From: Akkermansia muciniphila
GTDB taxonomy: Bacteria; Verrucomicrobiota; Verrucomicrobiia; Limisphaerales; SXTU01
Length of the DNA: 64,000 nucleotides
NCBI GenBank assembly: GCA_945874145.1
Contig: CAMCFN010000015.1
Span: forward strand, 1,183 to 65,182
Reading direction: 5' to 3'
This document shows, one piece after another, positions 1 through 64,000 of this stretch (within the stretch, counting starts at the first letter, position 1; every line of letters begins with the position of its first letter). A program made the translations under genes and the position numbers. The notes under the pieces were generated by a model. That model made no database searches, was not told where the DNA came from, and saw only the letters and a program-made list of their open reading frames with translations.

Positions 1-2511
1 AAGACGCTCGAGGTCGCGAGCGGATTGATCGTCCACGACGCGGCGAGCGGCCGGGAGCTCTGGCGCACAAAAGACGCGATTTGCGCGCTGTTCACCCCGG
101 ACGGCCAGGTGCTCGTCTCGAATAGGGGCCAAGTCCGTCTGCTCAACGGCACGACCGGCGCGCTCGTCAAGAACCTGCTGGACTTGCGTGATGGCGTCAC
201 GGAGCTGGTGCTGTCGCCGGATGGCGCGGTGCTCTACGTCGGATCCCAGGATGGCGTGGTGCGAGGCATGAAGCTCGCCGATAGCGCGATCACTTTTGAG
301 CAGCGGCTGACCGCGGGGCGTGGCTACCCGGTTTTGGCGCTCAGCTCCGACGGCCGGCGACTGCTCGCGGCAGCGAACCTGACTGGCGAAAGTCGCGTTG
401 CGCGCTTGTGGGACACGTCCACGGGGGTGATCCTGCAAACACTGATGGGCGGCACCGGACGGATCTCAGGTGTGGCGATGCATCCGCTCACCGCTGAAGC
501 CGTCATCAGCGGTCCGGAGACGCGCATGTGGGCGCTCGCCACGCGGACGGTGGCGTCGAAACTCCGCAGCCCTTCCTCGTCCTCGGTCTTCTGGGGCGCG
601 GAGGATGTCTTCATCGCGGCGGGCCTGCCCGTGAAGCTCGGCGGCAATGGCCGCTGGAGCAACCTGCCGCTACCGATGCCGCCGGAATTCCAAGCTGCCA
701 CCATTGTGGATGCTGTGGGGGAAGTCGCCGCATTTGGGAAAAGGGGGAGCCTCGCGATTGCGATTTTCCGCAAAACGGACGATGGCATTGCGCTGCTGCA
801 TACCCTGCAGACGAAGGGTGTCGGGAAGATTCGACTCAGCCCGGACGGCCGACGCCTCGCCTCAATTCAGAACGACACCCTCGAAGTGTTCGACACTGCC
901 TCTGGCCAGCGGCTCTGCCAGGCCGATGCGAAGCTGCTGCGCCGCATCCACGATATCGGCTGGGTGGGCGCCGACCGCATTGCCGGCATCGGCACGCAGG
1001 GCGTCCGCGGCCAGGCCTCGGCGGAGGCGCACCTCCTCCTGTGGGATGCCAAGACCGGCGCCCTCCTGCGCGACGTGCGCAACCCTACGAACGCGGACGT
1101 GCTCGCCGTCGCACCGGACGGACGCACCCTCGCCGAGGGCGGCGAGGACAAGCGCGTGCGCATCCGGGATACGGAAACGCTCGCGGTCATCCGCGAATTC
1201 CGCGCGCACGACGGCCCCATCACCGCGCTCGCCTTTCACCCGACGCAGCCCGTGATCGCCAGCGGCTCAACGGACCTGGCCGTGCGGCTCTGGAGCCTCG
1301 ACGACGACAGCCTCATCGAGGAGATTCGCCTTTCGGAGGACGCACCCTATCGCCTTTCCTTCAGCCCGGGCGGCACGCGCCTCGCTAGCACCGATCGTCA
1401 GTTTGATGGCGGCAGCGCGACTCTCTTCAATCTCGCCGAGCCCCCGCTCGGGAAATTCACGCGCAGCAGCTCGACGCGCACGGCCGTCGAGGTGACCGAT
1501 CATTCCGCTTTGCGCAAAACCGCGAGCAACCACGCCCGCGCGGGCCGCTTCGCCGAGGCGAAGAGGGCCTTCGCAGCGCTGTTGAAAACCGACCCCAATA
1601 GCACGCACGACTGTCTCCAGTTCGCCGTGCTGCTTGCGCAACTCAGCGATGAAGCCGGCTACCGCGCGCACTGCCACGAGTTCCTTGCCCGCTTCGCCAA
1701 CACCACCTCCGCCGGCTCGATGGAGCAGACTGGCAAGGGCTGTCTGCTGCTCCCGATTGGTGAGGCCGACCACGCCATCGCGCTGCAACTCGCGCACAAG
1801 GCCATCGCCACGGACCCGCAGAGTCAATTGGCGAACTACTACCGACTGGTCGACGGCTTGGCGCATGCTCGCGGCGGTGATTTTGCCAAGGCCATCGAGG
1901 TGCTCACGCCGCTGGTCGGCAACCCATCGCCTTACTTCAGTTCGTCTGCTGGCGCCCTGCTTGCGCTCGCGCAACTCCGCCTCGGCAAGACCGCCGAAGC
2001 CCGTGCCACGCTTGCCCGCGCCGAAGTGCTCGCCGCCGAAAAACTCCCGAAACCCGGCACCGACCTCGGCGGCGCCTGGCACGACGTGCTCATCTCCCGG
2101 ATGCTGCTCAAGGAAGCGCGCACCGCCCTCCCTGTCGCGATCAGACCTCCAGTGCCGAAAGGTGCCGATGGCTGGGAAGACCTCCTCGCCCCGCTCGCCC
2201 CCGCCGTGGTCGAGAAGACCGGCAACGGCTGGCGCATGGACAACGGCGCGCTTTTCAGCCCCGGCAAGCCATACGCGACCCTGCCACTGCCCGGCGATCT
2301 GAGCGGCACGAGCTACCAAGTGCGGGTGAAGCTGCGGCAGCTTGCTCCGAAGAATGTCTTCCACGTCGTCCTCCCCGTCGGTGACCGCATGGTGGGGTTT
2401 GATTTGGATGGTTTCAGCGGCCAATACACCGGCCTGGTGATGGTCAACGGCAAGTTTGGCAAAGACCTGCCCGGCTCTTTGGAGGGGAAGCAAGTGAAAG
2501 ACTCCGAGTGA
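1..2511 (+). CDS. WD40-repeat + TPR protein, 5'-truncated by the window edge; reading frame broken near its 3' end
   Basis: Frame is open from base 1. WD repeats include FRAHDGPITALAFHP...SGSTDLAVRLWS and ARLWDTSTG, followed by TPR-like helices (AGRFAEAKRAFAALLKTDPN). The stop at 2509-2511 is created by a 14-bp duplication. Confidence 0.8.
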   Translation, partial: KTLEVASGLIVHDAASGRELWRTKDAICALFTPDGQVLVSNRGQVRLLNGTTGALVKNLLDLRDGVTELVLSPDGAVLYVGSQDGVVRGMKLADSAITFEQRLTAGRGYPVLALSSDGRRLLAAANLTGESRVARLWDTSTGVILQTLMGGTGRISGVAMHPLTAEAVISGPETRMWALATRTVASKLRSPSSSSVFWGAEDVFIAAGLPVKLGGNGRWSNLPLPMPPEFQAATIVDAVGEVAAFGKRGSLAIAIFRKTDDGIALLHTLQTKGVGKIRLSPDGRRLASIQNDTLEVFDTASGQRLCQADAKLLRRIHDIGWVGADRIAGIGTQGVRGQASAEAHLLLWDAKTGALLRDVRNPTNADVLAVAPDGRTLAEGGEDKRVRIRDTETLAVIREFRAHDGPITALAFHPTQPVIASGSTDLAVRLWSLDDDSLIEEIRLSEDAPYRLSFSPGGTRLASTDRQFDGGSATLFNLAEPPLGKFTRSSSTRTAVEVTDHSALRKTASNHARAGRFAEAKRAFAALLKTDPNSTHDCLQFAVLLAQLSDEAGYRAHCHEFLARFANTTSAGSMEQTGKGCLLLPIGEADHAIALQLAHKAIATDPQSQLANYYRLVDGLAHARGGDFAKAIEVLTPLVGNPSPYFSSSAGALLALAQLRLGKTAEARATLARAEVLAAEKLPKPGTDLGGAWHDVLISRMLLKEARTALPVAIRPPVPKGADGWEDLLAPLAPAVVEKTGNGWRMDNGALFSPGKPYATLPLPGDLSGTSYQVRVKLRQLAPKNVFHVVLPVGDRMVGFDLDGFSGQYTGLVMVNGKFGKDLPGSLEGKQVKDSE

Positions 2512-2520
2512 AAGACTCCG
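2493..2520 (+). repeat. Perfect 14-bp tandem duplication (agtgaaagactccg x2)
   Basis: Read directly at 2493-2506 and 2507-2520. Confidence 0.95.
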
Positions 2521-2744
2521 AGCCTCATGACCTGGAAGTGACCGTCCGCCTCGAAGGAGCCAACGCCACCATCACCATCACGCTCGACGGCCAACCGCTC
2601 TACACTTGGGCCGGCCCGGTGTCCTCGCTCAACCAGCATCCCTCTTGGAAGACCCCGCCCGGCACCCTCGCCCTCGGCACCTTCGCCGCCGACTGGGTGG
2701 TGTCTGAGGTGAAGGTGAAGCGGCTGGACGCAGGGAAGAAGTAG
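2508..2744 (+). pseudogene. Frameshifted C-terminal part of the WD40/TPR gene (beta-rich domain)
   Basis: Starts with VKDSE, the same residues that end the upstream ORF. Removing one copy of agtgaaagactccg joins the two ORFs in frame. Confidence 0.75.
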
Positions 2745-3035
2745 CAAGCCCCCGTTCCACAGCGTCGGCCAAGATAAATCACTGCCCCCCGTCCAGACCG
2801 CCGAGGAATTCTGGAAGGAATACGACGCGCAGCCGAAGCCGGCGGGGAAGAAGTGAGCCAGTCTCCGAGGTGAAGTTGAAGCGGCTGGTAGCGAAGTGAG
2901 GGAGCGTCCACCACGGGCTTCCGCCCATGACGGAGGAATCAAGCATCGCCGCGCCACCGCCCATAGAGTTGATGGCGCGAATCGCCAATGGCCAGCCCGG
3001 GGAAACGGCAGTCGGAGCGCTGGGACCCGGCACCT

Positions 3036-3068
3036 AAAAAGGAGCCACCCCTCGCGGGATGGCTTGTT
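3036..3068 (-). terminator. Probable intrinsic terminator of the 3078-3758 gene
   Basis: Minus strand aagccatcccgcgaggggtggctccttttt: a hairpin plus T tract about 10 nt after the stop. Confidence 0.6.
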
Positions 3069-3077
3069 TCGCGGTGC

Positions 3078-3758
3078 TTACGCCACGCGGCGGTCCAACC
3101 GACACGCCATCTGTTCGCGCATGGCGGTCAGGTTTTCGCGCCAGCGCGGCGTGCGCTGAATCAATCGAAGCACGTCGGCGCCCATGAATGTCCGCACGAG
3201 TTCCGTGAGCTGGTTGCGCCAGCCTTGGACCGTCGTGCGACACACGCCGTTGCGCGTCGCCAGTTCCTGGAGCCGGATGTCGTCGGCCATGCAGTGCAGG
3301 ACCGCCAGCGCCTTTGCGTCCAGCGTGGCGACCAACGCCTGCCAGTCGAGGTTGCGGGCGGCGGTCTCCGACGGGTCCCCGGCGTCACTGGCAAGTACGT
3401 CGCCGAGCGTCATCGGCTCATCCAGCGATTGCTCCTCAGACGGGATGGGCGCGGCGAGTGACGTGACCCTGCTGTTGCCCACGATCTGGGTGCGCGTGCC
3501 CATGGCGTCGCTGCGACTCGCACTGTGGCTGCGCCGGCCGCAGCGGACGTGCAGCATCGTGTAGTAGGCGATGTTGCCGGGTGTCACCTGCTTGCCGTTG
3601 GCGCGGGCGCGGGCGAGCAAGCGGGCGGCCATCAGGGTCGCGTCTTGCAGGACTTCCTCGGCGTCCTCCGCGCCAACGAAGGAAACGTGGTGTGGGATCA
3701 TGTGGCGGAGGCGGGGGACAATTTCATTGATGAGGACAGTATCGGCGTGGGAACTCAT
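3078..3758 (-). CDS. Hypothetical protein with sigma-70/ECF-like features, island-associated
   Basis: EDAEEVLQDA resembles ECF region 2, and LQELATRNGVCRTTVQGWR resembles a region-4 HTH. The start is uncertain (3758 or 3779). Confidence 0.55.
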   Translation of the reverse strand: MSSHADTVLINEIVPRLRHMIPHHVSFVGAEDAEEVLQDATLMAARLLARARANGKQVTPGNIAYYTMLHVRCGRRSHSASRSDAMGTRTQIVGNSRVTSLAAPIPSEEQSLDEPMTLGDVLASDAGDPSETAARNLDWQALVATLDAKALAVLHCMADDIRLQELATRNGVCRTTVQGWRNQLTELVRTFMGADVLRLIQRTPRWRENLTAMREQMACRLDRRVA

Positions 3759-3963
3759 AATCTCCTGTGGGTCAACCAACGTGAACCCTTGTGAAGCCGC
3801 TCCCGCCAGCGGCAGGAGATCACGGCCGGGACGGGGAAGGAGCAGCTAGGCTTACCTTCAAGGGTTTATAGCCCCGGGGATGGGGCTGTTGCGGGGCAGG
3901 GGAGTGCGGCCCGTGTCGGCGACCGGAAGGCGTGAACTACACCTTGCCCTATGCGAGAGGCGT

Positions 3964-5268
3964 TCAGGCCGCTGCGGAGTGGGCGCCCATTGGGACGATC
4001 TTGCTGGCTCCCGGCGGGACGATTGCGAACCAGGATTTCGCGGCGGCAGGTGTTACGAGTTGGCGGTAGTTCCTAAAAACCATCTGGGGCGAGTTGCCGG
4101 CTTCCAAGGCGACCTGCGCTACATTCTGAATGTCTGCTACACGATAGGAAATAAACGAATGCCGTAGCGCATTGTGTCGCCATTCAAATTCGCAGGGCTG
4201 ACCGCGCTCCTCCCGCAAGCGGCTTACCTCCTCCGCCAGCTTGCCAAATTGATTCCACCAACTGGTATATTCCGTGAGCTTGCCAGCTCCCTGTGCGTAG
4301 GGAGCAAGCCATGCCGCAAGATTCTCCGTAATGGGGACGAGCCGGCGGGCTGCCGTCTTGGACTTGCTGGCTTTGATTTCGATGTGCCTTTCCGTCAAAT
4401 TCACCTCACTCCAGTCCGATCTCTGAATCTCTGCTGATCGAAGTCCAGCGAAACCGCCAATGGCAATCCATGGCACCATCTCCGGCCGGGCGGCGGTCAG
4501 GATTTCCTGCATCTCACCGGGTGTGAAAATCTCAATCTCGCCACTGTCCTCCTTCGCCTGCTGAACCGCTTCGATTTCCTCAACCGCATCCTTCGGAAGA
4601 TATTTCCGCTTGATGGCAAAATTGAACAGAGCCGCGATCACTCGGAGATAATTCAACTTGGTCCGCCCGCTGCCGGTCATGGCGTCGAGCCAGGCCTGAA
4701 TCAGGCTTCCGGACACTCCACTTATGTTCATTTGAAAGGCGTCAGCGAAGCGGTTCAAGCGGCACTCCAGATCTTTCAAGTGCACTTCGGACAGATTCGC
4801 CTTGCGCTTGGCGGCCAACATCTCGTCAGCAACCTGTCGGACTGTTCGCTTTTCTAGTGTGGTAGGGTTACGGCGGCGAAAGAAGTCCACCGCCTCCTTG
4901 AGCGTGGCACCGTCGGGCAGTTGCTTGATGGCGGAGGTGTATTCTTGAACCGCCAAGTTTAATGGCCGTTGGAAAGGGAGCAACCGTTCCAGAGCTTCGA
5001 GGTAAACTGCGCGATCGGTGGAAGTGAGTCGAAGAACCTGATTTTCCCCGTTCGCAAGCTTAGTAGCGGTCAGTTCGGCTTCACGCTTGGCTGCAGGGAG
5101 GTCGGCGAATGTTTTTTTCTTACGCTGGCTCCCGTCGTAATACACAACGGTGAACTGTTTGTAGGAAGCGCCACCCACTCGGTTCGTAACAGTGTAGATC
5201 TTCACCGTCACGCTTCCGCGTTTGACCTGAATGGGAGTGGGCGCACCTGGGCGAGTCTTTGTTCCCAT
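3964..5268 (-). CDS. Tyrosine recombinase / integrase
   Basis: Catalytic motifs AGLRSAEI (R), KSKT (K), HNALRHSF (HxxR), AGNS and FRNY (Y). Lies next to a tRNA 3' end. The start may be 5283. Confidence 0.9.
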   Translation of the reverse strand: MGTKTRPGAPTPIQVKRGSVTVKIYTVTNRVGGASYKQFTVVYYDGSQRKKKTFADLPAAKREAELTATKLANGENQVLRLTSTDRAVYLEALERLLPFQRPLNLAVQEYTSAIKQLPDGATLKEAVDFFRRRNPTTLEKRTVRQVADEMLAAKRKANLSEVHLKDLECRLNRFADAFQMNISGVSGSLIQAWLDAMTGSGRTKLNYLRVIAALFNFAIKRKYLPKDAVEEIEAVQQAKEDSGEIEIFTPGEMQEILTAARPEMVPWIAIGGFAGLRSAEIQRSDWSEVNLTERHIEIKASKSKTAARRLVPITENLAAWLAPYAQGAGKLTEYTSWWNQFGKLAEEVSRLREERGQPCEFEWRHNALRHSFISYRVADIQNVAQVALEAGNSPQMVFRNYRQLVTPAAAKSWFAIVPPGASKIVPMGAHSAAA

Positions 5269-5274
5269 ACCAAG

Positions 5275-5296
5275 ACTGTCCACAAACTGTCCACAA
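5275..5296. repeat. 11-bp tandem direct repeat actgtccacaa x2 (candidate integrase arm-type sites)
   Basis: Seen at 5275-5285 and 5286-5296, between the tRNA 3' end and the integrase. Confidence 0.7.
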
Positions 5297-5329
5297 AAGT
5301 CAATCTACTGTAAAACCTCCATAAAACCA

Positions 5330-5406
5330 TGGTGCGCGAGGCGGGGGTCGAACCCACAACCTTCGGCTTCGGAGACCGACGCTCTATCCAATTGAGCTAC
5401 TCGCGC
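5330..5406 (-). tRNA. tRNA-Arg(CCG)
   Basis: Reverse complement gcgcgagtagctcaattggatagagcgtcggtctCCGaagccgaaggttgtgggttcgacccccgcctcgcgcacca folds as a cloverleaf with an encoded CCA. Confidence 0.96.
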
Positions 5407-5407
5407 A

Positions 5408-5481
5408 TGGAGCGGGTGAAGGGAATCGAACCCTCGTAACTAGTTTGGAAGACTAGCGCTCTACCATTGAGCTACACCCGC
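5408..5481 (-). tRNA. tRNA-Gly(TCC)
   Basis: Reverse complement gcgggtgtagctcaatggtagagcgctagtctTCCaaactagttacgagggttcgattcccttcacccgctcca. Confidence 0.96.
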
Positions 5482-5492
5482 ATAACGTCTCC

Positions 5493-5520
5493 ACTCTACC
5501 GAGCGGACTTGCCCTGTCAA
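5493..5520 (-). promoter_or_regulatory. Sigma70-type promoter of the tRNA pair
   Basis: TTGACA-16 nt-TAGAGT on the minus strand, about 11 nt upstream of tRNA-Gly. Confidence 0.65.
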
Positions 5521-5547
5521 TTCAGGCGCGGTTAATCTCGCTGCCCG

Positions 5548-6921
5548 ATGACTTCACTGCTTCTTTCCGGCGGCCGGGTGATTGACCCCGCCAACGGGCT
5601 CGATCTGATGGCCGACGTGCTGGTCGTGGACGGAAAAATCGCCGCCATCGGCCCGGATGCCCGCGCGAAACTGCCGCCAGACAACACGCCAACCGAGCTG
5701 GATGTCCGGGGGCAGGTGGTTTGCCCGGGACTGATTGATCTACACGTCCACCTGCGCGAGCCGGGGCAGTCGGCCAAGGAAACCATCGCAGCGGGCACCA
5801 AGGCGGCGGCGCGGGGAGGCTTCACCAGTGTCGTGTGTATGCCCAACACCACGCCCGCCATCGACAACGCCGGACAGGTGGCGCTGGTCCGTGAGAAGGC
5901 GGCACGGGATGCCATCGTAAACGTCTATGTGACCGGGGCCATTACCAAGGGCATCGCAGGCGAGGAGCTTGCGCCCATCGGTTCCTTGAAGAGTGCGGGC
6001 GTGGTGGCCATCACCGATGACGGCCACTGCGTGCAAAGCAACGAGCTGATGCGTCGCGCCCTCGAATACGCGAAGATGTTTGACCTGCCGATCATGGACC
6101 ATTGCCAAGACTACGCGCTGGTCACCGAGGGGGTGATGCACGAAGGCTACTGGAGCACCGTGCTGGGCCTGCGCGGCTGGCCGGCCGCCGGGGAGGACGC
6201 CATCGTGGCCCGGAACATCCTGCTGGCGGAGCTCACCGGCGCGCATGTGCATTGCCAGCATCTCGGCACCGCCGGGAGCGTGCGGCTCCTGCGCGAAGCG
6301 AAACAGCGTGGCGTGCCGATTTCTGGCGAGGCCTGCTGCCACCACTTCACGCTCACCGACGCGGCCATCGCTGGCAGCGAGAAGTTCTGGGCGGCGGACG
6401 GCAAGGCCATCTTCGGCTATCACGACGGCGGTTATCCCCGGCCGAGCTGGCCGGTGTATGACACGAACTTCAAGATGAACCCGCCGCTGCGCTCGGCCGC
6501 TGATCGCGAGGCGATTCTGGAGGCGCTCGCGGACGGGACGCTCGAAATTCTGGCCAGCGACCACGCTCCGCATTGTGATTTTCAGAAGGAGGTCGAGTTT
6601 GATTACGCGCCGTTCGGGATTACCGGGCTGGAGAACGAATTAGCCCTTTCCCTGATGCAGCTCTACCACACCAAGCGCCTCAGCCTGCCCGCCCTCATCG
6701 AGAAATACACCGCGAATCCCGCCCGCCTCCTGCGGCTCAAGAAGGGCACCTTGTCCGTGGGCGCGGACGCCGACATCACCGTGCTCGATCCGGATCGCGA
6801 GTGGGTGTTTGAGCGCAAGGACACCGCCAGCAAATCGCAAAACAACCCCTTTTACGGCTGGACGCTGAAGGGGTGCGCCACGGCGACCATCGTGGGTGGA
6901 AAAATCGTGTGGCGGATTTAG
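5548..6921 (+). CDS. pyrC: Dihydroorotase
   Basis: Motifs PGLIDLHVHLREPG, GGFTSVVCMPNT, KMNPPLR and ASDHAPH. Confidence 0.93.
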   Translation: MTSLLLSGGRVIDPANGLDLMADVLVVDGKIAAIGPDARAKLPPDNTPTELDVRGQVVCPGLIDLHVHLREPGQSAKETIAAGTKAAARGGFTSVVCMPNTTPAIDNAGQVALVREKAARDAIVNVYVTGAITKGIAGEELAPIGSLKSAGVVAITDDGHCVQSNELMRRALEYAKMFDLPIMDHCQDYALVTEGVMHEGYWSTVLGLRGWPAAGEDAIVARNILLAELTGAHVHCQHLGTAGSVRLLREAKQRGVPISGEACCHHFTLTDAAIAGSEKFWAADGKAIFGYHDGGYPRPSWPVYDTNFKMNPPLRSAADREAILEALADGTLEILASDHAPHCDFQKEVEFDYAPFGITGLENELALSLMQLYHTKRLSLPALIEKYTANPARLLRLKKGTLSVGADADITVLDPDREWVFERKDTASKSQNNPFYGWTLKGCATATIVGGKIVWRI

Positions 6922-6975
6922 GCAACCCGATTAGTTTCAGTGCCAAGTATCTGCATTAACAACCCATTGCCCTTC

Positions 6976-7413
6976 ATGAAAAAACTCGCCCTCCTTCTCG
7001 CCGTCGGCTTTGCCGCGTTTCAGTTGTCAGCCGCCGAGGCTGGTTGGATGACGGATTTCGCCAAGGCCCAGGAAAAGGCCAAGTCGGAGAAGAAACTGGT
7101 GTTCATGGATTTCACCGGATCGGACTGGTGCCCGCCGTGCAAGAACCTCCACAAGACCGTGTTGATCGCCTCGGAGTTCACGGCCTTTGCCAAGGACAAC
7201 CTCGTGCTGGTGGAACTGGACTTCCCCAACAACAAACCCCAGTCCGCCGAACTGAAGGCGGCGAACCAGAAGCTGGCCGAGCGTTTCAAGGTCGAGGGTT
7301 ATCCGACCGTGATCGTCCTGGATGCGGCCGGCAAGGAGTTGTTCCGCGAAGTCGGCTACGGCGGCACCCCGGTGAAGGCTTACGTGGCGAAGCTCGCGAA
7401 GCTGAAGAAGTAG
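6976..7413 (+). CDS. Exported thioredoxin-family protein
   Basis: Signal peptide, FTGSDWCPPC (CxxC) and GYPT cis-Pro loop. Confidence 0.88.
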   Translation: MKKLALLLAVGFAAFQLSAAEAGWMTDFAKAQEKAKSEKKLVFMDFTGSDWCPPCKNLHKTVLIASEFTAFAKDNLVLVELDFPNNKPQSAELKAANQKLAERFKVEGYPTVIVLDAAGKELFREVGYGGTPVKAYVAKLAKLKK

Positions 7414-7435
7414 CTCACAGCAGTTTTCACATTAT

Positions 7436-7469
7436 GCGGCGCAGTCTTTCAGGCTGCGCTGTTTTGTTT
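7436..7469 (+). terminator. Probable intrinsic terminator
   Basis: gcggcgcagtc-tttc-aggctgcgctgt stem-loop followed by tttgttt. Confidence 0.6.
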
Positions 7470-7529
7470 CAGGCCAGAGTTTGCCGGGCGCTTGAACTGC
7501 AAGAATTTATCCCGAACTCCGGAGCGGAC

Positions 7530-7686
7530 GGGTCGCACAGGCTACCAGCCTGTGCCGAGCGGCTACCAGCCGCTCGGAACGACAGCGAGGTGCAGATTGT
7601 TTCGGGCTGCGCTGGCCAAAGGTCGCCGTCTAGTCATTCCGTCGGGCCAGTGGCCCGACGGCACGGGCTGGTAGCCCGTGCCACCC
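7530..7686. repeat. REP/REPIN-like inverted doublet, each arm with two internal hairpins
   Basis: Left arm gggtcgcacaggctaccagcctgtgccgagcggctaccagccgctcggaacga matches the reverse complement of the right arm (gggtggcacgggctaccagcccgtgccgtcgggccactggcccgacggaatga), with pairing-preserving differences. Confidence 0.85.
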
Positions 7687-7752
7687 CCTTCACCTGCGTA
7701 TCCGATAGTCCTCAGCATTCAGGGACAGGGCGCGCGGAACGGGATACCTCGC

Positions 7753-9777
7753 TCATTTCAAGGCCTGCACGATGGCCTCGGTCGAAGCCGAGGGAAGCAG
7801 CGTGAGCGCAGCGTTGGACTTTTGCAGTTCATAGACGCGCTGGGTGAAGGCGAATTGTCCTCGCAGGGCGGCGGCATCCAAGGGCTTGCCAACGCCAGTC
7901 ACCGCTCCGGCGATGATGAGCTGGCGCGGGGCGATTAGCGCGGCGAGCTGGGGGATGTCGCCCACGTCGCGCACGATGTTCGCCGCGAGCAAGCCCAAGC
8001 GCTGGTTTTCATACGGCACCTCGGTGAGGAAGCTCGCCAGCGAGTTCGCGGCGACGACGCGTTTGATGCGCGGGTCCAACGCGGCGGCGCACATGGCTGC
8101 CAGGCCGGTCGGGCCGTTGGCCACAATCGTCACGGGCAACAACTGCTTTGCCTGGGCGGCCTGATCCAGGGCGGCGCGGATGTCGTAGGTCCATTGGGAC
8201 AAAATCGAGCGCCCCAGCCAAAGCGACCACTGCGCGCTGTTGTGATCGGGTGCCCGGCCGATTTTGTCGTTCGGAACCGCTTCCAAACCCACAGCGCGCA
8301 GTCGCACGGAGTGGACTTGGTAGTTGGCCTCGCGCAGTGCCTTGGCCAGCGGGTTGGCGACCGTCAGGTCCGGGCTCTCGGTGTCGAGCAGCAGCACGGT
8401 TCCTCGGGGCCTGCCTGTGCCGGCCGGACCTTGCACCCACGAGCTGCTGGCTGAGTTCCGCTGCTCCAACGCCAGCACATGGACACCCAAGATTTGGGTC
8501 TCCAAGACGGTGCGCGCGGCTTTGGCCCGTGATTCCCATGCGGCAGCCGAAGTGGGCGCGGGAGTGGCCTTCAACTGTTTGAGGCCCTCGGCGGCGGCAA
8601 ATTTCGGAATCGTCATCCAGTCGTCCGGCCGCGTCTGGCCGGGGTAGCAGCGGAGGATTTCAGGATCTTCAGTTTCAAACTTGGGCTCGGGGACGGGGGA
8701 GCCATCGCCCTCGCCTTTCAAGTGCTTGGCCATCCAGCCATACATGGCCTCGCGCATGGGCTGGCTGTAGGCGTGGGGCGACTCGAACGTGGTGTGGCGC
8801 ACATTCGCCGGCTGGCCGTGCAGGGCAAAGACCGGCTCGGCGAGCGCGAGGGACTTCTTCGCCTCGGCAATGGAGAATTGCGGAGAATCCTTGGTCGCGC
8901 TGATCACCATAAGCGCGCGCGGTGCAACCATCGCCAGCAGGCCCCACTCCTCGGTGAAGCGCAGCGCGCCGGGGACGACCTCGCACATGCAACAGGCGGT
9001 GCCGAGATAGGCCTGGTAGTTGCCGACGGAGCACACGGGCACGACGGCCTTGAAACGTTCGTCGAACGCGCCGGCATACATGGTCTGGTTGCCGCCGCCG
9101 CTGGCACCAGTGATGCCGAGCCGTGTGCCGTCCACCTCGGGACGGGTGAGCAGATAGTCTACCGCGCGCATGTTTTCATAGACTTGCAGGCCGGACAGCG
9201 GCAGGCCGACGGGGAACAGCGTGGCGGCTGTCATCTCGCCGTGATACTCGCCCAGGTTTTTGCCCACGGCGCGTTCCCCGGCCCCGAAGGCGTCCACCAC
9301 CAGCACGAAGTAGCCGAGCTTCGCGAGCCCGATGCAGCGGGATTGGACGACCGGATCCTGCTTCGCGCCGCGCCAGTGGCCGTGAACGCACAGCACCGTG
9401 GGAAGCCTGCCGGGCTGGGCGGGCACGTAGGCGTTCGCGGTCATGCGCACGCCGGGGAGGGTTTGGAAGGTGATTTTCTCGATGCGGTAGCCGTCCCGCT
9501 GGAGCACGCCGTGAGATTGGGGATTCAACGGGGCAGGGGACTGCGGCCACGCGCCCCAGGCCCGCCGGAGGTTTTCACGCAGCACGGTGCGCTGCTGGGT
9601 CCAGTCAGCCAGCGTGGCAGGAGCCTTGTCACCGGCCCGCAACTCGGCGGCGCGCGCCTTGATGAAGTGCTCGAAGGCGCGGGAAGGTTCATTGGTGGAT
9701 TCGGCGGCTTGCGCGGCGGTCAGGCTCAAGGCGCAAAGCAAAGGGAACAACAGGCGAACACGTGATTGCGGTGACAT
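7753..9777 (-). CDS. Secreted alpha/beta hydrolase (acetylxylan esterase-like) with a degenerate second hydrolase domain
   Basis: Signal peptide, VLCVHGHW, nucleophile elbow ITGASGGG and MVAPRALMV. Confidence 0.8.
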   Translation of the reverse strand: MSPQSRVRLLFPLLCALSLTAAQAAESTNEPSRAFEHFIKARAAELRAGDKAPATLADWTQQRTVLRENLRRAWGAWPQSPAPLNPQSHGVLQRDGYRIEKITFQTLPGVRMTANAYVPAQPGRLPTVLCVHGHWRGAKQDPVVQSRCIGLAKLGYFVLVVDAFGAGERAVGKNLGEYHGEMTAATLFPVGLPLSGLQVYENMRAVDYLLTRPEVDGTRLGITGASGGGNQTMYAGAFDERFKAVVPVCSVGNYQAYLGTACCMCEVVPGALRFTEEWGLLAMVAPRALMVISATKDSPQFSIAEAKKSLALAEPVFALHGQPANVRHTTFESPHAYSQPMREAMYGWMAKHLKGEGDGSPVPEPKFETEDPEILRCYPGQTRPDDWMTIPKFAAAEGLKQLKATPAPTSAAAWESRAKAARTVLETQILGVHVLALEQRNSASSSWVQGPAGTGRPRGTVLLLDTESPDLTVANPLAKALREANYQVHSVRLRAVGLEAVPNDKIGRAPDHNSAQWSLWLGRSILSQWTYDIRAALDQAAQAKQLLPVTIVANGPTGLAAMCAAALDPRIKRVVAANSLASFLTEVPYENQRLGLLAANIVRDVGDIPQLAALIAPRQLIIAGAVTGVGKPLDAAALRGQFAFTQRVYELQKSNAALTLLPSASTEAIVQALK

Positions 9778-9885
9778 GGCGGAGTTGTCGCCAGCCGCAG
9801 CGGTTTCGGCAACGTGTTTTTGGCGCGCCGCTGGCCGGGCTTGAGCTGTTGCATGTGAACTGGCATGCTCACGCCCATTCAATCC

Positions 9886-10740
9886 ATGAAAACCTCGATT
9901 GCCTGTTTGCTGCTGACCACGGTCTTCACCCAGCTCATTGCCGCTCCGGCCCCAGACGTGGCCGGGTTGGCCAAGGCGCTAACCTTCCACGCTTCCTTCG
10001 ATCAGGGACTGGACGCGGATTTCTCACGGGGAGAAAAGGCCTGCTATTACCGACAGGGGAAGTCACTGGTGCCGGCGGCACCCAACGAGGAGCTTAAAGT
10101 CGTCTCGGGAGCCGGGCGTTTTGGTGGCGGGCTGCATTTCACCAAGAAGGGAAAGACGAACCCGGCTTTCAAGAGCGCGGGCATGCTGGACTACAACGCC
10201 AAAGACTGGAGCGCCGCTGTGTCCGTCTGGCTGCGGCTGGACCCGGACAAGGACTTGGAGCCCGGCTATTGCGACCCGGTGCAGATTGTCGGGGACGACA
10301 CGAAGAAAGGGTTCATCTTTCTGGAGTGGTCGAAAGACGAGACCCCGCGGCACTTTCGCTTCGCGATCCGGCCGCTGTTCCCGATCTGGAATCCGAACAA
10401 CCTCGACTGGGCGAAAATGACCGCCGAGCAGCGGCCGGCGGTGCAGTTGACGCGCGCGCCGTTCTCGCGGGAGGCGTGGACCCACGCGGTGTTCTCGTTC
10501 GCGCACATCAACGACAAGACCAAGAAACCCATCGGCCGGCTCCACTTGAACGGTGTGCTCAAGGGAACGATTGAGAACTGGGATTTGACCTTTGGCTGGG
10601 ACCCGGCGCAGGTGCTGCTGGTGCTTGGAGCATCTTACGTTGGCCATCTGGACGATTTGGCCGTCTTCAATCGTCCGCTGACCGATGCCGAGGTGAAGCA
10701 GCTCTTCGGCCTCAAGACCGGCGCGCGCGAACTGCACTAG
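9886..10740 (+). CDS. Secreted LamG/concanavalin-like domain protein
   Basis: Signal peptide, LTFHASFD, WTHAVFSF and GHLDDLAVFNRPLTDAEV. Confidence 0.8.
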   Translation: MKTSIACLLLTTVFTQLIAAPAPDVAGLAKALTFHASFDQGLDADFSRGEKACYYRQGKSLVPAAPNEELKVVSGAGRFGGGLHFTKKGKTNPAFKSAGMLDYNAKDWSAAVSVWLRLDPDKDLEPGYCDPVQIVGDDTKKGFIFLEWSKDETPRHFRFAIRPLFPIWNPNNLDWAKMTAEQRPAVQLTRAPFSREAWTHAVFSFAHINDKTKKPIGRLHLNGVLKGTIENWDLTFGWDPAQVLLVLGASYVGHLDDLAVFNRPLTDAEVKQLFGLKTGARELH

Positions 10741-10790
10741 GCTGAGCATGCCTTGACCGCAGGCGGTTTCGCCAACAGGTTTTGCACGCA

Positions 10791-13700
10791 ATGAATCGAG
10801 CGAGGCCAGTGTTCAATTCTACCGCATTGCGCTCAGCCCTTGGGTTGCGATGCAGCGTGGGTGCAGTCTGCCTCGCCCTGCTATCAACAGTGGCCAAGTG
10901 TGCTGAGCCGGCGGTGGCGGCCAAGGAGGTGTTGAGCCGGCACTGCTACGAGTGCCACGGCAGCGCGAAGGCCAAGGGCGGGGTGGATCTCAAGCGACTG
11001 GCTGCCGATCCGAAGGCGACCGAGGACTTCGGACTGTGGGAGAAGGTCCGCGATTCCGTGGCCAGTGGTGACATGCCTCCGCCCAATGCCAAGCCTCTGG
11101 CCGCTGCGGACAAGCAGGCGTTGGTGACGTGGACCACGGCAGCCTTGGACGCGGCCGCTGCGGCGAAGTCTGGCGACCCCGGTCCGGTCACGATGCGGCG
11201 GCTTTCCAATGCGGAATACGACTACACGCTCCGCGACCTCACCGGGCGTGATTACCGGCTGGCGAAGGAATTTCAGGCTGATAGCGGCGGCGGTGAAGGT
11301 TTTTCCAACACCGGCGATGTGCTCTTCCTCAGCCCGGCGGCGTTGGACAGCTACTTCAATGCCGCTCGCAAGGTGGCTGATCACGCCACGATCATGCCTG
11401 GGACGGGCATCATCTTTCACGCGCATCGCATCGGCTTGCGCGGCCCGGAGCAGGTGAAGGCGCAGGCCGTGGAGGGGATCAATCTCTGGTATCAACAGCA
11501 GGCGGCGGTGCACCTGCCCAAGGATTTGGAGGATGCGCGGGAAGTCGATTACCTGGTGGCCTGTTGGAAGCATCGGCATTTCAAGGAGCCCATCGCAGAG
11601 TTGGCGCGGGCGGCTGGCTTGATTCGGCCTTTCTTGGAAAACTGGTGGCGGCTGGTGAACAGCACCGAGCCCAAATCCCGCTTCCTCGACCTGACGCGTG
11701 TGGCGTGGCGCGAACTGCCCGGGCCTGACGCGGCGCATCCCGGCACAGTGCCTTTGACCGTCAGGGAGGGGGCCAGATCCATCCGGGAGCAGCTGTTGGC
11801 ATGGAATAGTTCCACGCCAACGGGCAGCTCTGTGAGCCGCTGGTTGCAGGACGCCAGCCGGGATCAGGCGCACCGGCTGACTGCCGATGTCGTAGGCAAG
11901 TCGAACGCTTTTCTCTGCATCGGCGATACCGGAGATGGCCATCGAGGCGATATTGCCCTGATCACCGGCCTGCAATTGCAGACCACGCAAGGCCCCATCC
12001 AATACCTCGATTGGTTGGAGGCCCAACTTGTGGCAGACCGGGCGGCCAAGGCTGGCGATCCGCAGGAGGCTAGGCTGATCCAGCAACGGATTGCCGCTGG
12101 AGTCCGGGTGCAAAGCGCTTTGGGAAAGCATTCCCAAGGCCCGGCGGTTTTACCGAACATGCTGGTCTTGGCCGCGCCACAAGTTCTCAGCCTGCCGCTG
12201 CCAAAAAATGCCGTGCGCCTTACCGCCGAGGCCCGGATCGACTTGAAGCAACCCGAGGCGAGGCATGCCACCTTGCAGTTGGTTTTGGATGCCGATCGCC
12301 CTCGCGAAGTCACGAAGGTGATGCCAGGGGTGGCGATCCTCTGGTTGCGCCAGCCCGAAGCCGCTGGCCGCACCATGGCCGAGTTCATGGAGTTGCGGGC
12401 GGCTTTCCCAGAGTCGTTTGACAGGCGTCTCGAGAAGGTGGCTGCCAACCTCCGGCGGGGCGCACCCGCTCAGGGAGTTTACTATTTGAGCGACGAACAA
12501 CTGGGTGAGTTGGTGGGTGCAGCCGGACGGGACATGCTGCAGAAAATGCGCCTCGACTTGAACCTCGTGGCGGGTGCCCCGGGCGCTCAGCCGCCGGTGC
12601 AGCAGCGCTGGGACCAACTGGTCTTGGGACATCTTCGTGAATTCGCGAGCCATGCCTGGCGCCGGCCGTTGGAGCGCTTGGAGGCAAAGGAGATCGAAGC
12701 CCTCTACCTTGCGGGTCTCGCCAGTGAACTTGACCAGGAATCTGCTGCGCGAGAGGTCTTGGTGCGTGTGCTGGTTTCACCGCATTTCCTTTTTCGAGCT
12801 GAGACCTTGCCCGCAGTGGGCCGGTCCACTCCTGACGAGGTGGTGCTCTCCGCTTGGGAGGTGGCTGCGCGGCTGAGTTATTTCCTCTGGGCTTCGCTGC
12901 CGGACATGGAGTTGCGCAGGGTTGCTCAGAGCGGGGCGCTGCTCCAATCGTCGGTGATCCTGCAACAGGCGGATCGCATGCTGCGCGACCCGAGAGCCGC
13001 CGCGCTGGCCTGGGAGTTTGCCGGGCAATGGCTCCAATTCACCAGGTTTGAGGAGCAGGTGGCGGTGGACGGGAAAGTCTTCCCTGAGTTTAGTCCCGAG
13101 CTCAGCCGGGACATGCAGCAAGAGGCGATCGAGTTCTTCACACATCTGGTGCGTGAGGACCGCAGTGTGGCTGACATTTGGAGTGGCGATTATTCCTTCA
13201 TCAATGACCGCCTCGCCGGGCACTACGGCGTTTCTGGTTCCGTCGGCGCGCAGTTTCTGGAGGTGAAGATGGCGCAGTATCATCGGGGTGGCTTGCTGGG
13301 GATGGGCGCGATTCTGACAAAGACCTCACGTCCGCAACGCACCAGCCCCGTGCTGCGCGGCGATTATGTGTATCAAGTGCTGCTGGGCTTCACCGTGCCG
13401 CCACCGCCCGCAGAGGTGCCCAAGCTCGACGAACAGGGGCTCCGGCCGGCCACGCTGCGGGAGCGCCTGCGGCAGCATCGTGCTGATCAGGCCTGTGCGG
13501 TTTGCCACGACCGGCTTGATCCACTGGGCTTTGCGCTGGAGAACTTCGATGCTATCGGCCGCTTCCGCACCGCTGATTCGACTGGGGAGCTGATTGACAC
13601 AACCGGTGAACTGAGGGACGGCACGAAGCTCCAAGGCATTGAAGGCCTGCGTGGGTTTCTGCGACACAGCGAGGCCCAGCTCACCGCCCAGTTTTGCCGC

Positions 13701-13883
13701 AAACTGCTGGGATACGCGCTGGGGCGGCAGACCCGGCCCAGCGACCGGGCGCTGCTGCTAGGCATGCAGCAGGCTTTGAAACAGAAGCGTGGGCGATTCT
13801 CCGCTGCGGTGGGCGAAGTGGTTACCAGCCGGCAGTTTTTACATCGCCGCAACGAAGTCGCGAAGGTTCCCCAGATCCCTTAG
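10791..13883 (+). CDS. Planctomycete-type cytochrome c + DUF1587/1595/1592/1588/1585 protein
   Basis: CYECH and CAVCH heme motifs, MRRLSNAEYDYTLRDL, LSYFLWASLPD, TSPVLRG and DPLGFALENFDAIGRFR. Confidence 0.88.
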   Translation: MNRARPVFNSTALRSALGLRCSVGAVCLALLSTVAKCAEPAVAAKEVLSRHCYECHGSAKAKGGVDLKRLAADPKATEDFGLWEKVRDSVASGDMPPPNAKPLAAADKQALVTWTTAALDAAAAAKSGDPGPVTMRRLSNAEYDYTLRDLTGRDYRLAKEFQADSGGGEGFSNTGDVLFLSPAALDSYFNAARKVADHATIMPGTGIIFHAHRIGLRGPEQVKAQAVEGINLWYQQQAAVHLPKDLEDAREVDYLVACWKHRHFKEPIAELARAAGLIRPFLENWWRLVNSTEPKSRFLDLTRVAWRELPGPDAAHPGTVPLTVREGARSIREQLLAWNSSTPTGSSVSRWLQDASRDQAHRLTADVVGKSNAFLCIGDTGDGHRGDIALITGLQLQTTQGPIQYLDWLEAQLVADRAAKAGDPQEARLIQQRIAAGVRVQSALGKHSQGPAVLPNMLVLAAPQVLSLPLPKNAVRLTAEARIDLKQPEARHATLQLVLDADRPREVTKVMPGVAILWLRQPEAAGRTMAEFMELRAAFPESFDRRLEKVAANLRRGAPAQGVYYLSDEQLGELVGAAGRDMLQKMRLDLNLVAGAPGAQPPVQQRWDQLVLGHLREFASHAWRRPLERLEAKEIEALYLAGLASELDQESAAREVLVRVLVSPHFLFRAETLPAVGRSTPDEVVLSAWEVAARLSYFLWASLPDMELRRVAQSGALLQSSVILQQADRMLRDPRAAALAWEFAGQWLQFTRFEEQVAVDGKVFPEFSPELSRDMQQEAIEFFTHLVREDRSVADIWSGDYSFINDRLAGHYGVSGSVGAQFLEVKMAQYHRGGLLGMGAILTKTSRPQRTSPVLRGDYVYQVLLGFTVPPPPAEVPKLDEQGLRPATLRERLRQHRADQACAVCHDRLDPLGFALENFDAIGRFRTADSTGELIDTTGELRDGTKLQGIEGLRGFLRHSEAQLTAQFCRKLLGYALGRQTRPSDRALLLGMQQALKQKRGRFSAAVGEVVTSRQFLHRRNEVAKVPQIP

Positions 13884-13896
13884 CCTGGTCCCAAGC

Positions 13897-15216
13897 ATGA
13901 ACCTCTCTCGCCGCAAGTTTCTCCGGGGCACTGGCGTTCTGTTCGGCCTGCCGTGGCTGGAGTCGGTTCAGGCGTTCGGCGCTGCGTCGCCGCGTCCTCA
14001 CGAAGCCCCACGCCGGCTGGCAGTTTGTTTCATGGGCAACGGGGTCAATCCGGCGCATTGGGGAGCCAGTTCCGGCCTGGACGGGCTGCGACTCCACAAG
14101 TCGCTCACCCCATTGGAGCCGCTCAAGCAGCACCTCAACGTCTTCCAAGGCTTGTGGAATCCCGCCTCCATCGAAAGCGAGGGCACGCACTGTTCCAAAA
14201 TGAATGTGCTCTCCGGGCTGCGGGTGAAGAAAACCACCTCGGACGTGGAGGTGGGGGTTTCCATGGATCAAGTCATCGCCGCTCATGCGGGCAAGGCCAC
14301 GCCCGTGCCCAGCATCGTGCTGGGCACGGAGCGCCCGAAATATGCTACCTCGTTTGGCTTCACCTCGCTCTACTCGGCCCATATCTCCTGGAGCAGTCCG
14401 ACCACGCCAGCCCCCAAGGAAATCTTTCCGCAACAGGCATTTGATCAGCTCTTCGACGACGGCAGCAAACGGGTGAGGAACAAGAGCATTCTGGATCTTG
14501 TGCAGGCGGATGCTCGGAGCCTTCGGCCCAAGCTCAGTTATCGGGATGGCCAGAAACTAGACGAGTATCTGGACTCCGTGCGGGAGTTGGAGCAGCGCAT
14601 CGCTCGCGCGGAAAAATCCAGTGCGGCTCCGGCTGTCAACCCGGGCTGGGCACCGAAGTCCACGGCGCTGAACCTGCAGCGTCCTGCCGCCGGGTTGCCT
14701 GTGCACGCCGAGGCGCATCTGCGATTGATGTTCGATATTCTGTTGCACGCCTTCCAGATGGACCGCACCCGGGTCGCCACGTTCATGCTTAACAACGACC
14801 AGTCAGACATGCGCTTCGCCAGCCTTGGCGGTGTTAGTGAGGGAATGCACGACCTCTCCCACCACGGTGGGGATCTCGTGAGATTGGCTCAGTATCAACG
14901 CGTCAATGAACTACAGGTGAAACTGTGGGCGGAATTTCTTGCCAAAATGCACGCCGCCAACGAAGGCGAGCGCTCGTTGCTTCAAAACAGCATGGTGCTG
15001 CTCACCAGCAGCCTCATGGATGGTAATGTCCACGATTCCACCCAATTGCCGGTGGTCTTGGCCGGTGGCGGTGGCGGCGCCATCCGAGGCGGCCGACACT
15101 TCGATCTGGGCAAGGACACCAACCGCAAACTCTGCCGACTGCACCTCGCCCTCATGGACCGCATGGGGTTGAGAGTCGAACGCTTCGGCGACGCGGAGAA
15201 CGCACTCAACATCTGA
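13897..15216 (+). CDS. DUF1552 domain protein (Tat-like signal)
   Basis: SRRKFLRG..GLPWLES, SMDQVIA and AFQMDRTRVATFM; the usual partner of DUF1592 genes. Confidence 0.9.
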   Translation: MNLSRRKFLRGTGVLFGLPWLESVQAFGAASPRPHEAPRRLAVCFMGNGVNPAHWGASSGLDGLRLHKSLTPLEPLKQHLNVFQGLWNPASIESEGTHCSKMNVLSGLRVKKTTSDVEVGVSMDQVIAAHAGKATPVPSIVLGTERPKYATSFGFTSLYSAHISWSSPTTPAPKEIFPQQAFDQLFDDGSKRVRNKSILDLVQADARSLRPKLSYRDGQKLDEYLDSVRELEQRIARAEKSSAAPAVNPGWAPKSTALNLQRPAAGLPVHAEAHLRLMFDILLHAFQMDRTRVATFMLNNDQSDMRFASLGGVSEGMHDLSHHGGDLVRLAQYQRVNELQVKLWAEFLAKMHAANEGERSLLQNSMVLLTSSLMDGNVHDSTQLPVVLAGGGGGAIRGGRHFDLGKDTNRKLCRLHLALMDRMGLRVERFGDAENALNI

Positions 15217-15243
15217 TCCGTCCAGCGGCGGTCTGGTTCCCGT

Positions 15244-16398
15244 TTGTCTGTGAAATTTCTTCCTTTTGTTGGCGCGCTGATGCTGGCCGGCGGTTGGCTT
15301 CCCGCTGCGGTTGCGGCGGTCAGCACCCTGGGCACGCCCTTGCCGGCTGTAGCCCCAAAGGCGCGGCTGGTGCTGAACGAGGCTTGGGAAAGCGGCACGA
15401 TCGCGCCGGACAAATGGTATGCTCCACGCAGCCGATGGGGCGCTGGCAATCACGGCGTCACCCGTGACAACGTCCGTATCGAACGCGAGGTCGTGAACGG
15501 CCGGGCGCAGCCAGTGCTGGTCTGTCAGGCCAATGGGGATCTTTACCAAGGCCCGATCATCGGCTTCGCTGGCAAAAGGACGCGTGTGGGCGGAGTCCTC
15601 ATCTCAAAGGACTTTTTCGCATCCGGCCGGTTCGAGGTGGTGATGAAGATCGGTGCGCGGAAGCAAGCGACCGATGGCCCCGCCGATCCAGCGCGGCCCA
15701 AAGGCGCGGTCCCAGCCATCTGGACCTATGCCTACCGCTTCGTCACCGTGCCCAAGGAGCGCATGGATGAGTTTGTCCCCGCCGTCCCGCTCTACAATCC
15801 GCACCTGAAAGCCTACGGCACCGGCGCTAACGAGCACTGGTCTGAGCTGGATTTTCCCGAGCTGGGGAAGGGCGGGTATTTTATGCAGGGCCTTTACAAT
15901 GCATTCTCGCAGAACCGGGCGGACACGCAGGCTTTCGATGTGGGGCTGGTGGCGGATGGCGGCTACCACACCTTCACCACGGAGTGGCGCACGAAACTGG
16001 TGCCCCTGCCAGACATCACCGATGCGCAAGTCGTGGCTGCCGAGGGGTGTTGGTGGATTCGCGACCAAGCAGTCCCCTTCGAGACGTATCTCGGAAATCC
16101 GCTGAAGCGGTTGGGCAAGGACCAATACGCGGTCCACACCGGCGACCGGGCGGACCACTGGATCGATGGCAAGAAGGTGGCGGAGAACATCCGCTTTGTC
16201 CCGGCGATGGCCGCCCAACTCACCATGGGAGTTTGGCTGCCAGAATGGGCGGGCGAAGCCCCGTGGAAGCGGACAACGGTTTCCTTCGCGTCCGTGAAGG
16301 TCTGGCAGTTCGACGACGAGGGCGATGTGCGCGGCATACTAACGGCGAGCCTGCGGGACAGCTTTGATGCGGCTGGCCGCCCACTGACGAAGCCATGA
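15244..16398 (+). CDS. Secreted GH16-like glycoside hydrolase
   Basis: Signal peptide, GRFEVVMK, GAVPAIW, catalytic-type ExDxxE (SELDFPE) and YHTFTTEW. Confidence 0.65.
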   Translation: MSVKFLPFVGALMLAGGWLPAAVAAVSTLGTPLPAVAPKARLVLNEAWESGTIAPDKWYAPRSRWGAGNHGVTRDNVRIEREVVNGRAQPVLVCQANGDLYQGPIIGFAGKRTRVGGVLISKDFFASGRFEVVMKIGARKQATDGPADPARPKGAVPAIWTYAYRFVTVPKERMDEFVPAVPLYNPHLKAYGTGANEHWSELDFPELGKGGYFMQGLYNAFSQNRADTQAFDVGLVADGGYHTFTTEWRTKLVPLPDITDAQVVAAEGCWWIRDQAVPFETYLGNPLKRLGKDQYAVHTGDRADHWIDGKKVAENIRFVPAMAAQLTMGVWLPEWAGEAPWKRTTVSFASVKVWQFDDEGDVRGILTASLRDSFDAAGRPLTKP

Positions 16399-16553
16399 AG
16401 GCTGGCGGCTGGCGCCTCCGCGCACACTGCCCCGGGGATAACGGCGAAACGATTGGTCGGTGGCCTTGCGAACAGTGAAGCGGAGTAATCGCAGTGCCCC
16501 AGCGTGGCTGGCATTCGGCTTCCCCGGCTGCAGCTTTCTGGCATTATTCCGCC

Positions 16554-18647
16554 ATGAAGTCCTTGTCTAGTTCACGTTGCTCGCTCGCGATTGGCCTGAC
16601 TGCCTTGCTCGTGAATTGGGGAGCTGTTGCGGTGGACTGGCCGGGCCTGCCCGCGAAGGATGCCACAGCGGAGCTCCCGGCTCAGGCATGGCCGCAACGT
16701 CCCGGGCCACGTCAGGTCCGCGTGCTGGTCCATTATCCCGGCGGAACGCTGGCCGGCGTGACCGCGCAGACGGGCATCATGCTCACGCTGCACAACTGGG
16801 GCGGAAGTGATTGCGTGGGCACGGCCGATCCGCGCGTGCTGGCGCAGCGACTCAACGTCGTGGCGGTCTGTGTGAACTATTTACAAAGCGGCAAGGCGGA
16901 CTCAATTGATGCGCCCGAGCCCTATGACTTTGGCTACCTGCAAGCACTGGATGCGCTGCGCGCGCTGTGGTGGGTGCGCGACCAACTGGCGACGTTGGGC
17001 AAACCGTTCGCCGATGACCGTCTGTTCTGCACCGGCGGCTCGGGCGGAGGGAATGTCACGCTGATGGCCAACAAGCTCGCGCCCCGCACGTTTGCCTGTG
17101 TGGTGGACATGTGTGGCATGAAGAAACTCTCAGATGACGTCGCGTTCAACTTGCCCGGTGGCAGTTCGCTGAACGCTCGCTGGAGTCGTGATCCGCGCAG
17201 CCGGAATTATCTCACGCCCGATGAGCAGGAACTGCGTTTCCTCGGCCAGCCGACGCATCTGGCGGCAATGAAGCGGCTCGGCGCGACGAGCAAGGTCGTG
17301 GTGATTCACGGCACCGAAGACGCGCTCTGTCCTTTTGCTGACGCGGTAGAAATGGTGGAAGCGATGAAACGCACTGGCCTCGACGTTGAGGCGAAGTTCA
17401 TCAGCAAGACGGACCTCGACGGCAAGATTCACAGGACTTCGGGCCACTTCTTCGGCACCACGGACATCGTCATGGCGGCGGCGGAAAAGTATTTGCGGCC
17501 CGATGGCACTGACGCGCGGCGTCGAACTGGGCCGAGCGACTTCGCGCGGCGCGAAGCGGTGCGCTATCGCACCCCGGGTGGGGAGTTCGTGATTTCGTAT
17601 GCGAGCGGATTCCCGGTCGGGCACTTCGATCCAAGCCCGCCCGCCGCGTATCAAAACCACTCGAACTTGCTCGTCGTGAAGGACGCGAACGACAACGACC
17701 GGCCGGTGAAGTCCCCGGCTGATTGGGTCGAGCGCGTTGCGCACATTCGCGCCGGCATGCAGCAGGCGATGGGGCCGTTGCCCGAGGCCGCGCGCCGTGT
17801 GCCGCTCGACGTGGAGACCGTTTCTGAGGAGCGCACCGACAAGTATCTCCGGCGCAAGGTGCGCTTCACGCCCGAGCCGGGCGACCGCGTGACTGGGTGG
17901 CTTCTGATTCCTCACGCCCTTCCAGTTGGTGGCAAAGCTCCGGCGATGCTCTGCCTGCATCAGACCACCAGCATTGGAAAAAACGAGCCGGCGGGCCTTG
18001 GCGGGCTGAAGCCCTTGCACTACGCGCACGAACTGGCCGAGCGCGGCTATGTCTGTCTCGTGCCGGATTATCCGTCCTTCGGTGAGTATCCCTACGACTT
18101 CAAAAAGCAGGGAGCGCACTACGCCAGCGGCTCGATGAAGGCCATTTGGAACAATCTGCGCGCAGTCGATTTGCTGGAGACCCTGCCGCAGGTGGACGCG
18201 CGTCGTCTCGGAGTCATTGGCCATTCCCTCGGCGGCCACAACGCGCTTTTCACCGCCGTGTTTGATGACCGGTTGAAGGCTGTCGTGTCGAGCTGCGGCT
18301 TCACGCCGTTCCACGACTATTACGGCGGCAAGGTCGCCGGCTGGACTAGTGACCGTTACATGCCGCGCATCCGGGATGTTTACGGCAACAACGCCGACAA
18401 GCTGCCCTTCGACTTCTACGAAATCCTCGGCGCGCTTGCCCCACGCGGCTGCTTCTCGAACTCGCCGATTCGCGACAGCAACTTCGAGGTTGGCGGCGTG
18501 CGCAAGGCGTTCGCCAAAGCCACCGAGGTTTACGCGCTCTTCGATGCACCCGACCGGTTAAAACTCGTCACTCCCGATGCGCCTCACGACTTTCCCGAGC
18601 CGGAACGCAAGGCGGCTTACGCCTGGCTGGATGAAGTTCTGAAGTGA
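16554..18647 (+). CDS. Secreted double alpha/beta hydrolase fusion
   Basis: Two nucleophile elbows, TGGSGGG and IGHSLGG, plus LCLHQT and PHDFP. Confidence 0.8.
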   Translation: MKSLSSSRCSLAIGLTALLVNWGAVAVDWPGLPAKDATAELPAQAWPQRPGPRQVRVLVHYPGGTLAGVTAQTGIMLTLHNWGGSDCVGTADPRVLAQRLNVVAVCVNYLQSGKADSIDAPEPYDFGYLQALDALRALWWVRDQLATLGKPFADDRLFCTGGSGGGNVTLMANKLAPRTFACVVDMCGMKKLSDDVAFNLPGGSSLNARWSRDPRSRNYLTPDEQELRFLGQPTHLAAMKRLGATSKVVVIHGTEDALCPFADAVEMVEAMKRTGLDVEAKFISKTDLDGKIHRTSGHFFGTTDIVMAAAEKYLRPDGTDARRRTGPSDFARREAVRYRTPGGEFVISYASGFPVGHFDPSPPAAYQNHSNLLVVKDANDNDRPVKSPADWVERVAHIRAGMQQAMGPLPEAARRVPLDVETVSEERTDKYLRRKVRFTPEPGDRVTGWLLIPHALPVGGKAPAMLCLHQTTSIGKNEPAGLGGLKPLHYAHELAERGYVCLVPDYPSFGEYPYDFKKQGAHYASGSMKAIWNNLRAVDLLETLPQVDARRLGVIGHSLGGHNALFTAVFDDRLKAVVSSCGFTPFHDYYGGKVAGWTSDRYMPRIRDVYGNNADKLPFDFYEILGALAPRGCFSNSPIRDSNFEVGGVRKAFAKATEVYALFDAPDRLKLVTPDAPHDFPEPERKAAYAWLDEVLK

Positions 18648-18665
18648 ATTCGCCCCGCTGCTGGT

Positions 18666-19898
18666 TCACTTCACCTGAACGCAGACCAAATCACCGCGCG
18701 AGTTGCGGCAATATACCCGGCCATGGGCCAGCACTGGCACGGTCCAGCAGCGCCCACCGAGCACTTGATGCCGGGCGGTCGGCTTGAACTCGCCGGGATT
18801 GGCGGGAGCCGTGAGCAACTCGCCGCGCTCACTTAGAATTACCAGCACGCCATCCGCCGTGGCCATGACTGAGCCGCAGCCCAGCCCAGTGCTGGGCGGC
18901 ACGCGCCACTTCTCCTTACCGCTCGCGAAATCCAGACACACGAACTCCGTGGGGCGACCGCGATGTGCGGTGCCATCAAAACCGTAGAGATGTCCGTCGA
19001 TCAGCACGCTGTTGTTCATGTGGTTGCACAGGCGCCTGTTTTCGTAGGTTTTCTTCAGTTGGTCGCCAGCCAACTCGAAGAGCCCGCAGCCGCGATCATA
19101 GCCGGTGGAGATGAAAAGCTGCTGGCCTTGAATGATGGGCGTGGTGGCCGTGGTGTCGAACGCCGTCTTCCAATCGGTGGTGGCCACGGTGGTTCCATTG
19201 CCTGCGTCGAGCACCACCAGGCCTTCGGTTTTCATAACCGCCACCAGCTTTCGCCCGGCCGCTACAAAGGCTTTCGGCGTGCCATAGGCCGGGGTGAAGC
19301 GCTGCCCCTTCCAACGCACTTTTCCCGTGTCGGCATCGAGCGCGAAGGTGGCTCCGGCTTCGATGAGCAACGTGTTGTCGTTCAGGAAATAGGGCGAGCA
19401 GGCGAAACCCCACTCGGGCGGCGCATCCAGTTCCGCTTCGGCGAGCATGTCGCGCTGCCAGATCGCTTTTCCCGTCGCGGCGTCGTAGCAATGCAGGCGT
19501 CCGTGCTTGCTGTAGGTGAAGACCTGCTGGCCACGCACCGTCGGCGTCGCGCCCGGGCCGCCTTCGTAAAAGCGGTCGAGTAGAGGCGCGGCGTAACTGT
19601 GATGCCAGATCTCCGCACCCGTCTCGGAGTTGAAGCACCAGAGTGTTTCCGTCCCGTCCTCCTTGCCTCCGCTGTGCCCGAGCGTGAAGACCCGCCCCTG
19701 GGCGACGGCGACCGAGGAGAAGCCGGTGCCCACTTTTTTCTGCCAGCGAAGCTGGGTGAAGTCAGGCTTGGCCGGCAACCGTTCGCTGGTGATGCCATCT
19801 TCATTCGGCCCGCGCCACTGCGGCCAGTCCGCGCCTGAGAGGCCGGGAAGCAAGGCGAACACTTGCAGAACGAGCCAGGCGAAGCAGCGGTGAGGCAT
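18666..19898 (-). CDS. PQQ-like/BamB beta-propeller repeat protein
   Basis: ADWPQWRGP start, repeated D..TG...W motifs and WTVPVLAHGRVYCRN end. Confidence 0.88.
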   Translation of the reverse strand: MPHRCFAWLVLQVFALLPGLSGADWPQWRGPNEDGITSERLPAKPDFTQLRWQKKVGTGFSSVAVAQGRVFTLGHSGGKEDGTETLWCFNSETGAEIWHHSYAAPLLDRFYEGGPGATPTVRGQQVFTYSKHGRLHCYDAATGKAIWQRDMLAEAELDAPPEWGFACSPYFLNDNTLLIEAGATFALDADTGKVRWKGQRFTPAYGTPKAFVAAGRKLVAVMKTEGLVVLDAGNGTTVATTDWKTAFDTTATTPIIQGQQLFISTGYDRGCGLFELAGDQLKKTYENRRLCNHMNNSVLIDGHLYGFDGTAHRGRPTEFVCLDFASGKEKWRVPPSTGLGCGSVMATADGVLVILSERGELLTAPANPGEFKPTARHQVLGGRCWTVPVLAHGRVYCRNSRGDLVCVQVK

Positions 19899-20034
19899 AG
19901 GTGGCGGAGGTTGTTCCTGCGATCCGGGACTTTCCAATGGATGTGTCGGCAGTTGAGGAAGTCCAGTCGCCCTGCGGCTACCGGTCATCGGCGAGGCGTG
20001 CCGGAACCACCCGGAGTCAGCTGCCGCTAGGGGG

Positions 20035-21060
20035 TCAGAGCTTCACTCGGGCGAGGTAAATCGCGGTCTTCCCCTCGTGGGACGAGTAATAGCTGATCCA
20101 CAACTGGCCGTCATGCCAGACCATGCCGGGATAGCTGCTGTCCCCGCTGCTAGCCAGATCGAGCAGTGGGCGCAGCTCGCCCTTTTCCACGTCGAGTTCA
20201 CATACGACGGTTTTGGTCTTCTTGTCCGGCCCGTGATTCTGCAAGCGGCCGCAGGCAATCCATCGGCCGTCGGGGATTTGGATGAAGTTGGGTCCACCGA
20301 AATATTTGCCCAAGTCCTTCCACTCCCATTCATCGTAGGGAAGTTTTCGGCTGATACCGAGCAAGGCGGTGTTCGAGGGTTTGCCGTCGCGGCGTTGGAG
20401 GCAATACATCACGCCATCGGGACCAACGCGAACCGTTGCCTCGGTGGGGCCGCCTTCGCTGTGGAGGTTTTCGACCAGCGTATCGTAATCCACGCCGTTC
20501 TTGGTCAGCAGCAGCGTGGTGCCGTATTTCTTTTCAGCGCGGCTGGCCGGGGAGACATCATAGGCCACGCCGATCCCGTTGCTGCGGTGCCAAGTCACGC
20601 GCCACAGCCACTGGTTGGTGGGGCCGACCCAGAAGACTTTGCCCCATTTCTTGCCGTCATCGGACATGGCGACGAAGGACTGGTTTTCCGTTGCCGGCTG
20701 GTTTCCTTCGCGGACCGTTGCTCCGCCAAGCAGCATCAGCCGGGGCGTGCCCGGCATGACGGTGATCTTTGGGTCGCGCAGGTCAAAGCCCGGCATCTCC
20801 AGCCGGGCGGTGGATTCCCACCAATAGCCAGTGTCGCTGGTCAGCACGCGCACCGCACCATCGGGCGAGACGTGACCGGCCCCCTCGCGGAACACGCAAT
20901 ACCAGCGGTCTTTGAAGCGCACAAGATCGGTGAACGCATTGTGCGGAGCGGCGTCCCAAATCTTACGGTGTTCCACCAGTCGGGCGGCCGGGGGAGGGGT
21001 TTCCGCAGCGATGGCGGGCAGCGCGGCCAGCAACCAGGCGAAGGTCAGGCGAAAGTTCAT
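20035..21060 (-). CDS. Secreted sialidase-like (BNR/Asp-box) propeller protein
   Basis: HNAFTDLVRF, SDTGYWW, SDDGKKW, DLRDPK and GDSSYPG. Confidence 0.8.
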   Translation of the reverse strand: MNFRLTFAWLLAALPAIAAETPPPAARLVEHRKIWDAAPHNAFTDLVRFKDRWYCVFREGAGHVSPDGAVRVLTSDTGYWWESTARLEMPGFDLRDPKITVMPGTPRLMLLGGATVREGNQPATENQSFVAMSDDGKKWGKVFWVGPTNQWLWRVTWHRSNGIGVAYDVSPASRAEKKYGTTLLLTKNGVDYDTLVENLHSEGGPTEATVRVGPDGVMYCLQRRDGKPSNTALLGISRKLPYDEWEWKDLGKYFGGPNFIQIPDGRWIACGRLQNHGPDKKTKTVVCELDVEKGELRPLLDLASSGDSSYPGMVWHDGQLWISYYSSHEGKTAIYLARVKL

Positions 21061-21153
21061 GCCCGTGGTTCTAACGCGTTGTTGGGCGAGTTACAACTGT
21101 CCCCGTTGCGAGTTTCGACTTTGAACCCTTGGCGCGCTGCCTAAACTCCCGGC

Positions 21154-22203
21154 GTGCTCAACGACTTCACGCAGCAACTTCAGCAGGGCATCGCCCTCGC
21201 ACCCAGCCAAGTCACGACCGCCGTGAGTGCGCTGGTGGAGGAGGCCGTCGCGGCCGAGCTCAAGGCGGCCTTCCTGACCGCACTGGCGCAGAAAGGCGAG
21301 ACGACGGAGGAACTGGCGGCGTTCGCCCGTGAGTTGCGTGCCCGCTCCGTGCCGGTGCCGGTGGACGCGGCCACCCGGGCGGGGGAAATTCTCGACGTGT
21401 GCGGCACTGGCGGTGACCGGTTGAACACCTTCAACATCTCCACCACCGTGGCGCTGGTCTGTGCGGCGGCGGGCGTGACGGTGGCCAAGCATGGCAACCG
21501 CGCCATCACCTCGCAGTCCGGGAGTGCGGATGTGCTGGATGCGCTGGGCGTGTCCGTTGAGTTGTCGCCGGAGCAGGTGGCGACGGCGCTGCGGGACCGG
21601 CGGTTTGCCTTCCTGTTTGCGCCCAAGTTTCACCCGGCGTTCAAGCACATTGCTCCGGCACGCAAGCTCTGCGCCGAGCGCGGCCAACGCACGATCTTTA
21701 ATTTCCTCGGCCCGTTGCTGAACCCGGCGCGGCCCAGCGCCCAGCTCATCGGGGTGCCGCGGCCGGAATTGTGCGAACCGATGGCAAAGGTGCTGCAAAG
21801 CCTCGGAGTGCGGCGGGGCATGGTGGTTTGCGGTGAGGTGCCGGGGGCGGACGGCCCGGCATTTTTGGATGAGCTGTCCACGCTCGGCGAGACGACCATT
21901 GCCGAGTTTTACCACGATCGTGGCTTTGCCGTGTCGAGGCTTTCGCCGAGCGCTTTCCCGCTCCAAACTGCAGCACTGGCGGATCTTGCCGGGGGAGACA
22001 AACACGCCAATGCGGCGATCATCCAGCGGCTGCTCCGGGGCGAGGAGCGCGGGGCCAAGCGGGACGCCGTGCTGTTCAATGCCGCCGCCGCCTTGTTTGT
22101 GGCTGGGCGAGCCAAGACATTTTCGGAAGGGTGGGAATTGGCGGAGTGCGTGCTGGATGAAGGGACGGCGGCAGCCAAGCTGGGCGAGTTGAGCGGTCAT
22201 TGA
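21154..22203 (+). CDS. trpD: Anthranilate phosphoribosyltransferase
   Basis: DVCGTGGDRLNTFNIST, KHGNRAITSQSGSADVL and RTIFNFLGPLLNP. Confidence 0.96.
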   Translation: MLNDFTQQLQQGIALAPSQVTTAVSALVEEAVAAELKAAFLTALAQKGETTEELAAFARELRARSVPVPVDAATRAGEILDVCGTGGDRLNTFNISTTVALVCAAAGVTVAKHGNRAITSQSGSADVLDALGVSVELSPEQVATALRDRRFAFLFAPKFHPAFKHIAPARKLCAERGQRTIFNFLGPLLNPARPSAQLIGVPRPELCEPMAKVLQSLGVRRGMVVCGEVPGADGPAFLDELSTLGETTIAEFYHDRGFAVSRLSPSAFPLQTAALADLAGGDKHANAAIIQRLLRGEERGAKRDAVLFNAAAALFVAGRAKTFSEGWELAECVLDEGTAAAKLGELSGH

Positions 22204-22214
22204 GCCGCACGCAA

Positions 22215-22592
22215 ATGAAAACACCGCCGTCCCGCCCACCACCGCCGCTCATGGATCGGGCGCGGGCCAAGGCCTGTCTCGTGGCGAACCTCAGCCTGCC
22301 CGGAGTCGGGTCGCTGCATGTGGGACGGCGTGTGGGTTGGGCGCAGGTCGTTCTGGCTAGCTGCGGTTTTGTGCTCTCCCTTGTCTTTGGGGTTTGGTTT
22401 ATGGCCGAGTGGTTGCGCTCCGGGGAGTTGCCAATGATGACCATCCTTAACCGGGGCGAGTTGCCGCCGGGGTTTCTGAAATTTCTGCTCATCGGCCTTG
22501 CCGGCCTGATCGTGTTCGGGGTGGCGCTGGGCTGGGCCTTCATCACAAGCCTGCTGGTGTATCAGGAGGCGAAGCAGCATGAAAGCCACTGA
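22215..22592 (+). CDS. Small membrane protein
   Basis: Two to three hydrophobic segments; packed between trpD and the next gene. Confidence 0.65.
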   Translation: MKTPPSRPPPPLMDRARAKACLVANLSLPGVGSLHVGRRVGWAQVVLASCGFVLSLVFGVWFMAEWLRSGELPMMTILNRGELPPGFLKFLLIGLAGLIVFGVALGWAFITSLLVYQEAKQHESH

Positions 22593-23019
22593 CGCCACGC
22601 CGCCGCCAGTGCCCGCCTCGGCTGCCATTCCGCTGGGGCGATGGCCGTCGTGGCCCGGGCTGATCGCCATGGCGTGTCTCGCCCTTGCGGCGCGACTGGC
22701 GTTGCATTATGAGCTGCCGCTGCCCGGGTGTCCTTTGCGCGAGATCACTGACGTGCCGTGTCCGTTTTGCGGGTCCACTCGGGCGTGCGCGGCGTTGGCT
22801 GGTTTCGACTTGACCGGGGCATTGGGATGGAACCCGCTCGTGACCCTCAGCTTGATGTTGGGGTTCGGCTGGCTGGGGTTTGCCGTAGTTCAGCCGAAGC
22901 CGGCCCGTCTGTTATGGCTGCGGGGCAGGGGGTGGCTGGCTTCCGTTCCCAGTCGCAGATGGCTTGCTGGCACGCTGCTGCTCAACTGGGTTTATCTCTG
23001 TGTTCGGTTGCCGCGCTGA
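22579..23019 (+). CDS. DUF2752 membrane protein
   Basis: CPLREITDVPCPFCGSTRA...ALGWNPL. Confidence 0.85.
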   Translation: MKATDATPPPVPASAAIPLGRWPSWPGLIAMACLALAARLALHYELPLPGCPLREITDVPCPFCGSTRACAALAGFDLTGALGWNPLVTLSLMLGFGWLGFAVVQPKPARLLWLRGRGWLASVPSRRWLAGTLLLNWVYLCVRLPR

Positions 23020-23091
23020 AGGCCCCTGACATCGGTTGCCGACGGGAAATTTGCTGGACGCGGATCAACTCAACGCCAAGGATTTGACCCG

Positions 23092-23820
23092 ATGCGCGAC
23101 CTCCTGAAACAATCCTTCGCCCTCGTCGGCGTCATCAAGGCCCTCCGGCAGATTCCCTTCGACGTGCGGCGTGCGCTCTGGTCCATCGGGCGCGAAGGCG
23201 ACATCCGCGAGTATCTCGACACCCATCCAGTGCGGAAGCTCCAGATCGGTGCGGGCTACAACATGCTCGATGGCTGGTTGAACGTGGACTTCAACCCCTA
23301 CACGCGCCAGCCCCGCCAGCTCTATCTCAACGCCACGCGGCGGTTTCCGTTTGCTGATGCCGCGTTTGACTACGTGTTCAGCGAGCACATGATCGAGCAT
23401 ATCTGGTGGTCCGATGGCCAGATGATGCTCAAGGAGTCGCATCGCATCCTCAAGCCCGGCGGCAAGATTCGCATCTCCACGCCAAACCTCGCCAGCATCA
23501 CTAGCCTCCTCGACCCGCCGCGCACGCCCATCAAGGAGCAGTATCTCAAGCTCTCGACGGACAAGCACATCCCACACGCCATCGGCTATCGGCCCGGCTT
23601 CGTCATCAACAACTTCTTCTGGGATTTCGGCCATTTCTTCGTTTACGACGCTGAAACGCTCGAACTTGCCTTGCGCACGGCTGGTTTCACGGACATCCAG
23701 CGCTGGCAGCCGATGCAGAGCGACGACTCGAACTTCACTGGCATCGAATCGCATCAGAAAATCGTGGGCGACGAGGTGAACGTCTTTGAGTCCATCATCC
23801 TGCAGGGCGTGAAGAAGTAG
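23092..23820 (+). CDS. Class I SAM-dependent methyltransferase
   Basis: KLQIGAG, FPFADAAFDYVFSEHMIEHI and RILKPGG. Confidence 0.85.
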   Translation: MRDLLKQSFALVGVIKALRQIPFDVRRALWSIGREGDIREYLDTHPVRKLQIGAGYNMLDGWLNVDFNPYTRQPRQLYLNATRRFPFADAAFDYVFSEHMIEHIWWSDGQMMLKESHRILKPGGKIRISTPNLASITSLLDPPRTPIKEQYLKLSTDKHIPHAIGYRPGFVINNFFWDFGHFFVYDAETLELALRTAGFTDIQRWQPMQSDDSNFTGIESHQKIVGDEVNVFESIILQGVKK

Positions 23821-23976
23821 TCCGCCTCACGGTTCGAGCGGCGCATCGTTCTTGGAGCGGAGAGTTGCAGCTCATGCAGACGCCATCCATGCCGGCTCCA
23901 TTGGAGCAGAATTTCCACTTGGTTCCTCCCGGGGGTTGCTGGTTAATAGCGGCCAACCCGACCTGCCAATCGCACC

Positions 23977-25293
23977 ATGCAAATCCTCAATACTCGCCGT
24001 CACTTCCTGAAGACCACCGCTGCCGTCGCGGCGGCGACCACGTTGCCGCAATGGTTCTTGGAGGAATCCACCCACGCCGCCACGCCTCCGCTTGGCCCCA
24101 ATGACCGGCCCGGCCTTGCGCTCATCGGCTGCGGCGGGCGCGGGCGCGGCGTGGCGCGCGAGGCCGCCCAGCACGGGCAGATGCTAGCCGTGTGCGATCT
24201 GGACGAAGCCAATCTAGCGCAGGCGCAGAAACTTTGGCCGGAAGCGAAGCCATTCACGGACTTCCGCAAGCTACTCGAACGAGATGACCTCCACACCATT
24301 GTCAACGGCACCCCGGACCACTGGCACACGCTCGTGAACCTCGCTGCGCTCAAGGCAGGCAAGGACATTTACAGCGAGAAGCCGCTGACATTGACGGTGG
24401 ACGAGGGCAAGCGGCTGGTGCAGGCCGTGCGCGCCTCAAGGCGCATTCTCCAGACTGGCAGCCAGCAGCGCAGTGACAAAAACTTCCGCCTCGCCTGCGA
24501 ACTCGTGCGCAATGGACGCGTCGGCAAGCTCAAGCATGTGAACGTCTGGCTGCCCCACGGTCGCCGCGAGGGCCCCTTTGAAAAGTCACCGGTGCCTCAG
24601 GGGCTCGATTGGGACATGTGGCTGGGCCCGACTCCGCAGAACGATTACGTGAAGGAGAAATGCCATGTGACCTTCCGGTATTTCTGGGAATTCTCCGGTG
24701 GCACGATGACGGACTGGGGCGCGCACCACAACGACATCGCCTTGTGGGGCACGGGCTTTGAACGCAGCGGGCCGGTGCGCATCGAGGGCCAGTCCCTGGT
24801 GCCCATGATTTCAGGCGGCTTCACGGCGGCCAGCGAATACGCGGTCGCCTACACCTACGCGAATGGCGTGACGCAACTCACGCGCAGCACTCACGGCAAT
24901 GGCTGGAATGGCTCGGTCACGGACAAGGATGCCCAGCCGCACGGCGTGCGCTTCGAGGGGACGGGCGGTTGGATTTTCGTCACGCGCGGCAAGATTGAGG
25001 CCAGCCATCCTGACCTGCTCACCACGCCGCTGCCGACCAACGCCAAGCGCCTCTATGTGAGCGACAATCACATGAAGAATTTCTTCGACTGCGTGCGCTC
25101 CCGGCAGCAGCCGATTTGCGATGTGGAGATTGGCCATCGTTCCGTGACGGTCTGTCAACTCGGAGTGATTGCGATGCGCTTGGGCCGGACCCTCAACTGG
25201 AATCCTGCCGCCGAGGAGTTCGTAGGCGACAAGGCCGCCAATAACTGGCTTGCCCGCGAAATGCGCGCACCGTGGACTTACGACCGCGTGTGA
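23977..25293 (+). CDS. Gfo/Idh/MocA oxidoreductase with Tat signal
   Basis: TRRHFLK, IGCGGRG, TPDHWH, SEKPL and DWGAHHND. Confidence 0.93.
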   Translation: MQILNTRRHFLKTTAAVAAATTLPQWFLEESTHAATPPLGPNDRPGLALIGCGGRGRGVAREAAQHGQMLAVCDLDEANLAQAQKLWPEAKPFTDFRKLLERDDLHTIVNGTPDHWHTLVNLAALKAGKDIYSEKPLTLTVDEGKRLVQAVRASRRILQTGSQQRSDKNFRLACELVRNGRVGKLKHVNVWLPHGRREGPFEKSPVPQGLDWDMWLGPTPQNDYVKEKCHVTFRYFWEFSGGTMTDWGAHHNDIALWGTGFERSGPVRIEGQSLVPMISGGFTAASEYAVAYTYANGVTQLTRSTHGNGWNGSVTDKDAQPHGVRFEGTGGWIFVTRGKIEASHPDLLTTPLPTNAKRLYVSDNHMKNFFDCVRSRQQPICDVEIGHRSVTVCQLGVIAMRLGRTLNWNPAAEEFVGDKAANNWLAREMRAPWTYDRV

Positions 25294-25301
25294 CGCGCTC
25301 T

Positions 25302-25389
25302 AGGTCGCGGCCTTCAGGCCGCTCCAGCGATCGAGCGGGTAATTGTCCTGAAAATGTGCGGCCGCTGAAGCGGCGTAAACGCCACGCCT
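25302..25389. repeat. REP-like inverted doublet between convergent genes
   Basis: aggtcgcggccttcaggccgctccagcg versus the reverse complement of the right arm, aggcgtggcgtttacgccgcttcagcg. Confidence 0.6.
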
Positions 25390-25428
25390 CGGACCTGTTT
25401 TACCCGGCCTTTGGTTTGCTTGCCTTTT

Positions 25429-26214
25429 CTACGGGTGCCGCGGGGTCGGCGGTTTTGTCTGCGGCGGGGCTGCCTTGGGCTGAACTGGTGCGGCAAATCC
25501 GTAATCCGCAAGCCACTGCTCTGTCGGCGCGAGAATGCGCACCGGGCGTTTGGTGAAGGGATCCCGGTAGCCCAGCTCCACGGACCGCAACGCCAGCAGC
25601 GGACGTTGATTTGGCATTTCCAGTGACGATGGGCCGTAGAGCGGATCGCCGAGGATGCCATGGCCTCCAGCGTGGAGATGCACCCGGATTTGATGCTGTC
25701 GCCCCGTCAGCGGCTGCGCTTCCACGAGGGCATAATCGCCCTTGGTTCGCACCACGCGGAAGAATGTCTCGCACTCTTTGCCTTCGCGCTCATCCACGCG
25801 GATGCGGCCAATCACCTGCGGGTCCGGCCCCAGCGGCAGGCGGCAGGTCCACTCCGCCTCGCGCGGCTTGCCATGCACGATGGCGAGATAACGCTTCTCC
25901 ATGCGTCGCGTCTCAAAGAGTTCACTGATGGTTTCCACCGCGCCAAAACTTTTCGCGAACAGCAGCACGCCGCTGGTGTCTGCGTCGAGGCGATGGACGT
26001 AGCGGAGGAACTTCAAGTTCCGCGAGCGCGCCCAGAAATGTCCGGCGGCAATGGAGGAGACGATGGCCGCTTGCAGATTCCAGCCGGTGCGCTGCCACGA
26101 ATGCGGCACGAGCATCCAGCCCGCGGGCTTGTCGATAGCGATGACTGACCGATCCTCGAAGAGGATCGGAATGGGCTCCACATCAGGGAGTTCGATGAAG
26201 GGCGGCTTGGCCAT
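25429..26214 (-). CDS. RluA-family pseudouridine synthase
   Basis: DKPAG, VHRLDADTSG, TGRQHQIRVH and ILGDPLY. Confidence 0.95.
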   Translation of the reverse strand: MAKPPFIELPDVEPIPILFEDRSVIAIDKPAGWMLVPHSWQRTGWNLQAAIVSSIAAGHFWARSRNLKFLRYVHRLDADTSGVLLFAKSFGAVETISELFETRRMEKRYLAIVHGKPREAEWTCRLPLGPDPQVIGRIRVDEREGKECETFFRVVRTKGDYALVEAQPLTGRQHQIRVHLHAGGHGILGDPLYGPSSLEMPNQRPLLALRSVELGYRDPFTKRPVRILAPTEQWLADYGFAAPVQPKAAPPQTKPPTPRHP

Positions 26215-26276
26215 GTGCAGGAAAAAACAGGGTTCAGTTGTCAGTGTCCAATCGTTGCCAAAGCGACAACCCGCCT

Positions 26277-26309
26277 ACTGAACACTGAACCCTGAACCCT
26301 GAACACTGA
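26277..26309 (+). repeat. Short tandem heptamer repeat (a/c)ctgaac, about 4.7 copies
   Basis: actgaac actgaac cctgaac cctgaac actga; degenerate inverted copies (cagggttcag) lie at about 26228-26250. Confidence 0.8.
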
Positions 26310-27437
26310 TTACTTCACCGCCGTGGCGAGCACCGCCAGCAAGCGCCCGACATCCTCCGCCGTGTTGTAGCCGGCCACTGCCACGCGGATGCGCCCCGCG
26401 TGGTGCATGACGTGGATGTTCTCGCGCTCCAAAGCCGTGTTGATGCCCGCTGTGTTCGGGTGTTGAAAGGCCAGTATTCCCGTGGGGTTCGTTGGCTGTG
26501 CCGGAGCCATCGGTTTCAAACCCAAGGCCTGCAACCCCGCATGAACCTGAGCCACCAGCGGGTCCGCATGGCGAGCGATGGCGCCAACGCCAACGCCCTC
26601 CACGTAGCGCAACGCGGCGTTCAGCGCGTAGATGGCGGCGAAGTTTGGCATTCCGACGGAGAAGCTCGCCGCGCCGGCCTTCGTCTCCGCGCGCTGGAAG
26701 CGATCGGCCTCGAAGGCATTGCGCAGGTGGAACCAGCCGCCTGCGTGCGTGGTGAGGCGCGCAGCCGCCCGTTCCGGAATGCCCACGATGCAGCCACCGT
26801 GGACGGCCAGGGTCCATTTATGCGTGCTGCTGATGACGCAGTCCGCATCCGTGCAGTCGAGCCCCACGCGACCCAGCGCCTGCGTTACGTCCACGGAGAT
26901 GAGCGCGTTCGGGGCCACTCGACGCACCGCGTCGCGGAACGGTGCCCAGGCGAGGCGGTGGCCGTTGTAGAAGCTCACGAGGGAGACTTGGACAAGCTGG
27001 GTGCGTTCGTTGAGCAAGGGCACGAGATCGTCCACTCGCAGTTCGCCGTTGGCGGCTTTCCACACGCGCGTCTGCGGCCGCGTCACGCTGGTAATCCAGG
27101 GCGTTGCGCCCGCCGGGAAGTCGAGGTCAGTGACGACTACTTCATCCGCTGGCTGGAGGTTCAGTGCGGTGGCGAGGAGGTTGTAAGCCTCCGAGCTGCA
27201 CGAGCAGAAGGAGACTTCTGCGGGCTTCAAGCTGATCATGCGCGCGGCGACTTCGCGACAGTCCTCAACCTGCTTGAAATGAAAATCACGGCCTTTCATG
27301 CCGCGTAGTTTGTCGTGCCAGTAGGTTTGCAGCGCCTCTCCCACACAGAGCGGGGGAATGCTCTCGGCGGCGGTGTTGAAGTAAGTCATCAAGTCCAGCG
27401 CGGGGAAATCGCGACGGCGGGTGTCGGGTGTCAGCAT
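26310..27437 (-). CDS. Class V aminotransferase (PLP-dependent)
   Basis: YFNTAA, VDVTQALG, SSTHKW (PLP lysine) and IRVAVAGYNT. Confidence 0.9.
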   Translation of the reverse strand: MLTPDTRRRDFPALDLMTYFNTAAESIPPLCVGEALQTYWHDKLRGMKGRDFHFKQVEDCREVAARMISLKPAEVSFCSCSSEAYNLLATALNLQPADEVVVTDLDFPAGATPWITSVTRPQTRVWKAANGELRVDDLVPLLNERTQLVQVSLVSFYNGHRLAWAPFRDAVRRVAPNALISVDVTQALGRVGLDCTDADCVISSTHKWTLAVHGGCIVGIPERAAARLTTHAGGWFHLRNAFEADRFQRAETKAGAASFSVGMPNFAAIYALNAALRYVEGVGVGAIARHADPLVAQVHAGLQALGLKPMAPAQPTNPTGILAFQHPNTAGINTALERENIHVMHHAGRIRVAVAGYNTAEDVGRLLAVLATAVK

Positions 27438-27559
27438 GGAAAGGATTTAGCGGTGAGCGGGCGCAAAGAACACAAAGAAATCCTTCCGCATCGCGGAGCG
27501 CCGGCCACCGACCGGCACGAGCTTGTCCGTTTTAAACGCCGGGGCGGAGACTTGCGGTC

Positions 27560-28789
27560 CTATGCGAGCGGCATCAGCGCCTGCGCTAGCCGCACGTAAG
27601 CCTCCGTTCCCGCCTCCAAATCAGCCAGTGCGATGAACTCATCCACCGTGTGCGCCTGCGCGATGTCGCCGGGGCCGAGAACGATGACGGGCACTCCGCG
27701 CGCGGCGAGCTTGCTGGCATCGCAGCCAAAGAAAACGATGTCTGCCTGCGACTGGTCGAGCACGGCGCAAGCGGTTTGCACCAGCGGATGTTCCGCCGGC
27801 AACTCAAAGCTGGGGTCCAGGATGCTCGGCTCGTTGAACTGCCATTGCACGTCCGGCAACTGCTGGCAGCGCTCACGGAGCAGGGTCTGAATTTCAGCGA
27901 GCGTCACCTGTCCGTCCTGTCCCGGCAGCAGGCGGATGTCCACTTGGATGGTGCAGCGTTCCGGCACGATGTTCACGCCGGTGCCGCCGTTGATGAGGCC
28001 GATGGAGCCCGTGCTCGTGCCGAAACCGGGGGCGGTGATCTGCACGAGTCGCGTGGCGAAGAAGTGCTCCAGTTCCAAAATCGCGTGCGCCATCGCGACA
28101 ACGGCGCTGCGACCTTCGTGCGGCTTGCTGCTGTGGGCGGCGCGGCCCACCGCGTGGATGGCAAAGCGGAGGCAACCTTTGCAGCCGCGCACGACGCGGA
28201 GGCGGGTGGGTTCGCCCACCACGGCTAAGTCGGGAAGCCGTGCCGGCGACTTGCAGTCGCCGTCTGGCGCGGGCGTCACATCTGGACGGCGATTGCAAAT
28301 CGCCGGCACGAGTTCGGCGCGCATCTGTTCCAGCATCGCCGTCACGCCGCGAAAGCGAAATTCCTCGTCCACCATGCAGGCGACGGTGAGCGTGCCGCGC
28401 CAAGTGGACGGCGTGGTCTTCAAGCTCAGCGCGGTGGCGAGCATGCACGCCAGCGGACCTTTCATGTCGCTGGCTCCCCGGCCCCAAAGACGTCCGTCGC
28501 GCACCTCGCCGCCAAAGGGTGCGATGGTCATGCCGCCGATGCCGACAGTGTCCGTGTGGCCGTTGAGCATGAAGTGCGGGTGGTCCGCGCCGTTGCGGAT
28601 CTGGAGGAGAACATTCTCGCGGCCCGGCAGGACGGGCTGCCGACAGACGGTGAAGCCGTTGGCGCGGCCCCAGTTTTCAATCCACGCCGTGACCGCGCCT
28701 TCGCCCGCGCTGGCCGGGTCATAGTCCGGGTTCACGCTGGGGATGCGCACCAGCGCTTGGGCGATGTCGAGGGCTGTCACGGGTGACAT
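27560..28789 (-). CDS. M20 ArgE/DapE-family deacylase with an in-frame palindromic insertion
   Basis: NGHTDTV, GRGASDMKG, DEE, GEPT and AHTVDE. Confidence 0.92.
   Translation of the reverse strand: MSPVTALDIAQALVRIPSVNPDYDPASAGEGAVTAWIENWGRANGFTVCRQPVLPGRENVLLQIRNGADHPHFMLNGHTDTVGIGGMTIAPFGGEVRDGRLWGRGASDMKGPLACMLATALSLKTTPSTWRGTLTVACMVDEEFRFRGVTAMLEQMRAELVPAICNRRPDVTPAPDGDCKSPARLPDLAVVGEPTRLRVVRGCKGCLRFAIHAVGRAAHSSKPHEGRSAVVAMAHAILELEHFFATRLVQITAPGFGTSTGSIGLINGGTGVNIVPERCTIQVDIRLLPGQDGQVTLAEIQTLLRERCQQLPDVQWQFNEPSILDPSFELPAEHPLVQTACAVLDQSQADIVFFGCDASKLAARGVPVIVLGPGDIAQAHTVDEFIALADLEAGTEAYVRLAQALMPLA
28239..28310. repeat. 72-bp REP-like inverted doublet inside the M20 CDS
   Basis: Arms cgtgccggcgacttgcagtcgccgtc (28239-28264) and gacggcgattgcaaatcgccggcacg (28285-28310) are inverted copies, identical at 24 of 26 positions. 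Confidence 0.9.
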
Positions 28790-28805
28790 GCGCAACAGGT
28801 TCAAC

Positions 28806-29303
28806 TTAACCGAGGAAGCTGACCAGAAAATCTCCCACGGCAGCACCCGCTTCGCTGCCTGCCTCCAATGCCACTGCGGGTGCGGCGTCGCTCAACCCAT
28901 CTGCCAAATCACCACCAGCACCTGCGGAGACGGCTGCCGTAGTGCCCGCCAGTGGCCCCTGCGCTCTAGGACGGGCTTTTTGCGCAGTCAGGATTTTCGC
29001 CACTTCGGACTTCGCCAGCCAAATGCCGCCGCAGTCGCGGCAACGGCTGCCTTCAAGGTCCCCTTGCATCCGGGTCTGCAACTGTAGGCCGGTGCAGACC
29101 GGGCAGGTGAGGCGTCGAGATATGAAACTGGTCGCGCTTGAAGGGACCGGAGGCGCAGCGGTAGGAGGTTGCGGGGACTTGCTCGCCAGCGCCTCAAGCG
29201 CGGTGCGGGAAAACCACAGGCCATGACACAAGACGCAGCTCCGAGCTTCCACGCCATCCCGCTGGTGCGGGATTAGCGGCGTGCGGTCCTGTGGACAGAT
29301 CAT
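28806..29303 (-). CDS. zf-TFIIB-like double zinc-ribbon protein
   Basis: CPQD...CVLCHGLWF and CPVC...CRDCGGIWL. Confidence 0.8.
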   Translation of the reverse strand: MICPQDRTPLIPHQRDGVEARSCVLCHGLWFSRTALEALASKSPQPPTAAPPVPSSATSFISRRLTCPVCTGLQLQTRMQGDLEGSRCRDCGGIWLAKSEVAKILTAQKARPRAQGPLAGTTAAVSAGAGGDLADGLSDAAPAVALEAGSEAGAAVGDFLVSFLG

Positions 29304-29312
29304 GGCGAGGGA

Positions 29313-30848
29313 CTAACTGCCTGCGTCCGGAGGCAGGTCTTTCTCCATCGCCTTCTTCAGCGCGGGCACTTGCTGCAACAACTTCTCGAACTTGATGCCG
29401 GTGAGGCTTTCCAACAGTGGCGGGAGCTGGGCCATGATCTGCGTGACGTCGCCGGTGAGCTTGCTCGCGCCGCCGCCGGGACCGCTGCCGGAGTTGATGA
29501 TGACCATCTTTTCCATCTTGGACAGCGGTTCGCTGATGCGACCGGCGATGTCGGGGAGCACCTTGACGAGCAGTTCGATGACGGCGGCCTCGTTGTATTG
29601 CTGGAAGGCCTCGGCCTTGAGGCGGGTGGCCTCGGCGTTCGCCTTGCCTTGTGCCATGATGATGTCGGCCTGGGCAAGGCCTTTGGCCTTGTTGGCCTCG
29701 GCTTCCGCGATGCCGGTAGCTTTGTTGACGTCGGCGTTGGCAAAGCCAGTCGCCTTCGTCGCGGACGCGGCACCGGCGGCTTCGGTCTCGAGCTGGAACT
29801 TCCGCGCGTTGGCGAGAGTCTCGACCTTGTAGCGCTCGGCGTCGGCGGGCTTTTGCACGGTGGCCTCGAGTTCGCGCTGCTTGCGGAGGATTTCCTGCTG
29901 CTGCAACTCGATCTGCTTCTGCTTGGCAATGATTTCGACCTGCACTTCTTCGGCCTTCACGAGCTGGCCGGTTTTGTATTTCTGAAGGTCGTAGGCGAGG
30001 TCGGACTCGGCTTTCTTCTGGTTCACGGTGGCCTGATAGCTGGCGACGTTGCTTTGGTAGTCGCGCTGCGCCTCGGCGATTTTCGAGTCGGCGGCGAACT
30101 TCGCTTCCTGTCCGGCCTGAGTGGCCTGGGAGGACTTGATCATTGCGTCGCGGTCGGCCTCGGCCTGGGCGATCTGGGCGTCGCGCTTGACCTGGGCGAT
30201 GCGCGGCTTGCCCAACGCGTCGAGGTAGCCCTGCGTGTCGCGGATGTCGCGGATGGTGAAGCTCACGATGCCCAGGCCCATGTTGGCCATGTCGCCGGCG
30301 GCGACTTCCTGCACGCGCGAGGCAAAGGCGTCGCGGTTCTGGTAAATCTCCTCCACCGTCATCGTGCCCAAGATGGCGCGGAGGTGGCCTTCCATCGTCT
30401 GCGTGGCGACGTTCTTGATCTCGTCGGTGGTCTTGCTGAGGAACTGCTCGGCGGCGGTGGCGATGGAAACGTCGTCGCCCTTGATCTTGATTTGCGCGAC
30501 GCCATCCACCTTCACCGGCACGCCCTTGCTGGTGTAAACCTCCGGCGTCATCACATCAATGGTGAGGAGTTCAAGCGAGAGGATGTCCACCTTCTCGAAG
30601 ACCGGCCAGACGAAGACGCCGCCGCCCTTGACGATGCGGAAGCCGACGTCGCGGGTCTTGCCGTCGGGGTCCACGACATGGCGCTTGCGACCGGAGATCA
30701 CGAGCACTTCGTTCGGGCCGACCTTGGTGTAGCGGCTGGCGAAGATGGCGAAGATGATCACCACGGCGACCAGCAGCGCGAGCATCGCCGCCACGCCGAG
30801 GGCGGCACCCGGGGAGGAAACTTGGGCGAGCAGGAGAGTCATAGTCAT
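29313..30848 (-). CDS. Flotillin (SPFH domain) protein
   Basis: N-terminal TM helix, GGGVFVWPV, EGHLRAILGTMTVEEI and an AEA-rich coiled coil. Confidence 0.93.
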   Translation of the reverse strand: MTMTLLLAQVSSPGAALGVAAMLALLVAVVIIFAIFASRYTKVGPNEVLVISGRKRHVVDPDGKTRDVGFRIVKGGGVFVWPVFEKVDILSLELLTIDVMTPEVYTSKGVPVKVDGVAQIKIKGDDVSIATAAEQFLSKTTDEIKNVATQTMEGHLRAILGTMTVEEIYQNRDAFASRVQEVAAGDMANMGLGIVSFTIRDIRDTQGYLDALGKPRIAQVKRDAQIAQAEADRDAMIKSSQATQAGQEAKFAADSKIAEAQRDYQSNVASYQATVNQKKAESDLAYDLQKYKTGQLVKAEEVQVEIIAKQKQIELQQQEILRKQRELEATVQKPADAERYKVETLANARKFQLETEAAGAASATKATGFANADVNKATGIAEAEANKAKGLAQADIIMAQGKANAEATRLKAEAFQQYNEAAVIELLVKVLPDIAGRISEPLSKMEKMVIINSGSGPGGGASKLTGDVTQIMAQLPPLLESLTGIKFEKLLQQVPALKKAMEKDLPPDAGS

Positions 30849-30871
30849 AGGCTGAGTTGAGAAGCTGAGGG

Positions 30872-31435
30872 TTAAGCGGGCTTGACGAAAAACTGCGAAC
30901 CGACGATGCGGGTGACAATGACGGCCGCTCCGGTGGCGATGGGCTTGCCATCTTCCGTCCGGGCCGGCGCGGTGTAACGCGTGCCGCCTTGAACATAGAC
31001 AATTTCCCCGACGCCGTTCTCCGGGATGCCGGTGCCGAGCGTGGCGGTGGTGCCGACGACGCTGGCGACTTGGGACTCGCTGGAGCTTTGCGTCTTGCGG
31101 AACACCAACCGCAAGGCCGAGACGATCACACTGGCAAAGGCGAACGCTCCCACTGCGGCGAGGGGGGCGCTGAGAAGGGGGGACTTGGTGGCCGGCACCA
31201 GACTTAGGAGGTAGCCGAACGCGCCGAAACCCGTCATGAACGCCGCGATGATCATCGGGCTGAAGGCTGACACACCGCTGCCATCGGTGCCGTCGGCGCC
31301 CGCTTCGGCGTGGCCACCGCTGCCAACATCATGATGCCCGGCACCTTCGAAGAAATGCCCCATCAGCGCCAAGATGACGAGGAAGAGGAAACCGGCCCCG
31401 AGGCACAGCAGATAGATTAAGGCGTCCAAGCTCAT
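30872..31435 (-). CDS. NfeD-like membrane protein
   Basis: TM helices plus a C-terminal OB fold (IPENGVGEIVY...ARTEDGKPIATG); directly upstream of flotillin. Confidence 0.85.
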   Translation of the reverse strand: MSLDALIYLLCLGAGFLFLVILALMGHFFEGAGHHDVGSGGHAEAGADGTDGSGVSAFSPMIIAAFMTGFGAFGYLLSLVPATKSPLLSAPLAAVGAFAFASVIVSALRLVFRKTQSSSESQVASVVGTTATLGTGIPENGVGEIVYVQGGTRYTAPARTEDGKPIATGAAVIVTRIVGSQFFVKPA

Positions 31436-31698
31436 GGGAACCTTGCGGTTTGTGAATGCAGGGCGAGTAAAGTAGCTGGCGCGGGCGGGCGCAAGTTGGA
31501 AAGGGTGCGGCGCATGATTTCTTGCAGGCGGAGCGTGCCCTCCAGGGCCAGCAACTTCAGCTACAAGTTTCCCATGGGTTTGTAGGGTGCGGCAGGGAAG
31601 GGGAGTGGAAGCAGGATCAGGCGCACGAATTGACGCGGTCTTCCTGCGCCGCCCTTCTGCGCTTCACCCCGTTCGTGCTCCGTGCTAGAACCGCCGCC

Positions 31699-32220
31699 AT
31701 GCAATCTCACGAGCTGCTCCGCGAGGTCATCAAGGATTCCAGCGCCAAGCAAGTCGCCGCTGATCTCAACCTGTCTCTTTCGATGATTTACAAGTGGGCC
31801 GAGCCGCCGGAGAACATCGCCGGCAGCGGCCTTGCGAACCCGCTGGACCGCATGGAGCAGCTCATCAAAAGCACCAACGACCCGCGCCTGCCGCAGTGGA
31901 TTTGCGAGCGGGCGGGCGGCTTCTTCATCCACAATCCCAAGGCGCACTCGCCGCATCCCTTCCAAGTCATCCCGGCCACCAACCAGATCGTGCAAGAGTT
32001 TGCGGACATGCTCGGTGTCATCGCCGCCGCCGCCGGAGACAGCCACATCACGAAGGCCGAGGCGAAGGACATCCGCCGTCGCTGGGAGGACTTGAAGCGC
32101 GTGACCGAGGGCTTTGTGCATTGTTGCGAAAGCGGCAACTTCGCCCCGGTGAAGCAGCCCGCCGCGGCTGGGCCGCCGGAACGTGCCACCCCCTCCGCTG
32201 CGCCGACCGCACGGGCCTAG
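31699..32220 (+). CDS. Putative DNA-binding protein (phage CII-like regulator)
   Basis: HTH-like AKQVAADLNLSLSMIYKWAE, NPLDR and a C-terminal D..IT..EA..IR motif. Confidence 0.6.
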   Translation: MQSHELLREVIKDSSAKQVAADLNLSLSMIYKWAEPPENIAGSGLANPLDRMEQLIKSTNDPRLPQWICERAGGFFIHNPKAHSPHPFQVIPATNQIVQEFADMLGVIAAAAGDSHITKAEAKDIRRRWEDLKRVTEGFVHCCESGNFAPVKQPAAAGPPERATPSAAPTARA

Positions 32221-32371
32221 CCCGAGCCATGCATCCATGGCACCGGCTGTGAGCCGGGCCGACAGCGGTCCAGCGGGCAGGCGCCTCCAAACCGCGCGTA
32301 GGCGGTCGTTGCGCGGTCTGGCCGAGTGCGCAATCCCTGCCTAGGACCGCACAAGGAATGCGCAGCCAGAA

Positions 32372-32902
32372 ATGAAAGAGTCACTAGCTTTGGCGGCGTT
32401 AGTGGAAGAAGAAAGGCAACTTATGAAACGCTACCACGTGTTGCTGGGGACGGAGGATGCCACCTTGGAAACGACCGTGAAGGTGCTGGCCGCCAACGCC
32501 GGCTGCGAGCTGGAGTGCGCCAGAACCCGCCGCGATGCCCTCTGCTTGGTGGTGCAGGACGCTGCCAATCACGCACCGAAGTGCGAACTGGTGGTGGTGG
32601 ACCTGGACTGGCGTGAAGGCGGGCACACCCTGCTGACCGACGTTCGGGGCGTGCTGCCAGTGATTGCCATCAGCAGCAAGCCCAAGCACTGGCTGTCCTC
32701 CATGCTCCGCCGTCACCGCATCGGCGCCATGCTGGCCAAGCCGGTGTCACCGGAAGCGCTACGGGAGGCGTTCCTGCGGGTCGGAAACATTCCGTGCGAT
32801 CCGGAGACGCGCGGTGGCTGGTGGCGGCTGGCACCCGTGCTACAGCACTGGGGCGAGAACCTGCTCCAGGCCGTTTCGGGTGCCCGCCAGCGGGGGGTGT
32901 GA
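32372..32902 (+). CDS. Stand-alone atypical receiver-domain protein
   Basis: ELVVVDLD, PVIAISS and LAKPVS. The start may be 32423. Confidence 0.6.
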   Translation: MKESLALAALVEEERQLMKRYHVLLGTEDATLETTVKVLAANAGCELECARTRRDALCLVVQDAANHAPKCELVVVDLDWREGGHTLLTDVRGVLPVIAISSKPKHWLSSMLRRHRIGAMLAKPVSPEALREAFLRVGNIPCDPETRGGWWRLAPVLQHWGENLLQAVSGARQRGV

Positions 32903-32948
32903 CGCGAGCTGCCTTGGCTCCACCCCACTGCCCACGGGCGGAACCCTC

Positions 32949-33650
32949 ATGAAGCACCCCACCCCAGCTTCACCCGCCCGACGCGGCTCCGCGCGGACCG
33001 CAACACTGCTCTTGGGCATACTCGTCGGACTCAACCAGCCTCACCCGGCTCGTGCCGCCGAAGAATTCCAGAACTGGCATGGCTTCAACTGGCGTATCCA
33101 TCAAACCACCAACTTCGATGCCTCGGCCTACGGCGAAGTGCGCTACCGGGACGATTTCTCCCAGCTCTTCCAATCGCTCCTCAGCCCAAGGCTCACCTGG
33201 AAGGTTCTGCCGAATCTGGACCTGGGACTGAACTACACCTGGTTTGCGAACCGGACGAAGACCGGGGAGTTCGCCGACACGCACCGGCTGGAGGCCGAGA
33301 TCAATCCGCATGTCAAAATCGCGGACTGGCTGGAATTCCACAACCGCAACCGGCTGGAGACCTATTGGGCGGATGGCGTGAACGGGGAGCGCTGCCGTTC
33401 CCGCAACCGGCTGCAGTTCACGGTTCCGCTGAAAGGCTTCGCGCCGCTGGAGTCCATCTATTGCAACAACGAGTTCTGGTATGAGTTTTACCGCAGCGAT
33501 TACACGGTGAACCGCGCGGTTCCCGTGGGCCTGAACTTCCACGTCACCGGGCATACCCACGTGGCCGTGTTCTTCATGATCCAGTCCTCCAAACAGCTCA
33601 CTGGCCACTGGGATCAGGCCCACATTTTGGGCACCACCCTTTCCTTCTGA
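32949..33650 (+). CDS. DUF2490-like outer-membrane beta-barrel protein
   Basis: Signal peptide, amphipathic strands, THRLE, RNRLE, RSRNRLQ, NNEFWY and a terminal F. Confidence 0.75.
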   Translation: MKHPTPASPARRGSARTATLLLGILVGLNQPHPARAAEEFQNWHGFNWRIHQTTNFDASAYGEVRYRDDFSQLFQSLLSPRLTWKVLPNLDLGLNYTWFANRTKTGEFADTHRLEAEINPHVKIADWLEFHNRNRLETYWADGVNGERCRSRNRLQFTVPLKGFAPLESIYCNNEFWYEFYRSDYTVNRAVPVGLNFHVTGHTHVAVFFMIQSSKQLTGHWDQAHILGTTLSF

Positions 33651-33808
33651 TCACCCGGCGTTGGCCTGCCTCAGGACAGTATCGGGTTAGAATCGGCAAA
33701 TGGATGGCCGGGAAATTGGCTTGGCTACGGACCTCGAAACCGCGAAATTCCACTTCGCAAGGCAGGATTCCAGCCCCACGCTTCTCACTGCGGAATCCCC
33801 CTGTATAG

Positions 33809-35485
33809 ATGACCTCGCTCCTCGAAATCGCCCGCTTGAATCCCGTCGCCCACGCGGTGCTCGTGCTGGCGTGCGTGGTGGCGCTTGGGCTGGCCCTGGG
33901 CAGCGTGAAGATCAAGGGGGTGGGCCTGGGCGCGGCGGGTGTGCTCTTCGTCGGCATTCTGTGCGGGCACCTCAAGTTCACCCTCGCCCCGGACCTGCTG
34001 GCCTTCGTCCGAGATTTCGGGCTGGTGCTCTTCGTATACACCATCGGCCTCCAGGTGGGGCCGGGCTTCGTCACCTCGCTCCGCAAGCAAGGCCTGCCGC
34101 TTAACCTTATGGCCGTTGCCATCGTGCTCCTCGGCGCTGGCGTAACCCTTCTGATGGCGTGGCTGTTGCACATCGACCTCGCCGCCGCCGTGGGCATCTT
34201 CACTGGTGCGACCACCAACACCCCTGCGCTCGGGGCCGCGCAGGAGGCGCTAAAGAGCCTCCCTAACATTCCGCAGGACCGCCTCGGCCTCCCGGCGCTT
34301 GGCTACGCCGTCGCCTACCCGTTCGGCATCCTCGGCATCATCCTCGCGATGCTGGCCATCCGCTGGGGACTGCGTCTGGACGTGGCGGCGGAAGCCGAGG
34401 CATTCCATCGCGAACAACGGAGTGATCACCAGCCCGTGGAGCGGATGAACATCCTCATCTGCAACCCCAACTTCAATGGCCTGAAACTCCATCAGCTCCC
34501 CGCGAAGGACAAACTCGACGTCGTCATCTCCCGCGTGAAGCACCTCGGCGAGACGGACGTGATCCCCGCTGGCAGCGGGACTTTCCTGCACGTCGGCGAC
34601 GTTGTCCTGGCCGTGGGCACGCGGACCAGCCTCGACGAGTTCTGCCTCATTGCCGGGAAGCCCTGCGCCGAGGATCTCATGCACGCGCCCGGCCATGTCG
34701 CCTTCCGGCGCGTGGTGGTCACCCAGAAGGAGATGCTGGGCCAGTCATTACGCGAACTGCAATTGAACCAGCGCTTCGGCGTCACCCTCACGCGCGTGAC
34801 GCGCGCCGATGTGGAACTCAGCGCCCGCGCCGACCTACGGCTTCAGTTCGGCGACATGGTGCAGATGGTCGGCGAGGAAGCGGACATCGCGCGGGCCGCC
34901 GAGTTTTTCGGCAACTCCGTCAAGGAACTCAACCACACGAACCTCATTCCCGTCTTCGTGGGCATCATTCTTGGCGTGCTTCTGGGCATGTATGCCTTCC
35001 AGCTTGGGACCATGCCCACGCCCGTTCGCCTCGGCCTCGCGGGCGGACCGCTCATTGTCGCCATCATCCTGAGCCGCATCGGTCGCATTGGTTCACTCCT
35101 TTGGTATATGCCGGCCAATGCCAACGCCCTGCTGCGGGAACTTGGCATTGCCCTCTTTCTCGCCTGCGCGGGCCTCAAGGCGGGTGAGCATTTTTTCCAT
35201 ATCCTGCGCGAGGGCGACGGACTCAAGTGGATGCTCTGTGGCGCGGCCATCACGCTCGTGCCGCTGTTGATCGTCGGCCTAGGCGCGCGCCTGCTGGGTA
35301 AGCTCAACTACCTGAACCTCTGCGGCCTCCTCTCCGGCAGCATGACCGATCCTCCGGCGCTCGCTTTTGCCAACACTGTCACCGGCAGCGATGCCCCGTC
35401 GGTCGCCTACGCCACCGTGTATCCGCTGACAATGCTCCTGCGTATCGTGGTGGCCCAACTGCTGGTGATCTTCTTCTGTCGGTGA
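33809..35485 (+). CDS. YidE/YbjL (AspT family) transporter with two TrkA-C domains
   Basis: GLVLFVYTIGLQVGPGF, GATTNTPALG, GSMTDPPALAFA and YATVYPL. Confidence 0.92.
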   Translation: MTSLLEIARLNPVAHAVLVLACVVALGLALGSVKIKGVGLGAAGVLFVGILCGHLKFTLAPDLLAFVRDFGLVLFVYTIGLQVGPGFVTSLRKQGLPLNLMAVAIVLLGAGVTLLMAWLLHIDLAAAVGIFTGATTNTPALGAAQEALKSLPNIPQDRLGLPALGYAVAYPFGILGIILAMLAIRWGLRLDVAAEAEAFHREQRSDHQPVERMNILICNPNFNGLKLHQLPAKDKLDVVISRVKHLGETDVIPAGSGTFLHVGDVVLAVGTRTSLDEFCLIAGKPCAEDLMHAPGHVAFRRVVVTQKEMLGQSLRELQLNQRFGVTLTRVTRADVELSARADLRLQFGDMVQMVGEEADIARAAEFFGNSVKELNHTNLIPVFVGIILGVLLGMYAFQLGTMPTPVRLGLAGGPLIVAIILSRIGRIGSLLWYMPANANALLRELGIALFLACAGLKAGEHFFHILREGDGLKWMLCGAAITLVPLLIVGLGARLLGKLNYLNLCGLLSGSMTDPPALAFANTVTGSDAPSVAYATVYPLTMLLRIVVAQLLVIFFCR

Positions 35486-35599
35486 AGCGGCGTTTCCCTG
35501 TGGCGGCGTGTCTGTGACTGCCGCTCCAGCGAGACGGAGTGTTTTTGAAGGGGCGGTTAACACGGCCGGAATGCCGCGCTCCATCGGCACGGTTCCGAT

Positions 35600-36235
35600 T
35601 CAGGGCAGGGTGCTGGCGTTGGCCGGCGTCACCACTTCATAGCTTGCGCTGAACCATTCCCGGGCCGAACCGGGCTTTTTGTCACTCGCGGCAGGGCGGA
35701 GGCGCGGGACGAGGGCCGCCTGCACCACGCCATCCGTCAGCAAGGACTTGAGGTTGGGATTTGCGTTGCCCAACACGATGAACTTTTTGCCCTTCAGCGT
35801 GGCCAATGTTTCCTTGGGAAGCTCCGGGAAGTCGGCGAGCGAGACGAAGCCGCTGGCGTCGGCGTGCCGCTGGACCAGTTGCTGAAATTCGCCGGGGTCC
35901 ATGCCGCCAGCGCCCATGGTGCCGGGGCGTTCCACCTCGATGCTCTCCGTGGCGGAGAGGCTCAGGTCTTTGTGGCGCGCGAGGGTTTTTCCGAAGGCGG
36001 CCTGTTGCACGTCCACCGCCGGATTTTTAAAATTGCCTCGCTTGGGCAGGATCAGGACCACCTTGCCCTTGTTGCCGAGGGCTGCTGCGGTGGCTTCGGC
36101 GGCCGCGATGCCAATGCCCTCGGGCAGCAGGGTCGCTTCCGGTGAGCGAGCGGGGAATTGAGTGCGGTAAACCAGCCCCAGCCCAATGGCCAAGGCGATG
36201 ACAGTCAGGGCGGTGATGACGTGGGATTTGCGCAT
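35600..36235 (-). CDS. Membrane-anchored hypothetical protein, weakly similar to a periplasmic-binding-protein lobe
   Basis: N-terminal TM helix and alpha/beta pattern; downstream of the prepilin gene on the same strand. Confidence 0.6.
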   Translation of the reverse strand: MRKSHVITALTVIALAIGLGLVYRTQFPARSPEATLLPEGIGIAAAEATAAALGNKGKVVLILPKRGNFKNPAVDVQQAAFGKTLARHKDLSLSATESIEVERPGTMGAGGMDPGEFQQLVQRHADASGFVSLADFPELPKETLATLKGKKFIVLGNANPNLKSLLTDGVVQAALVPRLRPAASDKKPGSAREWFSASYEVVTPANASTLP

Positions 36236-36316
36236 GGGAGTGGGGAGTGAACGAGGCGGGATCGAGTCCTCGGCGGTCAGGTCAGGCCCGAGAAATGATC
36301 GTGAAGGCGGAGTGGT

Positions 36317-37120
36317 TCAAGGGCCGCCGACCAAGGCGTTGAGCCACGGGGAGCCGTCGTAATACCACGTCTCCCCCATCGTCTCGACGTGCCCGTCCAC
36401 GAAGCCGACATTCACCCTCTTGTTGTGCCGGTAGATGGGCCCGGCGTAGTCCGCGTCACCCGCGCTCAAGACCAGTTGCGAATAGGGGTGGGTCGGGGCG
36501 GTCTCGGTGGGATAGATCAACAGCCAGGCACTGGCCTTGGAGCTGACGGGGGCACTGCCGTAGGGTGTCTGCACGCTGGCCTTGGGGTTTACGCCGGGGA
36601 TGGCCACGTTCCCGAGGTCGCAGGTGTAAACCGTGCCGGCGGGTTTGACGATGTCCTGCTCGCGGTAGCTGTTCGGCTGGGTGCCATAATTGGCGATGAG
36701 CCCGTTGAAATTGTCATGCGAGATCTCCCAGTTGAGTCCGATGTTCATGAAGGAACCGGAGGCATCCCAATCTCGGTTGCCGCCCGGCCGCTCAAGGCCG
36801 CTGGGACACCACATGATGGTCCGGCTGGCGAGGTAGGGCTGGACGATGGTGCCCCACGTCTTGTTGGGTCGGCCAGCTACTGCAAAGTGCCACGCGGTGG
36901 TGATGCGATCGTCGTTCTCGGTGGAATAAAGCTTCAGCGCGAGCGTGATCTGCTTCTGGTTGTTCACGCACTTGATGGCGTTGGCCTTCCCCTTCGCCTG
37001 CGCGAGGGCCGGCAGTAACATGCCGGCCAGGATGGCGATGATCGCGATTACCACCAGTAGCTCAATCAGCGTGAAGGCACGGGCGCGGCGTTGTTTCAAT
37101 GGCATGACACGGGCGGACAT
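36317..37120 (-). CDS. Prepilin-type N-terminal cleavage/methylation protein with H-X9-DG domain
   Basis: [25 protein letters not shown] and [16 protein letters not shown]. Confidence 0.93.
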
Positions 37121-37250
37121 AGGCTCGCCAACGGTGGGCTCGAATATGCCGCAGGGCAAATGGATTAAATCGGGCTGGGGGAAGCTTGCCTGGCGGTCCT
37201 GCGAGTTGTGCGCAGTTGCTTTGCGGACGATTGATCTCACCTTGTCGGGA

Positions 37251-37703
37251 GTGAAACTTCATGAGTTCAACGCCGAGACTTGGCTGCCGCAGCCGCCGGA
37301 GCTGGTGTTCCCCTTCTTCGGCGAGGCTGCGAACCTCGATGCCATCACGCCGCCGTGGCTGGATTTCAAGATCACCACGCCGCCGCCCATCGTCATGCGC
37401 GAGGGCACGCTCATTGACTATCGCCTCCGCCTGCATGGGGTTCCGCTCCGGTGGCGCACGCGCATCAGCGCCTGGGAACCGCCATTCCGCTTCGTGGATG
37501 AGCAACTGCGCGGCCCCTACCGGCTTTGGATTCACGAACACACCTTCACTGCCGAGCGGGGCGGCACGCTAGCCCGCGACCACATCCGCTACGCCGTGCC
37601 GTTCGACTGGCTGGTGCATCGATGGCTGGTCCGGCCGGACCTCGAACGGATCTTCGCCCATCGCCTCACCGTCATGGCGCGGCATTTCCGACTGCCCGCG
37701 TAA
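37251..37703 (+). CDS. SRPBCC family protein
   Basis: [17 protein letters not shown] and [19 protein letters not shown]. Confidence 0.88.
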
Positions 37704-37938
37704 ACGGCGCGGCAAGCCGCCACGTAGAACCCGCCTGCGCGCTAAGGAGCACGTTCACCGGGCTGGTGGTTTCTGGAGCTCTTCGACAGTCAGGAGATGG
37801 GCAAGGATGTGTTGCGCGTGCTCAGGGAGGATGTGCAGCGACTGGCGGAGGTGCAGGCTGCGGTGCGGGAAGAGGTGCCGTTCGTGCGGGCCGCCGTGCG
37901 CTGGGCGGTCCGGTGGCAGGGCTAGCCCGGGTTGGAGC

Positions 37939-38685
37939 TTATCGCTTGGCCGAAGCAGCGTTCCAAACTTTGAGGTCGTCGAAGAAGCCGTCCTTGCCGG
38001 CGACGCCGAGTTCAATCTTGGACTTGGTGGCGTGGGCGATGCCGGAGGATTTCAGGTAGCCAGCGGGCTGGCCGTCAATGGTCACGCGCATCTCATCGCC
38101 GACGGTCTCGACGACGAGGGCATACCACTTGCCGGCTTCGAGCTTCGCAGGATAGGTGACGGTGCGGCCCTTGAGCAGCGCGGCGCGCTCGGCTTTCTTC
38201 TCCGGCTGCTTGTTCATCGCGTAAATGTCGTTGCGCATGGTGCCATCGCGCTCGTCGATGAGGGTGACGCCGTTGAGACGGACCTGCGCACGGCAGAGAT
38301 GACCATAGTGCGCACCGGTGTATTTGCGGTCGTCGAACTCGACGTCAATCATGGTGGCCCCCGCGAACTTGATCTTCACTTCGACGACGCTGTCCTTGGT
38401 GGGGATTTCGAGGCCATGCACGGCGGCGTGCGCCCGGATCACGGACTTGCCGTCGGCGCTGGGAACGTCTTTGTCGCGGGTCTGCGTGCCCTTGAGCGCG
38501 CCATTCTCCACGGCGAAGGTGGGCACGACCTTATGCCAGACCTTGTCCGGCGTGGGGCCTTGGAAGTCATCGGCGAACAGCAGTTCCTGCTTCTGCGCGA
38601 TGGCTTTGACGGGGACAGGCGGCAGCTCGGCGGCGAAAGTCAGGGAGGTGGCAACGAGACTGAAGGCTAGGAGGCGAGGTAGCAT
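37939..38685 (-). CDS. Secreted beta-sandwich (DUF1080/ConA-like) hypothetical protein
   Basis: Signal peptide, LLFADDF, GKWYALVVE and FDDLKVW. Confidence 0.7.
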   Translation of the reverse strand: MLPRLLAFSLVATSLTFAAELPPVPVKAIAQKQELLFADDFQGPTPDKVWHKVVPTFAVENGALKGTQTRDKDVPSADGKSVIRAHAAVHGLEIPTKDSVVEVKIKFAGATMIDVEFDDRKYTGAHYGHLCRAQVRLNGVTLIDERDGTMRNDIYAMNKQPEKKAERAALLKGRTVTYPAKLEAGKWYALVVETVGDEMRVTIDGQPAGYLKSSGIAHATKSKIELGVAGKDGFFDDLKVWNAASAKR

Positions 38686-38981
38686 GACTAGAGCTGGTTT
38701 GGCGATGAACTGCGATCAAAGCAACGGACCATTTAGCCGCTTCCGGAGATCGGAGGAAAGGTGATTTGTGATGGAACAGCCTTCAGCTCCGGCAGGCTCT
38801 GAGGGTTGCCGGAGCGGAGGATTTCTCATCGTGTCGAAGCCCACGCCGCAGAATGGGAGCGCCACTTCCGTGTCTGCTCCATTGAAACCCTGGCCGGCCC
38901 CACTATGCTGCCGCCAGCGCGACCCGCCTGGACATGACCCAGAGCCGGCGCGTGTCAACGACTCCGCCAAACAACTTGATT

Positions 38982-40160
38982 ATGTCCTTCCCACGCCTGT
39001 TATCCCGACCCTGCCTGCTCTTGCAACTCGCCGCCCTCAGTGCGGCTCCCGCATTTGCGGCCACCCCTCTGGATCAGGTGAAGAGCGCGGCGGACGTGCA
39101 GGCGGTGATTGCGGCCACGATGGCTCCCGCCGCCAAGCGCGCGCTGCAAGCCCACTCGGCGGCCATCCTCGCGGCCGCCGCGAAAAAGCCGCACGTTGAT
39201 TTCGTTGTCGCCACGCTGGACAAGTCGCCTGGTTCCTACACCAAAACGAACACCACGCCGGCCGACCTCAAGCAGGCGCTCGGGGCCGACGCGGCGATCT
39301 TTGACACATTGAAAATGGTCAACCTCGGCACCGCCTCGCTTGGCGTGAAGGGCAAGCGCGAGAGCGATCCCTTCAACCAGGACTTCTACGAGCATCTCAG
39401 CCACATCAGCGATCTGGAGGGCCTGACCATCCTCAACACCACTGCGGAGAACGACTGGCTCATTCCGCTCGCCAAGTTGACCTCGCTCAGCCGGCTCGAC
39501 ATCATCAACCAATCGAAGCTCAACGACTCAGGCCTCGCGCATCTGGCGGGCCTCAAGCAGTTGGAGCGCTTCGCCTACATCGGCACCAAGGTGACCGGCA
39601 AGCCGTTCAAGGATTTCCAAGGCTGGACCCGGCTCAAGAGTTCCAGCTTCCGGGGCAGCCAGATTGATGACGAAGGGCTGAAGCATCTCTGCGAGCGCTT
39701 CCCCAACTACGAAACCCTCAGCCTCGCCCACGCCAAGTTCACCGATGCGGGGGCCGTGCATCTGGCCAAGCTCAAAAACCTGAAGGGCTTGGAAGTGGGT
39801 TCCACCATGGCCACCTCCGCGTCGCTCCGGCATCTGCTGAAGCTCCCGCTCGAATACTTCCAGCTCGGCGAAGGGGTGGAATCCGAGGGCAGCATTGAAA
39901 TCCTCAAGGAGATCAAGACCCTCAAGCGCCTGACCCTGGCGAATTGCAAGAAGCTCACGGACGCCGAGCTCAAAACCCTCGCAGGTATGATACATCTCGA
40001 ACATCTTGAGCTGGGCAGCCTTCCGCTGCCGCCGGAACGCCTCGCCCAGCTCAAGCAGTTTGCCTTCTTGAAGTCCATGCGTCTGGTCCCGCCTTATCCC
40101 AAGGAGCTGCAAACCAGCATTCAGGAGCTGCTCCCCAAGGTCGCCATCCGGTTCGAGTGA
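38982..40160 (+). CDS. Secreted leucine-rich-repeat protein
   Basis: Signal-like N terminus and repeats such as DSGLAHLAGLKQLERF and DAGAVHLAKLKNLKGL. Confidence 0.85.
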   Translation: MSFPRLLSRPCLLLQLAALSAAPAFAATPLDQVKSAADVQAVIAATMAPAAKRALQAHSAAILAAAAKKPHVDFVVATLDKSPGSYTKTNTTPADLKQALGADAAIFDTLKMVNLGTASLGVKGKRESDPFNQDFYEHLSHISDLEGLTILNTTAENDWLIPLAKLTSLSRLDIINQSKLNDSGLAHLAGLKQLERFAYIGTKVTGKPFKDFQGWTRLKSSSFRGSQIDDEGLKHLCERFPNYETLSLAHAKFTDAGAVHLAKLKNLKGLEVGSTMATSASLRHLLKLPLEYFQLGEGVESEGSIEILKEIKTLKRLTLANCKKLTDAELKTLAGMIHLEHLELGSLPLPPERLAQLKQFAFLKSMRLVPPYPKELQTSIQELLPKVAIRFE

Positions 40161-40172
40161 GTTACCCGGCGC

Positions 40173-41987
40173 TCACTTGGCCTGCGGGCCTGAGCTGGCC
40201 GGCAGGTTGCGTGCGGCTGCAAGAGCAGCAGCGCCGACGGTGTCCACGTTGTTGGTAAAGCCCGGTCCGCCAGCGGCGATGTAGCCTCGGCTGGATCCGT
40301 TAGTGTCCGGGCTTATCCAAAAGGAATAGAGCGAGCCGTTGGTGAGGTGGAACCGCAGCCGCACCGGCTGGCCCGCCAGTTTCGTCAGGCCGGCGGCGCC
40401 GCGCCATTTCAGCTCCACGAGCGTTTGATCCGTCTTGAGGGGGATGCAGTTTTCCTGGCTGAACGGAGCAATCACTCGTCCAGCGGAGTCCAGCACTTCC
40501 CCGCGCAGTTCGCCCTGTGCGGCGGCGACGTTCACGAACAGGTGCCGGCCGGTGAACCGAACTGGCCGGGTGGTCAACACGGCTGGCGTTGCGCCGGCAT
40601 CCAGCGATGCGAACCCGTCGCGGCGGAGGGTTGCTAGTCCGGTGGAGCCGACATCCGTGGGGTGCATCGTCCGGCCTGAGCAGTAGAAATACAGGCGGTC
40701 GCCGACGACCAGACAACCGCCGCCCACGGACTGCACGTTGCCCGCGTTCCACGCCTTGGGGTCATCGCTGACCGCGAGAAACGGGGTGCGATTGGCGCGG
40801 TCCCAGTGGAAGCCGTCGCGGGTGAAACCGGCCAGCACCTCGTTGCGCTTGTGGAGGTTCAACGCCTTGCATGTCTCATTGTCCGGTCCCTGCCAGAGGG
40901 TGAAAAGCCCCACCAGCAGGCTCTCGTAGGGGAACACGTCCAGGTTGTAGAGCTGTGGCGGCAAGTTGCTGAAGCGCGGATCAGGATGGCGCGGATCGAG
41001 GCGATCAGCGGCCACCCAAGGCTGGAGATCGTTGGGCAGCCCATTGCCCCGGGCGACCTGATCCGTGTGCTGGGTCCAGGCCAGGGCGGCGGCGGCGGTC
41101 TTCCCTTCGAAGTAGTTCCTCAACCGGTGCACCGGCTCGGGCGCAGTGTGATCGTGCCCGCGCACACTCGCGACCCACACGCGGCGGAAGGGGTTCCAGA
41201 AGAATGTGGTCCGGTCCCAGGACGGGCCGGAGACCACGAGCTCCTCCGACCATTGGCGGCCGTCGGCCGAAGTGCGCAGGGCCACATGGAAGGGCGAATT
41301 CTTGGTGCGGGCCTCGAAGAGCTTGAATCGCTCCGCAGGGTTGGTGGCGTCGTGGTCCAGCCAGACCGTGGTGGCATCGCGGTTGGACTTGAGGACGACA
41401 TTGGTGCCTAGCAGATCGAGCGCTGGGCGGGTCCAATTCAGTCCGTCCTTGGAGAGCGCCAGACAGGTGCGCACCGAGGCGGAGCGATACCACATCATGA
41501 AGGTGCTGTCCTTCGGCTCATACCAGACGCCGTCGCTGAACGGGGCGGCGAAGGCGAACAAGGTGCTCTTCTCCCAAATCATTTCCGGCCGCAGCACCGG
41601 CGAGCGGGCGTGATATTCCGGGCGATGAAACCGGCGGTGCAGGGTGGTGACCTCGATCAGGAAATCGTCCACGAACAACTGGCGGCCGACATCCACGGGA
41701 ATCACCGCCGGTGGCTTCGCGAGATAAGGCACGGACATTGGCTCGCCGGAAGTCATCTCCTTGGCCGCGCGCGGCGGCGGCCACGGGCTGGGAAGCTTGA
41801 TGCCGTTGTAAAGGACTTCGGCCGCCCCGACCTGGAGGAGGCTGGCGAGGAGGAGCAGTAGCGTAGCCAGCAAAATTCGGCCTAGGTGATGAACCCGAGT
41901 GCTGGTGCTGGCAAATGCCAAGCGCCGCCCCAAGGGGTGGGAATCTATCTTGTTTGGCTGGACCAGCATAAGGGGTGAATGATTCAT
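40173..41987 (-). CDS. Secreted beta-propeller glycosidase-like protein
   Basis: Hydrophobic signal, RQLFVDDFLI, Asp-box-like SKDGLNW, SADGRQW and TRDGFHW, and LRRDGFASL. The start is uncertain. Confidence 0.75.
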   Translation of the reverse strand: MNHSPLMLVQPNKIDSHPLGRRLAFASTSTRVHHLGRILLATLLLLLASLLQVGAAEVLYNGIKLPSPWPPPRAAKEMTSGEPMSVPYLAKPPAVIPVDVGRQLFVDDFLIEVTTLHRRFHRPEYHARSPVLRPEMIWEKSTLFAFAAPFSDGVWYEPKDSTFMMWYRSASVRTCLALSKDGLNWTRPALDLLGTNVVLKSNRDATTVWLDHDATNPAERFKLFEARTKNSPFHVALRTSADGRQWSEELVVSGPSWDRTTFFWNPFRRVWVASVRGHDHTAPEPVHRLRNYFEGKTAAAALAWTQHTDQVARGNGLPNDLQPWVAADRLDPRHPDPRFSNLPPQLYNLDVFPYESLLVGLFTLWQGPDNETCKALNLHKRNEVLAGFTRDGFHWDRANRTPFLAVSDDPKAWNAGNVQSVGGGCLVVGDRLYFYCSGRTMHPTDVGSTGLATLRRDGFASLDAGATPAVLTTRPVRFTGRHLFVNVAAAQGELRGEVLDSAGRVIAPFSQENCIPLKTDQTLVELKWRGAAGLTKLAGQPVRLRFHLTNGSLYSFWISPDTNGSSRGYIAAGGPGFTNNVDTVGAAALAAARNLPASSGPQAK

Positions 41988-42284
41988 TTCCGGACTGCCG
42001 CCACTGGAGCGGGGGTGAACGACTTGAGTAGCTTCGCCGCTGCGGTGGCCGGATGACTTCAGGATTTCACAGGTCAATTCGGACAGGCGGACAGCCCCTC
42101 CTTAGGCAGGAGCGGTTCCGTGGCGGAAGGTTGCCGATAGGCTTCTATGTGACACAAATCCGAAAAGGTTTCTGAAAATCTTAATGGAGAACTAATCAAC
42201 TGATAAAAGCTGGGTTACAAATTTACAACACCCCAGTTGCGGTGCCGAACTGAACATCATGCTGAAGGTCTGGTTTGGGCCGGC

Positions 42285-42455
42285 TTAAGTCCCCAGCACC
42301 GCGTTGAGTTCATCGAGCAGCGTGGGCAGTTCTTCACCGAAGCGGTGGTGCATTTTGCCCAAGCCGCCGCACTGGTCGAATGGCGCGTAGGCGAAATCGG
42401 CGGGCTCGATGCAGAGGCTGGTGGCGATGGGGTCGCGGATGAGATTGAGCCGGGC
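42285..42455 (-). pseudogene. C-terminal relic of a type I restriction subunit R (EcoEI_R_C-like)
   Basis: My translation, not in the ORF track: RLNLIRDPIATSLCIEPADFAYAPFDQCGGLGKMHHRFGEELPTLLDELNAVLGT*. Confidence 0.65.
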
Positions 42456-42871
42456 GCAATGGACTGAATTAAGTCCGGCAGATTCTTCGCGTCATGGCCG
42501 GAGTGTTCGGCGATCCCAGCCAGTCGCGGGCCTTTCTTCCTGGCTTCGGCGACGCCGGACGGCCTTGCGGTCCAGCAGAACGGTGTTAGCACGGTGAGGT
42601 GAAATCATGCGGTTCAGAGGGGTGGTGATGGGCTTGGGAGGGCTTCCCGTGCGCCGCGTTTGCTGGGGTTCCGCGATGATTCGGGGAGCGGAAAAACCGA
42701 ACAGTGAGGCGTTGGTGTGCAGCCAATAGGCTTGACATGGCCAAGGCCTCCCAAAATTGCCTCAATGCATCTTTTCGTTGAAAACCACACCGTGACCGAC
42801 ATTCTCTTGGAGTTCCGACACCGGTTCCGCGCCGGTTGACCCTGCGTGCGCCGGCCGTTAGCCTCGCGGCC

Positions 42872-43591
42872 ATGATTATTGCACCTTCGCTGCTGGCCGC
42901 CGATTTCGGGCGCTTCGCAGCGGACACCAAACGCTTCGATCAGTCCGGGGCCGAATGGCTGCACCTCGACATCATGGACGGTAATTTCGTGCCGAACATC
43001 TCGTTCGGTCCGCAAGTGGTGAAGACTCTGCGCCCGCTGACCAAGAAGTTCTTCGACGTGCATCTGATGTGCTCGAAACCGGAGATTCTCTTTGAGCCGT
43101 TCGTGAAAGCCGGCGCGGACCAGATCATCGTCCATGTCGAGCTCGGCGACCGCGTCGAGGGGCTGCTTTGGAAAATCAAATCGCTGGGCAAGAAAGTCGG
43201 CCTCGCGGTGAATCCGCCCACGGCCATCGAGAACGCCCGGCCCTTCCTGAACCACATCGATCTCCTGCTGGTGATGACGGTCAACCCTGGTTTCGGCGGC
43301 CAGCCGTTCATCCACGAGTGCGTGCCAAAGATTCAGCAGGCCGCCGCGTGGAAGCGTGAGTTGGGCCTGGATTACCACATCGAAGTGGATGGCGGCATCA
43401 CCTTCGACACCGTGGGCGAGTGCGCCCGGGCCGGCGCGAATGTGTTCGTAAGCGGCACGGGCATCTTCGGCCAACACAGCCTCAAGGCGGCGGTGAAGAA
43501 GATGCGGACCATCGCGGAGAAAAGCGATCCCGCGCTGGCAGATTTGCGGTGCGAGCAGGCCGCTCCCGCCGCCTTGCCCCTTTCGGTTTGA
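42872..43591 (+). CDS. rpe: Ribulose-phosphate 3-epimerase
   Basis: IAPSLL, HLDIMDGNFVPN, DVHLM, MTVNPGFGGQ and EVDGG. Confidence 0.96.
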   Translation: MIIAPSLLAADFGRFAADTKRFDQSGAEWLHLDIMDGNFVPNISFGPQVVKTLRPLTKKFFDVHLMCSKPEILFEPFVKAGADQIIVHVELGDRVEGLLWKIKSLGKKVGLAVNPPTAIENARPFLNHIDLLLVMTVNPGFGGQPFIHECVPKIQQAAAWKRELGLDYHIEVDGGITFDTVGECARAGANVFVSGTGIFGQHSLKAAVKKMRTIAEKSDPALADLRCEQAAPAALPLSV

Positions 43592-43612
43592 ATCGGTCAC
43601 CTCCCATTCCCT

Positions 43613-45031
43613 ATGGCAAAAATCAAATTCGGAACTGACGGCTGGCGCGCCGTCATTGCAGAAGACTTCACCTTCGAGAACCTCAGCCGCGTAGCCCAGG
43701 CCACCGCTGACTACTGGAACGCCAACTCCGTCGCCGGCGTCACGAACCACGCCGTCGTCGGCTACGACCGCCGCTTCCTCTCGGACCAGTTCGCCCTGCG
43801 CACCGCTGAGATTCTCGCCGCCAACGGCTTCATCGTCACCCTCACCGACCGCCCCACGCCCACGCCCGCCGTCTCCTGGACCGTGAAGAAGCAGGGCGGC
43901 ATCGGCGGCGTCATGATTACCGCCAGCCACAACCCGCCCATCTTCAACGGCTTCAAACTGAAGGCGTGGTTCGGCGGTTCCGCACCGCCGGAAGTCTGCT
44001 CGGCCGTCGAGGCGCTACTGGACAAGTCGCCCGTGCGCGCGATGCCCTTCGCCGAGGCCATCGAGTCCGGCCATATCACGGTGAAGGACATCTGCCCGCC
44101 GTATTACACCGCCATCAAGAAGCTGGTGGACTTCAAGCTCATCGCCGCCTCGAAGCTCAAGTTCGCCCACGAAGCCCTCTTCGGCGTCGGCGCGGGCTGT
44201 TTCGACCGCCTGCTCGCCGGCACCACCTGCCAGGTCACCACGCTGAACGCCGCGCACGACCCCTTCTTCGGCGGCATCAACCCCGAGCCCATCGCCAAAA
44301 ACTACGGCCGCAGCATGGCCTACCTCGCCAAGCACCCGCACGACCTCTGCCTCGTCACCGACGGCGACGCCGACCGCGTCGGGGGCATGGACGGCCGCGG
44401 CAACCCGCTCTCCACGCACCAGCTCATCTGCCTCCTCCTCCGCCACTACGCCGTCAACAAAGGCCAGAAGGGCCGCGTCGTGAAAGCCCTCACCACTACG
44501 AGCATGGTGGACAAGATGTGTGCCGCGCTCGGCCTCGAACTCGTCGAGACCGGCGTGGGCTTCAAATACATCGCCGCCGAAATGATTAAGGGCGGCGTCA
44601 TGCTCGGCTTCGAGGAGAGCGGCGGCATCGGCTTCCCCGGCCACGTCCCGGAGCGCGACGGCATTCTTGCCGGCCTGATGCTCCTCGAAATGCTCGCCAC
44701 CGAGCGCAAGCCGCTGACCAAGCTCCTCGCCCAGCTGGAGAAGGACTATGGCCCTCTCCGCTACGGCCGCATCGACACGCGCTTCCCCTTGGAGAAACGC
44801 GCCGCGCTGATGGAGTTCTGCAAGAACAACCCGCCCGCGAAACTCCTCACCTCCAAGATCAAGGACGTGAAGTCCTACGACGGCGTGAAGTTCTGCGCCG
44901 AGGATGGCTCCTGGCTCATGCTGCGCGGCTCCGGCACGGAACCTATCCTGCGCATCTACGCCGAGGCGAAGTCCGACGCCGACGCGGAGAAGCTGCTGAA
45001 GCTCGGCGTGGGGCTGACGAAGCGGGTGTGA
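43613..45031 (+). CDS. Phosphoglucomutase/phosphomannomutase family protein
   Basis: FGTDGWR, ITASHNP, DGDADR, GFEESGG and RGSGTEP. Confidence 0.94.
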   Translation: MAKIKFGTDGWRAVIAEDFTFENLSRVAQATADYWNANSVAGVTNHAVVGYDRRFLSDQFALRTAEILAANGFIVTLTDRPTPTPAVSWTVKKQGGIGGVMITASHNPPIFNGFKLKAWFGGSAPPEVCSAVEALLDKSPVRAMPFAEAIESGHITVKDICPPYYTAIKKLVDFKLIAASKLKFAHEALFGVGAGCFDRLLAGTTCQVTTLNAAHDPFFGGINPEPIAKNYGRSMAYLAKHPHDLCLVTDGDADRVGGMDGRGNPLSTHQLICLLLRHYAVNKGQKGRVVKALTTTSMVDKMCAALGLELVETGVGFKYIAAEMIKGGVMLGFEESGGIGFPGHVPERDGILAGLMLLEMLATERKPLTKLLAQLEKDYGPLRYGRIDTRFPLEKRAALMEFCKNNPPAKLLTSKIKDVKSYDGVKFCAEDGSWLMLRGSGTEPILRIYAEAKSDADAEKLLKLGVGLTKRV

Positions 45032-45033
45032 TC

Positions 45034-45143
45034 CGTGCCGGCGGCTTCCAACCGCCGTTCGTGGTAGCGCGCGTCCGTCCTCAGCGCGCCGCTGAACCCA
45101 TCAGCCGTGCAACGGCGCGCTTGGGGGGCAGACGCGTCCTACC
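45034..45143. repeat. Composite REP-like palindromes (one cgtgccggcg arm plus a GTAG-type doublet)
   Basis: cgtgccggcggcttccaaccgccgt resembles the arm at 28239. It is followed by the inverted pair ggtagcgcgcgtccgtcctcagcgcgccg and cggcgcgcttggggggcagacgcgtcctacc. Confidence 0.7.
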
Positions 45144-45172
45144 ATCACTGTGCATGGGCCGCTGGCCAGCGC

Positions 45173-46273
45173 TCACCGCTGCACCCGCGCGCTGCCGCCG
45201 CCCACAAGCGCCTCGACTTCCTTCAGCGTCGCCATGCTCGTGTCCCCCGGCGTGGTCATGGCCAGCGCACCGTGCGCCGCGCCATAGTCCACGGCCTGCT
45301 GCGCGTCGTTGAACTGGAGGAAGCCATAGATCAGCCCGCTCGCGAAGCTGTCACCGCCGCCCACGCGGTCGAGGATCCACAAGTCCTTCCGCATCTCCGC
45401 CTCGAAGAACCGCCCGCCCGCCCAGCAGATCGCGCCCCAGTCGTTGACGGTAGCGGACTTCACCGTGCGCAGCGTGGTGGCCACCACCTTGAAGTTCGGG
45501 AAGGCCGCGACGGCCTGAGAAATCATTTGCTTGAAGGCTTCCGTCTCGAGGTTTGCCAGCTTGTGATCCACGCCCTTCACCTCGAAGCCCAGGCACGCGG
45601 TGAAATCCTCTTCGTTGCCGATCATCACGTCGATGAACGGCGCGAGCGCGCGGTTCACTTCCTGGGCTTTCCTCTGCCCACCGATGGATTTCCACAGCGA
45701 GGGCCGGTAGTTCAGGTCATAGCTGACAATGGTGCCGTGCCGTTTCGCCGCTTGCACGGCTTCGAGGACAACTGCCGCAGTCGTCTCGGACAGCGCTGCG
45801 TAAATGCCGCCCGTGTGGAGCCAGCGCACGCCCAGCTTGCCGAAGATGTGTTCCCAATCCACCTGGCCGGGCCGCATCTGGCTCGCGGCGGAGTTGGCGC
45901 GGTCCGAAATGCCCACCGCGCCGCGCACGCCGTAGCCTCGCTCGGTGAAGTTCAGCCCCACGCGCACGTTGCGCCCGATGCCGTCGAACGGCACCCACTG
46001 GATGAACCGCGTGTCCACGCCCCCTTGCAGGATGAAATCCTCGACCAGCCGGCCCACGTCATTCTCCGGGAAGGCCGTGACCACCGCCGTGCTTTGCCCG
46101 AAACACCGGCGCAACCCGCGCGCCACGTTGTATTCCCCGCCGCCCTCCCAGACCTGGAATCCGCGCGCCGTGCGCACGCGTCCCTCGCCGGGGTCGAGCC
46201 GCAGCATAATCTCCCCGAGGGAAACCTGGTCAAAGGCGCACTGATCAGCGGGGCGGAGTTGAAGCATCGGCAT
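45173..46273 (-). CDS. kdgK: PfkB-family sugar kinase (2-keto-3-deoxygluconate kinase-like)
   Basis: LGEIMLRL, GGGEYNVA, SYDLNYRPSLW and DRVGGGDSF. Confidence 0.85.
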   Translation of the reverse strand: MPMLQLRPADQCAFDQVSLGEIMLRLDPGEGRVRTARGFQVWEGGGEYNVARGLRRCFGQSTAVVTAFPENDVGRLVEDFILQGGVDTRFIQWVPFDGIGRNVRVGLNFTERGYGVRGAVGISDRANSAASQMRPGQVDWEHIFGKLGVRWLHTGGIYAALSETTAAVVLEAVQAAKRHGTIVSYDLNYRPSLWKSIGGQRKAQEVNRALAPFIDVMIGNEEDFTACLGFEVKGVDHKLANLETEAFKQMISQAVAAFPNFKVVATTLRTVKSATVNDWGAICWAGGRFFEAEMRKDLWILDRVGGGDSFASGLIYGFLQFNDAQQAVDYGAAHGALAMTTPGDTSMATLKEVEALVGGGSARVQR

Positions 46274-46366
46274 GGCGGAATCAGGTTGTTGATCGGCCGA
46301 TAGAGTTGGGGAGAAGGGCAGGGGAGACAACTTGAATTTGTCCCCTTGCAGCGTGCCCCCGCTGCC

Positions 46367-46490
46367 TGAGGTGGCTCCAGTTTCGAGGACAGTTCCGGGG
46401 CAGAGAGCATTTAGAATTTGCTTGTTTTGGTTATCGAAGCCCGCCGGCGGCTCGTAATCTAGGGCGCTGGGGAGCTGCTGGTGAACCAGC
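46367..46490 (-). mobile_element. IS3-family right-end relic
   Basis: Minus strand encodes HQQLPSALDYEPPAGFDNQN (like the IS3 OrfB end, RLHSALGY.SP..FE), followed by an IR-like ctgtcctcgaaactggagccacctca ending in CA. Confidence 0.55.
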
Positions 46491-46657
46491 AAACAACCAA
46501 TAGCCGCGCTTCTGCCATGGGGCTCGGTGGCCGCCGCCCGGCACTCTCGTCTGGATTTGCGCCAGGGCCCTGACCCCTCAGGGTCATTTGGGTTCGGCCT
46601 CTTGCCAAGGCCCAGTTCCAGTTAGAGACGGCTACGGGGATTTGGTTTCAATTGAGT

Positions 46658-46687
46658 GCCGCGAACAAATCAGCCGCGAACAAATCA
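46658..46687 (+). repeat. Perfect 15-bp tandem duplication gccgcgaacaaatca x2
   Basis: Read directly; lies immediately before the putative -35 element. Confidence 0.9.
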
Positions 46688-46688
46688 C

Positions 46689-46730
46689 TTGCACAGCGCG
46701 TCCTAGTCTGTAATGTCTGTTACTACAGAA
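46689..46730 (+). promoter_or_regulatory. Promoter with an overlapping inverted repeat (probable autoregulatory operator)
   Basis: TTGCAC-16 nt-TAATGT, with tctgta-N11-tacaga (46707-46729) overlapping the -10 element. Confidence 0.55.
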
Positions 46731-46746
46731 ATAGAAGATAACGCTT

Positions 46747-47298
46747 ATGCCAACCCTCAGCCGAGTTCAGCAGAAGTTCATCCTCCACTGGGGCGAGATG
46801 GGCACGCGCTGGGGCATCAACCGCACCGTTGCTCAGATTCACGCGCTGCTCTTCATCGCCCCTCAGCCCCTGCCGGCCGAGGACATTGCCGAGACCCTCA
46901 AGGTTGCGCGCTCAAACGTCTCCACGAGCCTCAAGGAATTGCAGGCCTGGGGCATCATCCGGCGCGTGCATGTGTTGGGCGATTCCCGCGACCACTACGA
47001 GTGCATGAAGGACGTCTGGGAGATGTTCCGCGTGGTTCTCGACGAGCGGAAGAAGCGGGAGATTGACCCCACTCTCACGGTGCTGCGCGAGTGCATCATC
47101 GAGGCCGAGCAGGACAAGGAGACCGACGAGCATACCGAACAGAAGCTCCGCGAGCTGGCCGGCTTCTTCGAGACTACGAACGCTTGGTATGCCCAAATCC
47201 GCAACTGGCCCGCCAGCGCCGTGGTGAAGTTCATCAAGCTCGGCGACAAGGTGCGCAAGCTCCTGGGCCTTACCGAGAGCGGCGACGGCAAACGCTAG
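46747..47298 (+). CDS. GbsR/MarR-family transcriptional regulator
   Basis: FILHWGEMGTRWGINRTVAQIHALL and ARSNVSTSLKEL. Confidence 0.9.
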   Translation: MPTLSRVQQKFILHWGEMGTRWGINRTVAQIHALLFIAPQPLPAEDIAETLKVARSNVSTSLKELQAWGIIRRVHVLGDSRDHYECMKDVWEMFRVVLDERKKREIDPTLTVLRECIIEAEQDKETDEHTEQKLRELAGFFETTNAWYAQIRNWPASAVVKFIKLGDKVRKLLGLTESGDGKR

Positions 47299-47304
47299 TG
47301 GACA

Positions 47305-48210
47305 ATGAACGCCTTCCCCTCATTTCGCCTCTGGCTCGGCTGGACATGGGTCCACGGCCTCGCGATGGGCGGGATTCACGCGCTGCTGGCTTTTGACAAC
47401 CATCGGTATTCCGTGGCCGGGTCTGCATACGCGAGTGTGCTGGCGCTCAGTCTGGCGCAACCGTTTTTCCTTCGCGGCCGGGGACGATGGCTATGGGCAT
47501 GGCCGGGCTTCACATTGCTCGGCGCCGCCGCATCCTTCGTCGCCACTTGGTATGCGACGATCGCATTGGGCGGTTTCGTCTGCCTCTTGCAATGGCCCTT
47601 GCTGGCTAGCTGCGGGATGCGAAGGACATTCTTCTGGCCCCTGATGGGACAGATCGGCTGGTTCGCGGGGTTGCTCATCGGCTGGTTTGCGGCAGCTGAA
47701 CTCTTCGTCGACCGGCTTGATTTCGCGCCGGGATACTGGCAGGCGTGCTTTGGATTGACGGTCCTGGGCCTGTGCTACGGCGCGGTCACTGGCTGCGCAC
47801 TCGCGCTGATGCAGCCCGCACCCACGGCCTGCACCGGCTGGCTCTACTACGACGGTGCGTGTCCGTTTTGCCTGCGTTGGTTGGGTCGGCTCGGGTTCAT
47901 CGCACGGCAAGGCGGGTTTGAAGTGGTCCAACCCCAATCGGAGGCCGCGCGCCGCGACCTCGGCTTGAGTGAAGGCGAGCTGCCCGCCGAGATGAAGCTC
48001 CGCCTCGCCGATGGTCGGCTCCTCGGCGGCGTGGACGCCTATATCGTGCTGGCGGAGGCCGCGGGTTGGACCGCGCCGTTGGGCTGGCTCGCACGGGTTC
48101 CCGGCTTCAACCAACTCGCGTGGCGCGGCTACCGGTGGATTGCCGCGAACCGTTACTGTCTCGGCGCTAGTTGCCAACTGCCTGCTCAACCAGAAAGGAG
48201 ACTGCCATGA
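47305..48210 (+). CDS. Multi-TM domain fused to a DUF393/DCC thiol-disulfide oxidoreductase domain
   Basis: About 170 hydrophobic residues, then YYDGACPFC (DxxCxxC) and YRWIAANRY. Confidence 0.8.
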   Translation: MNAFPSFRLWLGWTWVHGLAMGGIHALLAFDNHRYSVAGSAYASVLALSLAQPFFLRGRGRWLWAWPGFTLLGAAASFVATWYATIALGGFVCLLQWPLLASCGMRRTFFWPLMGQIGWFAGLLIGWFAAAELFVDRLDFAPGYWQACFGLTVLGLCYGAVTGCALALMQPAPTACTGWLYYDGACPFCLRWLGRLGFIARQGGFEVVQPQSEAARRDLGLSEGELPAEMKLRLADGRLLGGVDAYIVLAEAAGWTAPLGWLARVPGFNQLAWRGYRWIAANRYCLGASCQLPAQPERRLP

Positions 48211-48359
48211 AACTCATCCTCACCCATCCCCTGCGTGACTGCTGGCTGCGACTGAAGCTGCTGCTCCCGGCCGCGCCACCCGTTCACGTTCGAAAACCCG
48301 CGCCGCCACCACGTTGCCGGAAGCCGCACCGCACCACCGCCTTCTTTGAGTTGCCATGA
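48207..48359 (+). CDS. 50-aa basic small protein, translationally coupled
   Basis: AAGGAG Shine-Dalgarno sequence and ATGA overlaps with both neighbouring genes. Confidence 0.6.
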   Translation: MKLILTHPLRDCWLRLKLLLPAAPPVHVRKPAPPPRCRKPHRTTAFFELP

Positions 48360-49750
48360 AACTCAATCAACTCTGGAACTGGAACGGAGCCGTTGGCCGC
48401 AGAGAGTATTTGCTCTGGGGCATGCTGCTCTTCGCGCTGAAGTGGAACCTCGACCGCTTCGTGTTCGATGCGCTGCCGTCTGGGCGGCGCATCAACCTCA
48501 CGGACTATTTCCGGACCGGGTTTCCCGCAGGCGAGTGGCTCACGCTGGAAACCGTTCGTGAATCTGGCTGGACGATGCTGCTGCCGGCGCTGCCATTCCT
48601 CTGGGCTGGCGTGGTGCTCACCGTGCAACGACTGCGGTCCGCGTGCCTGCCGCTGTGGTTGGCGGTGTTCTTCGTCGTGCCCGTGTTGAAATGGTTGCTC
48701 TTCCTGGCAGCCGCTGTCGTCCCGCGCCGGGAAGCTCTGGAGCCGGCCCCGCATGAAGGCATCCGGCCACCGAGCTGGCTCGAACGCGTCTGCCCGAGGA
48801 CACGGCTCGGCAGTGCGATGGCTAGCGTGGTGCTGTCGTGCGGTCTGCTGTGGGCGGCGACGCTTCTGGGCACGCAGGGCTTTGAGCAATACGGCTGGGG
48901 ACTTTTCCTCGGTCTGCCGTTCGTCGCCGGCTTTCTTGCCGCGATGTCTTACGGTGTCCACGAGGTGCGCACCTGGCGCGAGAGCTTGCTGGTGGCCCTG
49001 CTGGCGGTGCTCGTGGCCTCGGTGGGCTTTGTCGCACTCGCGATTGAAGGCGTCATCTGTATTGCGATGGCGGCCCCGCTGGCCGTGCCGCTGGCGCTGG
49101 TAGGCGCGATGTTGGGACATGCGGTCCAGCCCGCTCGCCAGCGGCACAGCTCGGGGCAAATGCTCCGCGCGGGTGTGCTCGCCGTGCCGCTGATGCTCGG
49201 CGGGGAACGGCTGGTTGACGCGCCCTCGCCGCTGCTCGAAGTGAAATCCTCCCTGGACGTCGCCGCGCCGCCCGACCGTGTGTGGACACACGTGGTGCGC
49301 TTCGGCGAACTGCCGCCGCCGACCGAGTGGCTGTTTCGGCTGGGCATCGCGTATCCGCAGCGGGCGGAGATGTTCGGCGAAGGACCCGGAGCCTTGCGCC
49401 ACTGTGTTTTCTCCACGGGGCCGTTCGTCGAGCCAGTCGAAGTCTGGGACGCGCCACGCCTGCTGCGTTTCGGTGTGACGAAGAATCCGCCGCCGATGCA
49501 GGAGTGGACGCCCTACCATGACGTTCACCCGCCCCACCTCGACGGTTTTCTCGCCTCGGAGCGCGGGCAGTTTCAGCTCATTCCCCTGCCCGACGGCGGC
49601 ACCCGGCTGGAGGGCACCACGTGGTATCGGCACAACATGTGGCCGGTGAGCTACTGGCAGACTTGGTCCGACTATATCATCCATTGCATCCACCTCCGCG
49701 TCCTTCAGCACATCAAAACGCGGGCAGAAGCACCGCTAGCAAAGCCATGA
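48356..49750 (+). CDS. DUF805-like membrane domain + SRPBCC domain protein
   Basis: GAVGRREY, TVQRLRSA, IEGVICIAMAAP, APPDRVW and TRLEGTTWY. Confidence 0.82.
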   Translation: MKLNQLWNWNGAVGRREYLLWGMLLFALKWNLDRFVFDALPSGRRINLTDYFRTGFPAGEWLTLETVRESGWTMLLPALPFLWAGVVLTVQRLRSACLPLWLAVFFVVPVLKWLLFLAAAVVPRREALEPAPHEGIRPPSWLERVCPRTRLGSAMASVVLSCGLLWAATLLGTQGFEQYGWGLFLGLPFVAGFLAAMSYGVHEVRTWRESLLVALLAVLVASVGFVALAIEGVICIAMAAPLAVPLALVGAMLGHAVQPARQRHSSGQMLRAGVLAVPLMLGGERLVDAPSPLLEVKSSLDVAAPPDRVWTHVVRFGELPPPTEWLFRLGIAYPQRAEMFGEGPGALRHCVFSTGPFVEPVEVWDAPRLLRFGVTKNPPPMQEWTPYHDVHPPHLDGFLASERGQFQLIPLPDGGTRLEGTTWYRHNMWPVSYWQTWSDYIIHCIHLRVLQHIKTRAEAPLAKP

Positions 49751-50691
49751 TCAAACCACGCCTCATCCTCGCCGGCGGCTCTGGCTTCCTCGGGCAGGCC
49801 TTGGCGAAGCATTTTCAAGCGCTCGGCTGGGAAGTCGTCGTGTTTACTCGTTCGCCGCAGGCGAACAGCATGGCGCGCGAAGTGCGGTGGAACGCGGAAA
49901 CGCTGGGCGAGTGGGCGCGTGAGCTGGACGGCGCGACGGCGGTCGTGAATCTCACGGGGCGCTCGGTAGATTGCCGCTATAATACCAGGAATCGGCACGC
50001 CATCCTGGCCTCGCGGGTGAACTCGACCCGCGTCGTCGGGCAGGCCATCGCGCAGTGTGCGCAACCGCCGCGTGTGTGGCTCAACTCCAGTTCCGCAACG
50101 ATTTACCGGCACACGCTCGGGCCGGCTTGGGATGAGTCGGGCACGGACTTCGCAGCGACGCCGGAGGTGAACGATGAGTTCTCACTCGAAGTTATCCACG
50201 CGTGGGAGCAGGCGCTGAACGAAGCGGAGACGCCGCGCACTCGGAAGGTCGCACTGCGCACGACGATGGTGCTGGGCCTGGCGCGCAACAGCGTCTTCTC
50301 CGTGCTGCGGCGGCTGGCGCGGCTGGGCCTTGGCGGGCGAATGGGGAGCGGCGAGCAGTTCGTGTCGTGGCTGCACGAGACGGATTTTCTGCGCGCGGTG
50401 GAGTTCGTGATTGCTCATGAGGAGTTCAGCGGAGCGGTGAATTTTGCTGCACCGAACCCGGTGCCGAATCACGAGCTGATGCGGGCCTTTCGCGAGTTGG
50501 TCCGAATGCCAGTCGGCCTGCCGGCGACGGCGTGGATGCTGGAGGTCGGCGCGTTTTTCCTGCGGACGGAGACGGAGTTGATTTTGAAAAGCCGGCGCGT
50601 GGTGCCGGGGCGATTGTTGCAGGCGGGGTTTGAATTTCGGTTTCCGGAATTGCGCGCGGCGCTGGCGGAGTTGCAGGGCCGAGAAGCGTAG
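49747..50691 (+). CDS. TIGR01777-family NAD-dependent epimerase/oxidoreductase
   Basis: AGGSGFLG, VVNLTGRSVDCRY, GSGEQFVSWLH and KSRRVVPGRL. Confidence 0.92.
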   Translation: MIKPRLILAGGSGFLGQALAKHFQALGWEVVVFTRSPQANSMAREVRWNAETLGEWARELDGATAVVNLTGRSVDCRYNTRNRHAILASRVNSTRVVGQAIAQCAQPPRVWLNSSSATIYRHTLGPAWDESGTDFAATPEVNDEFSLEVIHAWEQALNEAETPRTRKVALRTTMVLGLARNSVFSVLRRLARLGLGGRMGSGEQFVSWLHETDFLRAVEFVIAHEEFSGAVNFAAPNPVPNHELMRAFRELVRMPVGLPATAWMLEVGAFFLRTETELILKSRRVVPGRLLQAGFEFRFPELRAALAELQGREA

Positions 50692-50840
50692 TGGCGGCGA
50701 GGGTCCCCCCTGCGGGAGAGCCGTCGCTTCTCGCCCATCGGAACCTGTTCGGTATCGCCGAGTGTCTCACGAACTTCCAGCCCCGATCCGGGCGGCGGGA
50801 CGCACGCCTGCTGCCTCAGGCAGGATGGCTGACGCCACGG
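50688..50840. repeat. Degenerate REP-like element
   Basis: The ends gtggcggcgagggtcccccctgc and gcaggatggctgacgccac are imperfect inverted copies with internal GC-rich hairpins. Confidence 0.4.
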
Positions 50841-50906
50841 CGGAGACTCGACAACTTCCGCCGCCCCACCACACTGCCCTTGAACGCGGCATCCAAACCC
50901 ATCCCT

Positions 50907-51449
50907 ATGATCACCCTTCTCGTTGGCACCAACCGTCCCGGCAGCAATACGCGTCTCGTGACGCTTCAAATTGAAGGCCTTTACGCCGAGTTGCAGCATC
51001 CGGTTCGCGTGCTGGACCTCGCGCAGTTGCCCCTGGAAGTGTTCGCGCCGAGGGCCTACGCGGAGAAGCCTGCCGGCTTCGCGCCGTTCGCGGATGCGGT
51101 GTTGGCTTTGACTGGCTTGCATGTGGTGACGCCTGAATACAACGGCTCTATGCCCGGCGTGCTGAAGTATTTCATTGATATGCTCAAGTTCCCGGAGAGT
51201 TTCGAGCGGCGGCCCGTGTGCTTCACGGGATTGGCGGCGGGGATGTGGGGCGCGCTGCGCCCGGTGGAGCAGCTCCAGCAAATCTTCGGCTACCGCAACG
51301 CGCACATCTACCCGGAACGCGTCTTCATTCCCGGAATCGGCAATCAGTTGGGCGCGGACGGGCGGCTTAAGGACGAGGAACTGGTCGGGCGATTGCGCAA
51401 ACAGGCGGCGGGCTTCGTGGAATTCACGCGACGAGTGGCTGCGAAGTAA
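50907..51449 (+). CDS. NADPH-dependent FMN reductase
   Basis: GTNRPGSNT and VTPEYNGSMPGVLKYFID. Confidence 0.92.
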   Translation: MITLLVGTNRPGSNTRLVTLQIEGLYAELQHPVRVLDLAQLPLEVFAPRAYAEKPAGFAPFADAVLALTGLHVVTPEYNGSMPGVLKYFIDMLKFPESFERRPVCFTGLAAGMWGALRPVEQLQQIFGYRNAHIYPERVFIPGIGNQLGADGRLKDEELVGRLRKQAAGFVEFTRRVAAK

Positions 51450-51466
51450 GGCGGCCTCCCACCGAT

Positions 51467-51866
51467 TTAAGGAGATGCTGAATAAAGCCGAGTTTTCAAT
51501 TTTGAGTTTGTGCTGACGGGGAAGTGAGCCGCAAGCGGCGCAGATTTACGTTTGGCGGCCTGCCTTCGCGGGGCGGGGCTGTGTTGGCGGTGGGGTTGGC
51601 CCGTTTTTTTGCACCCCTTCAACGCGTTTGCTCCATGGGATTGCCACGCGGTAGCCGCCGCGCTCCGATCACTACGTTGGCCAGACCAAAGAGCGTGTAG
51701 AGTTGGTGTCCTTTATTCGCCCCCCCGATACCGCACTTTCCGATGGCGGAGCAGGTTCTTCAAGATGTGGAAGGGATGCTCAAAGAACGCCCGCACCGAC
51801 GCTTTGGCTTTCTCCACCGCGTTGCGCACCGCCTCCTCCGCGCCTTCGGCCAACGCCTTGATCAGG
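51467..51866 (-). mobile_element. IS5-family relic: frameshifted transposase C terminus plus right IR and TTAA target
   Basis: My translation EKAKASVRAFFEHPFHILKNLLRHRKVRYRG / ANKGHQLYTLFGLANVV, with a frameshift in a G run. The end reads ...ttattcagcatctcc|ttaa at 51467-51486. Confidence 0.8.
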
Positions 51867-54206
51867 TTATCGGGCTGGATGAATGACTTCGTGCGGCCTT
51901 AGCTCGGCATTGCCCACTAGGTCGGTCGCTTGGGCGAGGTAGCGTCCGTCGGCGGGCGCGTTCAGCGTAATGATCCAGTCCGCGACCCCGGCGTGCTGGG
52001 TGGTGATCGTGGCGGGGCGGCCATTGACCGAGACGGTCGCGATCTGGCCGTTGTCATGGGAAACGCCACGCACGGTTCGTTTAGTGTCCGCAATTTGGAT
52101 GCTCGTGATCAAGGTCGCGGGCGGCAGATCATCCACGGGCGCGAGCAGCTGTGGGAAGACGATGCCCATCGCGTCGGTGGCGCGCGCTTCGGGGCCGGTC
52201 CAGCCATCAATGTTGCGATAGGCTCCGTCTTTCATGGCTGCGGCAGCGTTCACGCTCGCAACGCGTGTCACCGTGCCGTTTGCGGGGATCCCATGAAAAT
52301 AGTAGCTGACGGGATGCTCGGTCTTGCGCGTCCGGGGACCACCGCCGAAGTCCACGACCCCGCCTTCGCGTGAGACGCTGTTGGTGATGGTGACGCTGCG
52401 GAAGTGCGCCGCGAGGCCGGGCTTCGGCGAGATGGCTGTGAGTTGAACGAGGGGATCACGCTTCAGTGCGCAGTCGGCAAAGGTGAGGCGGTCAAAGGTG
52501 AAATCACCATAGGGAAGGCTCAGTTCGTCATGGCCGCCGTTGATTGGCTCGGCGGTGACGTTGTGGAGGGCGATGTCGCGATACACATGAACATCGAAGT
52601 CCGGGTGATAGATGCCAAACGCGGCGTCCTTGACCCGCAGGCCATCGAGCAGAAAGAACCGCACGTTGGGCCGAAGCGCATAGTGCGACGCCCACGTGCG
52701 CAGGTTGCGGACGATGAAGGGATGCTCGCGGTCGCCCTGCACGGAGCCGGGCTCCTCGTCACCGAAGCGAAAGTCGAACAACCCTTCGCTGTGGGACTCG
52801 TTGTCCTCGAAGCGGAGGAACGGCAGCGTGCGCACGTCGCGCTGGGCGACCTGTCCGTCCGGGGAACGCAGCCGGAGGACGGGGTCAAAATCGGGCGTCT
52901 TGGCGAGGTGGAAGTGGTAGCCATAACGGTCGTTCTCGCACGCGACATTGCGGGTGAGCGTGTTCCGCCCGTTGGCCCACCAGAAGCCCGCGCCGTCGTT
53001 GGGATCGTAGGACAGCACCTGCTTGGGCAGGGGCACGCTGCCGAAGGATTGCACGGCGAGGTTGCGGTCCAGCACGTTCCATTGTTCGGTCCCGTCCTCG
53101 AGGAAGAAGCCGTGGCCGCGCGATTGGTAGCCGACGCAGTCACGGACGAGCAGGTGGTCGGTGCCGTGGATGGTGACCCAGCGGTTGTGCGAATCCCAGA
53201 TGCTAACGCCGAGCACGCCGCTGCCGCGCATGGTGTCGCGCACGAGGTGGAAGTGGATCGCGTATTTGCCGAGCACGCCGTCCTTGCCCAAGTGCCGGAA
53301 CTCCGCGTAGCTGATGCCGCCGGATGAGTCGCGGTGATACATCGTGTGACCGCGCACGCCGGCCGGGTCGGCGGACTCGATGACGACATTGCGCGAGAGG
53401 TTGGCGACTTCGCAACGCGTCCACCCTTCGCCTTGGTGGGCCTTGTTGAGCGGGCGATCCAACGTAAGCACCGCGCCTTCGACGGCGGTGATCAAGCGCT
53501 CCTCTGTGCCCACCGGCTTCTGCCGGCCAAACTGCCGTTTCTGAAACGTGGTGCCGGACTCGATGGGGTGCCACTCGCCCGAGGTGATGATGAGGCGATC
53601 GCCGACGCGCCAGCCGACCACCGGTTGCTCCACGGTCACATGGAGGTCGCCAGCCTTGGCGGGCGTGGCGAGCTTCAGCCAAGTGCGGTTCATCGGCGCG
53701 CCATGCACGTCCCAGCGTCCGCCGCAGGCGATGATGGCGGGCAACGTCTCCGGGTTCGTGCCCTTGAAATGCCGCAGCCGGATGGTGGCTTGCACGCCCG
53801 CAGGGATGGGCGATGCCTGGGTGCCGATTTCGAGCACCGGCAGCGCAGTGCCAGCGGCGGGCGCGGGTGCGGCATCGTGGCAGTCGAAGCCGTCCTCCGT
53901 CGTGGTCTCACCGGGTTCGATCTTGATGAGGCCGACGTCGATCAAGGTGGAGACTTCCCGCGAGAACGTGAGCTTGCCTGCGACGTGGAGCATCCGCAGG
54001 GCGGCGGGTGAAGCCACATCATAGGTGACGACGTGACCGGCACGCACCTGGACGAAGTCACCGGCCTGCGGCTGACGCCCGCCGGCCCAAGTCCGGACGT
54101 CGGACCATTTGCCGCTCTGCGCCGTGCGGGCGTTGAAGACCACGGGTTCCGCCGCGAAGAGCGCCGTCGCGAACAGCCACGCGCAAAGAGTCGGGAGATG
54201 CTTCAT
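51867..54206 (-). CDS. Secreted G8-domain / parallel beta-helix protein
   Basis: Signal peptide, SGKWSD..TW..GRQP..GD.V.V.AGH.V.YD (G8), EVANLSRNV, LGKYAIHFHL and HNRWVTIHGT. Confidence 0.85.
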   Translation of the reverse strand: MKHLPTLCAWLFATALFAAEPVVFNARTAQSGKWSDVRTWAGGRQPQAGDFVQVRAGHVVTYDVASPAALRMLHVAGKLTFSREVSTLIDVGLIKIEPGETTTEDGFDCHDAAPAPAAGTALPVLEIGTQASPIPAGVQATIRLRHFKGTNPETLPAIIACGGRWDVHGAPMNRTWLKLATPAKAGDLHVTVEQPVVGWRVGDRLIITSGEWHPIESGTTFQKRQFGRQKPVGTEERLITAVEGAVLTLDRPLNKAHQGEGWTRCEVANLSRNVVIESADPAGVRGHTMYHRDSSGGISYAEFRHLGKDGVLGKYAIHFHLVRDTMRGSGVLGVSIWDSHNRWVTIHGTDHLLVRDCVGYQSRGHGFFLEDGTEQWNVLDRNLAVQSFGSVPLPKQVLSYDPNDGAGFWWANGRNTLTRNVACENDRYGYHFHLAKTPDFDPVLRLRSPDGQVAQRDVRTLPFLRFEDNESHSEGLFDFRFGDEEPGSVQGDREHPFIVRNLRTWASHYALRPNVRFFLLDGLRVKDAAFGIYHPDFDVHVYRDIALHNVTAEPINGGHDELSLPYGDFTFDRLTFADCALKRDPLVQLTAISPKPGLAAHFRSVTITNSVSREGGVVDFGGGPRTRKTEHPVSYYFHGIPANGTVTRVASVNAAAAMKDGAYRNIDGWTGPEARATDAMGIVFPQLLAPVDDLPPATLITSIQIADTKRTVRGVSHDNGQIATVSVNGRPATITTQHAGVADWIITLNAPADGRYLAQATDLVGNAELRPHEVIHPAR

Positions 54207-54235
54207 GACGATGAACCTTGTCCGGTCGGGCGTGG

Positions 54236-54883
54236 TCACTTCGTCTTCTGCACGCCGAGCTCGATCCGGGTGTTGTTGTCGTCGCCTTCGCCGTAAATGG
54301 TGACGATCGTCCCTTCCTTGACGGTGGCCAAAACTTTCTCCGCGGCGCCAACCAGCTTGAACCCGCCGCCATCAATACTTTCGAAAACCGGGAGGCCTTC
54401 GGGAAACTTGTTGAAGTGAAGATTGCTGCCATAGCGTTTGGTGAACGCGTCGGGGAGGTCTTTTCCCATGATCATCAGCCGGTCATTTTTGAAGGATATG
54501 AAGGTCCCAGTGACGCGTTCTTTTCTGGCCCCAACGCGGATGAGCGCCTTGCCTTGGGTGACCATGACATAGGCGTCGGCTTCCACCTTGCTCAAGCCTT
54601 CAGCCGTGCCCGAAGGTTTGTATTCGCCGGCGGCGTGGTCCCAGTGAACGACCTTGGTTTTGTCGGTGAGGTTGTGCCACACGAGGATGCCGTGATTGCC
54701 CCGGAGGGTCAGTGTGCCGTTCTTGAAGGATACGAACCGGCCAAACCCGTGCTGTTCTTTCTGGTCGGTCACCGTTGACGTCTCGGCGGCTGCGAGCGTC
54801 CACGGGGCGAAGCCCAGCAGGAGCAGGGCGACGATGCAGGGCACGATGCTGTAGGTGAGGATAGGGCGGGATACGAGTTTCAT
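54236..54883 (-). CDS. Exported protein, free paralogue of the BlaR1-like C-terminal domain
   Basis: Sec-type signal; FVSFKNGTLTL...GTFISFK...ESIDG...KEGT...RIELG. Confidence 0.85.
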   Translation of the reverse strand: MKLVSRPILTYSIVPCIVALLLLGFAPWTLAAAETSTVTDQKEQHGFGRFVSFKNGTLTLRGNHGILVWHNLTDKTKVVHWDHAAGEYKPSGTAEGLSKVEADAYVMVTQGKALIRVGARKERVTGTFISFKNDRLMIMGKDLPDAFTKRYGSNLHFNKFPEGLPVFESIDGGGFKLVGAAEKVLATVKEGTIVTIYGEGDDNNTRIELGVQKTK

Positions 54884-54948
54884 AAAACACATGGCTGACA
54901 CGCTTCGGCTGGGTGAACCATGCGCTGCTGACGCAGCGCAGGTCTGGG

Positions 54949-55590
54949 CTACTTGCTCTTCGGCACACCGATCTCGATGCGGGTGATGTTGTCATCGCCC
55001 TCGCCGTAAATAGTGAGGATGGTCCCTTCCTTGACGCGGGGCAAAGCCGTCGTCGGGGTGCCGGCCAGGGTGAAGTCCCCGCCATCAATGCTTTCGTAAA
55101 CCGGCACATCGGCGGCGAATTTGTTAAAGTGGACCTGGTTGCCGTATTTCTTCACGTAGCTGCCGCCGAGGTTGGTGCCGAGGAGCAGCAGCCGGTCGTC
55201 CTTGAACGAGACGAAGGTGCCTGTGGTGCGCCCCTTGCGTGAGCCGACGCGGATCACCGACTTGCCGCCACCGACCATGACCCAGGCGCCGGCCTCGATC
55301 TTGTGCAGGGCTGCGGCGTTGCCGGCGGGCTTATACTCGCTGGCGGCATCGTCTCAGCGCAGCACCTGCGTCTTTTCCGTGACGTTGTGCCACGCCAGCA
55401 CGCCGTAATTGCCCTTGAGCGTCAGCGTGCCGTCCTTGAAGGACATGAACTTGCCGCGCCCGGGCTGGTCTTTCTGGTCCGCCGCATCGGCCGCGCGCGC
55501 GCCCATGGTGACGCCGAGCAGGGCGATTGCTCCCAGCAGGAGGCCGAAGGTGAGGAAGCTCCGACGAGATGCAGGATTAAGGTGGTTCAT
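54949..55590 (-). pseudogene. Second free paralogue, interrupted by an in-frame TGA (55354-55356)
   Basis: ORFs 55354..55590 and 54949..55278 share a frame. QVLR*DDAASEYKP aligns with KVVHWDHAAGEYKP. The signal has a twin-Arg-like SRRSFL. Confidence 0.85.
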
Positions 55591-55624
55591 GACTGAGGAT
55601 TCGATCGAAGTGAAGACTGGGCGG

Positions 55625-57151
55625 CTACTTCTTCTGCCCGATTTCGATGCGGATGAAGCTGCCGTCTCCCGGTCCGTAGTAAACCTTGACCAGCGTGCCT
55701 TCCTTGAGCTTGGGCAAGATCGCGGCGGGAGTGCCGGCCAGCGTGTATTCGGCGCCATCAATGCTTTCAAACACCGGGACGTTCTCGGCGAACTTGGGAT
55801 AGTTGAGCTGGTTGCCGTATTTCTTGGTGAAATTGCTCACGGGGAGATCTTTGCCAAGCAACAGGAGTCGGCCTTCCTTGAACGATACGAAGGTGCCCGT
55901 GACGTGGCCCTCTTTTTCCACGCTGACTCGGATGTGCGCCTGATTCTCAGCCACAAATATCCACGTTCCAGCCGTCACTTTGCTCAACGCGTCGGCGGGA
56001 CCGGTGGGCTTGAAGTCGCGGGCGGCGTTGTCCCACTGAAAGACCTTGGTGGTTTCGGCGAGGTTGTTCCAAACCCGCCTGCCGCCACTGCTCTTGAGCG
56101 TCAGCGTGCCGTCTTTGAAGGAGACGAACGCACCCCACCCAGCCTGACCGGACTTGGCCTCCTGCGCCCGCGTCGCGCCGACCACGGTGAGTGCGGCGAT
56201 CATTATTGCCGCAGCCAAGCTCCACACCGGATGTGGACGGCGATGTGCGGCAATGGCGCGAATGCGCGAGCGCATCCCGGCGCGCGCGAAAATGCCGACG
56301 AAGGCTAGGCTCAAGCCCGATTTGGCCCCGGAGTTTTGCAGCTTTAGCAAGGCATGGCCGTAATCGGCGCGGCGGTCCTCCGTGTCGGCTCCGAGCACCT
56401 GGGCATCGCACGCTGTCTCGCGGTCCGCCCGCATGCGGGCGAAGGCCAGCCAGAGCAGCGGATTGAACCAGTGCACGGCCTGGAGCACGCACAGCAGCCA
56501 GTTCAACGGCAAGTCGTGGCGTTTGAGATGAGTGAGTTCGTGCAGCAAGACCATGCGCGCCTCATTCGCAGAAAATCCCTCGGGGAAGCCTACCGGCAGC
56601 AGTAGCACCGGACGCAGCAATCCAGCCACGGCCGGGCTGTCCACGGCGGAAGACACGATCACTTGGGGCACGCGTTTTACGCCAAGTTGCTGCGCGGCCC
56701 GGGCTACCGACTCGTTGATCGCGCCGCTGGTTGCCACCGCGCCACGCGTAATGCGGCACAGAACCCGCCGATAGCCGACGCCACCGACGACGAGCACGCC
56801 GCACGCCCCCAGCAGCCATGCGGCAAATAGGAATTGCAGTCCGCTCACCTGCCAAGATGTGGGTTGCGCCACCTCCGGGATTTGCCCATTCGATTCCGAC
56901 ATAGCGGTGGACTGTGACTCGGCCAACCAGCTCCCCGACTCAGTGAGGAAACGATTCTCCACGCTGAAGCGGCTCGCGGGCAACATCGGTGCCAGCAGCA
57001 CCAGCACCACCGGCAGCCACAAAGCATGACGCCATCGCGCAGGCAGCCAGCGGACAAGGACGAACTGCAGCCCCAGCACCACGAGGGCGAGCACCGATGC
57101 CCGCAGGCTGGTGGCGAGCAGCCATTGGAAGAAAGTATCGAGTGGGTTCAT
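55625..57151 (-). CDS. BlaR1/MecR1-like M56 metallopeptidase with an unrecognised C-terminal extracytoplasmic domain
   Basis: SPAVAGLLRPVLLLP, VLLHELTHLKRHD, HWFNPLLW, RETACD and YGHALL, then a TM helix and a ~180-aa domain. Confidence 0.92.
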   Translation of the reverse strand: MNPLDTFFQWLLATSLRASVLALVVLGLQFVLVRWLPARWRHALWLPVVLVLLAPMLPASRFSVENRFLTESGSWLAESQSTAMSESNGQIPEVAQPTSWQVSGLQFLFAAWLLGACGVLVVGGVGYRRVLCRITRGAVATSGAINESVARAAQQLGVKRVPQVIVSSAVDSPAVAGLLRPVLLLPVGFPEGFSANEARMVLLHELTHLKRHDLPLNWLLCVLQAVHWFNPLLWLAFARMRADRETACDAQVLGADTEDRRADYGHALLKLQNSGAKSGLSLAFVGIFARAGMRSRIRAIAAHRRPHPVWSLAAAIMIAALTVVGATRAQEAKSGQAGWGAFVSFKDGTLTLKSSGGRRVWNNLAETTKVFQWDNAARDFKPTGPADALSKVTAGTWIFVAENQAHIRVSVEKEGHVTGTFVSFKEGRLLLLGKDLPVSNFTKKYGNQLNYPKFAENVPVFESIDGAEYTLAGTPAAILPKLKEGTLVKVYYGPGDGSFIRIEIGQKK

Positions 57152-57171
57152 GGTGTGACAGGGTGGCTGGC

Positions 57172-57555
57172 CTAGCTTCGGTTCTTGAGTGATTGATCGA
57201 GCACCCTTTTCAGCTCGCGCACTTCCTCCGGCGTGAGCTGCGCATTCTGCGCGAAATGGACGAGCAGCGGCTTCGAGGCCCCGCGAAACACCCGCTGTAT
57301 GAAGGATTCGCTCTCCGCGCCCACACATGTCTCGCGCTTCACCGCCGGGGAGAAGACCCGGGTGCCGCTGGCGTTCTCGTCCGTCTTCAGCGCGCCCTTC
57401 TCAACCAGTCGAGTGAGCAGTGTGCGGACCGTGTTCTCCGCCCAGTTCGTGGTGGGGCGCAGGCTTTTGGTGATCTCCGACGCGGTCTGAGGCGCGCCCT
57501 GCCAGAGCGCCTCCATCACGACCCATTCGGACTCGGAAATATCAGGTGGTTGCAT
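57172..57555 (-). CDS. BlaI/MecI/CopY-family repressor
   Basis: ISESEWVVMEALW, WAENTVRTLLTRLVEKG and LTPEEVRELK. Confidence 0.95.
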   Translation of the reverse strand: MQPPDISESEWVVMEALWQGAPQTASEITKSLRPTTNWAENTVRTLLTRLVEKGALKTDENASGTRVFSPAVKRETCVGAESESFIQRVFRGASKPLLVHFAQNAQLTPEEVRELKRVLDQSLKNRS

Positions 57556-57570
57556 GGCGGTGGAAGAACT

Positions 57571-57608
57571 ACTACATCAGTAGTGGACAAGTCAACTACG
57601 GATGTAGT
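57571..57608. promoter_or_regulatory. Twin BlaI-type operators flanking the -35 element
   Basis: ACTAC-atca-GTAGT (57571-57584) and ACTAC-ggat-GTAGT (57595-57608), with minus-strand TTGACT between them. Confidence 0.85.
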
Positions 57609-57953
57609 GAACGGGTCGGAAGATCCGATTTCCTGGTGCGGGCGAAGCGGTGGGCACGCGGGTTTTGGCCAGCTCTGCGGCGTGCTGGGATACGACTCGG
57701 GGCAATCGCCGGGTAGCCTCTGCGCTTGGTTGATCACTCAAGGCCGTAGCGATTGCGCCAAACTAGAATCGATCCGCTACCAGCAACCTAGCGACCGGGA
57801 ATCCGGCTTCCTCCGCATCACGCTCGTCCTTGCTTTCATCGCGGGGCAGCCTGCGCGCAGGCCGACAGTCCCACAGCACCGCCGGGGCGGCTCCACTGGC
57901 AACCGTTGCGGGGTGTGGGGGAATACCCTCGGTTCATGCGCGGCAATCACCCT

Positions 57954-60900
57954 CTACTTGGACCGACCAAACCGGCCAAAAAGTGCTGGCAGTAGGAAGA
58001 GGTTGAGGAGGGTCGAGGTCGCAAGTCCACCGAGAATCACCAAGGCCATCGGGCGCTCGATTTCGTTGCCGGGCACGTTGCCCTTCAGCACCAGCGGCAG
58101 CAGCGCGAACGCGGCGGTGGTGGCAGTCATCAGGATGGGAATCAGCCGTTCCTCGCTGCCCTTCAGGATGAGGTCGAGGCCGAAAGCGTGCCCTTCCTCC
58201 CGCTCCAAGTGCCGGTAGTGGCTGACGAGCAGGATGCCATTCCGGGCGGCGATGCCGAGCACGGTGACAAATCCGACGAGCGAACCGAGCGACAGCACGC
58301 CGCCGCCCAGCCACGCTGCGAACACGCCGCCAATGAGTGCGAAGGGCAGCGTGAGCGCGATGATGAGCGTGAGGCGCAGGGATTGAAAGTCAGCCAGCAG
58401 CAAGACGAGGATGCCCGCCAGCGAGGCGAGCGCGAGCCAGCCAAGGCGTTGCTGTGCGGCCTGGCGCTCCGCCCACTCGCCGAGGATTTCAGGATGGTAG
58501 CCGCGCGCGAAGTTCACCTTGCCGACCCGTTGTTCCACGTCGCGAACCACATCACCCAACGCACGGCCACTGACGTTGCAGGTCACGTCAATGCGCCGCG
58601 ACGCCCCTTCGCGCTTGATGGCGTTGGGCGTGGGCACGATGGCGAGGTCGGCCACATCGGCGAGGCGCACATGGCCGCCGCGCGGCGTTTCGATGAGCAG
58701 GTCGCGCAACGTGGTGTAGTCGGCCCGGACGTGGGGCAGGCTCCAGACGGCAACATCATGCACGCGCTGCTCCTGATAGACCTCGCCAACCTTGCGACCG
58801 CTGATGAGCGTGGTCACGGCCTGACGGACCTGTCCGGCGGTGAGGCCGTGCAACGCGGCGGAGTCCGGGCGCAGTTTGACGGTGATTTGCGGCACGAGCG
58901 TTTGCGGTTCGACCTTGAGGGCGCTGACGCCGGGCGCGTCCTTCAACGCCGCGCCCACCTCGGCGGCCTGGCGGCGCAGCATTTCAAGGTCCGGGCCATA
59001 GATGCGCACCACAATGCTCGCACTGGCGCCGGTAAGGACTTCCTTGATGCGTTCGCGGAGAAAGGTCAGCAGGTCGCGCACCAAACCGGGATAGCTGTCC
59101 ACCACCGCCTGCACCTTTGCGATGGTCGAGTCGTAATCGGCATTCGGGTCGATGCTTATCCAAAGCTCCGTGAAGTCCGGCCCGACCACTTCATCCGCCA
59201 CTTCGGCGCGGCCGATGTGCGCGCCCTGGTTGCGCACGCCGGGCACCGCGAGCAAATCCTTCGCCGCGGCGATGGTGATGCGCGTGCTGGCCTCTACGGA
59301 CGTGTTCGGCTTCTCCAGCCAGTGCATCAGAAAGTCGCGCTCCTTGAAGTTGGGCAGAAATTCCTCCTTCAACTTCGTCTTCCAGACCCAGCCGGAACAG
59401 GCGAAGGCGAGCGCCAGAATGCCCACCGCCAGCCAGGGACTGCGTGCGAACACCGGGAGCACGGCGCGATAGGCGGCCTTCATGCCGCGCGTGAGCCAAG
59501 CCTCGCGGTGCTGCGTGGCCTTCACGTTGAGGAGCATCAGGCACAGCGCAGGTGTGAGCGTGAGCGCCACCGCCAGCGAGGCGCCGATTGCGAGGATGTA
59601 GGACAAGGCCAGCGGCCGGAAGAAAGTCCCCGCCAGTCCGGGCAGGAAGAACACGGGCAGAAACACCAGCACGATGATAACGCTCGCATACACCACAGCG
59701 CTGCGGACTTCGAGCGAGGCGTTGAGGACGACTTGGAAGCGCGGGAGCGGATTCGCCAGCGCCTGGTTCTGCCGCAACCGGCGAAGGATGTTTTCCACGT
59801 CAATGATGGCGTCGTCCACCACCTCGCCGAGCGCGATGATCAGGCCGGCGAGAATCATCGTGTTGATGGTCTCGCCGCGCCAGCGGAGCAGCAGCAGGGC
59901 GATGGCGAGCGACAGCGGGATGGCCGTGATGCTGATGAGTGTGGTGCGCCAGTCGCCGAGGAACAGCGCGAGGATGACCACGACGAGCAGACACCCGAGC
60001 CAGAGCGCCTCGGTGAGGTGGTCGATGGAAAGTTGGATGAACGTGGCGGGCCGGAAGATGGTGCTGTCCACGTTCACGCCGGGCAGTCCGGGCTTGAGTT
60101 CGGCGAGAACCTTCTCGACGCCATCAGTGACATCCAGCGTGTTGCCCCAGGGCTGCTTTTCCACGATGAGCAGGATGCCGATGCCGTCGTTGATGACTGC
60201 GTCCCCGATGGGCGCGGGATGGCCGATGCGCACCTCCGCCACGTCACCGAGCCGGATGGGTGCGCCGTTGCGGAACTCCACCACCGTGCGCGCCAGATCT
60301 TCGGGAGTGGTGATGAGGCCAAGCTGCGTGACACTCAGGCGCAGATTTGGCGTGTCAATGAAGCCGCCGGGACTGAGGACCGCCGCATCGCCCGCCGCGC
60401 GCGTCACCGCGTCCAGCGTCACTCCGGCGGCGCGGAGCCGCTGCGGGTCCACGAGCACCTGGAATTGCTTGTCGCGCTGGCCCCAGATGGCGACGTTTGC
60501 CACGCCCTTCACGGTCATCAGGCGCGGGCGGATGGTCCACAACGCCAGCTCGCTGAGTTCCATTTGCGAGAGTGTCTTGGACGTGAGGCCGACTTTGAGC
60601 ACGCGGCTCAGGGAGGAATACGGGGCCATCAAGACCGGGGGCTTCACCACGGCGGGCAGCCGGGTTTGTGCGAGGTTCAACCGCTCCTGCACGAGCTGCC
60701 GCGCCTTGAGAATCTCGGTGCCGGTGTCGAAAATCATTGCCACCGAGGAGAGGCCGAGCACCGACTTCGAGCGGATGGTTTTGAGGAATGGCAGGCCGTT
60801 GAGCGAATTTTCCAAGGGCACGGTCACCAGCGCATCCACCTCCTCCGTCGAGAGGCCGGGGGCTTCCGTCTGCACCTCCACCAGCGGCGGGGCGAACTCG

Positions 60901-61019
60901 GGGAAAACGTCCAGCGGCGCATGGCGGGTGGCGTTGATGCCCACGACCAGCAGCGCCACGGCCGCCGCGACGACGAGCACGCGCATGTTAAGCGCCCAAG
61001 TGACAAGTGAGTTCAGCAT
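57954..61019 (-). CDS. CusA/CzcA-type (HME) RND efflux permease
   Basis: [43 protein letters not shown] and [10 protein letters not shown]. Confidence 0.93.
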
Positions 61020-61037
61020 GACGACGTGGGCGGGCGG

Positions 61038-62024
61038 TTACTTCCCCGTCATAAATTCCGTGCCGAACAACTCAGCGGAGCCGTCCGTGACAATCTTGGC
61101 TCCGACCGGCGGGCCGCTGGTGAGCACGGCGTCGCTGCCCGCCAGCCGCGCAACCTGGACACGGCGGCGTGTGTAGGTGTGCGGCGCGGTCTGCTCATAA
61201 ACCCACTGGCCGCCGTGGATGTCGTGCAGCACGGCGCTGAAGGGCACGACAAGGCGTTCAACTTTGCTGTCGGGCGTGGTGATTTCCACCGCGACGCGCT
61301 CGCCGGCCCGAAGCGTGCTATCAGCTGGAAGTTCGTAATACCAATCCACCGTGTTGGCGGCGGCGTTGGCGGTGGGAGGGCCAGCGACAGGCCCCGCACT
61401 TTGGCCATTGCCCGTGGCGGTGAGTGCGCGGAAGGAGACGTTTGACTTCGCATCCAGCAACGCCGCCTCGCCGCTGTAGATGGCGACGCGGAGCCACGCA
61501 CGTTTTGCGCCGCCGGCCTGGCCGACCGGTGAGCCGAGGATTTGGCGCTGGGCCTTGGCCGCCGTCAGCGTGGCCTCGGCGAACGCGAGCGCGGCCTTGG
61601 CCTCATCCACGGTGCGCACGCTGCCTGCCTCGGCCTTCAACATCTTCTGCGCACGTTCGAGGGCGATGTGGGCTGCCTCGATTTGCACCTGCGCTTGCAG
61701 CATGCGGCCATCGGCGGCGGCTTGGAGGTCCGCGAGCCGCAACACTTCCTCCAGCGTGCCGCCCAGCACCGGCGCGAGGCCGCCACCCGGCCCCGACAAC
61801 GGCACGACCACCTCGCCGGCGAAAAGCCGGCTGGCCGGGATGGCGCGGCGCTCGACGGGCACCACCTTCAAGCGCAGCCGCTGCTCAGCCTCGGGCTTGA
61901 GGAGGAGGACGACCAAGTCGCCCTCCTTGGTCACGGTGGCGGGAGTGGAAGCGGCGGGTGCGGCGGGCAGCCAGAGGACGGTGAACGGCAGCGCGAGTAG
62001 TAGGAGGGACAAGCGGGTTTTCAT
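61038..62024 (-). CDS. RND membrane-fusion (periplasmic adaptor) protein
   Basis: Alpha-hairpin, LVVPFSAVLHDIHGGQWVY and IVTDGSAELFG. Confidence 0.85.
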   Translation of the reverse strand: MKTRLSLLLLALPFTVLWLPAAPAASTPATVTKEGDLVVLLLKPEAEQRLRLKVVPVERRAIPASRLFAGEVVVPLSGPGGGLAPVLGGTLEEVLRLADLQAAADGRMLQAQVQIEAAHIALERAQKMLKAEAGSVRTVDEAKAALAFAEATLTAAKAQRQILGSPVGQAGGAKRAWLRVAIYSGEAALLDAKSNVSFRALTATGNGQSAGPVAGPPTANAAANTVDWYYELPADSTLRAGERVAVEITTPDSKVERLVVPFSAVLHDIHGGQWVYEQTAPHTYTRRRVQVARLAGSDAVLTSGPPVGAKIVTDGSAELFGTEFMTGK

Positions 62025-62048
62025 GGCGTCGTGAATGAGCGACCGAAG

Positions 62049-63461
62049 CTATGGCTTCGCAGAAACGGGCGATGGGGAGTGGGTGGGACGCGGGTTGCTT
62101 TGAATGACCTCGGTCAAGGGGGCTTGCACCGCGTCCTCCAAGGCGGCGAGGGCCAGTCGGGCCTTGACCTGCGCGTCCAGCCGCGCGAGGTGCGCGGTAA
62201 GGTATTCAAGTTGCACGGTCAGAAGCGCGGGCTTGGCCGCCTCGCCCGCTGCAATCATGGCCTTGGTGAGGTCCTCCTGTTGCCGCAGGCGGGCCAGCAA
62301 CGCGTCCGCTGCACCGGTCTTGACCAGCACTGCGTGATACGTGGCCAGCGCGCGGTCAATGTCCGCGACTATCCGCGCCTGCAACGCGGTGAAGCGCGTG
62401 GCAGCTTCCGTCCGCCGGGCGGTCGCCTGCGCTATCGCGCCCTGGTTCTGGTTGAAGATCGGCAGCGTGGCGGTGAAGCCGAGCCGCCACTGGTTTTCGT
62501 CCTGGTCGAGCTGGTAGCCGGGGCCGAGCTGCACGTCGGGATATTGCCGGGCGATTTCCAGTTGCAGTGCCGATTGCGCGGCGGCGTAGTCTGCCAAAGC
62601 GCCGAGGACGTCCGCGCGATTAAGCAGCGCCTGCCGTCGCACCTCGGGCGCGGGCAACGGCGGTGGCGGGTCGGTGTCGGTGACGAGGTTCACGCCCGTC
62701 AGCGCCCGCGCGGACACCCCGAGCGCAGCGGCGAGCTGCGCCCGGGCCTCGGCGGCCTGCTGCTGCGCGTCCACCATCGCGAGGGGCGTGGTCTCGATGG
62801 CCACGCGCGCTCGGGAGACTTCCAGTTGTGATGCCCCGCCTGCGGCAAGTTGGTCTTCGAGCACTTTGACCAAGCTGGTCTGAATGGTCTGCTGTTGCGT
62901 GAGCAATCGTTCCATTTCCCGCGCCGCTTGGAGGTCCAGCAAGCTGCGGCGCACCCGGCTACGCACCTGCCACGCCACGGTGGCGAGGTTCAACCGTGCT
63001 GCGTCAGAAAGCTGCCGGGCCTGGGTGAGGCGATGGCCCCGCTTGCCTGCGGTCTCGATGGGGATGTTGAAGTTCAATCCGAGCAGCCACGGCGGGCCGA
63101 CTCCGGAGCTGCGGCCAGGCTGAAGGGTGACCGTTGGGTTGGGCCGCTCTCCGGCGGTGACTTGCCCGGCCTGAACCACGCCCCAGCGAGCCCGGGCCAC
63201 ATCTAGGTCAGGATGAAAGTAAAACGCGGCGCAGGCGAGCGCATCAAAGTCCCAAGCCGCCAGCGGCCACACGGGCAGTTCCCGGTGAAGATTGGCCGCG
63301 AGGAACTGCTTCAATCCCACGTCCGCCAGCGAGCGCGATTCAATGTCCACCGCCGTCGTCTCGGGAACGAGCGGTTGGGGTTGATAATGCGCGCATCCCG
63401 CCATCGTCAGCAGACCCAGCTCGGCTGCCAGCGCGACCGCGAAATTGCTCATCTTGATCAT
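62049..63461 (-). CDS. TolC-family outer-membrane factor (lipoprotein)
   Basis: MAGC lipobox, HPDLDVARA, RQYPD and LPIFNQNQGAI. Confidence 0.9.
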   Translation of the reverse strand: MIKMSNFAVALAAELGLLTMAGCAHYQPQPLVPETTAVDIESRSLADVGLKQFLAANLHRELPVWPLAAWDFDALACAAFYFHPDLDVARARWGVVQAGQVTAGERPNPTVTLQPGRSSGVGPPWLLGLNFNIPIETAGKRGHRLTQARQLSDAARLNLATVAWQVRSRVRRSLLDLQAAREMERLLTQQQTIQTSLVKVLEDQLAAGGASQLEVSRARVAIETTPLAMVDAQQQAAEARAQLAAALGVSARALTGVNLVTDTDPPPPLPAPEVRRQALLNRADVLGALADYAAAQSALQLEIARQYPDVQLGPGYQLDQDENQWRLGFTATLPIFNQNQGAIAQATARRTEAATRFTALQARIVADIDRALATYHAVLVKTGAADALLARLRQQEDLTKAMIAAGEAAKPALLTVQLEYLTAHLARLDAQVKARLALAALEDAVQAPLTEVIQSNPRPTHSPSPVSAKP

Positions 63462-63619
63462 ACGTTCACTTGCGATGACTCATGGTGCAGGTCGGCCCGA
63501 AAGTGGGCAGGAGCGATTGCTCATGACGTGCTCCACAGGGTGTCACGCCTTTCGGAGACTCAACGACTTGCAACATGCCTGATCAATATCGGCACATGAT
63601 GAAGGGCGAATGAACGGCA

Positions 63620-63637
63620 AATGACAAAACTGTCATT
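63620..63637. promoter_or_regulatory. CusR/CopR-box-like palindrome
   Basis: aatgaca-aaac-tgtcatt between the efflux operon and the divergent regulator. Confidence 0.75.
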
Positions 63638-63719
63638 CGTCCGCCCAGCCAGATTCAGCGGAAGCCGAAGCTGGTTTGACAGCGCAACTGTGCCAGCGGG
63701 ATGATGGGCTCACAAGCTT

Positions 63720-64000
63720 ATGCGGATTCTGCTCGTGGAAGACGAAAAGAGGGTGGTGCTCTTTGTCCGCAAGGCGCTCCAGGCGGAGGGTTTCTCGGTG
63801 GATGCGCTGCATCGCGGTGATGAAGTGCTCGGCGCGGCCACCGCCACTGCCTTCGATGTGGTCATTCTCGACATCATGCTGCCCGGACGCGATGGCCTCA
63901 GCGTGCTGCGCCAGTTGCGCGAACGCGGGGTGCACACGCCCGTCTTGTTGTTGACGGCCCGAGGTGAGGTTAATGAGCGGGTGGAAGGATTGAATGCCGG
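63720..64000 (+). CDS. OmpR-family (CusR/CzcR-like) response regulator, 3'-truncated
   Basis: My translation MRILLVEDEKR...DVVILDIMLPGRDG...PVLLLTARGEVNERVEGLNAG; not in the ORF track. Confidence 0.92.
   Translation, partial: MRILLVEDEKRVVLFVRKALQAEGFSVDALHRGDEVLGAATATAFDVVILDIMLPGRDGLSVLRQLRERGVHTPVLLLTARGEVNERVEGLNA

Follow-up and report, generated by a model that had tools for sequence, protein, structure and literature searches.

What does a BlaR-type sensor perceive when its outer domain is also produced, by the same operon, as free exported proteins? This question is raised by a cassette in the window (the whole stretch of 64,000 nucleotides that was analyzed), which couples a BlaI/BlaR1-type proteolytic switch to such a domain. 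We use the label DOM for this unnamed exported domain, which forms the last ~180 amino acids of the M56 protein. The five co-oriented genes described in the original prediction are all present on the minus strand:

51867-57555, minus strand: operon of five co-oriented genes in the order blaI, M56-DOM, DOM A, DOM B, G8
57571-57584 and 57595-57608, no strand assigned: putative twin BlaI-type operators, ACTAC-N4-GTAGT palindromes (inverted repeat)
57172..57555, minus strand: blaI-like winged-helix repressor, 127 aa (PF03965)
55625-57151, minus strand: whole M56-DOM gene, M56 protease with C-terminal DOM
56162..57151, minus strand: M56 (BlaR-like) membrane zinc-protease part, residues 1-330 (PF05569)
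55625..56161, minus strand: M56-fused DOM, residues ~331-508 (alignment; own-genome profile match, E 1.4e-77)
54949..55590, minus strand: free DOM paralogue A, 213 codons, SRRSFL leader (weak TAT_signal match, E 0.012)
54236..54901, minus strand: free DOM paralogue B, 221 aa from GTG, hydrophobic leader (alignment)
51867..54239, minus strand: exported G8/CEMIP-type beta-helix protein, 790 aa (PF10162 and PF24606)

The genes overlap or are separated by gaps of ~20-70 nt. No terminator-like site was found on the minus strand inside the operon, and no sigma-70-like promoter was found for it. The first gene product matches PF03965 in the profile search (E 4.5e-30; 104.8 bits vs. a cut-off of 22.6), with residues 6-121 covering profile positions 1-115 of 115 and thereby the winged helix and the dimerisation region. 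The NCBIfam models BlaI_of_BCL (E 1e-33) and CopY_TcrY (E 7.5e-21) match as well, both under their cut-offs, and a C-terminal Cys motif is absent from the sequence. In BlaI of S. aureus, the cognate protease cleaves at Asn101-Phe102.

Upstream of blaI, the region 57571-57608 is an inverted repeat with 18-nt arms comprising two perfect ACTAC-N4-GTAGT palindromes, which are spaced by 10 nt; the pair ends 16 nt upstream of the blaI ATG. Two such perfect sites occur in the window, whereas 100 shuffles gave 0.00 on average, and they are the only ones in its own 4.58-Mb assembly. The pair is kept 5' of blaI in the window and seven verrucomicrobial relatives while the flanks diverge; relatives also hold perfect matches, and half-sites are likewise present in the planctomycete loci. 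Judged by sequence, the palindromes in blaI's own promoter region qualify as putative BlaI-type operators, so that the predicted blaI-like repressor with twin operators stands.

The second protein is an M56 peptidase (PF05569; E 1.4e-60, 205.4 bits). Translation probably begins at the ATG at 57151, giving 508 amino acids; the upstream ATG of the 567-aa open reading frame is disfavoured. A simple Kyte-Doolittle scan (no topology predictor) places hydrophobic segments near residues 15-33, 42-60, 107-125 and 309-327, and the third and fourth of these flank the HExxH zinc motif HELTH (residue 204). The arrangement is that of BlaR1, with four membrane segments and a protease domain that would face the cytoplasm. 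Because the fused DOM follows the last membrane segment, it would by analogy with BlaR1 be extracytoplasmic. As the original prediction had it, a penicillin-binding or transpeptidase domain gave no Pfam match in this protein, and the NCBIfam model blaR1_generic is matched at positions 6-321 of 585 only (160.7 bits; cut-off 400). This layout without a PBP sensor domain therefore points to a BlaR-like M56 sensor protease and not to BlaR1.

The cassette resembles the BlaI-BlaR1 (MecI-MecR1) systems of Staphylococcus and Bacillus, whose mechanism of beta-lactam sensing we took for comparison from an excerpt of PMC7593790. Shared are the winged-helix BlaI-family repressor with paired palindromic operators 5' of its own operon, a membrane-bound M56 zinc protease that carries HExxH between membrane segments and its sensor at the outward-facing C-terminus, and an exported-enzyme target gene in the same locus. 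In contrast to BlaI-BlaR1, the sensor is not PBP- or class-D beta-lactamase-like, the cassette contains no beta-lactamase gene, and the operon encodes free exported paralogues of the sensor domain. A BlaR architecture without PBP domain had been thought unfamiliar, which does not hold, as such sensors are common: according to an excerpt of a 2026 survey on CenIR (PMC13492132), only ~6% of ~15,000 M56 proteins contain a transpeptidase domain. Among the 254 M56 architectures given there, the commonest is M56 with a C-terminal region lacking an identifiable domain, and ~96% lie within five genes of a BlaI. CenIR of C. difficile, PvmSR of P. aeruginosa, mycobacterial BlaIR and cyanobacterial PetRP likewise combine a BlaI-like repressor with an M56 protease whose signal is not a beta-lactam; in the excerpts used here, the outer domain of their sensors is absent, or short and largely unstructured. 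Unlike in these systems, the C-terminal region of our protein represents a conserved, duplicated and folded-looking domain family (partner pLDDT 76-86), which occurs in free proteins too and is linked to a single enzyme family. The analysis thus supports the predicted BlaI/M56 circuit, in which the external domain is not a PBP and belongs to an unnamed family.

The three DOM copies of the window align end to end, with 49-54% identity to the first and a mean column identity of 68%, and contain all motifs that had been listed as common to the M56 C-terminus and both small proteins; the recurrence of the sensor domain as free exported paralogues is thereby confirmed. For DOM B, ATGs three and six codons downstream are other possible starts. 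DOM A is interrupted by one in-frame TGA (55354-55356), located exactly at a conserved Trp. Since contigs of 4/4 other runs (two studies) read TGG at this codon, the stop is private to this assembly. Comparison of DOM with Pfam, NCBIfam and PDB sequences gave no match, and hence no characterised family. DOM is a real, constrained family: of 1.84 billion representatives, 67 match at E ≤ 0.001, 70 near-length clusters were obtained, and a quick tree resolves three old orthologous groups in Verrucomicrobiota. The domain consists of two ~90-aa beta-rich modules in tandem that arose by internal duplication (module 1 vs. module 2: hhalign probability 97.6%, E 3.8e-12). Module 2 bears the most conserved motifs of the family (GTFxSF, KKYG, ESIDGG, KEGT, IEIG), all kept in the three window copies, and module 1 shows the conserved aromatics W75, W87, Y94 and W111, which are present in 24-27 of the 33 sequences each.

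Scanning 20 of the 67 representatives revealed 13 M56 fusions and one fusion to an ECF sigma factor, in which the sigma factor is followed by a membrane segment and a three-module DOM; in four Chthoniobacterales loci, M56 is followed by two DOMs without a leader in between. DOM is thus employed as a sensor module. That both M56 and an ECF sigma factor, two different types of transmembrane signalling protein, carry DOM is what would be expected of a stand-alone receptor for a soluble ligand, in which case the fused copy would signal, the free copies would buffer, carry or act as decoys, and G8 would merely be the induced enzyme without contact to DOM. BlaR-like proteins with varied non-PBP outer domains are indeed thought to sense varied stimuli (PMC13492132, in excerpt).

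The last gene starts either with a GTG overlapping the DOM B stop (GTGA) or with an ATG 33 nt downstream. Its product was correctly predicted as a G8 beta-helix protein, with PF10162 (49.8 bits vs. a cut-off of 22.9) and the CEMIP_beta-hel profile PF24606 (137.4 bits vs. 27.3) both above cut-off. It shares these two Pfam matches with the vertebrate hyaluronan-depolymerising proteins TMEM2 and CEMIP and directly matches the TMEM2 chain 8c6i_A (E 8.5e-18). This match spans residues 296-400 only, and no lectin-like insert was detected in the bacterial protein. In the excerpt of PMC10206443, the active site of TMEM2 itself is not assigned, and one group is quoted as considering that TMEM2 might need an associated protein. 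Our search of the literature found no enzymatic activity for any bacterial G8 protein; the G8 protein is probably a glycan-cleaving enzyme, for which the hints are contextual. Besides the TMEM2-like beta-helix and the conserved aromatics of DOM module 1, they comprise DUF4838, GH6, sulfatase-like and beta-helix genes flanking related cassettes, and the gene cluster around a G8 paralogue that is described below.

Next, we analyzed which genes accompany DOM across genomes, using the 29 informative loci with at least 1000 nt downstream of DOM. G8 lies downstream in 20/29 loci, in 17 of them at a distance of 200 nt or less, whereas M56 lies upstream in 11/29 and BlaI in 13/29, a preceding BlaI-M56-DOM arrangement being present in ~40%. 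DOM-G8 linkage is therefore stronger than linkage to BlaI/M56. Among M56-bearing loci with at least 1000 nt of flank, G8 is present in 8/9. Seven loci with at least 2500 nt downstream have no adjacent G8, and 5/5 tested genomes with DOM but without adjacent G8 carry a G8 orthologue elsewhere. BlaI/M56 are absent from most DOM loci and replaced by other genes in the close relatives L001 and L002, and so the switch is dispensable for DOM-G8. In the latter two loci, a three-module DOM gene has a leader that matches the N-terminal leader of the window's G8; this DOM gene is missing here. A one-off local duplication without linkage to BlaI, M56 or G8 had been named as the outcome that would overturn the prediction, but the linkage extends over two phyla and concerns above all G8. 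This adjacency, tighter than that of DOM and M56 and persisting where the regulator is absent, argues against a receptor that has no contact with G8.

Further evidence came from complex prediction of G8(32-790) with the free copy DOM_B(46-221) in three runs, alongside three controls. The runs yielded ipSAE values of 0.00, 0.68 and 0.76 (median 0.68) vs. 0.00 for the best of the three controls; ipSAE is a model confidence and no measurement. The ipSAE mark is reached by 58/80 solved complexes and 2/110 mismatched pairs, counts that hold only roughly because our own alignments were used. Partner pLDDT was 76-86, and contact agreement between runs was as low as 3%. In the predicted interface, invariant DOM motifs face G8 residues 567-572 and 632-639. 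A weak interface test showed that 4/17 interface positions conserved in DOM-linked G8s differ in four non-linked paralogues (24%), vs. 45/406 (11%) for the whole protein. Most contacted G8 residues are invariant also in paralogues without a DOM partner, and hence may simply be catalytic or structural. According to these models, DOM probably docks on the G8 beta-helix, at a conserved face, via motifs common to all three copies. Conserved DOM motifs on conserved G8 residues, in a prediction with controls, make DOM look like a partner of the G8 protein itself and less like the receptor or decoy, acting on a ligand of its own, that was originally proposed. Since one of the three runs scored 0.00 and the conserved aromatics of module 1 lie outside the predicted interface, we still regard a stand-alone receptor as a serious, if unlikely, explanation; the median, the controls and the position of the most conserved family motifs at the interface speak against it.

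DOM predicted on conserved G8 residues would also suit an effector-immunity pair, in which G8 is a secreted weapon degrading envelope glycans, the tandem DOMs are periplasmic inhibitors plugging its active face and M56-DOM detects the G8 of competitors. Small exported paralogues in tandem directly 5' of a large exported enzyme fit this picture, as does the patchy, accessory distribution of the cassette, which is rare, occurs in lake Verrucomicrobia and Planctomycetes, and was found in 4/19 genomes of the same genus, 0/21 of other genera of the order and 0/200 sampled genomes of the phylum. Antagonistic effectors usually diversify, whereas the G8 orthologues are unusually conserved, being 66-88% identical to the window's G8 across two phyla with a mean column identity of 76%. 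Moreover, a G8 paralogue with 62% identity resides without DOM in a catabolic-looking cluster with BNR/GDSL, GlcNAc-2-epimerase-like and amidohydrolase genes, and the scanned flanking genes include no secretion-system, Rhs or other delivery genes. We consider a weapon with its inhibitors very improbable.

The genomic neighbourhood raises a further alternative, as a CusA/CzcA-type RND pump and adaptor immediately precede the cassette in the window, and an RND pump plus an RcnA-type Ni/Co exporter precede it in loci L015 and L037. DOM could then be a CusF/DUF5666-like periplasmic metal-binding barrel and BlaI/M56 a metal sensor, comparable to cyanobacterial PetR/PetP and copper; the nearest ESM Atlas clusters by features and structure are labelled DUF5666, CusF_Ec and DUF1344 (scores ≤ 0.90, TM ≤ 0.49, leads only). 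BlaI-family CopY, whose NCBIfam model is matched here, and PetRP (PMC7896320, in excerpt) are copper-linked. However, such neighbours are confined to the window and L015/L037, which count as one lineage because their neighbour genes are ~98% identical, and the other flanks differ. Across 33 DOM sequences, 60% is reached by none of the Cys or Met columns and by a single His column, H162 (21/33), and the DUF5666/CusF-like profiles PF18914, PF11604 and PF07076 match 0/33 of them even at E ≤ 10. With a BlaI devoid of the C-terminal Cys motif and a G8 partner without known metal role, we judge a metal-stress module to be highly unlikely.

We favour derepression of the BlaR type, with a sensor paralogous to the protein that would itself partner the G8 enzyme, and we see this reading as evenly balanced between right and wrong. 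Beyond the family memberships and operators described above, we infer the steps of the switch (repression, BlaI cleavage, induction). The operon of blaI, M56-DOM, two DOMs and G8 would be a self-contained unit spread horizontally. BlaI bound to the twin ACTAC-N4-GTAGT operators upstream of blaI would repress the whole operon; once the outer DOM of the M56 protein is triggered, the protease would cut BlaI, and output of the free DOM proteins and of secreted G8, which probably cleaves glycans, would rise. The M56-DOM sensor would most likely read the state of the G8 protein or a G8-glycan complex, not an unrelated small ligand, and the free DOM copies may serve as accessory subunits of G8 and/or compete with the sensor for it.

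The polysaccharide-utilisation sensors of Bacteroidetes and the titration of CpxA by CpxP offer examples in which a sensor has a ligand or partner in common with the system under its control. By analogy only, an envelope sensor would recognise the same object as the operon's soluble proteins; unlike in those systems, the output here would be BlaI proteolysis and the shared element a paralogous domain, and no homology is expected. More tentatively, and on balance doubtfully, the BlaR-like protease could monitor its own regulated exoenzyme G8 and no outside chemical. Fused and free DOM would compete for the same G8 face, and whether G8 is free, DOM-bound or glycan-engaged would set BlaI proteolysis, in a periplasmic partner-titration circuit that arose when the 3' end of the sensor gene was duplicated. 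If this is true, bacterial CEMIP/TMEM2-type beta-helix proteins would act in complexes with a small two-barrel partner. What is new in the favoured reading is the proposal, with roughly equal chances of being right or wrong, that the outer domain belongs to a small family, as yet unnamed, in which the free members are dedicated G8 partners.

We found all five genes of the operon proposed in the original prediction, arranged in tandem along the minus strand from 51867 to 57608: a blaI-like repressor gene, an M56 peptidase gene, two genes for free copies (A and B) of an exported domain, and a G8 gene. The domain also forms the C-terminal ~180 aa of the M56 protein and is called DOM here.

57571-57584 and 57595-57608: twin operators, a pair of perfect ACTAC-N4-GTAGT palindromes separated by 10 nt
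57172-57555, minus strand: blaI, 127 aa; PF03965 over the whole length, 104.8 bits (cut-off 22.6)
55625-57151, minus strand: M56-DOM gene, 508 aa; Peptidase_M56, E 1.4e-60
54949-55590, minus strand: free DOM copy A, aligning end to end with the M56 C-terminal DOM
54236-54901, minus strand: free DOM copy B, aligning end to end with the M56 C-terminal DOM
51867-54239, minus strand: G8 gene, 790 aa; matches to G8 and CEMIP_beta-hel

The PF03965 match and the two palindromes, which lie 16 bases upstream of the blaI ATG, bear out the assignment of a repressor with twin operators. For the M56 gene, the ATG at 57151, 20 nt past the blaI stop, is the most likely start. A simple hydropathy scan placed hydrophobic segments of its product near residues 15-33, 42-60, 107-125 and 309-327, and HELTH (residue 204) falls between segments three and four, which is the layout of BlaR1. 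As had been proposed, this protein showed no penicillin-binding domain in Pfam or NCBIfam, and the NCBIfam BlaR1 model matched it only at model positions 6-321 of 585 (160.7 bits, cut-off 400). The end-to-end alignment of its C-terminus with both small proteins also held, with 54% and 49% identity to the first sequence and a mean column identity of 68%. Besides its two domain matches, the G8 protein that closes the operon shows similarity, over residues 296-400, to the beta-helix in the TMEM2 ectodomain structure 8c6i (E 8.5e-18). Since genes, DOM alignment and operators were all recovered, the initial observation is confirmed. Copy A has a twin-arginine-like leader (SRRSFL, 55500-55590; TAT_signal E 0.012, below cut-off), unlike copy B, whose leader is an ordinary hydrophobic one; the twin-arginine motif is retained in some relatives only.

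In the window, copy A contains a single in-frame TGA (55354-55356) at a codon that encodes Trp in every relative. At 55354, where the window has a plus-strand T, contigs from four other public sequencing runs (4/4, two studies) have C, giving TGG, and in one of these runs (X2) C accounts for 69.6 of 69.6 depth. The stop is therefore private to the window's assembly, as either a strain variant or an error, and copy A is intact in the population. Its classification as a pseudogene was accordingly rejected for the population at large, from which the window's own assembly could differ.

A 2026 survey of ~15,000 M56 proteins distinguished 254 architectures and reports a transpeptidase domain in only ~6% of the proteins, a C-terminal region lacking an identifiable domain after M56 as the commonest class, and a BlaI gene at most five genes from M56 in ~96% (PMC13492132). 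For a BlaI/M56 pair to lack a PBP domain is nothing unusual; the studied examples include CenIR, PvmSR, mycobacterial BlaIR and PetRP. In the literature we found no account of DOM or of a cassette joining BlaIR to G8, and the supplementary tables of the CenIR paper may list the architecture unnamed. New relative to the literature found are the DOM family, the free paralogues of the sensor and the tie to G8 proteins.

That DOM would be an unrecognised domain was supported by profile searches of Pfam, NCBIfam and PDB sequences, which gave no named family. Pfam returned no match for the window's proteins, nor for any of 33 relatives even at E ≤ 10, and NCBIfam returned none. Among PDB sequences, two chains of D-Ala-D-Ala carboxypeptidase came out best (E about 0.9), which was put down to chance. 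ESM Atlas neighbours carried DUF5666, CusF and DUF1344 labels (scores ≤ 0.90, TM ≤ 0.49); these look-alikes fall below threshold and were kept as leads only. DOM itself consists of an internal duplication (module 1 versus module 2: hhalign probability 97.6%, E 3.8e-12), and some relatives have three modules. The family is small, with 70 clusters of similar length; a search among 1.84 billion entries gave 67 representatives at E ≤ 0.001 and 54 at ≤ 1e-10. Two of these, P0131 (E 3.4e-4) and P0134 (E 8.9e-4), were regarded as spurious because they are repeat proteins. Among the 20/67 representatives covered by a Pfam scan, 13 are M56 fusions, four have no Pfam domain, two are spurious repeat proteins and one (P0100) joins an ECF sigma factor to a hydrophobic segment and, behind that, a three-module DOM. 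DOM is thus the outer domain of two kinds of membrane-tethered regulators.

We surveyed gene neighbourhoods in one genome per species, yielding 39 loci that by their record titles belong to Verrucomicrobiota and Planctomycetota, apart from a few titled Klebsiella or Akkermansia, probably mislabelled MAGs; tblastn with the window's proteins gave DOM matches in 38/39. A G8 gene follows DOM in 20/29 loci with at least 1000 nt of downstream flank, in 17 of them within 200 nt. Among the 29 loci with at least 1500 nt of upstream flank, an M56 protease core precedes DOM in 11 and a BlaI gene in 13, and the full cassette is present in 7/21 loci with both flanks long enough. Among M56-bearing loci with at least 1000 nt downstream, G8 is present in 8/9. 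Seven loci with at least 2500 nt downstream have no adjacent G8; in the genomes of such loci that were searched, a G8 orthologue was present elsewhere in 5/5 (E ≤ 1e-243), in one of them seemingly on the same contig, ~8.6 kb on, behind three DUF4838 genes. DUF1501 (8 loci) and PSCyt2/PSD1 (3 loci) genes also recur nearby and were discounted as linked genes, since both abound throughout PVC genomes.

Of the window's ORFs outside the cassette, none with at least 150 aa and an end beyond 38000 is common to more than 3/39 loci. The RND pump upstream was therefore treated as a neighbour and not as part of the cassette. Directly upstream and co-oriented are a CusA/CzcA-type heavy-metal RND permease (57954-61019, minus strand; TIGR00914 E 7.2e-188, below cut-off), a periplasmic adaptor (61038-62024) and a 470-aa ORF (62049-63461). 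A different RND pump with an RcnA-type Ni/Co exporter occupies the equivalent position in two relatives (L015/L037). Such neighbours, together with the precedent of the copper-responsive PetRP (PMC7896320), could speak for a sensor of metals. However, they occur in two lineages only, and DOM lacks conserved Cys and Met residues, with just one moderately conserved His, so that we consider metal sensing improbable.

The cassette was found in 4/19 other genomes of the same genus, in 0/21 other genera of the order and in 0/200 sampled genomes of the phylum. Yet the DOM-adjacent G8 orthologues are 66-88% identical across both phyla, from which we infer that this rare and patchy cassette is accessory and moves horizontally. 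The same conservation of G8 does not fit an effector-immunity system, to which the tandem small paralogues would otherwise correspond, and we give this explanation very little weight. The cassette's closest relatives (L001-L004, proteins 85-95% identical) have verrucomicrobial-looking gene content, and the Klebsiella and Akkermansia muciniphila titles on these MAG records are probably wrong.

The history of the copies was followed in a quick maximum-likelihood tree of tblastn pieces (≥ 150 aa, ≥ 40% identity, near-full query cover), leaving out fragments and the three-module type. Only its three starred clades were used; the automatic free/fused label statistics were set aside, the labels being partly wrong: the second DOM of a tandem fusion counted as fused, and the M56 of L016, with its internal deletion, as free. 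The window's three copies fall in three separate, well-supported verrucomicrobial groups, namely the M56-type clade (14 rows, SH-aLRT 98), the B-type clade (8 rows, SH-aLRT 97) and the A-type group, and the DOM paralogues are therefore old and separately maintained. Four Chthoniobacterales loci (L007 5694-7883; L010; L016; L017 6054-8546) encode a tandem protein in which M56-DOM continues in frame, across a short linker, into an A-type DOM without leader; in L016 the M56 part has lost its protease core to an internal deletion. In six planctomycete loci, 43-77 residues of the free-DOM leader show homology (44-64% identity) to the tail of an M56 protein with its last membrane segment, and copy B of the window retains the same SAM-x-F-M-K-L-V-S-R-P start. 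Free DOM genes thus originated by duplication of the 3' part of the sensor gene. In L008, L009, L012, L013, L015 and L018, the first of the free DOM genes (about 215-260 aa) falls in the M56-type clade and looks like a sensor gene minus its protease part; blaI is absent from all six. In L001/L002, which lack blaI-M56, an extra three-module DOM gene lies between copy B and G8 (L001 8663-9580). Since the window's G8 has an N-terminus matching the leader of this extra gene, the window lineage probably lost this gene by deletion between the two leaders. The same three-module type also forms the C-terminus of P0100.

The operator pair is kept upstream of blaI in the window and in 7/7 verrucomicrobial relatives with blaI, while the surroundings have diverged; two perfect copies are present in each of L004, L007, L017 and L037 and one in each of L016, L021 and L030. 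Planctomycete loci show an ACTAC half-site beside TTG. The window's two sites are the only perfect matches in its own 4.58-Mb assembly (82% complete), against five per strand for the reversed control pattern, so the motif has no general enrichment. This assembly contains one M56 gene and three G8 genes. Scans detected no minus-strand terminator-like site within the operon and no sigma-70-like promoter. Judged from these sequence features, the cassette would be a single autoregulated transcription unit.

Hints at what G8 may do come from context. A beta-helix of the TMEM2 type is typical of polysaccharide-degrading enzymes, and the active site of TMEM2 itself is unassigned (PMC10206443). The window's genome encodes a second G8/CEMIP beta-helix gene, 62% identical, on contig 13 (19612-21939, corresponding to L043 7612-9939), without a DOM partner and clustered with BNR/GDSL, GlcNAc-2-epimerase-like and Amidohydro_2 genes. 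A third, more distant G8 gene has PA14/PKD/TPR and DUF4159 genes as neighbours on contig 28. Around related cassettes, the flanking genes include DUF4838 (six loci), GH6, sulfatase-like, amidohydrolase, a further beta-helix gene, and nucleoside-hydrolase-like plus Big_2 genes.

Complex prediction for G8 (residues 32-790) and copy B (46-221), with own alignments of 14 and 33 rows, gave scores of 0.00, 0.68 and 0.76 (median ipSAE 0.68), the best of three controls scoring 0.00. In calibration, the ipSAE mark was reached by 58/80 solved complexes and 2/110 mismatched pairs, which is a rough guide only for own alignments. At least 3% of contacts are shared between runs, and the partner reaches a pLDDT of at least 76. 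On the DOM side, the predicted interface lies in module 2 (residues 133-138, 154-160, 174-178, 195-199 and 215-217), comprising the motifs GTFxSF, KRYG, ESIDG, KEGT and IELG that are invariant in the window's three copies. On the G8 side it covers residues 226-238, 400-403, 563-574 and 632-639, including the invariant NGGHDE and GGGPR stretches. We compared 13 DOM-linked G8 proteins with four paralogues lacking an adjacent DOM gene (50-62% identical to the window's G8; one from its own genome, three from same-genus genomes without a DOM match). Of the interface positions conserved in linked G8s, 4/17 differ in the unlinked ones (G400, S401, E572, T637) against a background of 45/406, an apparent, modest enrichment from few sequences. 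The model supports binding of DOM to G8 as a prediction. Four aromatic positions of module 1, kept in 24-27 of 33 sequences, lie outside this interface and would suit a glycan-binding face.

We give about even chances to a BlaR-type derepression circuit whose sensor domain would be paralogous to the protein that partners G8: M56-DOM would sense G8 itself or G8 in complex with a glycan, and the free copies would serve as accessory subunits or compete with the sensor. The original prediction, in which the ligand is independent of G8 and the free copies could be decoys, appears rather unlikely, though it deserves some weight.

BlaIR-type switches form a large, mostly uncharacterised signalling family, in which, by the survey sections cited, the signal is known for almost no non-beta-lactam member (PMC13492132). 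The cassette is tractable in this respect, as its sensor domain is defined and conserved, the soluble paralogues are purifiable and the co-encoded G8 protein is a concrete, testable candidate for contact with DOM. DOM represents a new protein domain family for databases, with about 67 clusters at 50% identity. For vertebrate CEMIP/TMEM2 the catalytic mechanism is disputed, and the cassette would provide a first way to study what their bacterial relatives do and whether these depend on a partner.
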